A stretch of 61,259 bases of DNA, taken from the NCBI GenBank assembly GCA_047634075.1, contig JBLIDI010000001.1, positions 1 through 61,259 of the forward strand, given 5' to 3'. The position numbers and the translations under genes are program-made. This DNA comes from Akkermansiaceae bacterium. Lineage in GTDB: Bacteria; Verrucomicrobiota; Verrucomicrobiia; Verrucomicrobiales; Akkermansiaceae. Under the pieces are notes generated by a model. The model saw only the letters and a list, made by a program, of their open reading frames with translations. It was not told where the DNA came from and searched no databases. Positions within the stretch are counted from its first letter, which is position 1. Each line of letters starts with the position of its first letter. Below, piece after piece: positions 1 through 61,259 of the stretch.

Positions 1-75
1 GTGATGTTATCGTTGATGGGCGTGGTGGGCTTTGGCGTCGTATGGCTCGCGAGTGTCCTGATCCCGCTGAGCTGA
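1..75 (+). CDS. 3' end of a membrane protein gene truncated by the window start (partial)
   Basis: Frame 1 reads VMLSLMGVVGFGVVWLASVLIPLS then TGA at 73-75. This is a hydrophobic TM-like tail open to the window edge. No family assignable. Confidence 0.25.
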   Translation: MMLSLMGVVGFGVVWLASVLIPLS

Positions 76-167
76 TCCGGGGTAGGTGAGTTGAGCTGCG
101 GGCACAAGATCTGAAACCTTTCTGGTCATCGGGAGTCCGATCACACAACTTGGTTCCCTTTCTCCAA

Positions 168-1015
168 ATGCTCCATTTCTTCCTTTTCGTCACCTTCTTG
201 CTTCCCTTCGCTTGGGCGGAGCAAATCGTCATTGTCTCCTTCGGCTCGAACAAAAAATTGTCCGTTTATTCGATCAGCGCCAAGAATGGTGCTCTTCATT
301 TGAGATCAAACTTCCCCTTGGAATCGGGCGCGGGACCGATGTGCGTCAATCGCGCCGGAACGCGTCTCTATGTCAGCATGAAAGAGACCGGGAAACTTGC
401 GGCACTTCAAATCGGCGATGATGCCTCACTTACCTTACTGGGTGAAACCCATATCGGAGCCGATGTTTCATTTCTCACTCTGCATCCGGAAGAGAAATCC
501 CTCCTCACCTCATACTACAAAGTCGGCAAAGTGGCCGTCCACAGCATCTTTGGTTCCACCAAAAAAACGGTCACGGCTATGGCCGCGATGAACAAGGTCG
601 GGCCGCTGCAAGCTATCGACTCGACTCCGAAACTGGAGCCCTTCGTTTTGTCGAAACGATCCACACTCCGCCTCCCGTTGGCTACGAGGGAAAGCGCAGC
701 ACCTCGGACATCGAAGTCCATCCCTCCGGGAAGTTCGTCTATCTTGCAAACCGTGGCGACAATGTGATTGTCCCTTTTAAAATTGATCCCAAAACGGCCC
801 GGCTTTCAGAGCTTACTTCGGTGCCCACCGAAGAAGTCACGCGTTCCTTCAACATTTCCCCGGACGGAAAGCTTCTCGTTGCCGTCGGTCAAAAATCCGG
901 CAACCTCGCCACCTTCGCCATCGATGACAAAGGGCATCTCAAACGTCTCGCCACCACTAAGGCTGGAATCAATCCCTGGTGGGTGGAGTTCGTGAAAATT
1001 CCTGCCGAGAAGTAG
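168..1015 (+). pseudogene. Secreted lactonase-type 7-bladed beta-propeller protein (Pgl/YbhE-like), reading frame broken at an A7 run
   Basis: ORF 150..767 has a signal peptide from ATG 168 (MLHFFLFVTFLLPFAWA). It is plausible up to ..GKVAVHSIFGSTKK. The next frame then carries ..YRLDSETGALRFVETIHTPPPVGYEGKRSTSDIEVHPSGKFVYLANRGDNVIVPFKIDPKT.. and joins ORF 764..1015. The switch is at aaaaaaa 561-567. Confidence 0.6.
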
Positions 1016-1069
1016 AAAGATTCCCAGCCTTCAGGAGCAGGGATCTCATAAGTCCAAAGGCCCGGTAGC

Positions 1070-1510
1070 CTATGAGATATTCGGTGGAATGACTTTGATG
1101 TCGTGGGCTTGCAGGAAGCGTTGGGCGACTTTTTCGAACTCGGTGTTTTCGTGGGTGAAGTAGGCTTCGCGGAGGTCGGGGAATTCTTGGAGGGTGTCCT
1201 TAAAATTGCGGAAGGGGCGGGGGCGACTGAGGTCGCGTGTGAGGGCTTTTTGGGCTTCACCTTCTTCGAGGGTGGTGAGGTAGCTCTCCATGATTTGGAA
1301 GCCATCGTGTGAATCGAGTTGCTTGATGAGGAGGAAGTCGTCCGGGCGTTCTTCGAGGGCGAGGTCGTTTTCTTCGCCGCTGATGCCGGGGTCCATGAAG
1401 TGGATGATTTCGCCGGTTTTGATATTGAGGTAAGCACCAGCGTCCGGCATGTCGCCATAGAATGTCATGGCTTCGACGAAGTCGGAGAGGTCGATGGGGA
1501 GTTTTTTCAT
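1070..1510 (-). CDS. UPF0158-like small cytoplasmic protein
   Basis: 146-aa ORF. N-terminal pattern (LSDFVEAMTF..AYLNIKTGEI) and acidic middle resemble UPF0158 family proteins from memory. Clean ATG, no overlap. Confidence 0.5.
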   Translation of the reverse strand: MKKLPIDLSDFVEAMTFYGDMPDAGAYLNIKTGEIIHFMDPGISGEENDLALEERPDDFLLIKQLDSHDGFQIMESYLTTLEEGEAQKALTRDLSRPRPFRNFKDTLQEFPDLREAYFTHENTEFEKVAQRFLQAHDIKVIPPNIS

Positions 1511-1693
1511 GGGTTCAATTACTGTTCGATGCGGTTGAGAGAGTGAGGCAAGGGCGATGGTTTTTTCTTCGGACGGTTTTTTGCGCCGAAGAGAGGTGGC
1601 CTCGAAATATGAGAGTGAATCACCCTCATTCGCATTAGAAAAAATGGGTGGAATGCAGATTGTCCCGTTGATCGCTCAATTTTCGGGTGGGGG

Positions 1694-2380
1694 ATGTTGG
1701 ATGACTTCAAAGGGAAATTCATGCTCCCTTCTTTGGATTTTCACGAAGGCGGGGTAGAAGAGGTCATGTTGATCGGAGCTTTGGTTGTTTTTTGGGTCCT
1801 GGGATCTGGGCTTGCGTTGCTCGTGTGGCAGGGGGTGTGGGTTTCCAAAGGCAGGAAAGGAGAGTCCCCGTCGGATCGGGGGGGGGTGCTCGCGGTGCTC
1901 GCTCCGCTTATCGTTTTTTCGATCTTGATCTTTTTGGGGTGGTTGGTGTCGCCGCTGAAGCCTTCGCGGGGAGGGATTATCGGGAAGTACGAGATTGATC
2001 CTGGTTTTCATCCGGGGGCGCAGGCGGATTGGCAGCATGACACTTATACGATGGAGATCACGAGGGATGAGGTGGTTCTCCGTGATGCTCGAGCGACGAA
2101 GGAGTGGCGGCATGCCATCGAGTGGTTCGATGGGGTGGCGTATCGGTGGCGATTTAACTCACTGGAGGAGAAGCACCACATGGTGAGAGGTGGCCCGGGG
2201 ATTATCAGAGAGGCCTTCGGATATTATTACGTGTTTGAAAGTCCGCTTTATGGCGAGGTCGTTTTTCGGAAGAAGGCGGGTTTTCCGTGGTGGGTGGTGT
2301 GGGTGCTTGCGGGAGTTGGGGTGGGTTTGTTTTGGTGGAGGAAGGCGGAGAGGGGCACTCCGGAGAGAGCCATTCCGTGA
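1694..2380 (+). CDS. Hypothetical membrane protein (3 predicted TM segments)
   Basis: 228-aa ORF with hydrophobic helices (LIGALVVFWVLGSGLALLVW, VLAVLAPLIVFSILIFLGWLV, FPWWVVWVLAGVGVGLFWW). The start codon is uncertain. Confidence 0.5.
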   Translation: MLDDFKGKFMLPSLDFHEGGVEEVMLIGALVVFWVLGSGLALLVWQGVWVSKGRKGESPSDRGGVLAVLAPLIVFSILIFLGWLVSPLKPSRGGIIGKYEIDPGFHPGAQADWQHDTYTMEITRDEVVLRDARATKEWRHAIEWFDGVAYRWRFNSLEEKHHMVRGGPGIIREAFGYYYVFESPLYGEVVFRKKAGFPWWVVWVLAGVGVGLFWWRKAERGTPERAIP

Positions 2381-2381
2381 G

Positions 2382-3111
2382 TTATTCGATGGGAAGCTGG
2401 TATTCTTCGGAAAAGGTCGCCGCCGCGATGGGGTCCTTTTCTTTGAGCGTTGTGTGAATTTCTTTGAAAAGGTTGGTGCGGTCTTCGCCGGGGGGGGAGG
2501 GTTTCGGCCCAGTCGACGGCGGCGGCGGGTTCGTGGGGGGCGAGAGTGCTGGCGTAGGTTTCGACGGCGGCATTTTTGGTGGGTCCGGCTTCCTGAGACT
2601 GGACCCACTCTCCAGCGGCGGCGAAGTTATCGCGGGGTCCAGCCTTGGAGGATTTGACGGTTGGTGTGGGTGCTGATTTCGTCATTGACTTCTTGCGTTG
2701 CGATCCAGGCGAGCCATTCCTGCGGGTTTTCCCGGACCCCGTTAAAGTGGAGGCCTTTGCATCTTGATCACCGGCTTTCACTCCGAGGGCGAGGGAGGCG
2801 AAGACTTGTCCGGGATCTTCGAGGTCCAGGGTGTCGACCAGGGCCAAGGCGGAGGCGAAGTTTTGCTGGGCGGCGGCCCCAGCGGGATCCTTGGCCGCGA
2901 ATTGCGAGGAGAGTATGCGGCGGTTACGACCTTCGAGGCCGAGGCTTTCGCGGGATTCGCTGAGAATAACAACGGCGGCTTCGGGGTTCTCGGAAGACAT
3001 CACCATGACGGACATCTCGGTGAGTTCGCGGATGGTATCGTCTTGGTGGTAGAGCCAGGATGCTGATCCAGCGAGGGCCAAGGCGGGGGCGATGAGGTGG
3101 AGGAGTTTCAT
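2382..3111 (-). pseudogene. Secreted DPxxAAxxW(L/A)-repeat (HEAT-like) protein, frameshifted at a G8/C8 homopolymer
   Basis: ATG at 3109-3111 gives MKLLHLIAPALALAGSASW (signal). The frame is plausible to ..AAAVDWAETLPP. The natural continuation GEDRTNLFKEIHTTLKEKDPIAAATFSEEYQLPIE* is in ORF 2382..2573. The junction lies in the G run 2490-2497. Confidence 0.55.
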
Positions 3112-3304
3112 GGGGCAAGGATCGATGTTAAAGAGATCTTGAGATCTTACCCAGGCACAAGCTGGCGGTGGTGACGAGAGCGCAAACGATGTCATATCGC
3201 TGAAACTTGGAGAAATCTCTCAAACCGGTGATTTACAGCACGGGCTTGAAATAGTTAAGTTCGAGGTGAATTTAAAGACAATCCATCCCGTTTCACCTAC
3301 TGTC

Positions 3305-4159
3305 ATGAAAAAGATTTTAATGCTCGCAATGGCTGCTCTTGCACTCCCGTTCCTCACCTCCTGCGCCGACTATGCCACTTATGGCTACGGCACCGTAGGG
3401 GCGCCGATTGGTGGTGGCTTTGGTGGCCCCGGTTTTGTAGGCGGCGGCCTCGCTCCGCTGCAGGTTGGCTTTGTGTCCACGACCTTCGACCAATGGGCCT
3501 ATGACCCTTATCGCCGATCATACTTTGACCGTCGAGTGGGTCGCTTTTACGACCCACGACTTCGTGACTACTGCGACGTTGTTCCTCATCGTTACGCGGC
3601 TCCAATTTACCCAACTGGTTTCCGCCGTGGCAATCGCCTCGCCTGCCCGACTTTCCTTCCAAGACACACTGCCGTGGCGAGGCATTCGGGTCACGGGGAC
3701 GCGGGTGTCGTTTCCAATCGCGGACGCTACTCTCCAGTCGTGCACGGATCTTCACGAGGCTCGACCAGCATCCGCAGTGCGAGCAACTACGATAAGCGAT
3801 CAAGTGGATCGACCTCAAATCGCAGGCCAACTTACGAGCAGTCCAGTGGATCTTCTCGTTATCAGACCGTTGGGACATCTTCCCGGAGTCGTAATTCGGT
3901 GAGCCGTCCGCAATCAACCCCGACGGTCAGGTCGCAACCGGTTGTCAGGTCGCAACCGACGGTAAGATCGCAGCCGGTTGTCAGGTCGCAGCCAGCGGCG
4001 CGGAGTCAGCCGGTTCGTTCCGCTCCTACGGTGAGGTCTTCATCCGACAGCCAGGGCAGGCCATCACGAAGCACGTCGCCATCGCGGACCAGTTCTCCTT
4101 CACGGAGCACCTCGACCCCGAGCCGCTCTTCCGGCCAGGCCCGTCAGCGGACCCGCTAA
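3305..4159 (+). CDS. Lipoprotein with Gly-rich N-region and Ser/Arg/Pro-rich repetitive C-terminus
   Basis: ORF 3266..4159 trimmed to ATG 3305. MKKILMLAMAALALPFLTSC carries a lipobox (LTSC). The C-terminal half is RSQP(V/T)V repeats and S/R/T low complexity. Confidence 0.65.
   Translation: MKKILMLAMAALALPFLTSCADYATYGYGTVGAPIGGGFGGPGFVGGGLAPLQVGFVSTTFDQWAYDPYRRSYFDRRVGRFYDPRLRDYCDVVPHRYAAPIYPTGFRRGNRLACPTFLPRHTAVARHSGHGDAGVVSNRGRYSPVVHGSSRGSTSIRSASNYDKRSSGSTSNRRPTYEQSSGSSRYQTVGTSSRSRNSVSRPQSTPTVRSQPVVRSQPTVRSQPVVRSQPAARSQPVRSAPTVRSSSDSQGRPSRSTSPSRTSSPSRSTSTPSRSSGQARQRTR
3914..4039 (+). repeat. Seven tandem 18-nt (6-codon) imperfect repeats inside the lipoprotein gene
   Basis: Units tcgcaaccggttgtcagg / tcgcaaccgacggtaaga / tcgcagccggttgtcagg and so on, encoding S-Q-P-x-V-R. 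Confidence 0.75.
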
Positions 4160-4178
4160 TCAACCCGCTCTTCCCTTC

Positions 4179-4212
4179 AAAGCCTCGTAGATCATTCTGC
4201 GGGGCTTTTTTT
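4179..4212 (+). terminator. Candidate intrinsic terminator after the lipoprotein gene
   Basis: aaagcctcg...tgcggggc imperfect stem followed by a T7 run (4206-4212), 20 nt after the stop codon. Confidence 0.4.
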
Positions 4213-4310
4213 AGGTTCACTTCTCAATGGCTCAGGATTGATTTGAAACCGCCAACCATCGAAGTTCTTTGATTCCCATTTTTCGAGAATTTCAGGAAGG
4301 GCGCGCGGCC

Positions 4311-5105
4311 TCACTTTTGGAGGGAGTAGATTTTCAAGTCATCGATGATGGCCTTCTTTGGCACGGCGACTCTGAGAACGCGTTTGGTGGGGTGGGCAAT
4401 TCCGGCGGAAGAAAATGAAGCGACCTCCTTGTCGTTTATGACGACCTTCATCGTGTCCCCTTTGAGGGTCACGACGAGGTTGTGCCACTTGCCCGCTTCG
4501 AGTTTGTTTTGGAAACGCTTTGTTTTTGTCTTCAGCATTTTTGTTTTTTCCGGAGTGATGGTTTTAGCGAGACGAGCTTTTCGAATGGCGTTGGCCATGA
4601 CCCCGGTTTTGAGGTCATTGATCTGGACATTCTTGGTGCTGATCTTCGTCATGCAGAAATGCCCGGCGTGGACCTCCTTGAACTTCATGTCGGCAAAATT
4701 AAGGCCGAGGCCGTCAGCCTCAGTCGGCAGGTTAAAACGAAGGGTGATCCTGCCATCTTGAAATTCCGCAGGATGAACGACCGAGACCGCATGGTCTGCC
4801 ACGGGTTGAAAGGTGATGTGCATCGCGCCATCTTTCAGGTCGACTTGCTTGTTTCCTTTTGCCCGCTTTTTGCTGTTTGAACTCCAGCTCTTGCCGATTT
4901 CTTCCTTTGAGTCGTCGCTTCTTACGAACCGTCTCACTGACGGGTGTAGGGGGGGGTCACGAGTCGCCACGTCGTGAGAGCAAGAAAGAAGACTGCCCTC
5001 TGACCGATAGCCGTGATAGTATTTTGTTCCTAGGGAGTAGCAACTCGCTGAGACGAGCCACATGACTCCCACCGAAAACCAGAGAGCAATAAGTCGGGGA
5101 ATCAT
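4311..5105 (-). CDS. Divergent DUF1080/LamG-like jelly-roll domain protein with N-terminal anchor
   Basis: 264-aa ORF with an N-terminal hydrophobic segment. The C-terminal pattern GKWHNLVVTLKGDTMKVVINDKEV...IIDDLKIYSL is collinear with DUF1080 (3-keto-disaccharide hydrolase) tails. Confidence 0.45.
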   Translation of the reverse strand: MIPRLIALWFSVGVMWLVSASCYSLGTKYYHGYRSEGSLLSCSHDVATRDPPLHPSVRRFVRSDDSKEEIGKSWSSNSKKRAKGNKQVDLKDGAMHITFQPVADHAVSVVHPAEFQDGRITLRFNLPTEADGLGLNFADMKFKEVHAGHFCMTKISTKNVQINDLKTGVMANAIRKARLAKTITPEKTKMLKTKTKRFQNKLEAGKWHNLVVTLKGDTMKVVINDKEVASFSSAGIAHPTKRVLRVAVPKKAIIDDLKIYSLQK

Positions 5106-5340
5106 GAGCTGACGTTACCGAACGTGAGGATTGCTCAAGCAAAAAGCTCCCGAAGGCCCACCTCCTGTTGGCTCCGGACTCGCCAGCAGCCTCAGTTTGC
5201 AGAGCCAATCGCCCGAGTTCATCTCCCTCTGTGCCCTCGGTAGGACATTTCTAAAATCTGGGAGCTTCAAGATCCGATACCCTCGGAATCATTTTTTGCG
5301 TGTTTTTCCCCTCCGTCCCCGCTTTTCTCCACCCAACATC

Positions 5341-7896
5341 ATGTCCGAGAAACGCAAGCCTTACCCCTTTGACCTCTTCGAGCCCAAATGGCAATCCCAT
5401 TGGGCCGAGAACAAAACCTACCGCACTCCTGGTCCCGGTGACGAAGGCTTCGATCTCTCAAAGCCGAAATACTATATTCTCGACATGTTCCCTTACCCGA
5501 GTGCAGCCGGCCTCCACGTGGGCCACCCCGAGGGCTACACCGCCACCGACATCATGGGCCGTTACAAGCGCATGAACGGCTTCAACGTCCTCCACCCCAT
5601 GGGTTGGGACGCCTTTGGCCTCCCCGCCGAGCAATACGCCATCAAGACCGGCACCCACCCCCGCATCACCACCGAGGCCAACACCAAGAACTTCCGCCGC
5701 CAGCTCCAGGAACTCGGCTTCGGCTACGATTGGGACCGCGAGATCAATACCACCGATCCCAAATACGTTCGCTGGACCCAGTGGATTTTCCTCCAGCTCT
5801 ACAACTCCTACTTCTGCGACGAAGACCAAAAAGCGAAGCCCGTCTCCGAACTCGAAGCCAAAGGTTGGTCGCAGGCTCAAATCGACGACGTCCGCCTCGC
5901 CTTCATTCACGAAGCCCCTGTCAATTGGTCACCCTCCCTAGGCACTGTCCTCGCCAATGAGGAAATCGAAGAGTGGAAGAAAAAAGGCGAAACCGTCGAG
6001 CGCCGCCCGCTCCGTCAGTGGATGCTTCGCATCACAAAATACGCCCAACGGCTCATTGATGAACTCGAGCCTCTCGACTGGCCTGAATCTATCAAATCCC
6101 TCCAGCGCAACTGGATTGGCCGCTCGGAAGGAGCCGAAGTCACCTTTGATGTCGAAGGCCATGACATCACCGTCTTCACGACCCGTCCCGATACCCTCTT
6201 CGGGGCCACCTACATGGTCCTCGCCCCCGAGCACCCGCTTGTCGCGGAAATCACGACCGCTGAAAATGAAGAGGCCGTCGACACCTACGTCAAAGCCTGT
6301 GCCTCCAAATCCGACATGGATCGTGGCCTCGACAAAGACAAAACTGGCGTTGCCACCGGAGCCTGCGCCATCAACCCCGTCAACGGTGAAAAGATCCCCG
6401 TCTGGATCGCCGATTATGTCATGATGGGCTACGGCAGCGGAGCCATCATGGCGGTGCCTGCGCATGATGAGCGGGACTTCGAATTTGCCGAGAAATTCTG
6501 TCTCCCCATCCTCCAAGTCGTGTCCGACATTTCGGACGGGTCCGACTCGTCCGAAAAGTCCGACATCTCCTCCGCCCAAGCCGCAAACGGAACCGCCATC
6601 AACTCCGGCTTCCTCGATGGCCTTAAAACGAAAGACGCCAAAAAGAAGATTATCCATTGGCTCGTCGAAAACAAAAAAGGCTCCAAGAAAATCCAGTTCA
6701 AACTCCGCGACTGGCTCTTCTCGCGCCAGCGCTACTGGGGCGAGCCCTTTCCTCTCCTTTGGGACAAGGAAACCGGCCAGCACACCGGCGTTCCCGAGTC
6801 CGAACTCCCTCTTCTCCAACCCGAGATGGAGGACTTCAAGCCCACCGGCGACCCCCGCGGCCCTCTCGTCAACTGCACGGACTGGATCAACTACTCGGAC
6901 AAGCTCACACGCGAGACCAACACCATGCCCCAATGGGCGGGCTCCTGCTGGTATTACCTCCGCTACTGCGATCCCGACAACACCGAGAATTTTATCAGCC
7001 CCGAAGCTGAAGACTACTGGGGAAATGACGACGGCTTCGTCGATTTCTACGTCGGCGGTAAGGAACACGCCGTCCTTCACCTCCTCTACTCCCGCTTCTG
7101 GCACAAAGTTCTCAACGACCTCGGCCACGTCAAATCCTCCGAGCCCTTCAAAAAATACTTCGCCCCCGGTCTCATCATGGGCGAGGACGGACAAAAAATG
7201 TCCAAATCGGTGGGCAACGTCGTCAACCCGGACATCGTCGTAGAACTCTACGGTGCCGACTCCCTCCGCCTCTACGAAATGTTCATGGGCCCCCTCGACC
7301 AGGATAAACCTTGGGCCATGAAAGGCGTGGAAGGTGTCCACCGCTTCCTCGCCAAAGTCTGGCGCCTTGCCTTCTCCGAGGATGCCGATGGAGGTTGGAT
7401 CTCCAGTGGCAAAATTGTGGCGGGTGAAAATGCCGATCTCGCCAAAACAACCCATCAGACGATCAAGCGCGTCGAAGAAGCAATCAAGACCCTCCGCTTC
7501 AACACCGGCATCAGCGCCATGATGGAGTGCAGTAACGCCTACACCAGTGCGGATAAGATTCCCCGCGAACTCTTCCTCACCTTCCTCAAGCTTCTCAGCC
7601 CTTTCGCGCCGCACCTTGTCGAAGAGATTAACTCCGCCCTCGGCGAAAGCGAACTTGTCAGCGAGCAAACCTGGCCCGTCCTCGACGAGTCCCTCCTCGT
7701 CGAATCCGAGATCCAACTCATCGTTCAGGTCAACGGCAAGCTCCGCGCCCGTCTCACCGTCCCTGCCGATATCTCGAAAGAAGACGCCGAAGCCCAAGCC
7801 CTCGCCGACCCCAACGTCACCACCCACACCGATGGCAAAACGGTCCGCAAGGTCATCGTCGTCCCGGGCAAGCTCGTCAATATCGTCGCGAATTAG
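5341..7896 (+). CDS. leuS: Leucyl-tRNA synthetase
   Basis: ORF 5131..7896 trimmed to ATG 5341 ([21 protein letters not shown]). HIGH-type motif HVGHPEGY and KMSKS motif ([10 protein letters not shown]) are present. LeuRS collinearity holds throughout. Confidence 0.97.
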
Positions 7897-7933
7897 ATGA
7901 TGAACTCATAGGCCGCAGCGTTGCTTCTTTTAC

Positions 7934-8206
7934 TTGTGGGAGTGTTCGTCATTTCATGACATCGCAACTCTGCTCTTAAGAAGGAGCCTCCCAAAGATCA
8001 GAAAGAGACTGCTAGTGACACCGCCGGATGATCCGGGCCTTCTGGCCTCACTCTATCCTTCCCCCCTTGAATTTGAGGACTGGTCGCAAAAGGAGGAATA
8101 CGACATCTTTCGTATTCATGGCAGTGACCTTGCGGTGCGGGATCATAAGAAAAGCGATCATCTCGTCATGTCCATCGAGGGTGAGCTTTTACGGGAAGTG
8201 AGTTGA
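7934..8206 (+). CDS. Hypothetical small protein (weak)
   Basis: 90-aa TTG-start ORF in the leuS/SNF2 intergenic gap, lower GC than neighbours, no recognisable motif. Confidence 0.2.
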   Translation: MWECSSFHDIATLLLRRSLPKIRKRLLVTPPDDPGLLASLYPSPLEFEDWSQKEEYDIFRIHGSDLAVRDHKKSDHLVMSIEGELLREVS

Positions 8207-8275
8207 CTCCGCAAAACCGTTGGCAAAATGGTTGAGATTCGCGGCAAGCTGGTGGACACTCCCGCAACCGGATAA

Positions 8276-11200
8276 ATGGACCTCACTGCGATCTTTTCCC
8301 GCCCTGACCTCGTAAGCGAACTCAAAGGTCGCGATTGGACCGCTGTTTTTGATCGGAAATCCCTGCTGCGGGCGGAAAGCTACACCAAGCCCGCGCGCTT
8401 GCTGAGGCTCGATGCCTTTGACCTAGGCGAATCGGTGAATGTCATCGCTAGTTTTCGGGGGAACTCTGATCCCACTTATCGGACGGTCCTTACCTTCACT
8501 CGGAATGAACGGAGAAATTGGGCGTTTGGATGCTATTGCAGCTGCCCGGTCGCTTACGATTGCAAGCACTCTGCGGCCGCGCTGATCGCGCTGACCGAAC
8601 GCCTCAACCGATCGACGGGTTCGATCTCAAGATTGAGAGACCCGGGTGACTCCGAGATCGCCGACTGGCTCTCCACGGTGAGCGCATCCCTCGCTGTGCC
8701 GGCTCCTTCTGAAGAAAAGGAAAAGCCCAATAATTCCTTCCTTGCCTATTGTCTCGTGCCGCCGACTTATAGCTACGAATCGCGCTACAACCTCTCCTTG
8801 CACGTGGGGCGGAGTCTCAAAAATGGGGAAGTTAGGATTACTACTAATTCCAACGCCAATGCGGATCCCATCAGGCCGCCTAAGTATATGAGACCCGAGG
8901 ACATCATGCCTTGCACCCTCTACTACCAAATTCTCCGTGGAAGCTACCAATACGGCGGCCTCCGTTTGGAAGGTCCGCAAGCGGGTCTCCTCCTCCAGCA
9001 GGCGCTCGAAACCGGCCGCCTCTATCGCCTTGGGGATCGCCAGCACCCTGAACTCCTGATCCCCGGAGACTCCATCCTTCCCGAACCGATCTGGGAGAAT
9101 CAGCCCGATGGCTCTGCTCGGCCCACTTTTGCTCCGCCGTTTTCCGAGGCCATTGGCATCATCAATACCCAGCCCCCCTATATTCTCCTTCCTCATCCTG
9201 ACCCGGATCGGGTCGCATTCCATCCCCTCGACCTCTCTCGTCATAGCGCTAGTTTTCTCAAAGCTTGGAGCAACGGTCCCACCCTCAAGCCGGAGCAAGT
9301 CGCCACCATCGCCACCGCCCTCCAAAACCGCCTCCCGGCCCTTCCCAAACCGATTCCCAGCAAGACCGAGGTCCTCAAAAAATCGAAACCCCAAATCCAG
9401 CTTTATCTCCACCGCGCCAATCCCTTCACCCACGGTGGACTTCACCTCTCCGGCCAACCCGAACCCATCATCGCGGAGCTCACCTTCCGCTATCACAGCC
9501 ACGATTTCACTCCCAATCTCGCCGAGGAACCCAAGGGGAAAGCCAACTTCATCGCTTCTAAAAAGGGAGCCGTTTACACCATCCCCCGCGACACCAAGAT
9601 CGAGCGCGAAGCCATCCTCTCTCTCCAACACGATCATGACATCGTTCCCGCAGGCGCCCACGATCCTCAAATTGCTCCCGAGCGCCGGTCCGCTTTAGTT
9701 CCCGCTGATCCTCCCTCCCAGTGGGATATTGCGATCGTCGCATTCATGACCCATTCCGTCCCGCTCCTCCGAGAGCAAGGCTGGAAGGTCACCATCGATA
9801 CCACTGCCAAGGTCAACGTCCACACCATCGGTCCGGACGACCTCGACACCGGCCTCGCAGAACACCCCGACCACGGCATCGACTGGTTCCAGTTCTCCGC
9901 CTCCTACCTCACCCCCGAGGGTGACAAACAACCACTCCTTCCGCTTCTCTCTTCCTACCTCAGACTCCTCGATTTCGACACCATCGACGAGACCTTGGAA
10001 TCCCTAAGAGACGATGACCAGACCCTCCTCCGGGATCCCGACTCGCCTAATTCCTTCCTCGCCCTCCCGACCCTCCGCCTCCTCAGTCTCGCGAAAACCC
10101 TGCACGATCTCTTCGGCTCCAATTCGCCGGAGGAACCCCTCCATCGTCTCCAGGCCGCCGCCCTCGCGGACGTCCTCGAAATGGACTCCAGCCAGACCCT
10201 CAAGGATCTCGCCGCCCTCGGCAAAAATCTCAAAAACGTCACGACCCTTCCCCGGCCCAAGCCACCCAAATCTGTTGAGGCGGATCTCCGCGACTACCAA
10301 CTCGATGGCTTCCACTGGATGCAGTTCCTCGCTCGCCACGGACTCCACGGGATCCTTGCCGATGATATGGGCCTTGGCAAAACCCTCCAAGCTCTCACCC
10401 ACTTGCAAGCCGAGATCTCCGGCCGCCGCACCAACAAACTCCCGTCCCTCGTTCTCGCTCCCACCTCCGTCGTCGGGAACTGGAAAGCCGAGGCCAAAAA
10501 ATTCACCCCCCGACTCAAAACCCTCCTCCTCCACGGGCCCGAGCGTAAGGCCGAGTTTCCAAAAATTCCCAAGGCCCATCTTGTCATCACCTCCTACGCT
10601 CTTTTAGTACGAGATTTCGAAGTACTCAAGGACCAGGACTTCCATCTCGTCATTCTCGACGAAGCCCAATACATCAAAAATCCCGCTGCCAAAGTCTCAC
10701 AACACGTCTGCAAGCTCCGCGCAAATCACCGGCTCTCCCTTTCCGGGACCCCGCTCGAAAATCACCTCGGCGAACTCTGGTCGCAGATGCGCTTCCTCAT
10801 GCCCGGCCTTCTCGGCTCGTCAGAAGCCTTCCGCAAGCACTTCCGCACACCCATCGAAAAGCACGGTGACTCTAACGCCCAACTTTCCCTGAACTCCCGC
10901 GTCGCCCCCCTCATCCTGCGCCGCACCAAGGATCAGGTCGCCACCGAGCTTCCGCCGAAGACTGAGATCCTCCACTCCATCTCCCTCAACCCCGGCCAGA
11001 TCGACATTTACGAAACGGTCCGCGCCGCCATGGACGACCGTATTCGCGATGCCATCGCCGACAAGGGCCTCGCCAAGTCGCAGATCATCGTGCTCGATGC
11101 CCTCCTCAAGCTACGCCAAATTTGCTGCCACCCCCAACTCCTCAAGCTCCCCGCCGCTCAGAAGGTCAAGCACTCCGCTAAGCTCGACTTCCTCACCGAC

Positions 11201-11686
11201 GAGCTTCTGCCGACCCTCCTCGAGGAAGGCCGCAAGATCCTCATTTTCTCCTCCTTCACCACCATGCTGGCCCTGATCCAGAAGCATCTGGAGAAGGAAA
11301 AGATCCCGTTTTCAAAGATCACCGGGAGTACCAAAGATCGCCAAAGGGAGATCGACGAATTCCAGTCTGGAGCCACTCCCGTCTTCCTCATTAGCCTCAA
11401 GGCCGGCGGCACCGGCCTCAACCTCACTGCGGCCGACACCGTCATCCACTACGACCCGTGGTGGAACCCCGCTGCTGAAAACCAAGCAACCGACCGCGCC
11501 TACCGCATCGGCCAGGACAAGCCAGTCTTCGTTCATAAGCTCATCACTGAAGGCTCCATCGAGGAACGCATCGTTCAGCTCCAGGCTCAAAAAGCCAAAC
11601 TCGTCGAAGCCCTGCTCAGCGCAAAAACCACCAAACTCCAGCTCGACCAAGAAACCCTCGGCAATCTCCTCGCTCCGCTGGAGTAG
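8276..11686 (+). CDS. SNF2-family DNA-dependent ATPase/helicase with N-terminal SWIM zinc finger and SNF2-associated region
   Basis: SWIM-type motif CYCSCPVAYDCKHSAA. SNF2 motifs DDMGLGKT and DEAQYIKN. Helicase-C motifs LKAGGTGLNLT and QATDRAYRIGQ. 1136 aa. Confidence 0.92.
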   Translation: MDLTAIFSRPDLVSELKGRDWTAVFDRKSLLRAESYTKPARLLRLDAFDLGESVNVIASFRGNSDPTYRTVLTFTRNERRNWAFGCYCSCPVAYDCKHSAAALIALTERLNRSTGSISRLRDPGDSEIADWLSTVSASLAVPAPSEEKEKPNNSFLAYCLVPPTYSYESRYNLSLHVGRSLKNGEVRITTNSNANADPIRPPKYMRPEDIMPCTLYYQILRGSYQYGGLRLEGPQAGLLLQQALETGRLYRLGDRQHPELLIPGDSILPEPIWENQPDGSARPTFAPPFSEAIGIINTQPPYILLPHPDPDRVAFHPLDLSRHSASFLKAWSNGPTLKPEQVATIATALQNRLPALPKPIPSKTEVLKKSKPQIQLYLHRANPFTHGGLHLSGQPEPIIAELTFRYHSHDFTPNLAEEPKGKANFIASKKGAVYTIPRDTKIEREAILSLQHDHDIVPAGAHDPQIAPERRSALVPADPPSQWDIAIVAFMTHSVPLLREQGWKVTIDTTAKVNVHTIGPDDLDTGLAEHPDHGIDWFQFSASYLTPEGDKQPLLPLLSSYLRLLDFDTIDETLESLRDDDQTLLRDPDSPNSFLALPTLRLLSLAKTLHDLFGSNSPEEPLHRLQAAALADVLEMDSSQTLKDLAALGKNLKNVTTLPRPKPPKSVEADLRDYQLDGFHWMQFLARHGLHGILADDMGLGKTLQALTHLQAEISGRRTNKLPSLVLAPTSVVGNWKAEAKKFTPRLKTLLLHGPERKAEFPKIPKAHLVITSYALLVRDFEVLKDQDFHLVILDEAQYIKNPAAKVSQHVCKLRANHRLSLSGTPLENHLGELWSQMRFLMPGLLGSSEAFRKHFRTPIEKHGDSNAQLSLNSRVAPLILRRTKDQVATELPPKTEILHSISLNPGQIDIYETVRAAMDDRIRDAIADKGLAKSQIIVLDALLKLRQICCHPQLLKLPAAQKVKHSAKLDFLTDELLPTLLEEGRKILIFSSFTTMLALIQKHLEKEKIPFSKITGSTKDRQREIDEFQSGATPVFLISLKAGGTGLNLTAADTVIHYDPWWNPAAENQATDRAYRIGQDKPVFVHKLITEGSIEERIVQLQAQKAKLVEALLSAKTTKLQLDQETLGNLLAPLE

Positions 11687-12527
11687 GGGAGTCCGTCCAG
11701 AAAAGTCGTTGCGAATCCCTTCTCCGAACCGCTTCAGTTTGGGGAATGGTAATTCTTCACGAAAACATCCTGAAGGGATGCCGGGAAAGACAGACTCCAC
11801 GGTGTTTCGTGAGGGTGGTCGTGAAGTTCGGCACGCAAGTCATCTCGGGTCTTCTAGTGTCCCTTCAGTAACTCTGATTTTCCGACCCTTATTTGTGTGT
11901 GAAACCCAGCGAGTGGCGTGTCCTCGATTTTAGGGACGGCCAGAGATTTGCTTCGAGGGTCTCGAATGTTCGATTTATTTTCATGTGAATCTTTCCGTCT
12001 TACCGGGAGGATTTTCAGTTGGGCTGGACTGAAAGTTGATTGGGAAATTGGGAAGACGGTCGTGAGTGATTGAGGTCGTGGATCGTTGCGGTGCGTCACT
12101 TCTGGGGTGGTAACGCGATGCGCATGATTCGCGGCACCAATCCACGGGATGAGAGGCCGACGGTGAAGTGATTGCGTCAGCCGGGGATGATGAGGACGCG
12201 TCCTTGCGAGAGGGGCGAGGCCATTGAGACGGAACATTCGTTTCTCTTCCTCGAGATCGCATTCAGCAAAAGCACCTGGAATTTCGCTTCCGGAATTAGG
12301 GATAATGAGGCCGATCTCGAGGCCTTGGTATTCTGGCAGGATTTGCTCGAGACATTCGTCTTTGGCGAGATCGACCTCGAGACAAAGCACCTTGAAGAAT
12401 GTGGGTCGTTCTTAACTCCCCGGCGAGCACGTGCTTTTCCTCAGGAATGAGACGCTTGATTGGAAGCACGTGAAATGTTTTCGATTCTCGACAAAGAACC
12501 CGTTCTTGTTTTGTATGGATGTAAGTT

Positions 12528-13412
12528 ATGAATCGACGTGAATCACTTACGGCCCTCTCCGGAGGGGCCGCCACCGCTGCGCTATTTTCCGCCATGGGAG
12601 CTCAAGTCCAAGCCGCTGACGAGGAGGCCGCTGCGGCGGGCGCCAAGTTCAAGCACTCGGTCTGCCACTGGTGCTTTGGCAAAATCCCCCTCGAGCAGTT
12701 TTGTGTCGAGGTGAAGAAGATTGGCATTGAGTCCGTAGAGATTCTTTTCCCGGAGGAGTGGGCCACTGTTGCGAAGCACGGATTGACCTGTGCAATGGGG
12801 CGTCCCAGACCAATTAAGGGAATCGCAGGGATTGGAACCTCCTTTGAGAAAAAAGAAAATCACGACACGCTCGTGAAAATCTATGAAGAGATCATTCCTC
12901 TCGCGGCCAAGGCCGGTAACGTGCCGCAAGTGATCGCGTTTTCCGGAAACCGCCATGGTCTGACCGACGAGGAGGGCTTAAAAAACTGCGCCGAAGGGAT
13001 GAAGAGGATCATGCCCATCGCTGAGAAGCACAACATTACCATTTCGATGGAGCTCCTGAACTCCAAGGTGAATCACAAGGACTACCTCTGCGACCGCACC
13101 CAGTGGGGAGTTGATCTTGTCAATGAAGTGGGCTCGGATCGCTTCAAGCTTCTCTACGACATCTATCACATGCAGATCATGGAGGGTGACTGCATCGCGA
13201 CCTTTACCAAGCACAAGGACGCCATTTCCCATTTCCACACCGCAGGTGTTCCCGGACGTCACGAGATCGATGATACCCAGGAGTTGAACTACAAGGGCAT
13301 CTGCAAGGCGCTCGCCGAGATGGGCTACGAGGGCTACCTCGGCCAGGAGTTTGTGCCTAAGAATGATCCGCTTACCTCGCTGAAAGAGGCTGTCGAAATT
13401 TGCACGGTTTAA
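12528..13412 (+). CDS. Xylose-isomerase-like TIM-barrel protein (hydroxypyruvate isomerase / sugar phosphate isomerase-epimerase family) with Tat-like signal
   Basis: MNRRESLTALSGGAATAALFSAMG signal. FKHSVCHWCF..., ISMELLNSKVNHKDY and YDIYHMQIMEGD..HFHTAG are typical of this family. Confidence 0.85.
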   Translation: MNRRESLTALSGGAATAALFSAMGAQVQAADEEAAAAGAKFKHSVCHWCFGKIPLEQFCVEVKKIGIESVEILFPEEWATVAKHGLTCAMGRPRPIKGIAGIGTSFEKKENHDTLVKIYEEIIPLAAKAGNVPQVIAFSGNRHGLTDEEGLKNCAEGMKRIMPIAEKHNITISMELLNSKVNHKDYLCDRTQWGVDLVNEVGSDRFKLLYDIYHMQIMEGDCIATFTKHKDAISHFHTAGVPGRHEIDDTQELNYKGICKALAEMGYEGYLGQEFVPKNDPLTSLKEAVEICTV

Positions 13413-13667
13413 GGGGCTCAATCCAATTTTAAGTGATCGCTCGTGGGTATTTCCTCCGGGCGATTTTGTTTTGCGAGGCCTGAGATCTTCACGTCCAGTC
13501 AACTTTGCCAAAACGTCCGTAACGGATCACGGTGGGAACTTCCAGACGGATCGGGGCTGATAGGTTTCATCACTGACGAAGGGCGAGGCGATGAGTGCTC
13601 CAATTAATCTAACGAAAATCAGCTTCTTTCGAAGTTTTAGCGGAGGACCCAGGGCGCTTGCTATCTT

Positions 13668-14240
13668 TTATTCTTCGGTGATCTCGATCTTACGGAAGGA
13701 GATCGCCATATTTTTGCCAGCGTGGAGCTGGAGGCCGAGGGGGCCTTTTTCGATGGCAGTCTGGGATTCGTAGGTCACGCCTTCGACTCCGTTGAGCCAG
13801 GTTTTGTAGGTGTTTCCTTTGACCTCGATTTTGAGCACGTTCCAGTCCTTGGGCTTCACCGCGGCGATCGCCTCCTTGCTCTCGACGGGATATCCTTTTC
13901 CGGGGATGTAAGGTGCGGCGGTGAGATCGCGTTTGAGGGAGCCGGAGATGCCGATCTGGATCTGATCGTGGGGCTTCTTGAGCATGACGCCGGAGTCGAT
14001 GGTGCCTTCCCCGAGTTTGTATTCCACGATGAGGGTAAAGTTGGTGAACTCCTTTTTGGTCCAAAGGAGAGAGCCTTTTTTCTTAGGGCCAGACTGGCAT
14101 TGGAGGGCCCCCTCTTTCACGGTCCAGTGGACGTGCTTGCTCTTGGAATCGACACGCCAATCTTCGAGGTCTTTGCCGTTGAAGAGTGACTCGCCGGCGA
14201 GGGCGGTGAAGGGAAGGAGCAGGGTGACGAGGAATTTCAT
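13668..14240 (-). CDS. DUF1080 (3-keto-disaccharide hydrolase) domain protein, secreted
   Basis: Signal peptide, then LFNGKDLEDWRV...WTVKEGAL...WNVLKIEVKGN..TWLNG...GPLGLQLH..ISFRKIEI. This is the canonical DUF1080 pattern. Confidence 0.85.
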   Translation of the reverse strand: MKFLVTLLLPFTALAGESLFNGKDLEDWRVDSKSKHVHWTVKEGALQCQSGPKKKGSLLWTKKEFTNFTLIVEYKLGEGTIDSGVMLKKPHDQIQIGISGSLKRDLTAAPYIPGKGYPVESKEAIAAVKPKDWNVLKIEVKGNTYKTWLNGVEGVTYESQTAIEKGPLGLQLHAGKNMAISFRKIEITEE

Positions 14241-14259
14241 GACTCAGACTTACGTGTTC

Positions 14260-15138
14260 TTAGGAAGCGGCCTTTCGTTTGCCGAGTAATCCGGTGATGA
14301 GGCCGGTCCCAAGAAGGGTCACAAGGAGGCCCAAGACCATTTGGGAAGTCAATTCTTCATCCAAGACGAGCCATCCCCAAAAGATCCCGAAGAAGGGAAT
14401 GAGAAAGGTGACCGAAGTCGCGACGGTGGCACCGGATCGTTGGATGAGTTTGAAAAAGAGGACGAAGGCGAGCGCGGTGCAGATCAGGGCGAGGGCAATG
14501 GCGCAAAGCCAACTCAGGAGGGGCGGGGACTGAGCGGGAAGACGGGTGAGCGCGAAGGGGATGAGGACCAGTCCGCCTCCGAGAAGACTGCCGGAGGAAG
14601 CGACGAGGGGGCGGACGCCTTGAAGTTTACTCTTCATCCAGCTGGCTCCGAAGCCGTAGCAGAGGCAGGAAAGAACGCAGGCGAGGATGGGCCAGCCGCG
14701 ACCGTTTTGATGGAATTCAAGTTTCCCCCAAACGAGGATGAGAACGCCAAGAATTCCGAGGGCCAAGCCGAGAAGTTGGGTGGTGCGGAGCCGCTCTCCC
14801 AACCAGAGTGCCGCGATGATGGCGCTGAAGATGGGAACGCTCGAATTCATGAGCGAGGTGAACCCGGCACTCAAGGTGAGGCTTGCCCAGGAGAGCAGGA
14901 TGAAGGAGATGGAAGAGCCAAAGACGCCACTGACGAGAAGTTGCCACCAGTGGTTTTTGAAAAGAGCGCGGGCTTCTTTTCGGAGAAAGACGGGAGCGAG
15001 CGCGAGGCCGGCGATGGTCATGCGGAAGGCCACGAGCGGGACGGGACCGAAGTGGGGAGTTGAAACCCGCATGAAGAGGAAGGAAGCGCCCCAGATTGCG
15101 GCGAGCGAGAGAAGAATCAAGATATCAGCCAGTCGCAC
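14260..15138 (-). CDS. DMT-superfamily (EamA-like) transporter
   Basis: 292 aa, about 10 hydrophobic helices, two EamA-like halves (AAIWGASFLF..., LALICTALAFVLFF). GTG start. Confidence 0.85.
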   Translation of the reverse strand: MRLADILILLSLAAIWGASFLFMRVSTPHFGPVPLVAFRMTIAGLALAPVFLRKEARALFKNHWWQLLVSGVFGSSISFILLSWASLTLSAGFTSLMNSSVPIFSAIIAALWLGERLRTTQLLGLALGILGVLILVWGKLEFHQNGRGWPILACVLSCLCYGFGASWMKSKLQGVRPLVASSGSLLGGGLVLIPFALTRLPAQSPPLLSWLCAIALALICTALAFVLFFKLIQRSGATVATSVTFLIPFFGIFWGWLVLDEELTSQMVLGLLVTLLGTGLITGLLGKRKAAS

Positions 15139-15266
15139 TCAAGGGAAATCGTTTGCAGAGGCTGGAATGTCAAGAGGATCGTTTTGGGAGGAGCTTTGAG
15201 AATAGTCAGTCGAAGAGAGGGGCTGGGGTATCGATCCCCGGTCCTCTTTGATCGCAAAGACAGCGA

Positions 15267-16043
15267 TCAGTTTTTAAGATGCTTCGTGCAAAATTCCACT
15301 TGGAGGTCGAGCCAGGTCTTGTCGCCGTTGACTTGGGGGAGCTTGTTGTCTTGGCCGCCATAGGCTTCGACCGGGATGCCGAGGGATTTGGCTTTGTCCC
15401 GGATCAGTTCGAGTTGCTTTGGGGGATGAACGCGGTCGCTGGGTTTGGCGTTGGAGTAGAGGAAGAGGGGGGCTTCGCCTTTGTCCATGTAGCGGAGGGC
15501 GAACTCCTGGGTGCCGATGGGCTGCATGATGCCGACGACGACGGCGGGACGAGAGCTGAGCTTGTCGATGGGGTCTTTGGCTTTTGGATCGGCGAGATCG
15601 TCGTGGTATCCTAGGAATTGGCTGATCAGGGCTCCGGCGGAAACGCCCCCACAGCAGAGGCGGTTTGGATCGATGTGCCATTCTTTTGCTTGGGAGCGGA
15701 TGAATTTTACGGCTCGTCCGCAGTGGTCAACGATGTCTCGGTATTCCATGTCCTTCCCGAGGAAAGGGTAGTTGCAGCTGATGACGGCGTAGCCGGCCTT
15801 GCGGTAGGCTTTGAGGGTGGCAAGTCCGTATTTTTCAATCTGATTCTTGTCACCATTGCGGAAGCCTCCACCGTGGAACCAGACGAAGACGGGAGCCGGA
15901 GTATCGGGTTTCAAACCCGGCCAGAAATCGAGGACGTTGCGCTCGTGTTTTGTGTCATATTTGAGGTCGCGCTTGGGTGCGGAGGATGTGGCGTGACCAT
16001 CGGTGATCATGGCGAGGAGTAGGACGAGACGCAGAGAGGTCAT
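15267..16043 (-). CDS. Secreted alpha/beta-hydrolase (carboxylesterase/lipase-type)
   Basis: Signal peptide. Oxyanion-type VWFHGGGF and nucleophile elbow GGVSAGA. Confidence 0.8.
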   Translation of the reverse strand: MTSLRLVLLLAMITDGHATSSAPKRDLKYDTKHERNVLDFWPGLKPDTPAPVFVWFHGGGFRNGDKNQIEKYGLATLKAYRKAGYAVISCNYPFLGKDMEYRDIVDHCGRAVKFIRSQAKEWHIDPNRLCCGGVSAGALISQFLGYHDDLADPKAKDPIDKLSSRPAVVVGIMQPIGTQEFALRYMDKGEAPLFLYSNAKPSDRVHPPKQLELIRDKAKSLGIPVEAYGGQDNKLPQVNGDKTWLDLQVEFCTKHLKN

Positions 16044-16137
16044 TGGTGGGATCGTCGGGAGTGGTGATCAGGGATCAAGAAAAAAGGAGAGCGAATGAGA
16101 TTATAAAAAGGTCCGGTGGTGAGTTGGGACTTGAGGC

Positions 16138-18189
16138 GTGCAAGGGATGAGCAGATATGCCAGTATCATGACAATGCGAATTTGGAAGTTGGTCCTGTAT
16201 CTAGCCTTGGACTTTCCAGGTTTCCTTTCCGGGGCCGAGGTTCTGGAGATTTTACAGGAGAGCTGTGTCAAATGCCATGGCCAGGATGGGAAGGTAAAGG
16301 GCAAGGTGAATCTCCTGGAACTCAACGACCTGGAGAGCTTGAAAAAGAAGCCGGAATTGCTGCAGAAGATCATCGAGGCGATTGATTTTGAGGAGATGCC
16401 CCCGGAGGATGAACCGCAGTTGGGGAAGGGTGACCGGGTAAAATTTCTGTCCGATTTGCAGGCCTTGCGCAAAGAGGCGATGGCTGGAAAGAAGGCTTAC
16501 GAAGCGACGCCGATTCGCCGGATGAATCGATTCCAATATCATAATGCCGTTCAGGATCTCTTCGATTTAAAATGCACCGTTTTCACGCTTCCCGAGCGGA
16601 TGATCCGAGATCACGGGGGCTACTTTCGCCCTGATTCGGGAAAGATGGCAGACTTGGTGCAGGTGGGCAGCCGGCCCCTCGGGAAGTCGCAAATGATCGA
16701 GCCGAGGTTGGGGAATGTCGCGGCCTTCCCGCAGGATCTGCGGGCGGAGCATGGCTTTGATAACCAGGCGGACCATCTTTCGATGTCGCCGCTGCTCATG
16801 GAGTCGTTTCTAAAACTTGGGCAATCGATCACCGAGAGCCCTGATTTTGGGCCGAAGCGGGTGGGGATCTGGAAAGAATTCTTCGAGCCCCCTCGTGGCC
16901 AGCAAGAAATCTCCGTCATCGTGAGGAGAAGATTACAAAGGTTTGTGAGGAAAGCATTTCGAGGGAGAGTCGGGCCGGGAGTGGTCGGTCGGTATGCGGA
17001 GTTTGTGGAGGCCCGGAGGCACGGGGGCGCGAGCTACACGGAGGCCATGAAAGAGGTCGCGGCGGCGGTGATTTCCTCGCCAAGGTTTCTCTATCTCTAT
17101 GATGGTGCCGGAACTGACGGGGAGTTTGATGGCCACGAGCTGGCCTCGCGCTTGTCGTTTTTCCTTTGGGGAAGTTCACCGGACGAAGAATTATTAGAGC
17201 TGGCGGACTCCGGGGAGATTTTGAAGAAGGAGGTTTTGAGAAAGCAGTATGACCGGATGGTGAAGGATCGGAAATTAAAGAGGTTTTGTGATTCCTTCCC
17301 GGCGCAGTGGTTGCAGCTGGAGCGGATTATTTCGTCGGTGCCGGATCCTAAAAAATTCCCGAAGTTTTATTTTTCGAAATATCGCAGTAGCATGCACATG
17401 ATGATGGAGCCGCTGCTTTTGTTTGAGGCCGTCCTGATTGAAAACCTTCCGGTGACCCAGCTCATTGATTCGGACTTCACCTATCGGTCCGGGCATCTCG
17501 AGCAGGCCTATGGGCTGTTAGGATCAGCAGGGAAGAAGAAGAGCGGACAAGTTACCGTCTTGGACTTCCATCGGGTGCCGGTGACGGATCGGCGGGTCGG
17601 TGGCGTGATCACGAATGCCGCAGTCATGACGATGACTTCTGGTCCCGAGCGAACTCAACCGATCACGCGGGGAGCGTGGATGGCCGGGGTCATTTTTAAT
17701 AAGCCCCCCGAGCCTCCGCCGGCGGACGTGCCGGCACTGGGTGAAAAACCGAGTGAGGGCGAGGAGCATTTGACCTTGCGAGAGAGGCTCTCGATGCACC
17801 GTGAGCGGGCTGATTGCCGGGGATGTCATGAGCAGATTGATCCACTGGGGTTTGCGCTTGAAAACTTCAATGCGATTGGGAGGTGGCGAGAGGAGTATGA
17901 AAATGATCGGAGAGTCGATATGGAAGGGGTTCTTTTTCGGAAACACCCATTCACCAATGTGGTGGAATTCAAGGATGCCATTTTGGCGGAGAAGGATCGC
18001 TTTGTAAAAGGGTTGGCGGGCCACCTTTTGTCGTTTGCCTTGGCGCGGGAGTTGGGCACGGCCGATGAAATTGCTCTCGATGATATTGTGAAGCGGGTGG
18101 CGGCGGAGGGATATGGAATGAAGGTTTTGATGCGGGAAGTGATTTTGAGTGAGCCCTTTTTAGCGAAGGCGCATGAAGTGAAAAAGTAA
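16138..18189 (+). CDS. PSCyt / DUF1587-DUF1592-DUF1595-DUF1588-DUF1585 family protein
   Basis: N-terminal CVKCHG motif and C-terminal CRGCHEQIDPLGFALENFNAIGRWR motif. The architecture is typical of this Planctomycete/Verrucomicrobial family. The exact start (16138/16147/16171) is uncertain. Confidence 0.85.
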   Translation: MQGMSRYASIMTMRIWKLVLYLALDFPGFLSGAEVLEILQESCVKCHGQDGKVKGKVNLLELNDLESLKKKPELLQKIIEAIDFEEMPPEDEPQLGKGDRVKFLSDLQALRKEAMAGKKAYEATPIRRMNRFQYHNAVQDLFDLKCTVFTLPERMIRDHGGYFRPDSGKMADLVQVGSRPLGKSQMIEPRLGNVAAFPQDLRAEHGFDNQADHLSMSPLLMESFLKLGQSITESPDFGPKRVGIWKEFFEPPRGQQEISVIVRRRLQRFVRKAFRGRVGPGVVGRYAEFVEARRHGGASYTEAMKEVAAAVISSPRFLYLYDGAGTDGEFDGHELASRLSFFLWGSSPDEELLELADSGEILKKEVLRKQYDRMVKDRKLKRFCDSFPAQWLQLERIISSVPDPKKFPKFYFSKYRSSMHMMMEPLLLFEAVLIENLPVTQLIDSDFTYRSGHLEQAYGLLGSAGKKKSGQVTVLDFHRVPVTDRRVGGVITNAAVMTMTSGPERTQPITRGAWMAGVIFNKPPEPPPADVPALGEKPSEGEEHLTLRERLSMHRERADCRGCHEQIDPLGFALENFNAIGRWREEYENDRRVDMEGVLFRKHPFTNVVEFKDAILAEKDRFVKGLAGHLLSFALARELGTADEIALDDIVKRVAAEGYGMKVLMREVILSEPFLAKAHEVKK

Positions 18190-18199
18190 TTTTGAAACG

Positions 18200-19540
18200 A
18201 TGACAACACGACGAGGATTTTTGAGAGGGCTGGGCGGAGCTGCTTTGGCGCTACCGCGGATGGAGAGTCTTGGTGCGCAGACTCTTGCGAGTGGCGTGGC
18301 GAAGCGAATGGCTCATTTCTATGTGCCCATCGGTGTGGTCCGTCGTGGCTTCTTCCCGGGTGAGGCGGACTCGGTCATTCCCAAGGGAAACCTGGGGAAT
18401 GTTATGAAGTCGCTTGGGAAGCAGAATCCGAATTACAGCGTCAATCCGCTCGGTAAGTTGACTCCGACGATGTCTCCTCTGGAAGGAGTCAAAGATAAGG
18501 TGAATCTCATCACGGGAATGGACCGGACCTTCCAACAGGGGACCGACGTCCATGCACAGTGCGCCTCGTGTTACCTCAGTAGTGCGCCGCCTTACACCAT
18601 CAAGGGAACGGCTTGGCCTCTCGCTCGTACCCTCGATCATTTGGTGGCTGATGTGGTGGGAAAGAAGACACCGTTTCCAACTCTTGAATTCAGTTGTAAC
18701 AGTCACAAGGATAACAAGGAGTCGATCTACTTCGATAATATTTCATGGTATGGCACGGGCCATTTGGCGCCATCAATCCGAGATCCCCGAAAGATGTATC
18801 ATCGCTTGTTTTCGACCGCTGAGATTGAGCGCTACCGTGACATCACCGATTTGGTCCTTGAGGATGCGCGGTCGATGAAGAGGGAGCTAGGCTATGCCGA
18901 CGGGCAGAAGTTTGCAGAGTATTTTGATTCGATCCGGGCTATTGAAACTCAGATGGATCGATTGGAGTCGATGAAAGGAGAGTTGTCCAAGGTGAGCTTT
19001 GATGAACCACCGGAAGCCTATCTGCCGCGTGGAGAGTATATTCGACTTATGGGTGATTTGATGGTGGTGGCATTGCAGTCGGGATTGACCAATGTGGCGA
19101 CCTTTATGGTGGGGCCGGAGCGGTGGGATACGCCCTATCTTTTTGATGGCTTGTTCGATAAACCGGTGAGCCACCATGGCATGTCGCACAATCAGACAAG
19201 GATGATTAATCAGCTCTTGCAGGTGGACCAATTCCACATGGAGCAGTATGTCTATCTTCTGGAGAAAATGGACGGTATTATCGAGGCGGATGGCACGACT
19301 TTGCTGGATAACACCTTGTTTACTTACGGTTCTGGTCTCGGGGACGGGTCTACTCATCAATACAATGATCTTCCCATCATCATGGCGGGAGGCGGTAAAC
19401 AGGTGAAATCCGGCCAGCATATTAATATGCCGGAGGGAACGCCTTTGGCGAATCTTTGGCTCACGCAGGCCAAGATGATGGGTGCCAAAATGAAGCGCTT
19501 CGCTGATAGCACAGGTGAGATCGAATCGATCGGATTGTAG
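18200..19540 (+). CDS. DUF1552 domain protein with Tat signal
   Basis: MTTRRGFLRGLGGAALALP twin-arginine signal, 446 aa. It is the usual downstream partner of DUF1592 proteins and starts 10 nt after the upstream stop. Confidence 0.85.
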   Translation: MTTRRGFLRGLGGAALALPRMESLGAQTLASGVAKRMAHFYVPIGVVRRGFFPGEADSVIPKGNLGNVMKSLGKQNPNYSVNPLGKLTPTMSPLEGVKDKVNLITGMDRTFQQGTDVHAQCASCYLSSAPPYTIKGTAWPLARTLDHLVADVVGKKTPFPTLEFSCNSHKDNKESIYFDNISWYGTGHLAPSIRDPRKMYHRLFSTAEIERYRDITDLVLEDARSMKRELGYADGQKFAEYFDSIRAIETQMDRLESMKGELSKVSFDEPPEAYLPRGEYIRLMGDLMVVALQSGLTNVATFMVGPERWDTPYLFDGLFDKPVSHHGMSHNQTRMINQLLQVDQFHMEQYVYLLEKMDGIIEADGTTLLDNTLFTYGSGLGDGSTHQYNDLPIIMAGGGKQVKSGQHINMPEGTPLANLWLTQAKMMGAKMKRFADSTGEIESIGL

Positions 19541-19669
19541 GGTGCTTGGTGGAGGTCAGGTTATTCCTCTGGCAGCGGTCTTCGCAATAAATGTTGTATT
19601 TATCAAAACGATCATGCCATTATTTGAGGGAGCAAGGATGAAAAATGGTGTCGAGAGAGACCGTTCAGG

Positions 19670-20671
19670 TCACCAGCTTTGGAGACGAGATCTAGGTCGG
19701 ACTGCGCCGATCTGAAAGAGAATCGGGGCGTGCTCCAGAGTGGCTCCATTCAAAGGCGTGACGAGATTGTCTGGAATGGGAGATTTACCATAACGATAGC
19801 CGCCCCGCACGGTCCACTCGTGATTGAGTTCGCAGGCTGTCCCGAGGGCGAAAACGAAGCGGTCTTTCCAGTCTAGCGGGATGCGATCGGTGGGAGTTGA
19901 ACCAATCGCGCCATTGAGGTCGGCGTTCGAACTGCGACTGAGGTCGACCTTGAAGGTGTCGTAGGAACGTGACCATTGGTGCCAGTCGATCCAGAGGTCG
20001 TTGGGTCGCCACGCGGTGCCAGCTCCGATGGTCAGTGGGAGTTGCACCCGTGCCTGCGCCTCGTCGTCCGCCACGGGGGAAGCTGGCGCGAGGCCCAGAG
20101 AGGGAAGCTGCGCGGAGTAATCGACCTGGGCGCTTCCCGAGTTATCGAGCGAGACCGGAAGCTTGAAGCGACCGCCGACAGTCCATTCACGGGAGGGCCG
20201 GTAGAGAGTTCCAAGCTCGATGGAGGGAGACCAACCGTCGGTTTCCATGTCGAGATTGACCTTAGCATTGGCGAGAGCCGGGTTGGTTTGAAAAATGAAA
20301 GGTGCATTAAAGTTGATCTCGCTGTGGATTGCTCCGGCACTGATTCCTATCGCGAGTTTATCATTGATCTGCCAGGAAGCGGCGAAGTCCGGATAGGCTC
20401 CTTCGCCATCGTGCAGGCCGGTGGAAATGCCCCCGCGTTTGAAGGTGGAGTTGCCATCGAGATAGCGGGTGGAGAGAGTCCACTGGTTCTCTTGCAGGGT
20501 AGAGAGCAGAGCTGGGTTGACGTGGACTGCGGTGAGGGCGTCGCCGTCGGTCCCACCGAAGGCTCCGGCCGCCCCCATGTCTCGCGCTCCGAACCCCCAA
20601 CGGAGAATTCCGTTGGCCAACCCGGGGGGAGAGATCCCAAGGCCTAGGAGAATAAAAATGGTGATGCGCAT
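19670..20671 (-). CDS. Outer-membrane transport protein, FadL/TodX (OMPP1)-like, possibly C-terminally truncated
   Basis: ORF trimmed to ATG 20669-20671 (MRITIFILLGLG..). The GFGARDMGAAGAFGG..AVHVNPALL start is typical of the family. Only ~333 aa, and the tail ..EHAPILFQIGAVRPRSRLQSW looks atypical. Confidence 0.6.
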   Translation of the reverse strand: MRITIFILLGLGISPPGLANGILRWGFGARDMGAAGAFGGTDGDALTAVHVNPALLSTLQENQWTLSTRYLDGNSTFKRGGISTGLHDGEGAYPDFAASWQINDKLAIGISAGAIHSEINFNAPFIFQTNPALANAKVNLDMETDGWSPSIELGTLYRPSREWTVGGRFKLPVSLDNSGSAQVDYSAQLPSLGLAPASPVADDEAQARVQLPLTIGAGTAWRPNDLWIDWHQWSRSYDTFKVDLSRSSNADLNGAIGSTPTDRIPLDWKDRFVFALGTACELNHEWTVRGGYRYGKSPIPDNLVTPLNGATLEHAPILFQIGAVRPRSRLQSW

Positions 20672-20805
20672 TGTGTTTTGAATTACAACCAGGGAACCTC
20701 GTCTACAATCTGAAAGATGATGAACGGCGGCGTAATGAGGAGACTGGGTGTTATCTAAGAGCGAAAGCCTTGACATCGATGCCAATTCTATGAGCATCTT
20801 TTTTG

Positions 20806-21132
20806 ATGAAATTACGAATTGTTGGTTTCGCGATTCTTTTAGTCTCGTGTCAGGAGGAAAAGATCGATTCAATTCTTCAAAAAAAATATGAGGAACAGGA
20901 GGTCTTGATCCAATCTAGCAGGAACGAACTGGAGTCTCTGCAGAAGAGGATTGCGGAGATCGAGATGCCCGACCCGACATCAGATCTAAAAGATCTCAAA
21001 ACCAAACTGGTGGCAGCTTCAACCCAAAAATCAGAGTTGGAACTGAAGATACGTGAACTCGAATCTGAGGCGGTAGCGGCTCAGAAAAAGCTCGAGGACT
21101 ACACGTTAAAATATCCTCTTAAAATTCAATAA
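20806..21132 (+). CDS. Small coiled-coil lipoprotein
   Basis: MKLRIVGFAILLVSC lipobox, followed by heptad-rich E/K/L sequence. Confidence 0.5.
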   Translation: MKLRIVGFAILLVSCQEEKIDSILQKKYEEQEVLIQSSRNELESLQKRIAEIEMPDPTSDLKDLKTKLVAASTQKSELELKIRELESEAVAAQKKLEDYTLKYPLKIQ

Positions 21133-21154
21133 TTTAGCCCAAATATCTTTCGTT

Positions 21155-22132
21155 ATGTTCAATGATTTTCATGAAAGCACCCGCAATGTCGGGATGGTAG
21201 GAGTTCTTCTTGGTTTTTTGGTGTTGGTGGGGTTTTGCGGCCTCGGAATGGCCGTCTTTAGCGGACTTAACAACAGCGATAAGGGCCCGTCTTTAGCGGT
21301 TAGAATTATCACTCAGGAAGGGGTGATTGAAGATCTCACTGACGATGTCCGCAAGAGAAGGGCTCGAATGGAAGAGTTCGAGGGGTTTCAAAGTGCCGGC
21401 AAACTGGCTGCGGTGAAACGAAAGGAAATTCTCGGGGAGGAAAATTTGATCGGTCGTCATCAGGAGAAGGTCGCCGACCTTCAAGATGAGGTTGAAGCAA
21501 AGGGGTTGAGCTTTGAGGAGTATCGCAATCACTATCGTCAGCGGGTGAGATCTCTTGCCAAGGGGGAACTTATTGATCTTTCCGAAACGAAAGGGGAAGG
21601 ATTTGAAGCGTGCAAGATTCTGGGTATCAGCCCGCTTCATCTGAGGGTGATGCGGAAGGCCGGTCCCATCGGAATCCCATACCAAGAGCTTCCCCGCAGG
21701 GTGCAGGATCGTTTCCAGTTTGGAGCCGAGGAAGCGGCGGATTACAAGCAGCGAGTGGCAGTCGTGGAGGCGAGAAAAGACAAGCAGATCGCGGCTTTCC
21801 GGGAGAAGCAAAAAGCGATGAAGGCGGACGATGCCGTCGCTGATTTGAAACGGCAGCTCAACGAAACAACCCTGGGGATCCAGCAGCAGGACAATCTCGC
21901 CATTAAACTGGATGCGGATGCCAAGCTTTGGGAAAACAAGGCGAAGGCACTGGATCGGAAGGCCGAGGCTGCGCGCAGCGCCGGGAGGATCACTTCCAAT
22001 CCGGGACATGCCAACCAGGCTCGAAATAAGGCCCGTGGTTTTAGGCGCCAAGCAGATGAAGCCAGGACAGCGGCCCGTAGCCTAGAAGCAAATTTGATCG
22101 AGCTTGATAACCTTCTTTTGGAAAAGGAATGA
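21155..22132 (+). CDS. Membrane-anchored coiled-coil protein (paralog of the next gene)
   Basis: N-terminal TM (VGMVGVLLGFLVLVGFCGLGMAVF), coiled coil, small central globular segment (..ACKILGISPLHLRVMRKAGPIGIPYQELP..), then a second coiled coil. Confidence 0.6.
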   Translation: MFNDFHESTRNVGMVGVLLGFLVLVGFCGLGMAVFSGLNNSDKGPSLAVRIITQEGVIEDLTDDVRKRRARMEEFEGFQSAGKLAAVKRKEILGEENLIGRHQEKVADLQDEVEAKGLSFEEYRNHYRQRVRSLAKGELIDLSETKGEGFEACKILGISPLHLRVMRKAGPIGIPYQELPRRVQDRFQFGAEEAADYKQRVAVVEARKDKQIAAFREKQKAMKADDAVADLKRQLNETTLGIQQQDNLAIKLDADAKLWENKAKALDRKAEAARSAGRITSNPGHANQARNKARGFRRQADEARTAARSLEANLIELDNLLLEKE

Positions 22133-23085
22133 GTGATTTCGCTCCTCGTTCTCGCGAGGTGGGAAGCCTGCTTTTCGGAGGTGGGGTTCTCCTCGTCTTC
22201 GGCGCGGTGGTCTTGTCCCTGATGGAATCGAGTTATTCCGGGGCGGCGGCATCTTCCAATGAGAATCAAGATCTGGAGGATTTGCTTGAGAGAGGTGAGT
22301 CACAGCTTGCCAAGGTGGGTGTTGAGATTGGGATCGAGCGGAAGAAGCTCGGACGGTGGGAGAAGCAGTTGGCTGCGGACCGCGAATATCGGCTGCTTGA
22401 AGACGCGCTGGGTCTGGCTTCCAGTAAGAATGCTGACCTTATTTTGGCAGTCTCGAAGGTGGAAGAAGAGATCGGGGATCTGGCCGCAAAGCGGGTTTCC
22501 TATCAGGGCAGGATGAGAGAGCGGCTGTGGCCCCAGTTCAGCAATCAGGAATTGAAGGAGGATTTCTTGTTGAGGTCCTCGGAGTTTAAGAATGCCATCA
22601 TTACTGGGGTTGATGCTGCGGGGCTGATGATCAGGCACCAAGGCGGGGTTGCCCGTATCCCGGTGGCCCATCTGTCCCTTGCGTTTCGCGAGAAACTTGA
22701 TCTGAATCTGGAGGAGGCCACGGAGATGATGTTGAAAATCTATTCCCGTGACGCGAAGCTGAGAAGGGGGCAGGAAGATCGCCGGGGTGAAGGGATTGAG
22801 ACGCCGGAAATGAAAGCGGATGCGAAGCGCGCCAAGACCTTGGCGGAGGGAAAGGAGAAGGTGGCCAAGCTCCTGAAATTGATTGCCTTTGCCGATGCCG
22901 AGGCGGCCAATGCCCGTTCCCAAGACCGCCGCTCCAGCAGTCGTTCTGCTCCGGGGAGCCTCGAGACATGGACTCAGCGGGCCAGCCGTTTTGAGCAAGT
23001 TGCGATGAGCTATCGGAACCAGTTTGCCGCGACGGTTCTCGCCCTGCGGAAAATGGACCCCGGTTACAAGGGGCCTCTCCGTTGA
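22129..23085 (+). CDS. Membrane-anchored coiled-coil protein (paralog of the previous gene)
   Basis: Its ATG overlaps the upstream TGA (ATGA at 22129-22132). Same layout: TM (LLFGGGVLLVFGAVVLSL), coiled coil, central segment (..NAIITGVDAAGLMIRHQGGVARIPVAHLS..), coiled coil. Confidence 0.6.
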   Translation: MSDFAPRSREVGSLLFGGGVLLVFGAVVLSLMESSYSGAAASSNENQDLEDLLERGESQLAKVGVEIGIERKKLGRWEKQLAADREYRLLEDALGLASSKNADLILAVSKVEEEIGDLAAKRVSYQGRMRERLWPQFSNQELKEDFLLRSSEFKNAIITGVDAAGLMIRHQGGVARIPVAHLSLAFREKLDLNLEEATEMMLKIYSRDAKLRRGQEDRRGEGIETPEMKADAKRAKTLAEGKEKVAKLLKLIAFADAEAANARSQDRRSSSRSAPGSLETWTQRASRFEQVAMSYRNQFAATVLALRKMDPGYKGPLR

Positions 23086-23127
23086 TTCCTCATCTTGAGT
23101 GATCCCCCATTAGGAAAAGGGGAGATC

Positions 23128-23283
23128 TTATGAGTCTTCCTGTGGTTCAGCGGGTGTTTCCTTGGGCGGTTGGTCGAGGCGCTCAAAGCGGGCCCCTTTG
23201 GAGCTATCCCAAAAGAAAAAGGCCGTGCCTCCAAAGACCACGACGATGGCGAGGGCAAATAGGAGGAGGAGGAAATTCTTCAT
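23128..23283 (-). CDS. Small single-pass membrane protein (weak)
   Basis: ATG at 23281-23283 gives MKNFLLLLFALAIVVVFGGTAFFFW followed by a polar tail. Confidence 0.3.
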   Translation of the reverse strand: MKNFLLLLFALAIVVVFGGTAFFFWDSSKGARFERLDQPPKETPAEPQEDS

Positions 23284-23376
23284 TGACGCGAAGGTAACGA
23301 AGTCCGGGCGGATGCAAAACAAAAAAGCCCCGTCACGATTTTTTGTGATGGAGCTCTTGCGAGAAGTTTAGGCGAC

Positions 23377-23937
23377 TTAGGCGCGTCCGAGGTAGCCGCA
23401 ATCCTTGGTGCTCACTTTAATGACGTCACCCTGCTTGACGAAGAGGGGGACTTGCACCGAGAGACCGGTTTCGAGGATGGCAGGCTTGGTGGGATTGTTG
23501 GCGGTATCGCCTTTGAGCCCTTCGGAGGTCTCGGCGATCATGAGTTCGACGTTGTCGGGAAGGTCGATGGAGACGGGATTATTCTCGATGAAGAGAATCT
23601 CGACGATCTGGCCTTCTTTGATGAAGTTCTTGGCGTCGCCTACGAATCCTTCGTCAATGCCGATGGATTCGAAAGAGACAGGGTCCATGAAGTGATAGGT
23701 GCCGGGCTCGGAGTAGGAGAACTCGAGCTTCTGACGGTCGGTATCGACAATGTCGACCTTTTCACTGGAAGCGAAGCGGATAGTTTTGGTCTTGCCGGTT
23801 TTGAAGGAGCGGATGGTCGCCGCGATGAGGGCGTTTCCTTTTCCGGGGGTGCGGTGGTCCAGGCCAAGAACGACGCCACGTTCACCTTCGTATTGAATAC
23901 ACTGCCCTTTTTTAAGATTGGTTGCGACGGTTGCCAT
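23377..23937 (-). CDS. efp: Translation elongation factor P
   Basis: 186 aa. The KGQCIQYEG...HRTPGKGNALIAATIRS loop carries the conserved Lys. EF-P collinearity runs to the C-terminus. Confidence 0.95.
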   Translation of the reverse strand: MATVATNLKKGQCIQYEGERGVVLGLDHRTPGKGNALIAATIRSFKTGKTKTIRFASSEKVDIVDTDRQKLEFSYSEPGTYHFMDPVSFESIGIDEGFVGDAKNFIKEGQIVEILFIENNPVSIDLPDNVELMIAETSEGLKGDTANNPTKPAILETGLSVQVPLFVKQGDVIKVSTKDCGYLGRA

Positions 23938-23993
23938 ATTGAAAAAAAGGGGTAGGCGAGAGTGGCCCCGTGGTCAAGCGGGGACTGTTGTCA

Positions 23994-24470
23994 TCAAAGA
24001 GCTTCGAACTTCCCGGCTTCCCGGTTTTTGCGGACCTGCCCGGCCTTGAAAACTCGGCCATTCATGGCGATATAAACGCCTTCGGGCATGCTCTGAAGAG
24101 CTCCGAGGGCGGTCCCAAGGTTAAAAATGGCATCGGTGATGCGAAAGCGGGAGGGTGCCATCGCTCCGGTGAGGACGATGACTTTTCCGGGGATTCCCCT
24201 GAGTTCATCAGCGGTGGTCGCCATGGTGTCGGTGCCATGGGTGATGAGGATCTGGCTTTGAACGGTTCTTTGACACGCCTCCCGAATGTCCTGTCGATCC
24301 TGAGCGGTGATTTCGAGACTGTCTTTCCGAAAGAGAGAGACGAGTTCGTAGTCGATATTTGCGCCCACATCTTCGAAAATGTGGGCAACGGTGGGTTCGC
24401 CAACTTCGAACTCGGAGGCGTCGTCAAAGTAGACTTTGTCGATCGTGCCACCGGTGGTGATGATGAGCAT
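23994..24470 (-). CDS. Short asparaginase-domain protein (N-terminal L-asparaginase-like domain only)
   Basis: ORF trimmed to ATG 24468-24470. MLIITTGGTIDK (catalytic Thr motif) and ILITHGTDTM motif. About 158 aa. Confidence 0.75.
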   Translation of the reverse strand: MLIITTGGTIDKVYFDDASEFEVGEPTVAHIFEDVGANIDYELVSLFRKDSLEITAQDRQDIREACQRTVQSQILITHGTDTMATTADELRGIPGKVIVLTGAMAPSRFRITDAIFNLGTALGALQSMPEGVYIAMNGRVFKAGQVRKNREAGKFEAL

Positions 24471-24761
24471 AGAGGTATTTTTTAGTTTCGGGGGAAGAGT
24501 TTCAGGATGGAGTTTTCTCCGGTCGGAGTCTGCCCGATTTCCCAGATGATGACTCCTGCCAGTTTCTCTTTTTCTTGTTTTTTGGCCGTTGGAGCAGTTG
24601 TGATACCTAATCCAGCGAGCCAGAGCAGCAAGGAGGAGATCATGATCCGAGTCATGGCACATACCCTAGGAGGGGTATGTCGCCCGTGAAGCTCAAATTT
24701 GCTTTATTTGCCCCCGATGGTTGAACAAACCCCGCCACAATTTTGGTATCAATTGCCTCCG

Positions 24762-26705
24762 ATGAAACTCCGCTCTCTCTTTTCCATCAGTCTGTCCTTG
24801 TCTCTTGTCTTCATGGGACTTCTTTCCGCTCAAAAAATGCCGCGCGAAGATGTCGTCGAGACGGCCGCAGCGGGAGATGGGCTTTGTGTCAGCAATGTCT
24901 TCCAAGCCAATATGGTCCTGCAGCGTGACAAGCCCCTTAAGATCTGGGGATGGGCTGCTGCGGGTGAGAAAGTGACGGTCTCATTTGGCGGGAAGTCTGC
25001 CGGGGCGACGGCAGATGCCCAGCGGGCCTGGGAGGTCACTCTTCCCGCCATGCCTGCAAATGGAGATTCTCAGGTTCTCACCGTGAAGGGGAAGAGTGGC
25101 TCATTGAAACTTGAGAATATTTTGCTCGGTGATGTTTGGCTGCTCGGTGGTCAAAGTAATATGGAGTTTGAGTTGGCGAAGGTGGACGACGGCATGATTG
25201 AGATTGCTTCGGCAAATTTCCCTGAGATCCGCTTGCTGACGGTGCCGTCGGGAAAGGGCTTTGATTCGGTCAAGAGTTTTGAGCGTCTGCACGAATGGAG
25301 TAGCTGGTCGAATCGTCATTTTCGTAAAGGCGATTGGGAAATTTGCACGCCGGAGACGGTATCTTCCTTTTCAGCAATCGGGTATGTCTTCGGGCGCCGG
25401 ATTCACATGGCCTCGCGGGTTCCAATTGGGTTGATCGATGCTTCCCAGGGCGGGACGACGGTTGAGGCGTGGACGCCGGAATCGGTCATCAAAGAAGTTC
25501 AAGGTGAGGAAACGCAAGCGATGCTCAAGGGGTGGGCGGATAAGATTGCCGCTTATGATCCGGAGGCTGATTTGGCGAAAGAAGTCGCTAAATATGAGCG
25601 CAAAAAGAAGGATGCGGCTAAAGAAGGGAAGCCCTTTCCTGACGACAGCAAGGCCCCTACCGAGCTCCGCCCTGGCCCCAAGGCCGATAAGAACCGCCCG
25701 GGAAATCGTTTTTCCAGTATGATTAAACCGCTTGAGGGCCTCTCCGTAAAAGGCGCGATTTTTCACCAGGGATTTAACAACTGCTTCAGTGGTTCTGCGG
25801 GAGCGCAGATGTATTATCAGGTTTTCGGTGAAATGGTCACGGCGTGGCGCTCAGCATTTGATGATCCCAAGATGCCCTTTGGGGTGATTTCGCTTTGCAC
25901 CACGAGCGCGCCTCAGACTCAGGAAAACTTTCTCGTTCCGATGAATGATGTCGGTCCCATGATTCGTGAGGCCCAGTATCAGACCTTTGTTGATTTCCAG
26001 AAAGCGGGTGATGACGCGATTGGTTTTGCGAGCACTTATGATTTTCGGAAGACCTGGTATCATCCTCAGATTAAGGTGCCAGCGGGTGAGCGAATCGCGA
26101 AATGGGCCCTCGTTCAAGAGTATGGCATGTCCAATGATTCCTCATACTGGTTGCCTCCGACGATTGAAAAAATGGAGGCGGGTGCAGGTTCCCTACGCCT
26201 GACAATGTCGACCCAGATCAGCACGAACGATGACAGCGATGGCAAGATGTTGGGCTTTGCGATTGCCGGTAAGGATAGGCGTTTTTATCAGGCCGAGACG
26301 AATTATGCGACCGATGGGGTCGACAGCCGGAACCGTCCCAAGACGATTAAGAACGTCCTGGTTTTGAGCAGTCCTCATGTCTCGGAGCCGAGGCATTACC
26401 GTTATGCTTGGGCACGGAATCCCATGTCTAATTTGACGAACTCGAAACAGATCCCTCTGGCGACCCAAAGAAGCGATGACTGGTTGAATGAGGAAACCCC
26501 TTTGATGTTCCCAGATGCGGCCAAAGAGGAAAATCAGCGGGCTTTGCAAAACCTCATTCGCAAGGAGATGCAGTTACTGGAGACCGGGCGTTTGATCAAA
26601 GATGCCGAGGCCACGGTGGCCGAGTTGAAGGAGAAATTCCTCGCGGATAAAGAAGCTTGGGAAAAGAGCAAGGCGAAGGAGATGGAGAAGCGGGCTACGA
26701 AGTGA
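24762..26705 (+). CDS. Sialate O-acetylesterase (SASA/SGNH-type) with C-terminal coiled-coil extension
   Basis: ORF trimmed to ATG 24762 (signal peptide). GDVWLLGGQSNMEF motif and the IDASQGGTTVEAW motif are typical of 9-O-acetylesterases. Confidence 0.85.
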   Translation: MKLRSLFSISLSLSLVFMGLLSAQKMPREDVVETAAAGDGLCVSNVFQANMVLQRDKPLKIWGWAAAGEKVTVSFGGKSAGATADAQRAWEVTLPAMPANGDSQVLTVKGKSGSLKLENILLGDVWLLGGQSNMEFELAKVDDGMIEIASANFPEIRLLTVPSGKGFDSVKSFERLHEWSSWSNRHFRKGDWEICTPETVSSFSAIGYVFGRRIHMASRVPIGLIDASQGGTTVEAWTPESVIKEVQGEETQAMLKGWADKIAAYDPEADLAKEVAKYERKKKDAAKEGKPFPDDSKAPTELRPGPKADKNRPGNRFSSMIKPLEGLSVKGAIFHQGFNNCFSGSAGAQMYYQVFGEMVTAWRSAFDDPKMPFGVISLCTTSAPQTQENFLVPMNDVGPMIREAQYQTFVDFQKAGDDAIGFASTYDFRKTWYHPQIKVPAGERIAKWALVQEYGMSNDSSYWLPPTIEKMEAGAGSLRLTMSTQISTNDDSDGKMLGFAIAGKDRRFYQAETNYATDGVDSRNRPKTIKNVLVLSSPHVSEPRHYRYAWARNPMSNLTNSKQIPLATQRSDDWLNEETPLMFPDAAKEENQRALQNLIRKEMQLLETGRLIKDAEATVAELKEKFLADKEAWEKSKAKEMEKRATK

Positions 26706-26753
26706 TTTGGTTTTAGCTAAGGGAACTTTGGAATGCGAGAGTGAGTTTTGGAT

Positions 26754-26852
26754 CTAGCGATCCAGCGGGATCGGGTCGGTGGGGAAAACCTTCGTGCCTT
26801 CCCAGATGACTTCCTTGGTTTTGAAATCGATTTTGGAAAGATCGCGGACCAT
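26754..26852 (-). pseudogene. Relic of a sulfatase gene 3' end (last ~32 codons only)
   Basis: The minus strand reads MVRDLSKIDFKTKEVIWEGTKVFPTDPIPLDR*. This is near-identical in pattern to the C-terminus of the sulfatase at 28712 (..YDFKTKEVIWEGQKVLPTDPIPMD*). The nucleotide similarity is visible by eye. Confidence 0.6.
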
Positions 26853-26857
26853 TGCGC

Positions 26858-27671
26858 TCATCCCCGAGTAGCGGGATTTGTGATCATAATTCTTGAGCCA
26901 TTCAAGTCGACCTTGGCCCATTCCGCGGCGATTTGGGCGCTCGGATAGACCGTGTCAGACATGCTTTTCATGGCGCCGACAGCAGCGTGCGGGTCGTCTT
27001 TGATCCAGGCCGCCAGGGCATAAAAGGTTGCGGCCATGATGGGGGAGCCAGGTTTGAATCCTTTGGCATATTCAAAGGCGGCCTCGGGATCTTTTTCAGC
27101 CCAGCCGCGGATGAGTCCGAAATGGCTCGTGCTATGTCCGCCTGCAAAGAGCGGAAGCGATTCTTCGAGGTAAGCGATTGCTGCCGCCGGGTCCAGCCGT
27201 CCCCATTCTTCCATGATCGAAGTGACCCCGGATTTCTTTAGAGCGGGATCGTCTTGTGAAGTGACGAAACTTTTCGCGGCCTCGAAGTCAGAACGAGCCC
27301 ATGCTTTCGCAAGTTTGCTGATGCTTTTCGGGCCTCTTAGTGAAGGGGCTGATTCGAACACTTGCCGCGTAATCGCAGGGTTCCGGATCAGTGTTTTGAA
27401 CATGGTGTGAGCCATCTCGTTCTATGTCAGTGAGTAGGAGGATCATTTCACGCTCGCGGTCACCGACCTTTGGCAGGGCCTGGGCGCTTTGGAGTCGCTC
27501 TGAGAAATCACGACCCGCAGAGCTCCGAGGATTTTTCGTGCGCTGGGTGCGCTGGCTGAGAGCAGGTTGTCCGTCCGCCTCCGGTTCCGGATTTTTGAAG
27601 GCTATTTTACCGGCAAAAATTCCGGCTCCGAAGATGAGAACGGCGAGGAGGGGGGGGGGGAGAGTTTTCAC
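26858..27671 (-). pseudogene. Membrane-anchored DPxxAAxxW-repeat (HEAT-like) protein, frame broken near 27415-27425
   Basis: ORF 27288..27671 gives an N-terminal anchor (MKTLPPPLLAVLIFGAGIFAGKIAF) and linker up to ..LLLTDIE. The repeat domain continues in another frame as ORF 26858..27415 (..LDPAAAIAYLEESLP..KDPEAAFEYAKG..). The paralog at 27741..28652 has both parts in one frame. Confidence 0.55.
27650..27661. repeat. Long G homopolymer (C run on the coding strand), ~11-12 nt
   Basis: Run of G directly after the start of the minus-strand gene, encoding the PPP in MKTLPPPLL. My manual count (12) and the ORF-track translation (11) differ by one. Confidence 0.6.
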
Positions 27672-27740
27672 GAGTTACTGCGATGGGATATTGATACCGG
27701 GTGGTCCGGTGTAAGGCTGGGGCACACCACCTTCGTCGTT

Positions 27741-28652
27741 CTAAATGCGTTGAAGGAGCTTTGTTTTTTCCGCTTCGGTGAGATTGTCTTGAGAGACCAT
27801 TTCTCTGGCGCCCTCGAAGTCGACTTGTGATTGGATGCGGCTCAGCACGTCGCCGGTCTTTCTCAATTGCAGGGAATGGTCCTCGATTTTCTGGCTCCAC
27901 TCGAAAGCGATCTGCGGCTGATCATAGAAGTTTTGCTTATCGATGTCCCGCGCAGCGGCACCTCGGAATTCTTCGGATGAAATCTTTGCAAAAAGTTCGG
28001 CAGTTTGGACAGGTGCGTATTTCGCGAGATTTGTAGTAGCTTGGCTCAAGGCATTGTCTTTGGCATGATCTGCTTCGAGAGAATCAAGCCATGCGATAAC
28101 TGCCTGCGGATCTTTCCTGGCCCAGCGCCCCGCAATTTGGCCGGCGGCATTCATCAAGTTTGCGCCGGGAAGATCTGGATGAGATGGCCACGAGAGCATT
28201 TGCTTGTAAAGTTCCGCTGCCTGGGACGGATGTTCGCGGGCCAAGTCGATCAAAGTGTCATTGCTGGCTGAGATTTGCTTGTGTGGACCCCGTGATTTGA
28301 GCCATCTCTCGGCGGCTTCGGAATCGTGAAGAATCCAATCACCGGCGTGGCTTAGAACCCTGGCCTCTGCTGCGGAAGCAGGATCACTTTGAGACCCAGT
28401 GGCTTCGATGGTTCCTTTTGCGTATTCTTTTAAGTCAGGGTCCTTTTTGGCCCAATTTGAAATGAGAGAGGCGATGGTGTTGAGTTGACGGGAGAGGTCC
28501 CGGGATGTGGAGGTTTTCTTGGTGATGGTGCGGGTGGAATTCGAAGAGGTGTCGGGATCAGGTGATTGCGAAATCGGGAAGAGAAGTCTTCCTGACATCA
28601 TGCCTCCCGCAAAGAGGGCGATCGCGGAAAGGGTGAGGAGGGGCTTGGTCAT
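27741..28652 (-). CDS. Membrane-anchored DPxxAAxxW-repeat (HEAT-like) protein
   Basis: ORF trimmed to ATG 28650-28652 (MTKPLLTLSAIALFAGGMMSG). Repeats include KKDPDLKEYAKG, HDSEAAERWLKS and KDPQAVIAWLDSLEAD. Confidence 0.65.
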   Translation of the reverse strand: MTKPLLTLSAIALFAGGMMSGRLLFPISQSPDPDTSSNSTRTITKKTSTSRDLSRQLNTIASLISNWAKKDPDLKEYAKGTIEATGSQSDPASAAEARVLSHAGDWILHDSEAAERWLKSRGPHKQISASNDTLIDLAREHPSQAAELYKQMLSWPSHPDLPGANLMNAAGQIAGRWARKDPQAVIAWLDSLEADHAKDNALSQATTNLAKYAPVQTAELFAKISSEEFRGAAARDIDKQNFYDQPQIAFEWSQKIEDHSLQLRKTGDVLSRIQSQVDFEGAREMVSQDNLTEAEKTKLLQRI

Positions 28653-28711
28653 TTTTTGATCGGAAGGTAGGGCGATCCAGAGGCCTAGTTTATTCAGAAT
28701 GAATTCGTTTA

Positions 28712-30166
28712 TCAATCCATCGGAATGGGGTCGGTGGGGAGGACTTTCTGGCCTTCCCAGATCACTTCTTTGGTTTTGAAGTCGTAAGTTAAGATGCGCG
28801 CTTTGCTGCCGGGGGCGGGTTTGCGGCTGGTTTTTGGGATCCACTTCTTGTGTTCGGCGATGATTTCTTCATGGCCGGGTTTCCCGATGAGGTTGGTCCA
28901 TTCGTTGGGGTCCTTAACCATGTCGTAGAGTTCCTCGGAGCCATCGGCGTAGCGGATGTAGCGCCAGTTTTCAGAGCGGATGCCGTGGTTGTGGTGGTTG
29001 TGAGTGGTGATGGCGGGGCGCTCGCGTTTGGCGGTGGCAACCTTGAGTTGAGGCATGAGGCTGAGGCCTTGAAGGTGGTCGGGGGTCTTGGCACCGATGA
29101 GTTCGGAGAGGGTGGGGTAGATGTCGAGGAGCTCGGCGGGCTGGGTGCAGCGGCCTTTGTTGATGCCGGGGCCGGCGAAGATGAGGGGGACGCGGGTGCC
29201 GTCATCCCAGAGGCTGTTTTTTCCAGTGATGCCTTTTTCGCCGATGTGCCAGCCGTGGTCCGACCAGAGAACGATAATGGTGTTGTCGGCGTAGCCATTG
29301 CGCTCGAGAGCTTCCATAAGGCGGCCGATCTGGGCGTCGACAAAAGTGGTGCAGGCGAGGTAGCTGCGGGTGAGGTTCATCCATTCATTGTGTTCCTCAA
29401 GCCAGCGCAGGCGGGGCTCGGGAAGGGACCAGTGCATATACCAGGAGAAGCGGGGGGTGTCATCGCGGTCGTCGCGCTTGATTTGAGCGAGCTGGGTTTT
29501 GTCCTCGGGGTGCAGGTCGAACCACTTTTCGGTGGCGAAGCAGGGGACGTGAGGGAGGAAAAATCCGGCCGAAAGGAAGAAGGGGCCTTCGGGTTTGGAG
29601 TCGAGGGTTTTAACGGCCCAGTCGACGATCTTGTAGTCGCCCTTGTCTTCGTCCTGGTGGGGAAAGAGGCCCCAGTCGACGAGGCGCATTTCGCTGGGAG
29701 TGTTAACGAGCTTCTTTTTGGGGAAGGGAGCGCCAGTGGCACCGGGGCCGAGATGGTCGAACTCCTGGTCCTTGGGTTTGCGGCCGTAGCCGCCGTGGTA
29801 GATTTTGCCAGCGGAGTAGGTGGTGTATCCGTTGGCCTTGAGATGTTGGGGGAGAGCGGTGAGATCTTTGAATTCGTCGAGATTCCGGAACCAAGGAGCG
29901 AGGCCGTAGATGCCGGTGGAGTCCGGGCGGAGGCCCATCATGAGGCTGGCGCGGGAGGAATTACAAAGGGGGGACTGGCAGTGGGCGTTGGTGAAAAGGG
30001 TGCCGCGGGAGGCCAGCTTGTCGATGTGGGGGGTCTTGGCGTTGGGGTGCCCGTCGAGGCAGCCGATCCAGTCATTCTGGTCATCGATGGCAATGAAGAG
30101 AATATTGGGTTTTTCGGCGGCCAGGCCGAGGGTGGCGGTGAGGAGGGAGAGGAAAGCGACACGCAT
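28712..30166 (-). CDS. Sulfatase (arylsulfatase A / iduronate-sulfatase-like), secreted
   Basis: Signal peptide, PNILFIAIDDQ metal-site motif, formylglycine-type motif region SPLCNSSRASLMMG, and WSDHGWHIGEKG motif. Confidence 0.9.
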   Translation of the reverse strand: MRVAFLSLLTATLGLAAEKPNILFIAIDDQNDWIGCLDGHPNAKTPHIDKLASRGTLFTNAHCQSPLCNSSRASLMMGLRPDSTGIYGLAPWFRNLDEFKDLTALPQHLKANGYTTYSAGKIYHGGYGRKPKDQEFDHLGPGATGAPFPKKKLVNTPSEMRLVDWGLFPHQDEDKGDYKIVDWAVKTLDSKPEGPFFLSAGFFLPHVPCFATEKWFDLHPEDKTQLAQIKRDDRDDTPRFSWYMHWSLPEPRLRWLEEHNEWMNLTRSYLACTTFVDAQIGRLMEALERNGYADNTIIVLWSDHGWHIGEKGITGKNSLWDDGTRVPLIFAGPGINKGRCTQPAELLDIYPTLSELIGAKTPDHLQGLSLMPQLKVATAKRERPAITTHNHHNHGIRSENWRYIRYADGSEELYDMVKDPNEWTNLIGKPGHEEIIAEHKKWIPKTSRKPAPGSKARILTYDFKTKEVIWEGQKVLPTDPIPMD

Positions 30167-30169
30167 GGG

Positions 30170-30547
30170 TCACTCTAAATAAACTTCGGCACTAAAGTCG
30201 ACCCGTGAACTCATTTCCGCTTCACGAATACGGTGGTTTTGAACGTCACCGGGTCGTTTTTTCTCCCAGCCATCGACTTGCTCGAGCCAGTTATTGAGGG
30301 TTTCGGTGGGGCCGGTGAGAGTGAGGATCACGTCGACAAATCGTTCGTCTTCCGAGCGGTCGATCACGGCGTGTCGCACGATGATTTCCTCCGAAATGTC
30401 AGGCAGTTCGCAGATAGAGATGATTTCTCCGGCAATCTGGCGCTGGCCTTTTTGCTGTTGGAATCGCTGGAAGAGAAGCATCGCGACCAAAGTGGCGAGG
30501 ATGATCGTCAGGTAGGTTAAGGCTTGGCGGAGGCGACGAATGGACAT
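30170..30547 (-). CDS. Hypothetical membrane-anchored protein
   Basis: ORF trimmed to ATG 30545-30547. MSIRRLRQALTYLTIILATLVAMLLF TM followed by a ~95-aa soluble domain. No family recognised. Confidence 0.45.
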   Translation of the reverse strand: MSIRRLRQALTYLTIILATLVAMLLFQRFQQQKGQRQIAGEIISICELPDISEEIIVRHAVIDRSEDERFVDVILTLTGPTETLNNWLEQVDGWEKKRPGDVQNHRIREAEMSSRVDFSAEVYLE

Positions 30548-30594
30548 GTGGAGATCGGCTTGCCGAAAGCTAAGGGGTGGAGTAAATGTAGGCA

Positions 30595-31776
30595 ATGATC
30601 TATCTCGATAACCACGCGACGACCGCGGTCCATCCCGAAGTGGTTGAGGCAATGATACCTTTTTTGACAGAGCACTTTTACAATCCCTCGAGCGGTTATC
30701 GGGCGAGTCGTGTCGTGAAAAAGGCAATCGCGCAGGCGCGCGGCGAGGTGGCGGAGTTAATTGGGGCCAAGGAGGAGGAGATTGTTTTTACGGGGTGCGG
30801 GACCGAGTCGAACAACATGGTCTTGAAGTCGTTGGCGCGAATATACGGGCGTAAGAACTCGCGCGTCATTACTGGCACGATTGAACATAGCGCGGTGCTG
30901 CGACCGTGTCAGGCCATGGAGGATGTCGGGTTTGCGGTGCATCGCTGTGGGGTCGATTCCGAGGGGCGGATGCGGGTGGATCAGTTTCGGGAAGCCTGCG
31001 AGGGCGCAGAGACGGGATTTGCGAGTGTGATGTGGGCCAACAACGAGACCGGAGTGATTCAGCCGATCGCCGAACTCTGTGAGATCGCGCGTGAGAATGG
31101 CATCGCCTTTCACACCGATGCCATTCAGGCCGTGGGCAAGATTCCGGTGAATGTGCGCGAGGTTCCTGTGGATTTTCTCAGCATCAGCGGTCATAAATTT
31201 CATGCTCCTAAGGGAATCGGGGCGCTTTATTTACGGGAGGGAGTGCGGTTCGAGCCTCTCATTCGGGGTGGGGGGCAGGAAGAGGGTCGCCGCAGCGGGA
31301 CCGAAAATGTTCCCTATATTATCGGGTTGGGGAAAGCGGCGAGCTTGATGCGTGCGGCAATGGTGAAAGATCAACATGCCGGGGTGGCCGCAAACCGTGA
31401 TCACCTTGAGAAACGACTGATTGAGGAGATCGAGGGCGTGACCTTGAACGGTTCGCGGGAGCATCGTGTCCCGACCTGTGCGCATGTTTCTTTTGAGGGC
31501 TGCGAGGGGGCCGGGCTTTTGATCCTCCTCGATGAATCAGGGGTGCAAATTTCCACCGGGAGTGCCTGCATGACGGGTAAGCAACAGCCCAGTCACGTGC
31601 AGAAGGCGATGGGGATCTCTGACGAGCAGGCCAAGAGCAGCCTGAGGATCTCGTTTTCCTCGTTCACAACCCGCGAGGAGACCGATGAGGCGGTTGCGAA
31701 GATCAAGAAGGCGGTCGCCAAGCTGCGACAAGTGCAGGGTGGCAGCGGGGTGGGCCCGGTGGTGGTTTACTCATAG
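30595..31776 (+). CDS. Cysteine desulfurase (NifS/IscS class V aminotransferase)
   Basis: IYLDNHATT start, PLP-lysine motif SISGHKFHAPKGIGALY, and active-site loop SGSACMTG. Confidence 0.92.
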   Translation: MIYLDNHATTAVHPEVVEAMIPFLTEHFYNPSSGYRASRVVKKAIAQARGEVAELIGAKEEEIVFTGCGTESNNMVLKSLARIYGRKNSRVITGTIEHSAVLRPCQAMEDVGFAVHRCGVDSEGRMRVDQFREACEGAETGFASVMWANNETGVIQPIAELCEIARENGIAFHTDAIQAVGKIPVNVREVPVDFLSISGHKFHAPKGIGALYLREGVRFEPLIRGGGQEEGRRSGTENVPYIIGLGKAASLMRAAMVKDQHAGVAANRDHLEKRLIEEIEGVTLNGSREHRVPTCAHVSFEGCEGAGLLILLDESGVQISTGSACMTGKQQPSHVQKAMGISDEQAKSSLRISFSSFTTREETDEAVAKIKKAVAKLRQVQGGSGVGPVVVYS

Positions 31777-32011
31777 GTGAGATCACTTTGTTGATTGTGG
31801 TTTCCAAAGCGACGATGTCGGCTTGCTCGCTAATTCGAAGGTTCGGCGCTATCCGGTGCTTCAAGCTCCTTGGCGTAATGCAAATCAGCGTGTTGCGCCA
31901 TTTTACGGTTGACGAGGGGCCTGCCCAGCGATGTAACCTTAGGGAACGCGAACAGTTATTTCTTTCTTGGTTGACGAGAAAGGTGATTTTTTGCGGATAA
32001 ATAAAAATATT

Positions 32012-32845
32012 ATGAAAAATTCCGACCAAAGAAATTTCGCAAAAAAGCGAACCCGGAAGACCCTCGCTGCTGCGTTTACTCTTGCGCTTGCTGCTTCAGC
32101 AAATGCCGCAATCGTAGACGGTCTCGTCGAAAATTGGGCTTTCGACGACGACTACTCCGCAGAAGTGGACCCTAGCCATGCTGGCACCTTGGTGACCACT
32201 GGAACCGGAAGTGGCAGCTTCGTTGCTGGAAAGTTTGGTTCGGCAATCGATCTTGCAAATAGCACTGATAACCAAGCCTTTGTCACAATCGGAGGTGACG
32301 AAAACGATATGGATTTTACTGGAGGCAGCATGTCAATTTCCGCTTGGTATACGACTGAATCTCTTTACACCAATTGGCAAACCTTGGCTGGTAAAGGTGA
32401 AGGTAATGGCTGGCGAATTGCCAGGGCGAGTGCCTCGGGAACCGGATTGACGTTTTCGGGCAGGAGGCCGCATGACTTTGACGCCGAACTCGATCAACAA
32501 GACGGCTCTTGGCACCATTTGGTGGCTACGGTTGAATCTGGAGGTGACAACAACATGTATATTAATGGGGTTTTGATGGCAACAAACTCATCGGGGGTCC
32601 TCCTTGAAAACAGGGGGAACGCGATGCAGATCGGCGGCAACCCTGACGCAGGAAACAGGGGATGGAACGGGAACATTGATGATGTTGCCATCTGGAATCG
32701 CGCTCTGAGCCAATCTGAAGTCGACTCGATTTGGAATGGTGGAACCGGAGCCAGCATCGCAAGTCTCTCTGTCGTTCCCGAGCCTACTTCATTGGCCTTG
32801 TTGGGCTTCGGTGGCCTCGCGCTGATTTTCCGCAAACGACGTTAG
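32012..32845 (+). CDS. LamG/concanavalin-A-like lectin domain protein with PEP-CTERM anchor
   Basis: ORF trimmed to ATG 32012, with a signal peptide. The LamG-type pattern ..WHHLVATVESGG.NNMYINGVL...GNIDDVAIWNRALSQSEV is present. C-terminus is VPEPTSLALLGFGGLALIFRKRR. Confidence 0.8.
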   Translation: MKNSDQRNFAKKRTRKTLAAAFTLALAASANAAIVDGLVENWAFDDDYSAEVDPSHAGTLVTTGTGSGSFVAGKFGSAIDLANSTDNQAFVTIGGDENDMDFTGGSMSISAWYTTESLYTNWQTLAGKGEGNGWRIARASASGTGLTFSGRRPHDFDAELDQQDGSWHHLVATVESGGDNNMYINGVLMATNSSGVLLENRGNAMQIGGNPDAGNRGWNGNIDDVAIWNRALSQSEVDSIWNGGTGASIASLSVVPEPTSLALLGFGGLALIFRKRR

Positions 32846-33029
32846 TCATTCGACTGGCCGCCGGGGAACACCTCCGGTGCAAATAGAACGATCCCGCTGT
32901 TCAGCTTCTTGCTGGGCCGCGGTTTTTTATGCTGCGCCCAACAGGATTTTCTGGGTTGAGCGCGCTCAGACGGTTTCTTATTCCTTGCAAGAAAGTCCCA
33001 TTGAGGCAAACTAGTGTTTTACTTTTTTT

Positions 33030-34040
33030 ATGAAATTAAACGCCACCTTAACTTCTCTTTGTTCTGCCGCTGTTCTGCTCCTGAGCACTCCTCTGTTAAA
33101 TGCTGAACTCGTCGACGGTCTTGTCGAACACTGGTCCCTCGACGGGGACTACAGCGCCGCAGTGGACTCTTCCCACGATGGCACCCTAGTGACTACGGGA
33201 ACAGGCAGTGCCGCTTTCGTTGCTGGAAAGTTTGGGAGCGCAGTCGATTTTACCAACTCCACCGATAACCAAGCCATTGTTACAATCGGCGGTGACGAGA
33301 ACGATTTCGATTTCACGGCCAGCGACTTTACCATTTCGGCTTGGTACACCACCGAGTTCCTTTACACCAATTGGCAAACGATCATTGCCAAAGGTGAAGG
33401 AAACGGCTGGCGAATTGCCCGGGCGAGCGCTTCGGGAACTTCATTGACGTTTTCGGGCAGGAAGCCGCACGACTATCCCGCCAAACTCGATGAACAGGAC
33501 GGCTCTTGGCATCTTCTGGTCTCAACGGTTGAGACTGGCGTCGAGACCAACATGTATATTGATGGGGTCTTGGTGGCAACAGACACGACGGCGTATGTTC
33601 CCGAGAATAGGGGGAACCCGATGCAGATCAGCGGCAACCCTGATGCTGGAAACAGGGGATGGAACGGGAAAATTGATGATGTCGGGGCCTGGAATCGCGT
33701 TCTGACCCAGGAAGAGGTGAGTTTAATCTGGAATGACGGCGCTGGCGCGAGCATCGCAAGCCTGACCGGAGGTACGACCGATCCTTTTCAGATCGTTGAT
33801 ATCGCGCAAACTCGCACTGAGGATAATATCCTTGTCGACCTTACCTTTACTTCGAAAGAAGGGAGTTCTTACTCGGTCTTTGCCACCAAAGATCTCTCCC
33901 TCCCACTTGCAAGCTGGAACGAATTGAGTGATAGTTTTCTCGCTGCAGCCGAAGCCACCACGACCATCTTCCCTATCAATTTCAATGACCTAGGTCTCCC
34001 GCTGGACGATCAACAGTTCTTTGTGGTCGTGAAAAATTAA
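33030..34040 (+). CDS. LamG/concanavalin-A-like lectin domain protein, tandem paralog with a different C-terminal module
   Basis: Collinear and roughly three-quarters identical (by eye) to the previous gene over ~215 aa. It then carries a ~95-aa tail ending ..SWNELSD...QQFFVVVKN instead of PEP-CTERM. Confidence 0.8.
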   Translation: MKLNATLTSLCSAAVLLLSTPLLNAELVDGLVEHWSLDGDYSAAVDSSHDGTLVTTGTGSAAFVAGKFGSAVDFTNSTDNQAIVTIGGDENDFDFTASDFTISAWYTTEFLYTNWQTIIAKGEGNGWRIARASASGTSLTFSGRKPHDYPAKLDEQDGSWHLLVSTVETGVETNMYIDGVLVATDTTAYVPENRGNPMQISGNPDAGNRGWNGKIDDVGAWNRVLTQEEVSLIWNDGAGASIASLTGGTTDPFQIVDIAQTRTEDNILVDLTFTSKEGSSYSVFATKDLSLPLASWNELSDSFLAAAEATTTIFPINFNDLGLPLDDQQFFVVVKN

Positions 34041-34233
34041 GAAAGGGCACCTCCGGTAAGCGCCCGGATGATCGGGATTCCCTGCTAATTTAAGGAGGGT
34101 ATCTTTCGGGTCTGAGAAAAGATCGTCATTTGGATGGGGGAAATCTCTTCGCCGCGTTGGACCCTGCCTTCTTAGCAAGAAGGCGGTAAGCCAACTTGAC
34201 CGTCTTGCGCAATCACTTCAGACTTTGGCTTTT

Positions 34234-36223
34234 TTACCCCTTGGGGAGGTGTGGCTCCAGGGAACTGGAACGCGCCTGTTGGGCGGCAGCGGCCTGTCGC
34301 TCGAAGAGCTGGGCCAGATGGTCCTGCACGCGGAAACGGCGCTCACCCTTTTCCCGCTCGATGCGTTTCGAGGTGCCATCGGGCTGGATGAGGTAGGCGT
34401 TTTGGTTGTCGCGGAAACAACTTTCGAGGATTCCGGTGAGAAGTTTTTTTGATGAGCTATCGACGATGGGCGTCATGAGCTCAATTCGTTTTTCGAGGTT
34501 GCGGGTCATCCAGTCGGCCGAGGAGATGAAGACGTTGCTATCTCCGCCCTGATGGAAGTGAAAGATGCGCATGTGCTCGAGTTGTTGGTCGATGATGGAC
34601 ACGACCTTGATGTTTTTGGCCTCCCGGCGCTCGCCCGGTTTGAGGCAGCAGATGCCGCGGATATTGAGCTTGATCTCAACCCCGGCCTTGGAGGCGGCGT
34701 AGAGGGCATCGATCATCTCCTTGTCCTGAAGGGAGTTCATCTTGGCCATGATTCGGGCTTCCTCGCCTTCGAGGGCCCGTGCCGTTTCCTCCTCGATGAG
34801 GCTGATAAGAGCCGTAGTCGGGGCGGCAGGTGAGGTAAGAGATGTCGGTGTAGAAGCGCGCGGTGAGCTCGTTGTAGTTGCCGGTACCGAGGTGGACGTA
34901 GCGTTTCAGGCGGCCATCTTCGTTCCGGATCACGAGGGTGATTTTGGCGTGGGTTTTGAGGCCTTTCACTCCGTAAAGGACTTGTGCTCCGGCACGGCGG
35001 AGTTCCTCGGCGCGATCGAGGTTGTGGGCTTCATCAAAGCGGGCCTTGAGTTCGACGAGCGCGGTCACTTGCTTGCCGGACTTGGCGGCGTGGACGAGGG
35101 CATCGACAATCTGTGAGTTCTTGGCGGTGCGGTAGAGGGTTTGCTTGATCGCTACGACGTGCGGGTCACGGGCCGCTTCTTCGATGAAGCGCACCACCGG
35201 GCGGTAGGATTGGTAGGGGTGGACCAAGATGATATCCTGTTCTTTTTCGAGGATCTCGAAGATGCTGCGGGTGGGATCGATCTTGGGAGATTCGGCTCCG
35301 GAAATAGGGGCGGTGCGGAGGTGGTTGTAGCCATCGGCCATCGCAAGTGAGAAGAGATCGGCGAGGGCAAGCGGGGCGTTTCTGATGAGATAGACTTTCT
35401 CAATCTCGAGATTGAGAAGCTCTATGAGCTGGTGGGTGAGAGCATTGTCTTGGGAGGTTTGGAGGCGCACGGGAAAGGATTGACCACGGGCCGTGACGAC
35501 TTGGTGGATCTCCTCGGCGAAGTCGTGTGCTTCGTCCTCATTGGCGGGGATATCGGTGTTCCGGGTCAGGCGGAAGGTGGTGTGCGCGGTGACTTCCTCG
35601 CCGGGGAAAAGAGAGGAGCAAAAGCGTGCCACGAGATCTTCGAGCAGGACGAAGCCGCCCTCGTCGACGAGGGCGGTGCGGGGGACGGAGGCCGGAAGTG
35701 GGAGGATGACGATGCGTTCTCCGGAGCTCGTCGGATCGAGCACCGAAAGGGCGAGGCAGACGCGGAGCGAGGGGATAATTTGGCGAGAATTTTCAGCAGT
35801 GAGAAGAAGTGGTGAGAGAAGGGGCGCGATGCTGGTTTCGAAGTAGTGGGAGAGATTCTCGACTTGGTGGGATTCCAGATTCGAGATGGCGTGGAGCGGG
35901 AGGCCTTCTTTTGAAAGGGCGGGGAGAAGTTCTTTTTGGAAGAGACGCTCTTGGTCTTTCTTGAAACGGCGAACGCGCTTCTCGATGGCTTCGAGTTGTT
36001 CTCCGACATCGAGTCCGGAGATGTCGCGGACGGTGGGGGCGGAGGACCGGAGGGTGTGGAGGCCGCCAATGCGGACCTGGAAGAATTCGTCGAGATTGGC
36101 ACCGGTGATGGCGAGGAACTTGATGCGGTCGAGAAGAGGGAGATCGGGGCGAAGGGCTTCGTTGAGGACGCGCTGATTGAATTCGAGCCAGGAGAGTTCG
36201 CGGTTGAGGTAAGGAGGCTTCAT
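34234..36223 (-). pseudogene. ppk: Polyphosphate kinase 1 with an internal deletion plus frame change
   Basis: ORF 34676..36223 starts MKPPYLNRELSWLEFNQRVLNEA and is PPK1-collinear to ..FYTDISYLTCRPDYG. The C-terminal third (..LISLIEEETARALEGEEARIMAKMNSLQD...) is in ORF 34234..34749 in another frame. About 35 residues normally between these blocks are absent. The junction is near 34800-34815. Confidence 0.85.
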
Positions 36224-36247
36224 GAAAATAGAGGGTAAGAAATGAGA

Positions 36248-37825
36248 CTAGGTGCTTTCGTTGAGCACGAGTTTCAGGCCAAAAAGGTTTTGGAAAAGAT
36301 TGCCCTTGCTGGGGAGGGCGAGGCGTTCGGCGGAGGCGTTGACGATTCCTTCGAGGTGGAGGGTGGCTTTGCCATCACCGATGGTGACCGTGAAATCCTT
36401 GATGCGTTGCGAGTGGGTGCGTTCGAGGGCATCGGCGACGCGGAGCATTGCGGAGAGCTTGGCAACGCGGATGCGATCGGGCGGGGAGAGTTTTTTGTAG
36501 TGGGTGTGGGAAAGCTGTGGGGTCGCTTTGCGGTGATAGCGGGTGATGAGGGCGACGAGGAGGCGGTCGGGATCGCTGAGGCCGAAGATCTCGGAATGGC
36601 GGATAATGTAGAGGCCATGGAGTTCGTGGGATTTGGGTGAGATGTGGTTGCCGACTTCGTGAAGAATGGCTGCGACTTCCAAGAGGAGGGCATCTTGGGC
36701 GGTGAGGTGGTGGAGTTCCTGGGTTTCCTGAAAGAGGCGACTGCTGAGGTGGGCGACATGGCGGGCGTGGCGCATGTCGCAGCCGAACTTTTTGGCGGTG
36801 AGTTTCGAGGAATGGAGAAGTTGGGATTTAAGTTCGTCGTGGGCGGCGTCCGGGTGGGCCAGGTCGGTGAGAAGGCCTTCTTCATAGTCGGACCGGGAGA
36901 CGCGGAGGGAATCGAGGTCGAAGCACTCGGCGATGGCGGCATTGATGACGAGGGCAGGAAGGACGGTGCCGGCGGTTTGGTAATCGAGGTTGAATTTTCG
37001 GACGCGCTCGGGTTCGGTGAGCGCGGCGATTTCCGAGGTGAGCTGGCGAAGAATATGGTAGCGTGATTTCGTTTTATCGGGCTTGGAAAGGTAGGGTGCG
37101 AGCATCTGGATCTCGGTGCCGATCATGACGAGGTCTTCGATTTGTTCGTCGCGAAAGTCGTAGTGAATCTGGGCGATGAGGCCGGAGATTTGCTCGCGGA
37201 TGAGGCGGATGATGGGTTCTCCGGTGAGGTCGGGCGAGTGAAGGCGTTCCCAGCAGCGGTGGGTGCCGAGGCGGTATGATTGGTAGCGCACAATACGGCC
37301 CTTTTTAGAAAGAATGAGGCGGGCGTTTCCAGGACCGACGTGGGCCACGATGGTATTACGCATCTGCATCGAGGGGGTATCGCGGAGGCGGCGGCGGGTC
37401 TTGAGGAAGACGAGACGGGTCATCTCGCCGTCATCGAGTGATTCAAAGCGCCAATGGCAGGCGATGTGGAGGCGGTTGAGGAAGACCTCGGAATTTGAAG
37501 CTTCTTCGAGAGTGTTGGTGGTGACCGCGCGTACGGGGATATCGCTGAGGCCGAGTTCGGCGAGTGCTTCCTGAAAGCCGCGGATGACGGTGACTGCTTG
37601 CTCGATGGTGGAGGAACTCACTTTGCCTCGGCCGAAGATATCGCGACCGAGGGGAATATTTTTTTCTAAAAAATCGACCCGCTCCTCGGTGCCGTCTTCT
37701 GCGATGCGCAGAATAATCATGGAGGCGTGGCTGGCGCCAATGTGGACGGCGGCACGGAGCGTTTCGGAGGAAAGGTCGAGCATGGTCTTCAGTGCAATAA
37801 GGTCCCAAGTTTGGGGGTTCGGCAA
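36248..37825 (-). CDS. ppx: Exopolyphosphatase, Ppx/GppA family with C-terminal HD domain
   Basis: Ppx/GppA N-terminal pattern (AAVHIGASHASMIILRI..., VRAVTTNTLEEASN) and HD region (ILHEVGNHISPKSHELHGLYII). The start may be ATG 37783 instead. It lies directly upstream of ppk1 on the same strand. Confidence 0.85.
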   Translation of the reverse strand: MPNPQTWDLIALKTMLDLSSETLRAAVHIGASHASMIILRIAEDGTEERVDFLEKNIPLGRDIFGRGKVSSSTIEQAVTVIRGFQEALAELGLSDIPVRAVTTNTLEEASNSEVFLNRLHIACHWRFESLDDGEMTRLVFLKTRRRLRDTPSMQMRNTIVAHVGPGNARLILSKKGRIVRYQSYRLGTHRCWERLHSPDLTGEPIIRLIREQISGLIAQIHYDFRDEQIEDLVMIGTEIQMLAPYLSKPDKTKSRYHILRQLTSEIAALTEPERVRKFNLDYQTAGTVLPALVINAAIAECFDLDSLRVSRSDYEEGLLTDLAHPDAAHDELKSQLLHSSKLTAKKFGCDMRHARHVAHLSSRLFQETQELHHLTAQDALLLEVAAILHEVGNHISPKSHELHGLYIIRHSEIFGLSDPDRLLVALITRYHRKATPQLSHTHYKKLSPPDRIRVAKLSAMLRVADALERTHSQRIKDFTVTIGDGKATLHLEGIVNASAERLALPSKGNLFQNLFGLKLVLNEST

Positions 37826-37881
37826 CTGGGAAATTGTGACCTTTTTCTTGCAAGCAAGGCGCAGGCGGGAATTGTGAAGGA

Positions 37882-38703
37882 ATGCTCGGTGAAAAATTCA
37901 CGCAAGGGTGCCAAGTCGCCCCCGGTCAAAGTGTTCGTTTGAATGATCTCAAGACGACAACCTTGGGGATTCTCGGTAAGCCGGAAGACGAGGCTTCGCC
38001 TATTTTTCAAGAACTCCGTGGAAAGTTGGCGGATCAGCAGCGGGTGCTTTTTGCCGAGGGGAAGAGGAAGCTTCTGATCGTGATGCAGGCGATGGACACC
38101 GGCGGGAAGGACGGATGTGTGCGGAAGGTTTTTTCGCGGGTGGATCCGCAGGGAGTTCAAGTGACGTCGTTTAAAGCGCCTTCGGCTCGCGAACTCTCAC
38201 ATGATTTTCTTTGGCGAATTCATAAAGTGATACCAGCGAAGGGGGCGATCGCGGTTTTTAACCGGAGCCACTACGAGGATATCATCGCGGTGAGAGTGAA
38301 GAATCTCGCGCCCGAGGACGTGTGGGAAAAGCGCTACCAGCACATCGTCGATTTTGAGCAGATGCTCGTGGATGAGGGGACGACGGTTTTGAAGTTTTTC
38401 CTGCATATTTCTAAAGACGAGCAAAAGCGGCGACTTCAGTCGCGTCTGGATCGGCCGGAGAAGCATTGGAAGTTTTTCCCGGAAGATTTGGCGGACCGGG
38501 CGCGGTGGGATGATTTCCAGACGGCCTACGAGGATGTTTTTGCGCGGACGAGCACCGAGGAGGCTCCGTGGTTTATCATCCCGGGTGATTATAAGTGGTA
38601 TCGTGATATGGCGGTGAGCCAGATCATCACGCATGCGCTCGATAAATTAGGCCTAGAATATCCCAAGGTGACCTGGAATCCGAGTGAGATCGTGGTGGAG
38701 TAG
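37882..38703 (+). CDS. ppk2: Polyphosphate kinase 2 (PPK2 family)
   Basis: LLIVMQAMDTGGKDG Walker-A-like motif and RSHYEDIIAVRV lid region. 273 aa, single-domain PPK2 size. Confidence 0.9.
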   Translation: MLGEKFTQGCQVAPGQSVRLNDLKTTTLGILGKPEDEASPIFQELRGKLADQQRVLFAEGKRKLLIVMQAMDTGGKDGCVRKVFSRVDPQGVQVTSFKAPSARELSHDFLWRIHKVIPAKGAIAVFNRSHYEDIIAVRVKNLAPEDVWEKRYQHIVDFEQMLVDEGTTVLKFFLHISKDEQKRRLQSRLDRPEKHWKFFPEDLADRARWDDFQTAYEDVFARTSTEEAPWFIIPGDYKWYRDMAVSQIITHALDKLGLEYPKVTWNPSEIVVE

Positions 38704-38742
38704 GGGGCTGGATAAAGAGGCTCCGCATAGTATGATCAAGCG

Positions 38743-39000
38743 ATGACATGGGAAGAGGTTTGCGCTTATCCAAATTTGCAGGACTTGCCTTTTAAGATTG
38801 AACTCAACCGCTTTGGACAAATCGTAATGAGCCCAGCATCGAATTGGCATGGAAGATGGCGCTTTTCGGGATCGCTGGAGATTTTTCCAAGAAGATGTGA
38901 AAATGTCGTTGGAGCGATTTCTTCTTTTGATCATGCTCGTCTTTTGGGGTGTTTTTCTCTGGGTGGTGCTATCGCAGCATCGAGCCATGGAACTTGCTGA
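38743..39000 (+). pseudogene. Probable truncated Uma2-family (DUF820) endonuclease remnant
   Basis: The N-terminus MTWEEVCAYPNLQDLPFKIELNRFGQIVMSPASNWHG matches the typical Uma2 start (..L.d.p.k.EL..G.i.MSPa...H). The ORF stops after 85 aa, versus ~190 aa expected. Confidence 0.35.
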
Positions 39001-39133
39001 TCCCCGGTCGGATCCTGGTTCTTCGTTTTTTCTCAGTTTCCCGGGAAGAAACATGGGGTTTATGGTCGGTCTGACGGTTCCGGGATTTATCTTGTGGCTT
39101 ACCTTGAGAACCAAGCGGAAATCTTCCGAATAA
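38903..39133 (+). CDS. Small two-TM membrane protein (weak)
   Basis: An internal ATG of ORF 38849..39133 gives MSLERFLLLIMLVFWGVFLWVVL...FMVGLTVPGFILWLTL. Confidence 0.25.
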   Translation: MSLERFLLLIMLVFWGVFLWVVLSQHRAMELADPRSDPGSSFFLSFPGRNMGFMVGLTVPGFILWLTLRTKRKSSE

Positions 39134-39226
39134 GGTTGAGTTATTCCCAATTTTTGACTATCTCCCCGCGTCGAAGGACGGTTTAGCTGCAATGAAGTGG
39201 CTCGGCCTATCCCGATTACCACTAAA

Positions 39227-39487
39227 ATGACCGAAGATTACGGAATCAACCTTGCTGACTTCAAGCAAAGTGACAATGACACCGGAAGCGCTGACTTCCA
39301 AGTAGCCCTCATGACCCAGCGGATCAAGCATCTCACGGAGCACATGAAGGAGCATAAGAAAGATTTTGCCTCACGCCGCGGACTTCTCCGTCTTGTGGCA
39401 CGCCGCCGTAAGCTTCTTGATTACCTCAAGACAAAGTCGGAAGACCGTTATAAGTCGGTCTTAAAAGCGCTCGACCTGCGCAAGTAG
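39227..39487 (+). CDS. rpsO: 30S ribosomal protein S15
   Basis: ORF trimmed to ATG 39227. ..[50 protein letters not shown] is the canonical S15 pattern. Confidence 0.95.
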
Positions 39488-39501
39488 GACAATTTGCAAA
39501 A

Positions 39502-39535
39502 GGCCACGGTGATTTTCACCGTGGCCCTTTTGCTT
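39502..39535 (+). terminator. Rho-independent terminator/attenuator between rpsO and pnp
   Basis: Perfect 10-bp stem ggccacggtg / caccgtggcc with a 5-nt loop, followed by ttttgcttt. Confidence 0.8.
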
Positions 39536-39673
39536 TGAGGGCTGCCGCGATTTGATAGCGGCGACCTCAGCGGAGCGGAATTCCCACCCAAGAATAAGAC
39601 CGGGAAGGCCACACCGTTTTCAAACAAAAAAATCGCCCGGGAGGGTCCCGATGCGATCTACCAAACAAAGAAA

Positions 39674-41866
39674 ATGAGTATACAAAATGTAACGGCCAAT
39701 GTTGGGCCGGCCCCCTTGGTCATCGAGACCGGTAAGTTTGCCAAGTTGGCAGACGGAGCAGTCACCGTGCAGATGGGAGAGACCATCGTGATGGTTTCCG
39801 CTGTTTCACAAACGAAAATCCGTGAGGGCCAGACCTGGTTCCCCCTTTCGGTCGAATACAAGGAGCGCGCATCTGCCGCTGGAACTTTCCCCGGGGGATA
39901 CTTCAAGCGTGAAGGCCGCCCGACTGAGAAGGAAATTCTCACCTGCCGCATGACGGATCGCCCGCTGCGTCCGCTCTTCCCGAAAGGTTACCTTTATGAC
40001 ACCCAGATCATCGCCCTCCTCCTGAGCGCCGATCAGATCCATGACGCCGATGTCCTTGCGATGAATGGGGCCTCCGCGGCTCTCGCCATTTCCGACATCC
40101 CCTTCGCCGGTCCTATCGGTGCCGTGCGCGTTGGTCGCGTGGACGGTGAGTTCCTCATCAACCCAACTTTCGAGCAACGTGAAGATTCCGATCTCGACCT
40201 CATCTACGTGGGGAACAAGACCGACGTCATCATGATCGAAGGCGCGGCCAACGAGATCCCTGATGCCGAGTTCAAAAGGTCTCTTTACTTCGCTCAAGAG
40301 GCCGTCGCCAAGATTGTCGAAGCTCAGGAAGAGCTCGTCAAACTCGCTGGCAAGCCCAAGCGTGACTACGTCGTCACCGTTGCCAAAGAGGAACTCCTTG
40401 AGATCGGATACGCCGTCGCCGGTGACCGCATCGAGGACGCCATCTACGCGGCTTCCAAAGTGGAGCGTGGCAAGAAAGTGGGCGCACTTCGTGACGAAGT
40501 GGAGGCCGCCATTAAGGAGAAATTCCCCAAGACGACCGAGTTCGAGATCGAGCAGGTCTTCGAATACATCCAGAAGAAAGCCTTCCGTTTATCGATCATG
40601 GAAAAAGGCGTTCGGGCAGACGGTCGTGGCCTCCGCGACCTTCGCGAACTCTACGGCGAAGTGGGCACCTTGCCACGTGTGCACGGTTCCGCGCTCTTCT
40701 CCCGTGGTGAGACCCAGGCCCTCGGCATCTGCACCCTCGCACCTGCTGATGAGAAGCTCTATGTCGATAACTACGCCGGTGGTGAAGACTCCAAGAACTT
40801 CTTCCTCCACTACAACTTCCCTCCATTCTCGGTCGGTGAGACCGGTCGCTTTGGCGGCATGAACCGTCGTGAGATTGGTCACGGTGCTCTTGCTGAGCGC
40901 TCCATCGCGCCGATGCTTCCGAGCACTGAGGATTTCCCATACTCCATGCGTATCTCTTCCGAGGTCATGGAGTCCAATGGTTCCACCTCAATGGCGACCG
41001 TTTGTGCCGGGACCATGGCTCTTCTTGACGCGGGTGTTCCCATGATCCGCCCTGTGGCAGGGATTTCTTCCGGCCTTGTCACCGAACAAGATGCTGATGG
41101 CAACATGACCAAGCACGTTGTCATCCTCGACATCATTGGTTCTGAGGATTTCTACGGCGACATGGACTTCAAACTCTGTGGAACCAGCGAAGGGGTCACC
41201 GGTTACCAGCTTGATCTCAAGCTCCCCGGTATCCCGCTCGCCATCCTCGAAGAAGGCATCGACCTCGCCATCGAAGGCCGTGGCGTTGTCCTCGCGAAAA
41301 TGGCTGAGTCCATCACCGGACCTGGCGAATTGAGCCCCTACGCTCCCCGCATCGAGACCGTCGTCATCCCACAAGATCGCATCGGCGAGCTTATTGGACC
41401 GGGCGGAAAGAACATCAAAGCGATCCAGGCTGAGTCTGGTGCGGAGCTGAACATCGAAGACGATGGCACCGTTCACATCTACGCCGCCAAGCAGGAAGGC
41501 CTCGAGGCCGCCAAGAACATGATCAACATGATGTTCGCGGAAGTTGAGATCGGTAAGACCTACACCGGTAAAGTCATGAACGTCACCACCTTTGGTGCCT
41601 TTATGGAAGTGCTTCCCGGGAAGGACGGACTCGTTCACATCTCCGAGCTTGCCGAAGGCCGCGTCGACAAAGTCGAGGACATCTGCAAAAGGGGCGACAT
41701 CATCTCAGCCAAGTGCGTCGGAATCGATGACAAAGGCCGCGTGAAAATGTCCCGCCGTGCCGCCCTCCGCGAGGGTGGTGGCGATGCCCCGGCTCCCGAA
41801 GCCCAGGCTCCTTCCGGTGACGATGAAGTTCCTCCCTCCGAGGAAGAAGTTGTAACCTTCGGCTAA
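39674..41866 (+). CDS. pnp: Polyribonucleotide nucleotidyltransferase (PNPase)
   Basis: 730 aa with two RNase PH-like domains, KH (..[16 protein letters not shown]..) and S1 (..[28 protein letters not shown]..). In the conserved rpsO-pnp arrangement. Confidence 0.97.
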
Positions 41867-41893
41867 GTCAGACGGACTTTTAAAAAATCACAA

Positions 41894-41926
41894 AGCGCCC
41901 TTCTCTTCGGAGAAGGGCGCTTTTTC
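41894..41926 (+). terminator. Rho-independent terminator after pnp
   Basis: 12-bp stem agcgcccttctc / gagaagggcgct with a ttcg tetraloop, followed by tttt. Confidence 0.85.
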
Positions 41927-42266
41927 GTGCCGGAGCTGTGGTGCCCTCGCCACGTCGCTTCGCAGGTTTCGCTGGCCGGGGTTGTGAGGCGGCGAGGGCG
42001 CCACCTCTCCTTTTCTGATTACCTTTGGATCAATGAGCAAGTCACCAAGCTTCCTGAGCGTTATGCCTCGCAAAGTTGAAGACATCGTCGCGCGACTTAC
42101 CGCTGAGAAGCGTGTCGTGATGATTGTGGGCTTGCGGTGATTGCTCACGGGACTCTTGTGGGCGACCAAAGATGTCGATGTCTGGCTTGATTGTAGAGTC
42201 CAACTCACGAAGCCCGTTTATGAGCGTAGCCAAGGAAGATCGCTTATTATGAGTGCCCAAAAGTGA

Positions 42267-42480
42267 GGGATATCGCGCTATACTGCGCGCAAGCATTTAC
42301 GTCAGGATGATGTCCTGAAGCAGGATAAGCCCCGCCATACTTGGAGGACGCGTAAGGATCCGCTGGAGCGGATCTGGCCGGAGGCCTTGAAAATGTTGTG
42401 CGAGGCTCCGGAGCTAGAGGCAAAGGCGCTTTTTGACCCTCTTTTGCAGTGCCATCTAGGAGAAATATGCCAAGCATGGC
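42267..42480 (+). pseudogene. Relic of the C-terminal region of a DDE/rve-type transposase
   Basis: The frame reads ..KPRHTWRTRKDPLERIWPEALKMLCEAPELEAKALFDPLLQ.. I recognise the pattern (W-R-T-R-K-D-P-F-x-x-V-W...P-x-L-x-A-K-x-L-F) from C-termini of integrase-core transposases in PVC genomes. No catalytic domain lies upstream. Confidence 0.35.
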
Positions 42481-42534
42481 CCCATCCGCCCCCCTCCAAG
42501 GCTCCATCCTGCCGCAACGAATCGATAGGCTCAA

Positions 42535-43650
42535 TCAGGGTTTTGCGACACTCTCGTTAGAGTGCGGGCGATAGCTCAGGAGGCACCCGACTCCCGACAG
42601 TTCTTCGAGGACATCGCTGTCTTTTACCGTTTCGATAGGGACGTCATTTCGGATTGCGAGGCGGACCAATCGCTCACGCAGTTCGCTATCTGGCAGCTCC
42701 TTATTAATGATGAGCATATCGGCGTAACCCTGTGCAATGGCCTTTTGAGTTTCCTCTGAACCCGCAACGCCCAGCCCAGCGCTCAAGATCGCGGACTGCA
42801 ACTGGCTCACGCGGTCGTGACTCTCGATGTGCTCATATGCAGTGAAGACCTCCAGCGCCTCTACCACGATGGGATAGATTCCGTTGCTCGGATTCGCGAA
42901 CAAGGTGGTGATTAACTTATCCTTCAGCCGCGTCGGGAGCGACTTCGTGAGCCGGGCGACCATCTTGGGGCTACCCGCGATAACAAGGTGATTATGCCCG
43001 CGTCGCTGCATCAATTCGTCGAGGATTTCAATCTTCTGCTTCATGAAGCGATCGTTCTGCTCGTCGCGATACTTCTGGAATCGTTCGCGGGTCCACTCGC
43101 GTCCCAGGCGCTCGCGTAACTCAGGTCGCTCGGTGAAGATTTCCTGTGTGACCGCGCCCATCACCGTCTCGACGATGCGTGCCTCTTTCTCAGTGACAAT
43201 CACAATAGCAAAGCGATGGTAGGTATCCCTTGTTTCGATGACTGGGTAGATATGAGGGAGGGTATCGACGACGAGCTTGGTTTCTAAGACCACCTTGAAA
43301 TCCAAAGGAATGAGAAGGGGGCGCTTCCCCCATCGAGCATAGATGGCCGCTCCCCGGGAGCCTTTGGGGACTGAGTCGGTGAGGTATTTGCGGATTTCCC
43401 CGTAGGCATCTTGAAAATCGACCAAGCGCGAGCCTACGAAATGTCTCGCCATATCCTTCGCCTGTCGGTCGAAGAGCTGAAGGGTCGCTTGGAGGTTTTC
43501 TGTCAAATTGATAAAGCAGCTGATGAGGGGACTATCGCTAGGTGCGATATCGGAAAGGCGATTGAGAGCCTTTCTAAGGTCCTGGCTCGTAAGCCTTTTT
43601 TTAGAGGTCGTAATACTCGATGTTGGTAAGTTCGTTTGCTTCGTAGTCAT
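42535..43650 (-). CDS. eRF1/Pelota-like protein (bacterial aeRF1-type, baeRF1 family)
   Basis: About 370 aa. Central ..GAAIYARWGKRPLLIPLDFKV..LVVDTLPHIYPVIE..HRFAIVIVTEKEARI. is followed by a C-terminal ..GLGVAGSEETQKAIAQGYADMLIINKEL.. block, collinear with eRF1/Pelota domain 2-3 logic. ATG 43650 is preferred over 43674. Confidence 0.55.
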   Translation of the reverse strand: MTTKQTNLPTSSITTSKKRLTSQDLRKALNRLSDIAPSDSPLISCFINLTENLQATLQLFDRQAKDMARHFVGSRLVDFQDAYGEIRKYLTDSVPKGSRGAAIYARWGKRPLLIPLDFKVVLETKLVVDTLPHIYPVIETRDTYHRFAIVIVTEKEARIVETVMGAVTQEIFTERPELRERLGREWTRERFQKYRDEQNDRFMKQKIEILDELMQRRGHNHLVIAGSPKMVARLTKSLPTRLKDKLITTLFANPSNGIYPIVVEALEVFTAYEHIESHDRVSQLQSAILSAGLGVAGSEETQKAIAQGYADMLIINKELPDSELRERLVRLAIRNDVPIETVKDSDVLEELSGVGCLLSYRPHSNESVAKP

Positions 43651-43851
43651 ATCCCTACAAATAGGAACACGCATTTAAAACTACGCAACCTAAACCGTGA
43701 AAAATAAGTCAGGTAACAAAAGTCTATGATAGAAAACGATCGGAAACGGTTGAAGCTCAGTCTCTGCGTAGAGTCGCCCTTCCCCCCTCCTCTCAGGGGG
43801 CCCGACGGCTACTTCACGGACCTTCCGCGAGAAAGAAATTCCTAGCAGCTG

Positions 43852-43896
43852 GAGCCGAGGCATAGCGAAAAGGAAAACCCTCAAAACGCCGGTAAT
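43852..43896. repeat. Left copy of a ~36-nt imperfect direct repeat
   Basis: ggcatagcgaaaaggaaaaccctcaaaacgccggta compared with ggcatcgcgaaggcgcaaactctcaaaacgcccgta at 44450-44485. About 7-8 mismatches in 36 by eye. Confidence 0.5.
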
Positions 43897-44027
43897 TGAA
43901 ACGGTTAGCGCGCTTCAATGATCCTCGAACTCGGGGCGGGTATTGGCGGCATTTTTCTCCCGCTCGTTGAGTATTCTAATTCAGGGAACCCTTCCCGTAT
44001 CTCGCTTTTTTCGCCCTATTAGCGGCG

Positions 44028-44417
44028 GTGATTGGGACAAGTGCCGCAATGGCACAAGATCAAATGGTCAAACGAAGTGTCGTGATTGATGACTACTTTG
44101 CCCTGAAGAGCGTCGAGAGCCCGATCATAAGCCCAGACGGCAAATGGGTCGTCTATTGGATCAGCACCAAAGACCTCGAGAATGACCGCTCTGAATCACG
44201 CCTCTGGATGGTGCCCACCGAAGGGGGCGAGGCACGTCCCATCACCCCGAAAGCATCTAGGGTTGGGAGCCCCGGTTGGACGTCCGACAGTCAGTCCCTA
44301 CTCGTAGTTTATCCTAACGCGCACCATGGCATCAGAAAACACAGCTCTCAAAAAGACCTCCTGGAACGCTTCCTTGCCTGGTTTGAGAAATACGTCAAGA
44401 ACGCGAAACCCAACTGA
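44028..44417 (+). pseudogene. Collapsed S9 (prolyl oligopeptidase/DPP-IV-type) peptidase with an in-frame internal deletion
   Basis: A propeller start (..ISPDGKWVVYWIS...SRLWMVPTEGGEARPIT...SPGWTSDSQSLL) is joined directly to the extreme C-terminus (VVYPNAHHGI...LERFLAWFEKYVKN). 129 aa versus ~650 expected. The signal peptide is cut and has no upstream ATG. Confidence 0.6.
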
Positions 44418-44442
44418 TTAATCAGAAATTATCAAAAAAATA

Positions 44443-44486
44443 GGCCGGGCATCGCGAAGGCGCAAACTCTCAAAACGCCCGTAGAC
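44443..44486. repeat. Right copy of the ~36-nt imperfect direct repeat
   Basis: See the left copy at 43852..43896. This copy also contains a small hairpin, cgcccgt-aga-cgggcg. Confidence 0.5.
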
Positions 44487-44695
44487 GGGCGAGGAGTTAA
44501 GCTTGGCAAGTTCGAAGTCGAGGGAGGCGCGCGTGCAGTCACCTTGTTCGCCGGTGCTGCTGACAAGGGCGAGGCAGGAGTGTTTGGGATGGTGGCGGTT
44601 CATCTTCATTATCCTGCCGGACAGACCCTGGATGATGGTGGTCTACTCTTGCAGAGGAAATGAGGCCAAAGAATCCTGTGCCTGCTGGATTTGTC

Positions 44696-47600
44696 TCACC
44701 TCGTCATGACACGAAGTCGCACAAACTGATGGAGTTCGGTCGAGAGTGTGAGTGGGTTCTGATAGCTCACTCGTGTTGTGCCATCACCTTGGTTGAGGCG
44801 TGATTGGAGGTCGGCAGAGCTGAGGGGAATCCAGTCGATGAGGTCGGTGGAGTATTCTGCGATCACGAGAGCATCGTCGCTGGCGAGATTTTGAAGAAAG
44901 CTGACCTGAAACGAGTCCCCGATAACGACTGGCGTGAGCGCGCTTTGGACGGCATACGATACGAGCTCTTCGGCGGTGCCGGTGAAGGACTGGCCGTCGT
45001 CGCTGCCGGGTGATCCTCCCAGAGTGGTGCTCGTGCGCCAAGCGAGAGCGGAATTGGGATCGGTGCCGGAGAAGACCAGACTGTATCCCGTGCCGTCGGA
45101 GCCCATTGGCCACGGGTTGTCGTCACCATAGGTGAAGTCGGCGATGGTGCTGGTGTCGGCGGCTTCAAAGCGGACATGCTCACCGCTGTTTCTGAGTTGG
45201 CCGAAAAACTGCCCTGCGATGGTGGCAAGGGCGGTTCCGTAGCGGAACTCGAAAGCTGCTTGATTCGCGACAATGAGCAAGCGGGCACCCGGAGCGAGGG
45301 TGAGGCCTTGCGGGAAGATGAAATCAATTCCGTCGGTGAAGCTTGCTCCGCTGAGATCGATGCCGATGGCTTCACTGGTGTTAAGGATCTCGATGAACTC
45401 GAAGGCGTCACTATCTGCGAAGCCTGCGGCAATCTCAACCGCGCTTGCTTCGATAGGATTGTAGTGGAGCTCGCGAATGATGGTATTGTCGGCGTTGGCG
45501 AGGGTGACACTCCCGGTGTTGGTCACCGTGATGGCGTCATTTCCGACTTCGAGACCCTGGTTGTTGTAGGCTTTCAGCGAGAGCAAATTTGGGCCAACCG
45601 AGATGGGGACGGAGATTTGCCACGAGTCGGCATCGGTCCAGGTGACGACCTGGGGAAGGCCGTTGACTGCGATACTGAAGACATCGATCCAGCCACTTCC
45701 GGTGAGATCAACGGCGGTGTCGGCTTCTGTGAAATTGTTTCCGCCGTTGGTGGTGATGAGGAAGGGGACCTCGGAAGGAAGGCTGTTCGCGATATGGTTA
45801 GCCCGCCCTGAAATGTATCCGGGGAGGTCAGTGAGACCGCCGCCGGTGAGGGTGCCGAAGTGAGAGGCCCACGAGGTCGTGTAAGTGCTGTTGAAGGTTG
45901 TTTCGATGAGGTCGTTCAGCTGGCCGTCAAAGAGGCGGCGGTATTGCGGGATGGCGAAAATTTTGGTGACTGAATTTCGACTCGGTGTCACTGATGAAGT
46001 GGTGCCTAATTGAAACGAGCGATCAAGATCCCATTGCAGGACGATGATTTTTTGGTCGGTGGGGCGGACGTAGTAGCGGAAGTTGTGTTCCCAAATTCGG
46101 CTGTAAATATCATCGGTGCCATTGAGGGACATCATCGCAAAGGTGCGCATCCATTGGTCGACATCAATGATCTCGTCGAGGGCGGTTTTGAGAGCGGTGC
46201 CACTGAGTGCCATCGCTTGATTGAGGGCGATGAGTGGGCGGTAATCATCGCGTCCACGTGCCGAGCGAATTTGGAATCCCCACCGGTAAGGTTCTTTGTC
46301 GAGGCCCCGGTCTTCGAGGTCGTAGCGGCCATTGGTGTGGTTGTAGGGATTTCCGATTTTCAGGCCTTCCGGTCCGCCGTCGGTGCCATTGGGATTGTAG
46401 AGAAGTTCTTGATTGAAAAGGGTGCCCGTCTCGTCGGCATCGGGGAAAAGTCCGTCGAAGAAGGTGCCGGTTTGGCGCGCCATCGAGAGGAGGCCGATGC
46501 CGCGGTCACCGGTGGTCGGAGTGATGATGTGGGCGACGTCATCATAAAAAGAGGCATAAGATCCGCCGGCCCGGTTCATGAGATGTTTGGCGAGGATCTC
46601 CTTGAGGTTCGGGCTGCGCTCGATGGAGATTGTTCCGTGAACTCCCCGAAAAAGTTGGTCGGGTTGGAAGCGGATATTGAAACCATAGTGACCGCTGTTG
46701 AAGCGGCCGAAGCCGCTGGCTTTGAGGCGAAGGCCGACATCGTAGTAAACCTTCTTCTCATCCTCGATGACGGTGACTGGGAAGCGGTCGTTGCTCAATC
46801 GGTTGGTTCTATCGAAGAGGAATGACTGGTCGCTGTTAGACATCACGATTCGGAAATTGTGCCGCACGCCCGAGTTATCGGCGAGGCCGTCTTGGATTTT
46901 ATAGAAAGCGCCGCCTTCGGGGCCGCCAGCGGGATAGAAGGTGGTGGCATTGGCGTTGTCGGTGGCCTGCACATAGAAGCGGACGATGCGGTTGGCTGAC
47001 TGTCCGGGGATGGTGCCGAGGTGGCGGATACCATCCGGTCCGGCGGCCATCGGGGAGCTCTGGAACGCACCGCCGTTGCTGGAATAATAGAGAGTGAGGT
47101 CACTGATGCCGTCCGGATCGGCGGCGTCGATAGCGACGTTTACGGACTGGTTTGCGTCGGGCACAACCGGGGCGTGGGCCAAGCCCTTCAAAGTCGGGCC
47201 CGAGTTTCCGAGTGCGTTTGAATTGAGCGTCCCAGGCGTTCCCCAAATCTCAGAAGTTGGAAGGGTGGTGGTGCGCTGCAGGTAGTTAAAATAAAGGCGT
47301 GTGTTGACCTGGTTGCTACCGCTGAGGAATTTTGCGCGGAAGCTGATGCGGTAAGTCGCGCCTGCGGTGACCCGCTCGCTGTTGTCGAAAGTGGTCTCAA
47401 GTTTGTTATGCTTGTCCCCGGTTGGGCCGGTGGCGACGATATGCAGACACTGGTTTCCGGGGGAGTCAGGGTCAGTGACGACGACGGTCCTGCCGTGCGA
47501 CCCGTGTGTGCCGAGGGCGCGCCACTTGTCAGCCCTGGAGCCCGGCGTGTCGCTTTCAAAATCGCCGTTCTGGATCATTTCGGTGCTGCCGTTTTCGATG

Positions 47601-50600
47601 ACGCTGACGTCGTCGAGGAGGAACTCGCCTGAGTCGAGCAGGGCGATAAGGAATTCGTGGTAGACATTGTTGCCGATGCCGTCGCTTACCGCGACGTCCT
47701 CGTAGGTGTAACTGTTCCAACCGCTGCGCGCGGACTCGGTGCTCGGGGCCCAGGCCGTGGCGGGGTAATTGTCCGCGTTCGGATCGCGCAGTTCCAGACT
47801 GGACCCGCCGCCGTCGGCTTTGCCATGCCACTTACCACCATCGAAATAGGTGATCTCATCCGCTGGGTTGCCGCGACCGTCCTCGAGGACGAGGTGGTCG
47901 CCGCCGTTACCCAAGCTTCCCGCATAATCACCGACGATGGTGATGCCCGGATACTTTTGCGAGAGAGCAGTGGCGTCTTTGGCGACAACGAGGTAGTCGC
48001 CTGAACCGAGCATCGTAGCGACAGGGAAGTTGTAGCGAATTCCGCCGTTGATCTCCCAAGTGCTGAGATCGATAGTGGAAGCTCCGCGGTTGTAGAGTTC
48101 GAGCCATTCTTCGTCGCGCTCGGCATAGGGCGAGGCTGGTGTGCCAGGGGTCTCGAACTTTCGCAAACTGGTGCGCAGGCCGAGGACGAGATCGCTGCTG
48201 CCGGTGCTGGATTGGTGAATTTCAACCGAGAGAAGGTTGCTGCCTTGGAGGATGTTTGGGTTACTAAAGGAGAGTGTCCCAAGGGTTGCGTTGGTGACCG
48301 TGGTGCCGGGTGTAATGGGAGTGAAGGGTCCTGGGGCCATGTTGTAGCGGCCGATCTCGGCGCCGTTTAGATAGAAAATGGCGCCGTCGTCGATGTAGTG
48401 CTCGAAGGTAATTTGATCGACGTCTGCTGGGTCGTTGTAGCTGAACTCAGTTTCGAAGTAGTAAGGGATTTTTGATTCACGGGTGACGGCTGTTAGGATG
48501 GCTTCGTCAAGTGTCCCGGTTTCAAATCCGAGCAGGCCGGGACCCTGTGACCAACTGAGGTCATCGACTGTGTGGGCGCGGCCTTCCCATCCGGAGGGCA
48601 AACCGCCAGTGCCGGCGTCGAGGTTGTAGCGCCAGACATGGTTGAAATCCATGACTTGAACGTGAGCGTAAGTCGGCGGCGTGCCGGAGGTCGAGCGCAC
48701 CGGATAGGCGTGGTAAAAAATCTCGTTGACGACAATGGCATCCTCGAAGGTGAAGGCGTTGGCGCTGCCGAATGTGGCTGTGTCAGGATTGAGCCAGCGT
48801 CCTGTGCCGTCAGGACTGCGGCCTTTTAGTTGATCGTCGACTCGAGCCGAATCGATGAGAGCTGCCTTTCCTGCGGTGAAGAGAAACAAGCGATCGTTGT
48901 CTGCGGGGGTGAAGCCAAGTGCGGTGGCGTCGATCGTGTTAAATGTTCTGGGGGCGAGGATGCTGGCCGGAAAAGTGGAGTCACTATGGTGAGAATTGGA
49001 GGAGGTGATGACCATGCCGCCGAGTGCGATCGGCAGGGTGCTGTGGTTGTGGAACTCAAGCTGGAAGGTCGGCGCAGTCGAGGCGGCGACTTCATTAAAG
49101 GCGATCGCTGGGAGGAGTGCCTGGATGTTGGTCCCGCCGGGCGTGCCGTTAGCGGCGGTACTGTGCGTCCAGTTTTGCGGATGGGCGCTCCCTGTCGCGG
49201 GGTCGATTTTTGCCAGCGTCGATCCCGAACCATCGGGACCCAGCGGCCACGGAGAGGTGTCGCCGTATGAGATCTCATCCATGATGCGGCGACGGTCGAG
49301 CGAATCGGAGCTCGCGCCGTTCGGACTTGCGCCAGCGATGGTGCGGAAAGCGCGATTGTTGTTAAACAGGCGTAGAGTCTCTCCGGAGTTTGAAAGGGTC
49401 CCGGCAAAGGGTCCGAGCGCGCCGGGGTAATTGGTAGGATTTTTGGCGATGATCAGGTAGCTGCGGGCGTCGATCACGGTGCCCTCCGGGAAATCAAAAG
49501 CGACACCGTCGATGCGCCAGTTGCTCAGGTCGACATCGACGGCGAGCTGGTTGTAAAGTTCGATATACTCAAGCGCATCGTTATCGTCCGCGGGGTGGTA
49601 GTGGATCTCGTTGAAGACAACGACACTGTCACGGGTCGTGTTGGTAGAACCGGACACTGGCCGTCCGACGGTTACCACCGGGAAACTCGCGTTGTCGTTG
49701 GGGTTGGTTCCTCCTGTGATTTCATCGCCATCGCTGAAGCCGTCGCTGTCGCTATCATTGTCGAGCGGGTCCGTGCTGTAAGTGTCGATTTCCTGGCCGT
49801 CGGTTAGGTCGTCATCGTCGGAGTCAGAGTGGTCAGGGATGGTTTGCTCAGTCCACTCGTCGACATCGTTGAGGCTGTCAGAGTCAAAGTCTCCGCTGCC
49901 ATCGCGGCTCAAATTCCCAAAGTAGAAGGTCTCCCAGTTGTCGCCCATGCCGTCGTTGTCGCTGTCGGTTGGATCAGTGATATCGACGGCTGAGTCGAAT
50001 GCGATGCCGGTCAGAGATCGGTTCTGGCCCAAGCTGACGATGTCGATGGTGATATTTGAGGTGCCTGTTGAAACGTCGAAGACGTGGTAGGCGACGCCGT
50101 TGTTCGGGTGATCGTAGGTGGTGGATTGGGAACCGCTGCCATCATCGACCGTGACGATGTATTCGGTGCCTTGATTGTCGCCTGAGGCGGTGATCACGGT
50201 GAGTCGGAAGGCGTCAAAGTTCGCGCGGGTGACGGTGAAGCGCCTCGTTCCACTGGAGTTGGCGAGGACCGGGGCGCTGGTGATAACATTTCCCGCCGTG
50301 GGGTCTTCCAATGTCCCGAAGTTGCCATTGCCCGACCACATCCCGATGTTGGTGTCGATACTGGTCACTCCTACGCCAGCGGGAAGGTTGTAGGCGTTGT
50401 TAGGGTTTGCGGACGAGATGTCGTAGGGTTGTGTGTAGACGCTGTCCGCCGCCGCCAGCCCATAAATGAGATAGCCGCTCGTGCCGTACTCTTGGTCTGC
50501 GTCGAGATTGGCAGCGGTGCGCCAGTTCGCACCAGCGGTCGAGTCAACCCCCACGATGGTGACAGATGCGCTGAGGCTCATCGCGGTAGCGAGGAGTGGG

Positions 50601-50638
50601 AGCGCTGCAAAGGCGCCTTGGCGTAAGAGAGTCATCAT
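44696..50638 (-). CDS. Giant secreted protein: shared N-terminal module + TSP3-like Ca-binding repeats + lamin-tail domains + CBM-like region + CotH kinase-like domain + C-terminal beta-sandwich-like tail
   Basis: 1980 aa with a signal peptide. DxDxDG-type repeats (DSDNDGMGDNWE, DSDDDDLTDGQE, DNDSDSDGFSDGDE). LTD hallmarks (VVFNEIHYHP..YIELYN, EWLELYNRGASTIDLSTW, IRELHYNP..FEFIEILN). CotH-like block ..YDVGLRLKASGFGRFNSGHYGFNIRF...HNFRYYVRPTDQKIIVLQWDLDRSF (approx nt 45990-46870). Confidence 0.85.
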   Translation of the reverse strand: MMTLLRQGAFAALPLLATAMSLSASVTIVGVDSTAGANWRTAANLDADQEYGTSGYLIYGLAAADSVYTQPYDISSANPNNAYNLPAGVGVTSIDTNIGMWSGNGNFGTLEDPTAGNVITSAPVLANSSGTRRFTVTRANFDAFRLTVITASGDNQGTEYIVTVDDGSGSQSTTYDHPNNGVAYHVFDVSTGTSNITIDIVSLGQNRSLTGIAFDSAVDITDPTDSDNDGMGDNWETFYFGNLSRDGSGDFDSDSLNDVDEWTEQTIPDHSDSDDDDLTDGQEIDTYSTDPLDNDSDSDGFSDGDEITGGTNPNDNASFPVVTVGRPVSGSTNTTRDSVVVFNEIHYHPADDNDALEYIELYNQLAVDVDLSNWRIDGVAFDFPEGTVIDARSYLIIAKNPTNYPGALGPFAGTLSNSGETLRLFNNNRAFRTIAGASPNGASSDSLDRRRIMDEISYGDTSPWPLGPDGSGSTLAKIDPATGSAHPQNWTHSTAANGTPGGTNIQALLPAIAFNEVAASTAPTFQLEFHNHSTLPIALGGMVITSSNSHHSDSTFPASILAPRTFNTIDATALGFTPADNDRLFLFTAGKAALIDSARVDDQLKGRSPDGTGRWLNPDTATFGSANAFTFEDAIVVNEIFYHAYPVRSTSGTPPTYAHVQVMDFNHVWRYNLDAGTGGLPSGWEGRAHTVDDLSWSQGPGLLGFETGTLDEAILTAVTRESKIPYYFETEFSYNDPADVDQITFEHYIDDGAIFYLNGAEIGRYNMAPGPFTPITPGTTVTNATLGTLSFSNPNILQGSNLLSVEIHQSSTGSSDLVLGLRTSLRKFETPGTPASPYAERDEEWLELYNRGASTIDLSTWEINGGIRYNFPVATMLGSGDYLVVAKDATALSQKYPGITIVGDYAGSLGNGGDHLVLEDGRGNPADEITYFDGGKWHGKADGGGSSLELRDPNADNYPATAWAPSTESARSGWNSYTYEDVAVSDGIGNNVYHEFLIALLDSGEFLLDDVSVIENGSTEMIQNGDFESDTPGSRADKWRALGTHGSHGRTVVVTDPDSPGNQCLHIVATGPTGDKHNKLETTFDNSERVTAGATYRISFRAKFLSGSNQVNTRLYFNYLQRTTTLPTSEIWGTPGTLNSNALGNSGPTLKGLAHAPVVPDANQSVNVAIDAADPDGISDLTLYYSSNGGAFQSSPMAAGPDGIRHLGTIPGQSANRIVRFYVQATDNANATTFYPAGGPEGGAFYKIQDGLADNSGVRHNFRIVMSNSDQSFLFDRTNRLSNDRFPVTVIEDEKKVYYDVGLRLKASGFGRFNSGHYGFNIRFQPDQLFRGVHGTISIERSPNLKEILAKHLMNRAGGSYASFYDDVAHIITPTTGDRGIGLLSMARQTGTFFDGLFPDADETGTLFNQELLYNPNGTDGGPEGLKIGNPYNHTNGRYDLEDRGLDKEPYRWGFQIRSARGRDDYRPLIALNQAMALSGTALKTALDEIIDVDQWMRTFAMMSLNGTDDIYSRIWEHNFRYYVRPTDQKIIVLQWDLDRSFQLGTTSSVTPSRNSVTKIFAIPQYRRLFDGQLNDLIETTFNSTYTTSWASHFGTLTGGGLTDLPGYISGRANHIANSLPSEVPFLITTNGGNNFTEADTAVDLTGSGWIDVFSIAVNGLPQVVTWTDADSWQISVPISVGPNLLSLKAYNNQGLEVGNDAITVTNTGSVTLANADNTIIRELHYNPIEASAVEIAAGFADSDAFEFIEILNTSEAIGIDLSGASFTDGIDFIFPQGLTLAPGARLLIVANQAAFEFRYGTALATIAGQFFGQLRNSGEHVRFEAADTSTIADFTYGDDNPWPMGSDGTGYSLVFSGTDPNSALAWRTSTTLGGSPGSDDGQSFTGTAEELVSYAVQSALTPVVIGDSFQVSFLQNLASDDALVIAEYSTDLIDWIPLSSADLQSRLNQGDGTTRVSYQNPLTLSTELHQFVRLRVMTR

Positions 50639-50714
50639 CTAAGGGGTGGGTCGGTCAGGGCCTGCTTACTGGGATTAGTAAAGCGCATCTCGGATCAATT
50701 TGCGATGAGTGAGA

Positions 50715-52847
50715 CTACTCTTCGCGAACGCGATAGTGCTTCTTCGTCTCAATTGCCGCTGGTCTGTCGACAATCACCGTGGTGGCTGTCGCGGGCGAGG
50801 CAGCGGCATCTATTTCTGTGAGCAAGTCGATCCAGGTTTCCAGATCGAGGGAGGCTTCTACCGTGTAACTTTTCCCAGGAATGGTCGTCCAGGTGAGCTC
50901 GATGGCATCATCTTCGGTGTGGCGAATGTCACTTACTCTGAGTCCGCCCTGCGAGGCGCTGACGTGGAGGAATTGGAAACCACTCCAGTTTGCCTCATTC
51001 GATACGCCGGGGTCGATCGACCCGATGATTTTTCCGTCGCTACCAGCTATCCCGGTGAATTCGAAGCCTGCGGTGCCGACGTTGGTCGGCGTTTCGTCGT
51101 TGAGGTCGCCGTCGCCATTGGTGTCGACCGTCAGCAGCATGTCGCGGGCGACGCTACCATAGGCGAAAAAGGTAAAATTGGACTGCGGGGCAACACCGGA
51201 GATTTCCCACGCCGCGCTCGCCTCTGCATTGCCCGCGTTGACAAACAGGTAGTCGTTGGCAAGAGGGTCGTTTTGAGAGGCATTAGTCCAGCTTGAGACA
51301 GTGCCGGTGAGCGAGAAGGTGACTCCGCTGTCATTGCCGTTCGCATCGACCAGGTCGAAGCTCGGATCGAGAGCCACGTTCGGGTGTCCAGGCAGGGTAA
51401 GGGCATTCCACACGCCCGTCATGATCCCAGCACGAGGTTCGAAGCCACTCATCATCAGAACGGGATCGATGGCGAAGGCTGCTCCTTCTGGGTTGCCTTG
51501 GAGATCAACGCTGATGAGCCCGGCGGGGACGGGCGGAATGCTCGCGCTATTTGTCGGATCCGAACCGTTAGATATCTCTGCGTTGTCGGCGGTTCCGTCG
51601 CCATCGGTGTCCGCGTTATTCGGATCAGTGATGTAGCCGTTGGCGCTGTCGATCTCGGCAAAGTCAGCAATGCTATCGCCATCGGAGTCTGGATTATTAG
51701 GGGAGGTGGGGTCGCCGGGGGCTACTCCAAGGATCCCTCCGTTGTAAGGGTTAAGGTTACCACCGACTTCGTCGCCGTCTTCAATGGTGTCATCGTCTGA
51801 GTCCGGGTCGAGGGCATCGGTCGAGTTCGCAAGCTCGGCCGCATTGTCGAGTCCATCGCTGTCAGGATCTTCGCTGGAGTCATCTACGAGAGGGTCGAAA
51901 CCAGAGGCGAAATTATCAACCTCGAATTGATCATTGTAGCCGTCGTCGTCAGTATCGCGGTCCGTGGGGCTGGTCGAATGGGTATTGACTTCCTCGCCAT
52001 CATTGAGGCCATCGGAATCGCTGTCAGCAACCTTTGGATGGGTCAGGTTTTGCCACTCTTCCAAGTTGCTGAGCCCATCCGTCTCTTCGTCAGTAGCAGG
52101 ATCGACGATCCCGACGCCTCCAAAGTAGAACTCCTCCCAGTTGTCGCCGATCCCATTGGCGTTCAGGTCACTCGGGTCGGTGAGATCAACGGTATCGGTG
52201 TCGAAAGCGATTCCCATGAGGCTCCGGTTTTCGGGGGTGCTGGTGATGTTGATTAAGATGTCGCTGTTGCCGTCGGAAACAGCGAAGACGTGGTAGGCCA
52301 GGCCGTTCGTGACATGGGCGTAGTTCGAACTCGCGGAACCGGAGCCGTCATCGAGTGCTACGGTGTATTCCGTGCTCTGGTTGTCCCCGGAAGCCATCAT
52401 GATCGTGATCTGGAACGGCTCGCTGGCAGCGCGCGTGACCGTGAACTGCCTGGTTCCGGTTGAGTTGGCAAGGACGGGGGCATTCGTGATTGCGTTGCCG
52501 TTTCCGGGATCCTCGATCTCGCCAAAGTTGGCGTTGTTGCCGGACCACATGCCAATGTTGGTGTCTACCGTCGAAACGGAAACTCCGGCGGGTAGATTGT
52601 AGGCGTTAAGAAGATTGGTATCGCTGATATCGAAATCTCCGTTGTAGACGGCATCAGCTTCGTTGAGTCCGAAAACCACGTAACCTGCGGTGCCATACTC
52701 GTTGTCAGCCTCAAGGTTGGCAGCGCTACGCCAGTTCGGGCCGGTAGTGGCGTCCACGCCGATCGCGGTGACAGTCGCGCCTGCGGTCGAGGCCCCGAGG
52801 AGGAGGGCCGAAACGGTGATGAGTTTGGTAAGATGAGGCATTTTCAT
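50715..52847 (-). CDS. Secreted protein: shared N-terminal module + long TSP3-like Ca-binding repeat region + unassigned domain + C-terminal beta-sandwich-like tail
   Basis: ORF trimmed to ATG 52845-52847 (MKMPHLTKLITVSALLLGAS). Many DxDxDG repeats (DSDSDGLNDGEE, DTDDDGYNDQFE, DPDSDGLDNAAE, DSDGDSIADFAE, DTDGDGTADNAE). The tail is ..LTWTTIPGKSYTVEASLDLETWIDL...HYRVREE. Confidence 0.8.
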   Translation of the reverse strand: MKMPHLTKLITVSALLLGASTAGATVTAIGVDATTGPNWRSAANLEADNEYGTAGYVVFGLNEADAVYNGDFDISDTNLLNAYNLPAGVSVSTVDTNIGMWSGNNANFGEIEDPGNGNAITNAPVLANSTGTRQFTVTRAASEPFQITIMMASGDNQSTEYTVALDDGSGSASSNYAHVTNGLAYHVFAVSDGNSDILINITSTPENRSLMGIAFDTDTVDLTDPSDLNANGIGDNWEEFYFGGVGIVDPATDEETDGLSNLEEWQNLTHPKVADSDSDGLNDGEEVNTHSTSPTDRDTDDDGYNDQFEVDNFASGFDPLVDDSSEDPDSDGLDNAAELANSTDALDPDSDDDTIEDGDEVGGNLNPYNGGILGVAPGDPTSPNNPDSDGDSIADFAEIDSANGYITDPNNADTDGDGTADNAEISNGSDPTNSASIPPVPAGLISVDLQGNPEGAAFAIDPVLMMSGFEPRAGIMTGVWNALTLPGHPNVALDPSFDLVDANGNDSGVTFSLTGTVSSWTNASQNDPLANDYLFVNAGNAEASAAWEISGVAPQSNFTFFAYGSVARDMLLTVDTNGDGDLNDETPTNVGTAGFEFTGIAGSDGKIIGSIDPGVSNEANWSGFQFLHVSASQGGLRVSDIRHTEDDAIELTWTTIPGKSYTVEASLDLETWIDLLTEIDAAASPATATTVIVDRPAAIETKKHYRVREE

Positions 52848-53048
52848 TGGGCTTGTTGGAGTTGCGGTTGAGGGAAGGATTTCTAGATTAAAGGAAAGCT
52901 CAGGGGAGACTCGAAATGGTTGGAATCGCGAAACCCCACGGAATGAGATTGGAGAGAGACATAAGGAGGTGGAAGATCGGGGCAATAAGCCCCCACGGAT
53001 CTGATTTTCCGGTGACCGCGAGTGGAGCAGGTTCAGCTACCGCGAAAC

Positions 53049-53789
53049 TTACCGGCGGCGGCGCAGAGCAATGCCGGTCATCCCGAGGCCGAGCAAAAGA
53101 GTGGAAGATAGTTCGGGGACAGGGAGGACATCGAACCCAATTCCAGTTAATGAACGGTTCTCGGCAGTGGACGCAATATCGATCACGATGTCGCTCGTGC
53201 CCGCAGAGATGTCGAAGACATGGAATGCGAGGCCATTCGCCGCGTGGTCGTAGTTCGACATCATGGACCCAGAGCCATCGTTGACAGTGAGGGTGAACTC
53301 CGTGCCCTGGTTGTCACCGGAGGCGGTCAGCAGGGTGAGCCGGTAGCCGGTGCTCAGCGCTCGTGAAACCGTAAATTGTCTCGTTCCGGTCGAGTTCGCA
53401 AGAACTGGCGCGCTGGTGATCGCGTTGCTGTTGCCTGGGTCCTCGATCGTTCCGAAGTTCCCGTTTCCAGACCACATGCCAATGTTGATGTCGACGGTCG
53501 AAACGGAAATTCCGGAGGGAAGGTTGTAGAGGTTCAACGGGTTGGTGTTGCCGACGTCGTAGTTGCCATCGTAAATAGAATCGTCTTGGTTGAGCCCGAA
53601 GACGACATACCCGGCAGTGCCATACTCGTTGTCGGACTCAAGGTTTGCAGCAGTCCGCCAGTTCGCCCCGGCGGTGGAATCAACACCGACGAAGGAGACT
53701 GCTGCGCTGGCACTTACGGCTAGGCTTAGAGTGAGCGCGAGTCCTGTGAGGTTTGTCTTGTTTTTCATAATCATAGGCTTGTTTTGCAA
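53049..53789 (-). CDS. PEP-CTERM protein consisting of the shared N-terminal module only
   Basis: Signal peptide, a ~190-aa module collinear with the two downstream genes, then VLPVPELSSTLLLGLGMTGIALRRRR (PEP-CTERM-type). Confidence 0.8.
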   Translation of the reverse strand: MQNKPMIMKNKTNLTGLALTLSLAVSASAAVSFVGVDSTAGANWRTAANLESDNEYGTAGYVVFGLNQDDSIYDGNYDVGNTNPLNLYNLPSGISVSTVDINIGMWSGNGNFGTIEDPGNSNAITSAPVLANSTGTRQFTVSRALSTGYRLTLLTASGDNQGTEFTLTVNDGSGSMMSNYDHAANGLAFHVFDISAGTSDIVIDIASTAENRSLTGIGFDVLPVPELSSTLLLGLGMTGIALRRRR

Positions 53790-53950
53790 TCTCCTTGGGG
53801 TAACGGAAGGTAGCTTGCTGAAGGATATTTTCGTCTATTGGAGATAGGACCGTGAACAACCCGATCTATTAAGGCAATAGTAAAAATCGCTCTGTTGATG
53901 TCTATTTGCTGCTGCTTGCCTGCTTGGGAGGATGAGGCATACTCGCCGCG

Positions 53951-54835
53951 ATGAAAGAAGGGAAGGGCCGTCGCAGATTTAGAAATATCGTCGTGGGTCT
54001 GTTGCTGGGATGCGGTTTTTCAATCAGTGGATGTTCGCATTCGGGAGAGCGAAATCTCGCAACCCTTCGCAAGAAGGTCATGGTTCCGGGTCGTCATGCC
54101 GAGGGGATTTGTTTTTTAAGAATGAAGCGGAAGTTCGCGGTGATTCTGGGGCGGGATTCTTCGGCCACCGGTGCTCTGATCGATGGACGTTATGTCCTGA
54201 CTGCGGCGCATAGCCTCTACGATCCGCCCTCGCAGAAAGGGAGTCTGCGAAGCATCCAGCTGGCCGTTGGGAGGGCGGATGTTTCCAAGGTGAATGATGA
54301 AACCGCCGACAGTCTTGTGCGGCGGGAGCGCGGGGATGTTGGGCGCTTGCCGCAGGACCAGGTCTGGAGTGTTTCTCCGGACTATCTGGCTCGGCTGACT
54401 CATCGGTCTCTCAAAAAATCGAGCGTTCCGTTGGTGCGGTGTGACTATGGTTTTGTCGATTTGGGGAAGGATTTCGGGAGGGGGAATTCCTTCCAGCTTT
54501 CGCGGGCGGTGGGGCATTTGAAAGTGGGGGATGTGATCAGCGTAGCGGGATATCCGGGTGAATCGAAGCGGATCAAAGGCGCGACCGGAGCGAGGCTTTT
54601 CGTGGGAGCGGGGAAAGTCACCACGATTCAGGGAAGCGTTTTCGGGTATGACCTCGAAACCTCAAAGGGCGTGAGTGGAGGTCCGGTTTGGATGGAGCGA
54701 GGCGGTCGGCGTTCCCTGGTGGGAATTCACCTCGGGTCGGACATCGGGGGAATGAAGGGCGCGGTGGGTCGGGTCATCGATGCAGCGCTTTTGAATGATT
54801 GGGATGCCTGGGTGGGGCTGAGAAAGCGACGATGA
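53951..54835 (+). CDS. Trypsin-like (V8/glutamyl-endopeptidase-like) serine protease, lipoprotein-type signal
   Basis: LLLGCGFSISGC signal/lipobox region. His motif LTAAHSL and Ser motif GVSGGPVW. Confidence 0.75.
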   Translation: MKEGKGRRRFRNIVVGLLLGCGFSISGCSHSGERNLATLRKKVMVPGRHAEGICFLRMKRKFAVILGRDSSATGALIDGRYVLTAAHSLYDPPSQKGSLRSIQLAVGRADVSKVNDETADSLVRRERGDVGRLPQDQVWSVSPDYLARLTHRSLKKSSVPLVRCDYGFVDLGKDFGRGNSFQLSRAVGHLKVGDVISVAGYPGESKRIKGATGARLFVGAGKVTTIQGSVFGYDLETSKGVSGGPVWMERGGRRSLVGIHLGSDIGGMKGAVGRVIDAALLNDWDAWVGLRKRR

Positions 54836-54885
54836 TGACACTTGAAAGAAAGACGGTTTCGGAGCATCTTTTCTAAGGAATTATT

Positions 54886-55584
54886 ATGAAAAACTCATCC
54901 CGTCTCCTCGCCGCCGTTGTTTCTTTAGCCTTCTCCTCCCTTGCCTTGGCGGATGATGAGAAAGCGGTTGCGCTCTTCAATGGTAAGGATCTCACTGGCT
55001 GGCACGTTGACGTTCCTGCTGCTGATAAGAATGCGGAGGTAAAGCCCAGCTTCATCGTTCGTGATGGCATGCTGGTGAGTCTTGGGAATCCTGGCGGGCA
55101 TTTGATCACGGACAAGGTCCACGAAAACTACCGCCTGGAGTTGGCGTATCGTTTTGCGGCCAAGCCTGGAAATTGCGGGGTGCTGGTGCATGCGTCCACT
55201 CCCCGGGCTCTCTACGGAATGTTTCCGGCTTCGATCGAAGTGCAAATGCACCATACCAATGCCGGTGACTTCTGGTGTATTGCCGAGAACATCGAGGTGC
55301 CCAATATGGAGAAACGCCGGCCCAAGGGTAAGAATCAGAAGTGGGGTGGCGAGGAGAGAGACTCGCGTCGCATTCTCAACCTCACGGATGGATCGGAGAA
55401 GCCAGTGGGCGAGTGGAACACCATGGTGATTGAGTGCCAGGGAGCCGAGCTGAAGGTTTGGGTCAATGGCGACATGGTGAACCACGGGAAAAATTGCACG
55501 GTCAGCAAAGGTCAGATTGCGCTGCAAGCCGAGGGAGTTGAGGTCGAATTCAAAGGCCTCACCTTGACGTCGCTCAAGAAGTAA
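54886..55584 (+). CDS. DUF1080 (3-keto-disaccharide hydrolase) domain protein, secreted
   Basis: Signal peptide, LFNGKDLTGWHV..., GEWNTMVIECQGAELKVWVNG..., GQIALQAEGVEVEFKGLTL. Confidence 0.85.
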   Translation: MKNSSRLLAAVVSLAFSSLALADDEKAVALFNGKDLTGWHVDVPAADKNAEVKPSFIVRDGMLVSLGNPGGHLITDKVHENYRLELAYRFAAKPGNCGVLVHASTPRALYGMFPASIEVQMHHTNAGDFWCIAENIEVPNMEKRRPKGKNQKWGGEERDSRRILNLTDGSEKPVGEWNTMVIECQGAELKVWVNGDMVNHGKNCTVSKGQIALQAEGVEVEFKGLTLTSLKK

Positions 55585-55814
55585 TCGTTGTGATCGCCAC
55601 GAGAGGAGAGGGGGGCGGCGGGGTCGCTTGACGCCGAACGAGAAATCTCCCTAACCCCCTTCGGAGAAGATGGTTTCGAGATCGCTCGAGTTCTCGATCA
55701 TTTCTTGAGCCGGCACATGTAGAATCACCCTCCCACCTTCGAATCCTCTAAATCTCTCGCAAGCTTTTCTTCTCCCTCCTTGCTTCTCGGCTGGTCTTAT
55801 CCAAAAATTACCCC

Positions 55815-56036
55815 GTGCCCAGTGAACCCATCATTACGACCGGCGAGGTCCTGCTCATTTTAAGCGACCGCGCCTTCCGGGTCAGCTTGCCCAATGGCAA
55901 GAAGGTGATTGCGCATCCCGCCAAGGCGCTGGAATCTCGCAAGGACGAGATTGTTCCGGGGGTCCGGGTCACTCTTGAAATGACGCCCTTTGATTTTGAA
56001 AAAGCACGGATCTCCGAGATCGTGCCAGCATCCTGA
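55815..56036 (+). CDS. Divergent IF-1-like S1/OB-fold protein
   Basis: 73 aa, GTG start. ..GEVLLILSDRAFRVSLPNGKKVIAHPA......IVPGVRVTLEMTPFDFEKARISEI is collinear with IF-1 (..GTV.E.LPN.MFRV.LENGH.V.AH.SGK....YIRIL.GD.V.VE..PYDL..GRI..R). It ends 5 nt before selB. Confidence 0.6.
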   Translation: MPSEPIITTGEVLLILSDRAFRVSLPNGKKVIAHPAKALESRKDEIVPGVRVTLEMTPFDFEKARISEIVPAS

Positions 56037-56041
56037 GAACC

Positions 56042-57976
56042 ATGCCCCGTAATTTTATCATCGGCACTGCTGGTCACATTGACCATGGCAAGTCCACCCT
56101 CGTTTATACCCTTACCGGGACCAATCCCGACCGCTTGCCGGAGGAAAAGGAACGCGGCGTGACAATCGAACTGGGCTTTGCGCATTTCTCTCTCCCGATC
56201 CCCCAAACCCAAAATGACACCTTCGAGATCGGAGTGGTAGACGTGCCAGGGCACGCGGACTTCGTGAACAACATGGTTGCGGGAGTGGCGTCGATCGACT
56301 TGGGGATTTTTATCGTGGCGGCTGATGATTCGTGGATGCCCCAGTCTGAGGAGCATCTGCAAATTTTGACCTATCTCGGGATCAAAAATTTCATCGTTGC
56401 GCTTACCAAGGCGGACCTCGTTGATGATCTCGATTTTGTCATTGAGATCCTCGCCGATGACTTGCAAGGGACGGCTTTGGAGGGTGCTCCCATCGTCCCG
56501 GTTTCCGCTCCCACCGGTCTTGGGATGGATGAACTCAAGGACATGATTGCCAAGACTCTGGCGAACACTCCTGCTCCGCGCGATTTTGAACACCCCCGTC
56601 TCGCGGTCGATCGGGCCTTCTCGCCGAAGGGGGTCGGGACGGTCGTGACCGGAACCCTGACCGGAGGAATACTCGCGGTGGGCACCCAACTTACCGCTTA
56701 TCCATCGGGTCTTAAGACGCACGTTCGCTCGATTCAAAACCACAGTGCCTCACTCAATCAAGCGGTCCCCGGAATGCGCACCGCTTTGAACCTTCCCGAT
56801 CTCCCTCTCAGCTCGAAGGGGAAAAAAGGAGTCTCGCGCGGCCACCTGCTGGTGGGAGGAAATCCCGGCGAAGCGACCCTCGAAATCGATGTCGAGATCA
56901 CCCGTTCCCACCGGCCCATTCCGGGGCAAAAAGGAACGCAACGTCCGCTCAAGTCGAACCACCGAGTCTTCGTACACCATGGTTCCGGCCGCACCCAGGC
57001 GAGGGTGCTTTTCCCCGAGGATATTGTTCTGGGCCCCGGCGATACTTCGATTGCACAACTCCGTTTCGATCATCCCATCCACGCTTTGGCTGGCGAGAGG
57101 TTGGTCATTCGTGAGCTTTCCGGCGAAGCCACCTTGGCCGGAGCGATCGTCCTCGATGCTCATCCAACCCGACGTCAGTTCCGCTCCGAGCAGCGGCAAT
57201 CATTTCTCCACGCCCGGGCCCTCGCTCCTCACGACCTGCTCGTCCTGCTGAAGACTCACTTGGAGCGCGATCATTTCGTGCCCACGACCGTTCTGACCCA
57301 GTCACTGCCATTCGCGGATGCCGAGGTGAAAACAGCGCTCAAAAAGTTGACCAAGGCGAATGAAGTCATTCCGCGGGGCGAGAAGCATTTTGCCCACGCG
57401 ATTTACTGGAAAGAACTCGTTAAAAAATCTTCAAAAACGGTCCAAGATTATCACGTAAGTCACCCCGATCATGTCGGCATGTCGACGGATATTTTGAAGA
57501 AAAATCTGGGGACTGCGACCGCAGTTGCGGGTTTGTTTGATGCGCTTCTCCTTCAGTTAACTGAAAAGAACTTCAAGGTGGCCGAGAACATTATTTGTCA
57601 TAATTCACATTCGCTGGAACTTCCTCCGGAGTTGGAAGGCCCGGCTGCTGAGATTCTGCGAACCCTCGATGAGGCCGGGCTGGCTCCGCCGCTTCCGGCC
57701 GAGCTGCAAGCGACTGCGAATCATCAGGCGGCCTATAAGTTTCTTTCCCGGACCCGCCAGATCATTCCACTCGATCCCAAGGTCACCTTGAGCGGCCAAG
57801 TGTTCCAAAACACCATCGATCAAGTGCGCGCCTTTATGGAAAAAAATGGCCAGGCGACGGCCTCCGAATTACGACAGCATCTCGATACCTCACGCAAGGT
57901 CATCATGCCGCTACTGGAGCGTCTCGACCGCGATAAGATCACACGCAGAGATGGCGACTACCGGACTCTGCTTTAA
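56042..57976 (+). CDS. selB: Selenocysteine-specific translation elongation factor
   Basis: IIGTAGHIDHGKSTLVYTLTGTNPDRLPEEKERGVTIELGFA and VDVPGHADF GTPase motifs match SelB. The long C-terminal winged-helix-type extension brings it to 644 aa. Confidence 0.9.
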   Translation: MPRNFIIGTAGHIDHGKSTLVYTLTGTNPDRLPEEKERGVTIELGFAHFSLPIPQTQNDTFEIGVVDVPGHADFVNNMVAGVASIDLGIFIVAADDSWMPQSEEHLQILTYLGIKNFIVALTKADLVDDLDFVIEILADDLQGTALEGAPIVPVSAPTGLGMDELKDMIAKTLANTPAPRDFEHPRLAVDRAFSPKGVGTVVTGTLTGGILAVGTQLTAYPSGLKTHVRSIQNHSASLNQAVPGMRTALNLPDLPLSSKGKKGVSRGHLLVGGNPGEATLEIDVEITRSHRPIPGQKGTQRPLKSNHRVFVHHGSGRTQARVLFPEDIVLGPGDTSIAQLRFDHPIHALAGERLVIRELSGEATLAGAIVLDAHPTRRQFRSEQRQSFLHARALAPHDLLVLLKTHLERDHFVPTTVLTQSLPFADAEVKTALKKLTKANEVIPRGEKHFAHAIYWKELVKKSSKTVQDYHVSHPDHVGMSTDILKKNLGTATAVAGLFDALLLQLTEKNFKVAENIICHNSHSLELPPELEGPAAEILRTLDEAGLAPPLPAELQATANHQAAYKFLSRTRQIIPLDPKVTLSGQVFQNTIDQVRAFMEKNGQATASELRQHLDTSRKVIMPLLERLDRDKITRRDGDYRTLL

Positions 57977-58467
57977 TAAGCTCCTTGCGAATAGGTTAAC
58001 TCGTAGCTGTGGGTGTAGATTTCGAAAACGAGGCCAAATGGATCCTCAACGTAAACCATTTTAAATGGCTTTTTCTTAGGGTAATACTCCCGAATCGGCA
58101 TGCGTTGTTTCCCGCCGTGCGCTACGATTTTTTCGACCAGCTCTTCAATGTTTGGGTCTTGGACACAGAAGTGGAAGGTTCCCGTTTTCCAATACTCGAA
58201 TTCTTTCGGCTTCTCGTTGTTTTTGAACTCAAACATTTCGATCCCGATTTTGTCTCCGGTGGAGAGGTGGGCAATTTTGAAGGTGCCCCATCCCTTGCCG
58301 AAAACATCGAGGCACATCTGGCCGATCGCGCTGTCAGATTCCTCATGCACCACCGTGGGTCCCATAATGGTATACCAGCCCATGACATCGGCGTAGAATT
58401 TGACAGCAGCATCGAGGTCTGGGACTGAGATTCCGATATGGGAGAAGGTTTTGGGATAGGGATTCAT
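57973..58467 (-). CDS. VOC-family (glyoxalase/bleomycin resistance/dioxygenase fold) protein
   Basis: ORF trimmed to ATG 58465-58467. FSHIGISVPDLDAAVKFYADVMGW..., HFCVQDPNIEELVEKI. Its stop overlaps the selB stop (convergent). Confidence 0.85.
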   Translation of the reverse strand: MNPYPKTFSHIGISVPDLDAAVKFYADVMGWYTIMGPTVVHEESDSAIGQMCLDVFGKGWGTFKIAHLSTGDKIGIEMFEFKNNEKPKEFEYWKTGTFHFCVQDPNIEELVEKIVAHGGKQRMPIREYYPKKKPFKMVYVEDPFGLVFEIYTHSYELTYSQGAY

Positions 58468-58593
58468 GATCTTAGGGTTGAGGGGACTTTGGCGCAAAAA
58501 TCGGCTAAGCCAAGGGTATCATTTCGAATGCTTGGCTGCGCCCTGATTTTCTCCTGTATTGACCGACAATGGCAAAGAAGAGACCTTCGAGGG

Positions 58594-60075
58594 ATGAAGC
58601 TTCTCTTAATCTTTCTTGTCTCCTTGCTGCCGGTGGTGGCGGGTGAACGGCCGAATGTCATTCTCTTTGTCACGGATGATCAATCTCCGGTCGCGGGGTG
58701 TTATGGGAACTCGGTGATCGAGACACCCCATCTGGATGCTCTCGCGAAAGAGGGCACGATGTTCACCCAGGCCTTCGCCACGACTGCTTCCTGTTCGGCT
58801 TCGCGTTCGGTCATCCTGACCGGCCTCCATAATCATTTCAACGGGCAATACGGACACACGCACCACTTCCACAAGTTTGAGTCCTTTGCTTCGATGCGTG
58901 CCTTTGCGCTTCCCCAGCTCATGGCACAGGCGGGATACCGCACGGTTCAGATCGGCAAACTACATGTCGCCCCCGAGTCGGTGTTTCACTTCGATCAATA
59001 CCTCAAAGGCAATGCGCGCAATGCCGTGCAGATGGCCGGGAAGTGCGAGCCCATCCTTGCCGAGGAAAGTGACAAGCCCTTTTTCCTCTACTTCGCCACT
59101 TCCGACCCCCACCGTGGCGGAGGTTTCGACAAGACCTTTCCCGGTGAGCACAAGCCGGATCGCTTTGGCAATCTCCCAAATCAAAAGGCTCATCCTGGCG
59201 TGCAGGAAGTCTTTTATGATCCGGCGAAAGTCATCGTGCCCGGATTTCTACCGGACACGCCCGAGTCCCGCGCGGAGATCGCCAACTACTATCAGTCATG
59301 CTCCCGCATTGATCAAGGGCTGGGCCGCTTGATCGAGTTGCTGAAAGAGAATGGTAAGTGGGAGAACACCGTGATCATCTTCACGGCTGATCACGGAATG
59401 GCCTTTCCTGGAGCCAAGACCACCGTTTATGAAGCGGGTCTGCGGGTGCCATTTGTGGTGCGTTATCCCGGTGCGGCCAAGAAGGGCATCGTGAGTGAGG
59501 CGATGATCTCGCACACCGACCTAACTCCAACCATCCTTGCTCTCGCGGGGGCCTTGAATCCGGCCAAAACCGCGCCCGCCCAGCCGTTGTCTTTCGAAAA
59601 AGGCGGGGTAGGCGAAAACACGGGCAAGCCCCCCAAGTCCTACCATGGTCGTTCATGGCTCCCTATCTTGACGGAAGTGAAACCTCCCGGGTGGGATGAA
59701 GTTTCCGCGTCCCATACCTTTCACGAGATCCAGATGTATTACCCGATGCGGGTCATTCGCGACCGGCAATACAAGCTCATTTGGAACATCGCGTACCGTC
59801 AGCCTTATCCCTTTGCGTCCGACCTCTGGGTGGCGGCGACCTGGCAGGCCCAGTGGGTGAAAGGCAAGGATGCCGACTATGGTGGCCGGACTGTTGATTC
59901 ATACATTCATCGCCCCGAGTTCGAGTTTTTTGATATCGCATCTGATCCCAACGAAAGCCGAAATCTCGCCGGTGTCCCCGCTCACGCGAAGGCTCTCGCC
60001 AAGTATAAGGATCGCCTGAAAGCTGAGCAAAAGCGCACGGGTGATCCCTGGATCATGAAGTGGGATTATGAGTAG
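58594..60075 (+). CDS. Sulfatase (N-sulfoglucosamine sulfohydrolase/heparan-N-sulfatase-like), secreted
   Basis: ORF trimmed to ATG 58594 (signal peptide). PNVILFVTDDQ, formylglycine-type region TTASCSASRSVILTG, FTADHGMAFPGAKT. Confidence 0.9.
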   Translation: MKLLLIFLVSLLPVVAGERPNVILFVTDDQSPVAGCYGNSVIETPHLDALAKEGTMFTQAFATTASCSASRSVILTGLHNHFNGQYGHTHHFHKFESFASMRAFALPQLMAQAGYRTVQIGKLHVAPESVFHFDQYLKGNARNAVQMAGKCEPILAEESDKPFFLYFATSDPHRGGGFDKTFPGEHKPDRFGNLPNQKAHPGVQEVFYDPAKVIVPGFLPDTPESRAEIANYYQSCSRIDQGLGRLIELLKENGKWENTVIIFTADHGMAFPGAKTTVYEAGLRVPFVVRYPGAAKKGIVSEAMISHTDLTPTILALAGALNPAKTAPAQPLSFEKGGVGENTGKPPKSYHGRSWLPILTEVKPPGWDEVSASHTFHEIQMYYPMRVIRDRQYKLIWNIAYRQPYPFASDLWVAATWQAQWVKGKDADYGGRTVDSYIHRPEFEFFDIASDPNESRNLAGVPAHAKALAKYKDRLKAEQKRTGDPWIMKWDYE

Positions 60076-60084
60076 AAGAAAAAG

Positions 60085-61147
60085 CGCACCGGCAGTGCCT
60101 TCCTCGGCCTCTCCGAAGAAGTCGCGAGTGACGAGATATTGCAGATAGACCGGAGTTTCAGGAGTGGTGATGTCAAAGACCATGACGCCACCGACCCGCT
60201 CAAGGCCGATGAAGGCGTAGTCGCGGTCCCCGATGTGGGCGAGTGCGATCCCCTCGGGCTCGGGGCCTTTATCATCGCTGCGGCTGTCGGCGAAATCGTT
60301 CTCATCATTGGTCGAGTTGAACTCCGCGGGGATGAGGGAGGCCGTGAAGTTTTCGAGATCCGAGCCACTGTCGTAGAGGAGATCGAGCTTTAGATCAGAG
60401 AGGCGGACTTCTTCGCTCAAGCCGTCGTCGTCACGGGCGTCACCTTCGTTGGAGGTCACGATGAGGCGTCGTCGGCCTTGTTGGTAGAGGGCGAGAGCAT
60501 CCGGTTGATACATCCCGAGAACGGGCCAGGGCTGGATGTCGATGGCGTGGTCCCGATTCGAGGCATCGAGCCCGGAGAGGGAGTCGTCTTTCAAGCCGAG
60601 GGCCTCGATGTTGGTCACACGCGCGCTTTTTAGATTCACGATTGCGACGGCGTTGTTTTCCTGAAGGGTGACGTAAGCGAAGCGCGAGTCTGGAGAGACT
60701 GCGATGAATCCGGGTTCAAGATCCTGGGCCACCGATGATCCCGGGCCGCAGATTCTGCAGGTTAAAGCGGCGAAAGTGCGCGGTGCGCATTTCCGGCTCG
60801 GCGAAGGAAACCTCGAACCGGAATCCGAAGAAATCCAAGATGTCTTGGAGTCTTAGCGCGAAGAAGAGTGTTCTGGTATCGATGATGGAAACGGAGCCTT
60901 CGGGGTCAAAAGTGGAATCGTCATTCGGCTCGCCTTCATTGGCGACGACGAGGGATCGCTTGTCTGGGGTAAAGGTCACCATGTCGGGTAGAAATCCGAC
61001 GCGGGTAGAGACGAGGTGTTCGCCGTCGGTATTAAAGAAGGCGACCAGTCCTGGAACGGGATTGCCGGTCTCGGTGTTCTTTCTTGCGATCGCCACGGCA
61101 ACGATTCCGTTCGCCACGCTGACACTGTTGGGCGAGAGTTCGAGGCG
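60085..61147 (-). pseudogene. Choice-of-anchor-I-type (beta-propeller) surface protein remnant: frameshifted and truncated at both ends
   Basis: Two frames carry family-like sequence. ORF 60716..61117 has ..SPNSVSVANGIVAVAIA...LPDMVTFTPDKRSLVVANEGEP... ORF 59899..60732 has ..AQDLEPGFIAVSPDSRFAYVTLQENNAVAIVNL...DKGPEPEGIALAH... The frame break is near 60725. Homology stops at the sulfatase stop on one side and at the 14-nt repeat on the other. Confidence 0.55.
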
Positions 61148-61259
61148 GTTGCTTCCGAGGAGTTGCTTCCGAGGAGTTGCTTCCGAGGAGTTGCTTCCGA
61201 GGAGTTGCTTCCGAGGAGTTGCTTCCGAGGAGTTGCTTCCGAGGAGTTGCTTCCGAGGA
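61148..61259. repeat. Perfect 14-nt tandem repeat (gttgcttccgagga) x 8, running to the window end
   Basis: Direct reading: 112 nt equals 8 exact copies, with a partial degenerate copy just upstream (gttcgaggcg). The period is not a multiple of 3. Confidence 0.9.

Follow-up and report, generated by a model that had tools for sequence, protein, structure and literature searches.

Three consecutive genes in the 61,259-nucleotide stretch of DNA analysed here (the window), from an aquatic bacterium of the Verrucomicrobia type, each code for a signal peptide followed by the same module, a beta-sandwich of roughly 193 residues that constitutes a genuine new domain family, though of an ordinary sort. 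On balance, and with modest confidence, we favour the view that the module is an autonomous secreted binding head, a lectin-like beta-jelly-roll most likely directed at a glycan, with one copy on a cell anchor and two on large secreted proteins.

Three collinear genes share one module

Genes A, B and C lie collinearly on the minus strand and code for proteins of 1980, 710 and 241–246 aa, in each of which a signal peptide, called by eye, precedes the common 193-aa module. Gene A (44696–50638) encodes the signal peptide, the module, a TSP3-like linker, three LTD, a CBM_4_9-like region, CotH and a C-terminal domain. Gene B (50715–52847) gives 710 aa from an ATG (MKMPHL), which is the recorded length for this gene; a mechanical ORF list places the start at an upstream TTG at 52985 (756 aa). 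Its product consists of signal peptide, module, TSP3-like Asp-rich repeats, a second domain and a C-terminal domain. Gene C (53049–53789) comprises signal peptide, module and a PEP-CTERM-like tail, with 246 aa from a TTG and 241 aa from the ATG at 53774, the latter being the recorded form for this contig. The module copies map to 49991–50569 in A (residues 24–216), 52197–52775 in B (residues 25–217) and 53124–53705 in C (residues 29–222), all on the minus strand, with i-E values of 3e-89, 7e-87 and 4e-94 to the module HMM. The preliminary description had placed one module behind the signal peptide of three consecutive genes; the reading frames lie where it put them, and its module ranges agree within a few bases.

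In BLASTP comparisons of the proteins, A and B were 57% identical across 296 aa (E 3e-99), A and C 62% across 215 aa (E 1e-86), and B and C 64% across 216 aa (E 2e-93). The alignment of A with B continued to about residue 307, that is, into the TSP3-like linker. Within the module alone pairwise identity was 64–68%, the B copy being 68% identical to the C copy and 64% to the A copy, and 103 of 195 columns (53%) were identical in all three copies. The earlier estimate by eye of about two-thirds identity is thus true of the pairs, and the motifs quoted with it were found in the sequences.

The triplication of the module is old, judging from the near saturation of synonymous sites and from the same gene order and orthologous clades in other genomes. 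Nucleotide identity among the three module copies was 64–70%, and fourfold-degenerate sites were only 35–44% identical between paralogues. A-, B- and C-type modules fell into orthologous clades across at least eight other Verrucomicrobiales/Akkermansiaceae genomes, and the order C-B-A (small, middle, giant) was kept in five loci (L001, L002, L005, L006 and L007) and partly in three more (L004, L008 and L012). This pattern suggests that the module has been under long-lived selection, which we count in favour of a binding head.

The B-type heads of L005 and L007 each clustered with the C-type head of their own genome, evidence of occasional gene conversion.

Had a known CBM recently been duplicated at this place in the genome, adjacent genes on one strand would also be expected, and the grouping in L005 and L007 would fit. 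We give this explanation next to no credence: it is opposed by the low nucleotide identity with near-saturated fourfold-degenerate sites, by the orthologous clades, and by the lack of any described CBM or other family matching 26 members or the profile. The preliminary description had itself named such a duplication as the case against its proposal; saturation, clades and absent family matches refute it.

A domain family outside current databases

The module of A, B and C had no match in Pfam-A 2025 or NCBIfam 20.0. In 26 family members scanned against Pfam-A and NCBIfam at E up to 10 nothing was found across the module, and the same held for 10 distant members; the Pfam CBM models matched the module neither in A, B and C nor in these 26. 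Searches of PDB sequences with a single module sequence and with the module profile returned noise alone, with no CBM, and no account of the module turned up in the literature searched. These HMM and profile scans bear out the original claim that it lies outside known families. Members are named 'hypothetical protein' in databases or carry labels taken from a LamG back end. An exhaustive profile search, following the survey of phyletic distribution proposed earlier, gave 497 clusters at 50% identity, nearly all from the Planctomycetes-Verrucomicrobia-Chlamydiae (PVC) group.

NCBIfam PEP-CTERM families were considered as the identity of the module and rejected. These small single-domain families resemble C in having about 240 aa with a signal peptide, one beta-rich domain and a PEP-CTERM tail, and are presumed exosortase substrates. 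The best matches of C were NF038129, NF038120 ('QFxxD'), NF033554 (PepA) and NF041927 (XDP1), but all remained far below their cut-offs (NF038129: 25.7 bits versus 65). Since the tail-less A and B modules had no such match, and distant members matched over just the last 25–60 residues or so, these scores stem from the tail.

Among 60 modules, 52 of 194 positions were at least 85% conserved, with enrichment in W/Y/F/H/R/N/D. The conserved motifs (NWRT, EYGT.GY, MWSGNGNFG, ASGD, DG, YHV.D and AFD) are located mostly in loops, as assigned from the secondary-structure string of the model described below. Near-invariant polar and aromatic residues are R17, Y28, Y33, W78, N83, D131, D143, Y161, H162 and D192. 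Just 11 positions, all conservative, distinguish the A-, B- and C-type heads from one another, which argues that the three retain one common functional surface.

Predicted fold and mobility of the module

AlphaFold2 folded the module of C into an all-beta structure with 15 beta strands (pLDDT 86, pTM 0.86). Foldseek identified jelly-roll CBMs as its best neighbours, TmCBM61 (2xon) and a pectate-lyase CBM (8wc1; TMq 0.48, TMt 0.58), and further neighbours were CBM6/35-bearing enzymes and the receptor-binding domains of Cry and iota toxins. Across CBM structures the likeness is loose (E 1e-4 to 6e-4, TMq 0.30–0.48, TMt at most 0.58, sequence identity below 20%). Matches in a viral structure library were generic jelly rolls only (tail-fibre, C1q-like and CenC/CBM6-like domains). 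The structural check called for earlier yielded a confident all-beta model with a loose CBM likeness (TM at most 0.58).

Jelly-roll CBMs (CBM61 2xon, 8wc1, CBM6/CBM35/CBM4_9) share with the module an all-beta sandwich, predicted in the case of the module, as well as attachment to larger extracellular proteins, tandem copies in some cases, and loops with conserved aromatic and polar residues. Unlike them, the module has no sequence relation to these families, is about 45 residues longer, possesses a long conserved N-terminal loop and stays at a TMq of 0.48 or less, the likeness being one of predicted fold. In this window neither a carbohydrate-active enzyme nor a CAZy-type catalytic domain is joined to it, so that by CAZy's strict standard it would not qualify as a CBM. 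The jelly roll also serves oligomers of the TNF/C1q type, toxins and enzymes.

The module is mostly N-terminal, in proteins ranging from 240 to 5887 aa. Tandem arrangements of two and four copies also occur (L030, P0087 and P0064). The module lies internally in P0110, P0115, P0116 and P0133, and in P0107 it follows an M60-like peptidase on the C-terminal side. The domains that accompany it in 44 long relatives were LamG_3 (25 proteins) and Ig-like (16), followed by PATR, PA14, GLEYA and F5/8-C. Placements and partners of this variety substantiate the tandem expansion and domain shuffling put forward in the preliminary description.

The first beta strand begins, in most members, 1–2 residues past the predicted signal-peptide cleavage site. 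This position, together with the N-terminal placement in proteins of such different length, would fit a module that serves biogenesis, for example in outer-membrane translocation or as a folding nucleus, or that is an inert spacer capping the mature N-terminus. We regard such a role as improbable, because internal, C-terminal and tandem copies of the module occur as well, homologous CotH/LTD giants manage without it, and strongly conserved aromatic and polar residues in exposed loops are unusual for a spacer. The near-invariant residues from R17 to D192 raise the further possibility of a small enzyme, for instance a polysaccharide lyase or a hydrolase-like protein, with conserved R/H/Y/D as catalytic residues, and jelly-roll lyases of similar size exist. 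The chances of this are slimmer still. Searches of Pfam, NCBIfam and PDB sequences yielded no enzyme family, glycoside hydrolases among the top 50 structural matches aligned over part of long multi-domain chains, no lyase catalytic domain appeared among these 50, and it is typically accessory modules that occur in tandem arrays or joined to a peptidase.

Back ends of proteins A and B

Behind the module, B carries about 210 aa of TSP3-like Asp-rich repeats of the DxDxDG type (51543–52196, minus strand; residues 218–435). This stretch contains eight DxDxD motifs, five of which fit the stricter DxDxDG-type pattern; a sixth strict match is found at residue 575 in the second domain. The repeats scored 16.6 bits with Pfam TSP3_bac (PF18884; cut-off 25) and gave a sub-threshold NCBIfam match to CglD at residues 269–428. 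The second domain, about 200 aa and all-beta (50943–51542, minus strand; residues 436–635), was assigned to no family. Its homologues elsewhere occur alone or in tandem on PEP-CTERM proteins (P0217 and P0219–P0221 end in PEP-CTERM). The model of the B back end was of low confidence (pLDDT 67) and produced generic CBM-like fold matches only. Homology between the module and this second domain was rejected by profile comparison of trimmed alignments (hhalign, probability < 1%).

B ends in a beta domain of about 75 aa (50718–50942, minus strand; residues 636–710; HMM i-E 2e-24), and a domain of the same kind ends A (44699–44923, minus strand; residues 1906–1980; i-E 5e-13); in both it stops one residue before the stop codon. 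The domain follows the pattern …SY.VE.S.DL..W…[FY].RV, is strictly C-terminal and had no Pfam, NCBIfam or PDB match; a profile search with it returned eight short fragments and was uninformative.

The TSP3-like Asp-rich linker of A (49637–49990, minus strand; residues 217–334), the first part of which is homologous to that of B, reached 19.2 bits with TSP3_bac (cut-off 25) and holds five DxDxD motifs, two of them of the stricter DxDxDG type. LTD (PF00932) matched A in three stretches with 145.7 bits (cut-off 34.3; E 8e-43), the first at 49355–49627 on the minus strand (residues 338–428). BLAST comparison with the giant proteins of L039 and L010 revealed internal repeats at about residues 335–496, 841–967 and 1720–1881. 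The CotH kinase-like match (PF08757) scored 26.5 bits against a cut-off of 23.8, with the best-matching stretch at 45869–46228 on the minus strand (residues 1471–1590), and CBM_4_9 was marginal (24.2 bits versus 25.9). Neither A nor B ends in PEP-CTERM, and scans of A, B and C detected no recognised glycoside hydrolase, lyase or esterase. Of the three different back ends proposed initially, it holds that they differ, but A and B have the first TSP3-like stretch and the last domain in common.

The sorting tail of protein C

C ends in a PEP-CTERM-like sorting tail (53052–53123, minus strand) made up of VPELSS, a hydrophobic stretch and RRRR. The motif reads VPELSS instead of VPEPSS, a Pro to Leu change with codon CTA for CCA, and the tail scored 15.3 bits with Pfam PEP-CTERM (cut-off 20.7) and 14.7 with TIGR02595 (cut-off 16). 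A protein 97% identical to C has VPEPSS, and the PEL variant recurs in one other assembly. Orthologues of C with 239–250 aa carry PF07589, those with the PEP motif pass the PEP-CTERM cut-off, and Pfam recognises the tail on most small family members. By this comparison, anchoring of this particular C may be impaired by PEL in place of PEP.

The PEP-CTERM/exosortase pair was reportedly described by Haft and colleagues in 2006 as an EPS-associated sorting system. The co-occurrence with an exosortase sought earlier was not observed, as none was found within the 61-kb window, where only one protein, an EamA transporter, has many membrane spans. A second PEP-CTERM protein, at 31967–32845, is canonical and suggests that the PEP-CTERM system is in use. 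It carries LamG_3, which also occurs in the window in two versions, one with PEP-CTERM and one with the C-terminal domain (33030–34040).

Related loci and exchange of heads

Residues 335–1842 of A are collinear with CotH/LTD giants of L039, L010 and L011, all of which are without the module. The L039 giants have a LamG_3 lectin-like N-terminus in its place, while those of L010 and L011 have a different N-terminal part. The back end of A is that of a typical CotH kinase/LTD giant (PF08757 plus PF00932), a statement about the cargo and not the module, and the N-terminal module with its TSP3 head region is specific to the clade of the window. LamG_3 or concanavalin-A-like heads (PF13385) occupy the same slot at the N-terminus of homologous giants; unlike these, the module had no Pfam LamG_3 match in A, B, C or the 26 members, and concanavalin-A-like structures were not among its top fold matches.

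The neighbourhood survey proposed at the outset showed that the C-B-A order recurs and that the flanking genes do not. Apart from A, B and C, none of the window's genes in the interval 36–60.5 kb had a homologue in 38 related loci, where flank matches were all off-frame ORFs inside A and B; a divergent trypsin-like peptidase (53951–54835) was therefore placed outside the unit. An orthologous AraC-family regulator adjoins module clusters in seven loci but not in this window. Regulators of this family typically sense small molecules, sugars for example. A promoter and terminator scan gave the same counts as shuffled sequence and was uninformative on operon structure.

Three paralogous heads side by side, in an order kept in at least eight genomes, with C being head plus anchor only and A and B lacking PEP-CTERM, could also mean that the heads bind each other. 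They would then form homo- or hetero-oligomers as TNF/C1q-type jelly rolls do, anchored C would recruit A and B, and the cassette would be one complex. C1q/TNF-like heteromeric jelly rolls, an analogy drawn for this explanation only, are likewise encoded by adjacent paralogous genes, and TNF-family ligands (4-1BBL, FasL and CD40L) and C1q-like viral proteins were among the weak fold matches. TM-scores were low, however (0.27–0.31 to TNF-like folds and 0.27–0.34 for C1q/TNF-like jelly rolls together), the module proteins are without a collagen or coiled-coil stalk, and the 11 conservative type-specific positions give no sign of complementary interfaces. Moreover, small C-type genes stand directly upstream of module-less CotH/LTD giants in L010, L011 and L039 and are solitary in L042–L044, L035 combines module and PEP-CTERM on one 1387-aa protein, and tandem and internal copies are more in keeping with avidity in a binding module than with a domain for oligomerisation. 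Mutual binding of the heads is thus an unlikely explanation, yet one that deserves to be kept in mind.

Discussion

A putative role of the module in binding a ligand or glycan is plausible from its architecture, its loop conservation and its loose CBM-like fold. We count it as a binder because it folds independently, is placed as binding modules are, is swapped with LamG_3 and conserves its loops; the AraC-family neighbour and the PEP-CTERM tails on most small members are also counted in favour.

In the binding-head model, A, B and C would be exported via their Sec-type signal peptides and the module would fold at the new N-terminus. Through the PEP-CTERM-type tail of C, one copy of the head would become attached to the cell surface by an exosortase. 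In B and A the same head would be borne by Ca-binding TSP3-like spacers, followed by a second lectin-like domain in B and by an LTD/CBM/CotH-kinase-like giant in A, and both proteins finish in a different C-terminal domain in place of PEP-CTERM. Both the cell surface, through C, and two large extracellular proteins, A and B, would thereby engage one ligand, so that the CotH-type giant and B would be brought to wherever the cell-bound head binds. The glycan might belong to the cell itself, as envelope or exopolysaccharide, or be a polysaccharide from the environment.

A more far-reaching interpretation makes the cassette the core of an undescribed, PVC-specific and AraC-controlled surface apparatus. 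One head would be fixed by exosortase, the others would ride on giants including a secreted CotH-type kinase sorted by the C-terminal domain of about 75 aa, and the heads would gather the parts on one ligand or on each other. We consider this a rather doubtful proposition. The suggestion of an undescribed cell-surface system, made in the preliminary description, proved weak: what travels with the module is limited to further large secreted proteins and, at seven loci, the AraC-type regulator, the window holds no exosortase or other machinery, and flanking genes are not conserved between genomes. If it were true, the head and the 75-aa C-terminal domain would be new functional signals of PVC cell-surface biogenesis.

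PVC bacteria (Verrucomicrobiota, Planctomycetota) play a major part in degrading complex polysaccharides of marine and fresh waters, and their genomes encode many giant secreted proteins with unannotated ends. The module is a compact, well-conserved head with a confident fold prediction, and it recurs on PEP-CTERM anchors, LamG/Ig adhesin-like proteins, CotH/LTD giants and an M60-like peptidase. Current understanding is not overturned, the gap that is filled being of the ordinary domain-of-unknown-function kind. The recurring pairing of the same head with either a PEP-CTERM tail or a C-terminal-domain tail points to a possible second sorting route. Annotators gain a new domain model, and the module offers a small, tractable construct toward the ligand of a class of 'hypothetical' surface proteins.

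Three adjacent genes encode a common N-terminal module

ORF reading of the window revealed three consecutive minus-strand genes, A, B and C, arranged head to tail. Gene A (44696–50638) codes for 1980 aa. Gene B (50715–52847), when started at the ATG of MKMPHL, codes for 710 aa, the recorded length of the window's own gene; in the mechanical ORF list it starts at an upstream TTG and reaches 756 aa. Gene C (53049–53789) codes for 246 aa when a TTG is taken as the start and for 241 aa with the ATG at 53774. A hydrophobic N-terminal leader, judged by eye, precedes the module in each protein (A: residues 24–216, nt 49991–50569; B: residues 25–217, nt 52197–52775; C: residues 29–222, nt 53124–53705; all minus strand). 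BLASTP aligned A with B (57% over 296 aa, E 3e-99), A with C (62% over 215 aa, E 1e-86) and B with C (64% over 216 aa, E 2e-93), the A-B alignment extending past the module into the first TSP3-like stretch. Within the module only, pairwise identity was 64–68%, and 103 of 195 columns were identical in all three proteins. The collinear module reported in the preliminary description was thus confirmed far beyond chance, its nucleotide ranges agreed with the mapped modules to within a few bases, and the finding had been described accurately.

The module matches no described family and is predicted to fold as a jelly roll

In Pfam-A and NCBIfam searches nothing covered the module in any of the three proteins, nor in 26 family members even with an E limit of 10; ten distant members were likewise without any family match. 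No match was found among PDB sequences by single sequence or profile, and a literature search yielded no description of the module. The HMM scans bear out the earlier statement that it is unassigned. NF038129 was rejected as the identity of the C module (25.7 versus 65 bits); the match was attributed to the C tail, since the tail-less A and B heads gave no such match.

An AlphaFold2 model based on a 26-sequence alignment (pLDDT 86, pTM 0.86) predicted 15 beta strands; no helix reached four residues. Foldseek against the PDB returned loose matches only (TMq 0.30–0.48, best TMt 0.58), namely jelly-roll CBMs (CBM61 2xon, pectate-lyase CBM 8wc1), glycoside hydrolases with accessory domains of jelly-roll type, Cry and iota toxin receptor-binding domains, and TNF-family ligands. 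A viral structure library gave tail-fibre, C1q-like and CenC/CBM6-like proteins at TM <0.45. The prediction clearly places the module among beta jelly rolls of CBM or lectin type, within which no specific family can be named. A catalytic jelly roll is highly improbable and found no support in any library searched.

The back ends of A, B and C differ

Pfam assigned to A an LTD domain in three stretches (145.7 bits), CotH (26.5 bits, cut-off 23.8), a marginal CBM_4_9 (24.2 bits, cut-off 25.9) and a single sub-threshold TSP3_bac repeat. Sub-threshold TSP3_bac was the sole Pfam match of B. Residues 218–435 of B contain eight DxDxD motifs, five of which satisfy the stricter DxDxDG-type pattern. They are followed by a second domain of about 200 aa (residues 436–635, 50943–51542; SVD.QG…NVWNA…DYLFVNAGN…VD..GDG.L.D…EANWSGFQL) that has no family assignment and no relationship to the module at profile level. 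Elsewhere this domain occurs as a single copy or two tandem copies before PEP-CTERM tails (proteins P0217, P0219, P0220 and P0221); a low-confidence model gives it a generically CBM-like appearance.

The PEP-CTERM match of C was sub-threshold (15.3 bits, cut-off 20.7). Its tail reads VPELSS-hydrophobic-RRRR, PEP being changed to PEL by one base (CTA for CCA; 53103–53120). The PEP motif is otherwise invariant and is present in two proteins 97% identical to C (P0001, P0212); the PEL variant recurs in one other assembly (P0213). PEL could hinder processing by an exosortase, or it could be a polymorphism of the strain. No exosortase is encoded in the window, where an EamA transporter is the sole protein with many membrane spans.

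A strictly C-terminal domain alternates with PEP-CTERM

A and B both terminate in a beta domain of the same kind, about 75 aa long, which ends 0–3 residues before the stop codon (A: 44699–44923; B: 50718–50942; consensus …SY.VE.S.DL..W…[FY].R[VL]) and has no match in Pfam, NCBIfam or PDB sequences. In the window and related loci, 28 ORFs have this domain at their very end, 25 of them in loci L001–L025; it closes A, B, a LamG_3 paralogue (about 33786–34037) and most relatives without PEP-CTERM. Two adjacent plus-strand genes carry LamG_3 heads that are 70% identical over 241 aa; the first (31967–32845) ends in a canonical PEP-CTERM (VPEPTS…RKRR), the second (33030–34040) in the C-terminal domain that also closes A and B. 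Heads in this genome therefore exist in PEP-CTERM and C-terminal-domain versions. The C-terminal domain alternates with PEP-CTERM and in its behaviour resembles a sorting or anchoring domain of an unrecognised kind.

In four loci from Phycisphaerae/Sedimentisphaerales (L022, L026, L030 and L036), module proteins of about 590–700 aa have a dockerin-like, Cys-containing tail (…D.N.DC.V.L.D…WL.CG…), and these Planctomycetota proteins end neither in PEP-CTERM nor in the verrucomicrobial C-terminal domain. Pfam Dockerin_1 is present in one module-family member.

The module genes are old paralogues that move as a unit

The module-coding regions of A, B and C share 64–70% nucleotide identity. At fourfold-degenerate sites of identical residues, third positions agree in only 35–44%, so the paralogues are old and under purifying selection. 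From 185,579 species genomes, 38 loci were retrieved, nearly all from the Planctomycetes-Verrucomicrobia-Chlamydiae (PVC) group and mostly from aquatic Akkermansiaceae or Verrucomicrobiales MAGs, the remainder belonging to Chthoniobacterales, Phycisphaerae/Sedimentisphaerales, Victivallales and one Sumerlaeota. When 1.84 billion cluster representatives were searched exhaustively with the profile, 497 proteins were detected at E ≤1e-3, 143 at ≤1e-10 and 50 at ≤1e-30; the only source names were 'hypothetical protein' or names derived from a LamG back end.

Gene order was read with the module HMM on six-frame ORFs. The succession of a small PEP-CTERM gene, a gene of about 720 aa and one of about 1980–2010 aa is kept in L001, L002, L005, L006 and L007 and partially in L004, L008 and L012. 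Window genes flanking the cluster have no counterparts in the 38 related loci; A, B and C move as a unit. In a neighbour-joining tree, heads of A, B and C type from different genomes fall into a clade of their own type except in L005 (9800–10639/10793–12958) and L007 (9899–10639/10793–12961), where the B head clusters with the C head of its own genome, which suggests gene conversion between neighbouring paralogues. Recent local duplication of a known CBM was refuted by the old divergence, the cross-genome clades and the absence of a family match. The proposed tandem expansion and domain shuffling were borne out: the module is a previously unnamed, PVC-restricted jelly-roll family, anciently triplicated here, and shuffling has distributed it among PEP-CTERM anchors and giant secreted proteins.

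An AraC-family regulator adjoins related clusters

An orthologous AraC-family regulator (38–84% identity) adjoins module clusters in seven loci drawn from divergent lineages (L001 8571–9476; L005 18994–19902; L007 19073–19975; L008 8446–9324; L013 8767–9813; L029 4332–5273; L039 3937–4779), which fits substrate-induced expression. No AraC homologue lies within the window. Its position in L005, L007 and L008 is occupied here by a 129-aa plus-strand ORF (44028–44417), a PD40 repeat joined to the last ~40 residues of Peptidase_S9 and the remnant of a prolyl-oligopeptidase gene; this suggests local rearrangement or deletion. Just past the remnant, downstream of A, lies a minus-strand gene for a baeRF family 10 protein (archaeo-eukaryotic release-factor-like; 42535–43674, E 1e-19), which is not kept near the cluster in other loci. 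In gene content the window resembles a Verrucomicrobiales genome of aquatic origin. Besides housekeeping genes (among them those for PNPase, SelB, polyphosphate kinase and Ppx), it has genes for PSD/PSCyt and DUF1552 proteins, for sulfatases, for a SASA esterase and for a 3-keto-disaccharide hydrolase. A PVC surface apparatus under AraC control, which would have two sorting routes and recruit a CotH-type kinase to a common ligand, seems quite unlikely, and the findings argue weakly for A, B and C as a new 'system'.

The module as a putative binding head

The module is mostly N-terminal. It is internal in P0110, P0115, P0116 and P0133, present as a tandem pair in L030 and P0087 and in four copies in P0064, and C-terminal to an M60-like peptidase in P0107; such peptidases generally carry glycan-binding modules. 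A role as export element or spacer is very unlikely given these internal, C-terminal and tandem copies. Mobility of this kind is usual for accessory binding modules. In 44 long relatives its partners are lectin- or adhesin-type domains: LamG_3 in 25, Ig-like in 16, then PATR, PA14, GLEYA and F5/8-C.

Residues 335–1842 of A are collinear with CotH/LTD giants of L039, L010 and L011. The L039 giants have a LamG_3 N-terminus in place of the module, and those of L010 and L011 a different N-terminal part without it. In each of these loci a small C-type PEP-CTERM gene lies upstream of the giant, immediately so in L010 and L011; in L039 the two are separated by a 952-aa gene that bears the module. One and the same cargo can thus carry either the module or a different head.

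Among 60 modules, 52 of 194 positions are at least 85% conserved and cluster in loops with many aromatic and polar residues (NWRT, EYGT.GY, MWSGNGNFG, ASGD, DG, YHV.D, AFD). Only 11 positions, all conservative, set the A, B and C head types apart. This pattern indicates that the three heads kept one common functional surface. Paralogous heads encoded side by side, together with the weak TNF/C1q fold matches, could also point to head-to-head assembly in which anchored C tethers A and B. Such tethering is unlikely, however: paralogue-specific surfaces are absent, C-type genes are paired with module-less giants or are solitary, and one L035 protein combines module and PEP-CTERM.

Mobility, partner domains, head exchange and conservation best support a putative lectin-like binding head. 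PEP-CTERM/exosortase is described as an EPS-associated sorting system (Haft et al. 2006, PMC1569441). The head of C would be anchored to the cell by this route; A and B would be large extracellular proteins that present the same head on predicted Ca-binding spacers and engage the ligand of C. It is somewhat probable that anchored C and extracellular A and B would thus engage one ligand, probably a glycan, with the same head.
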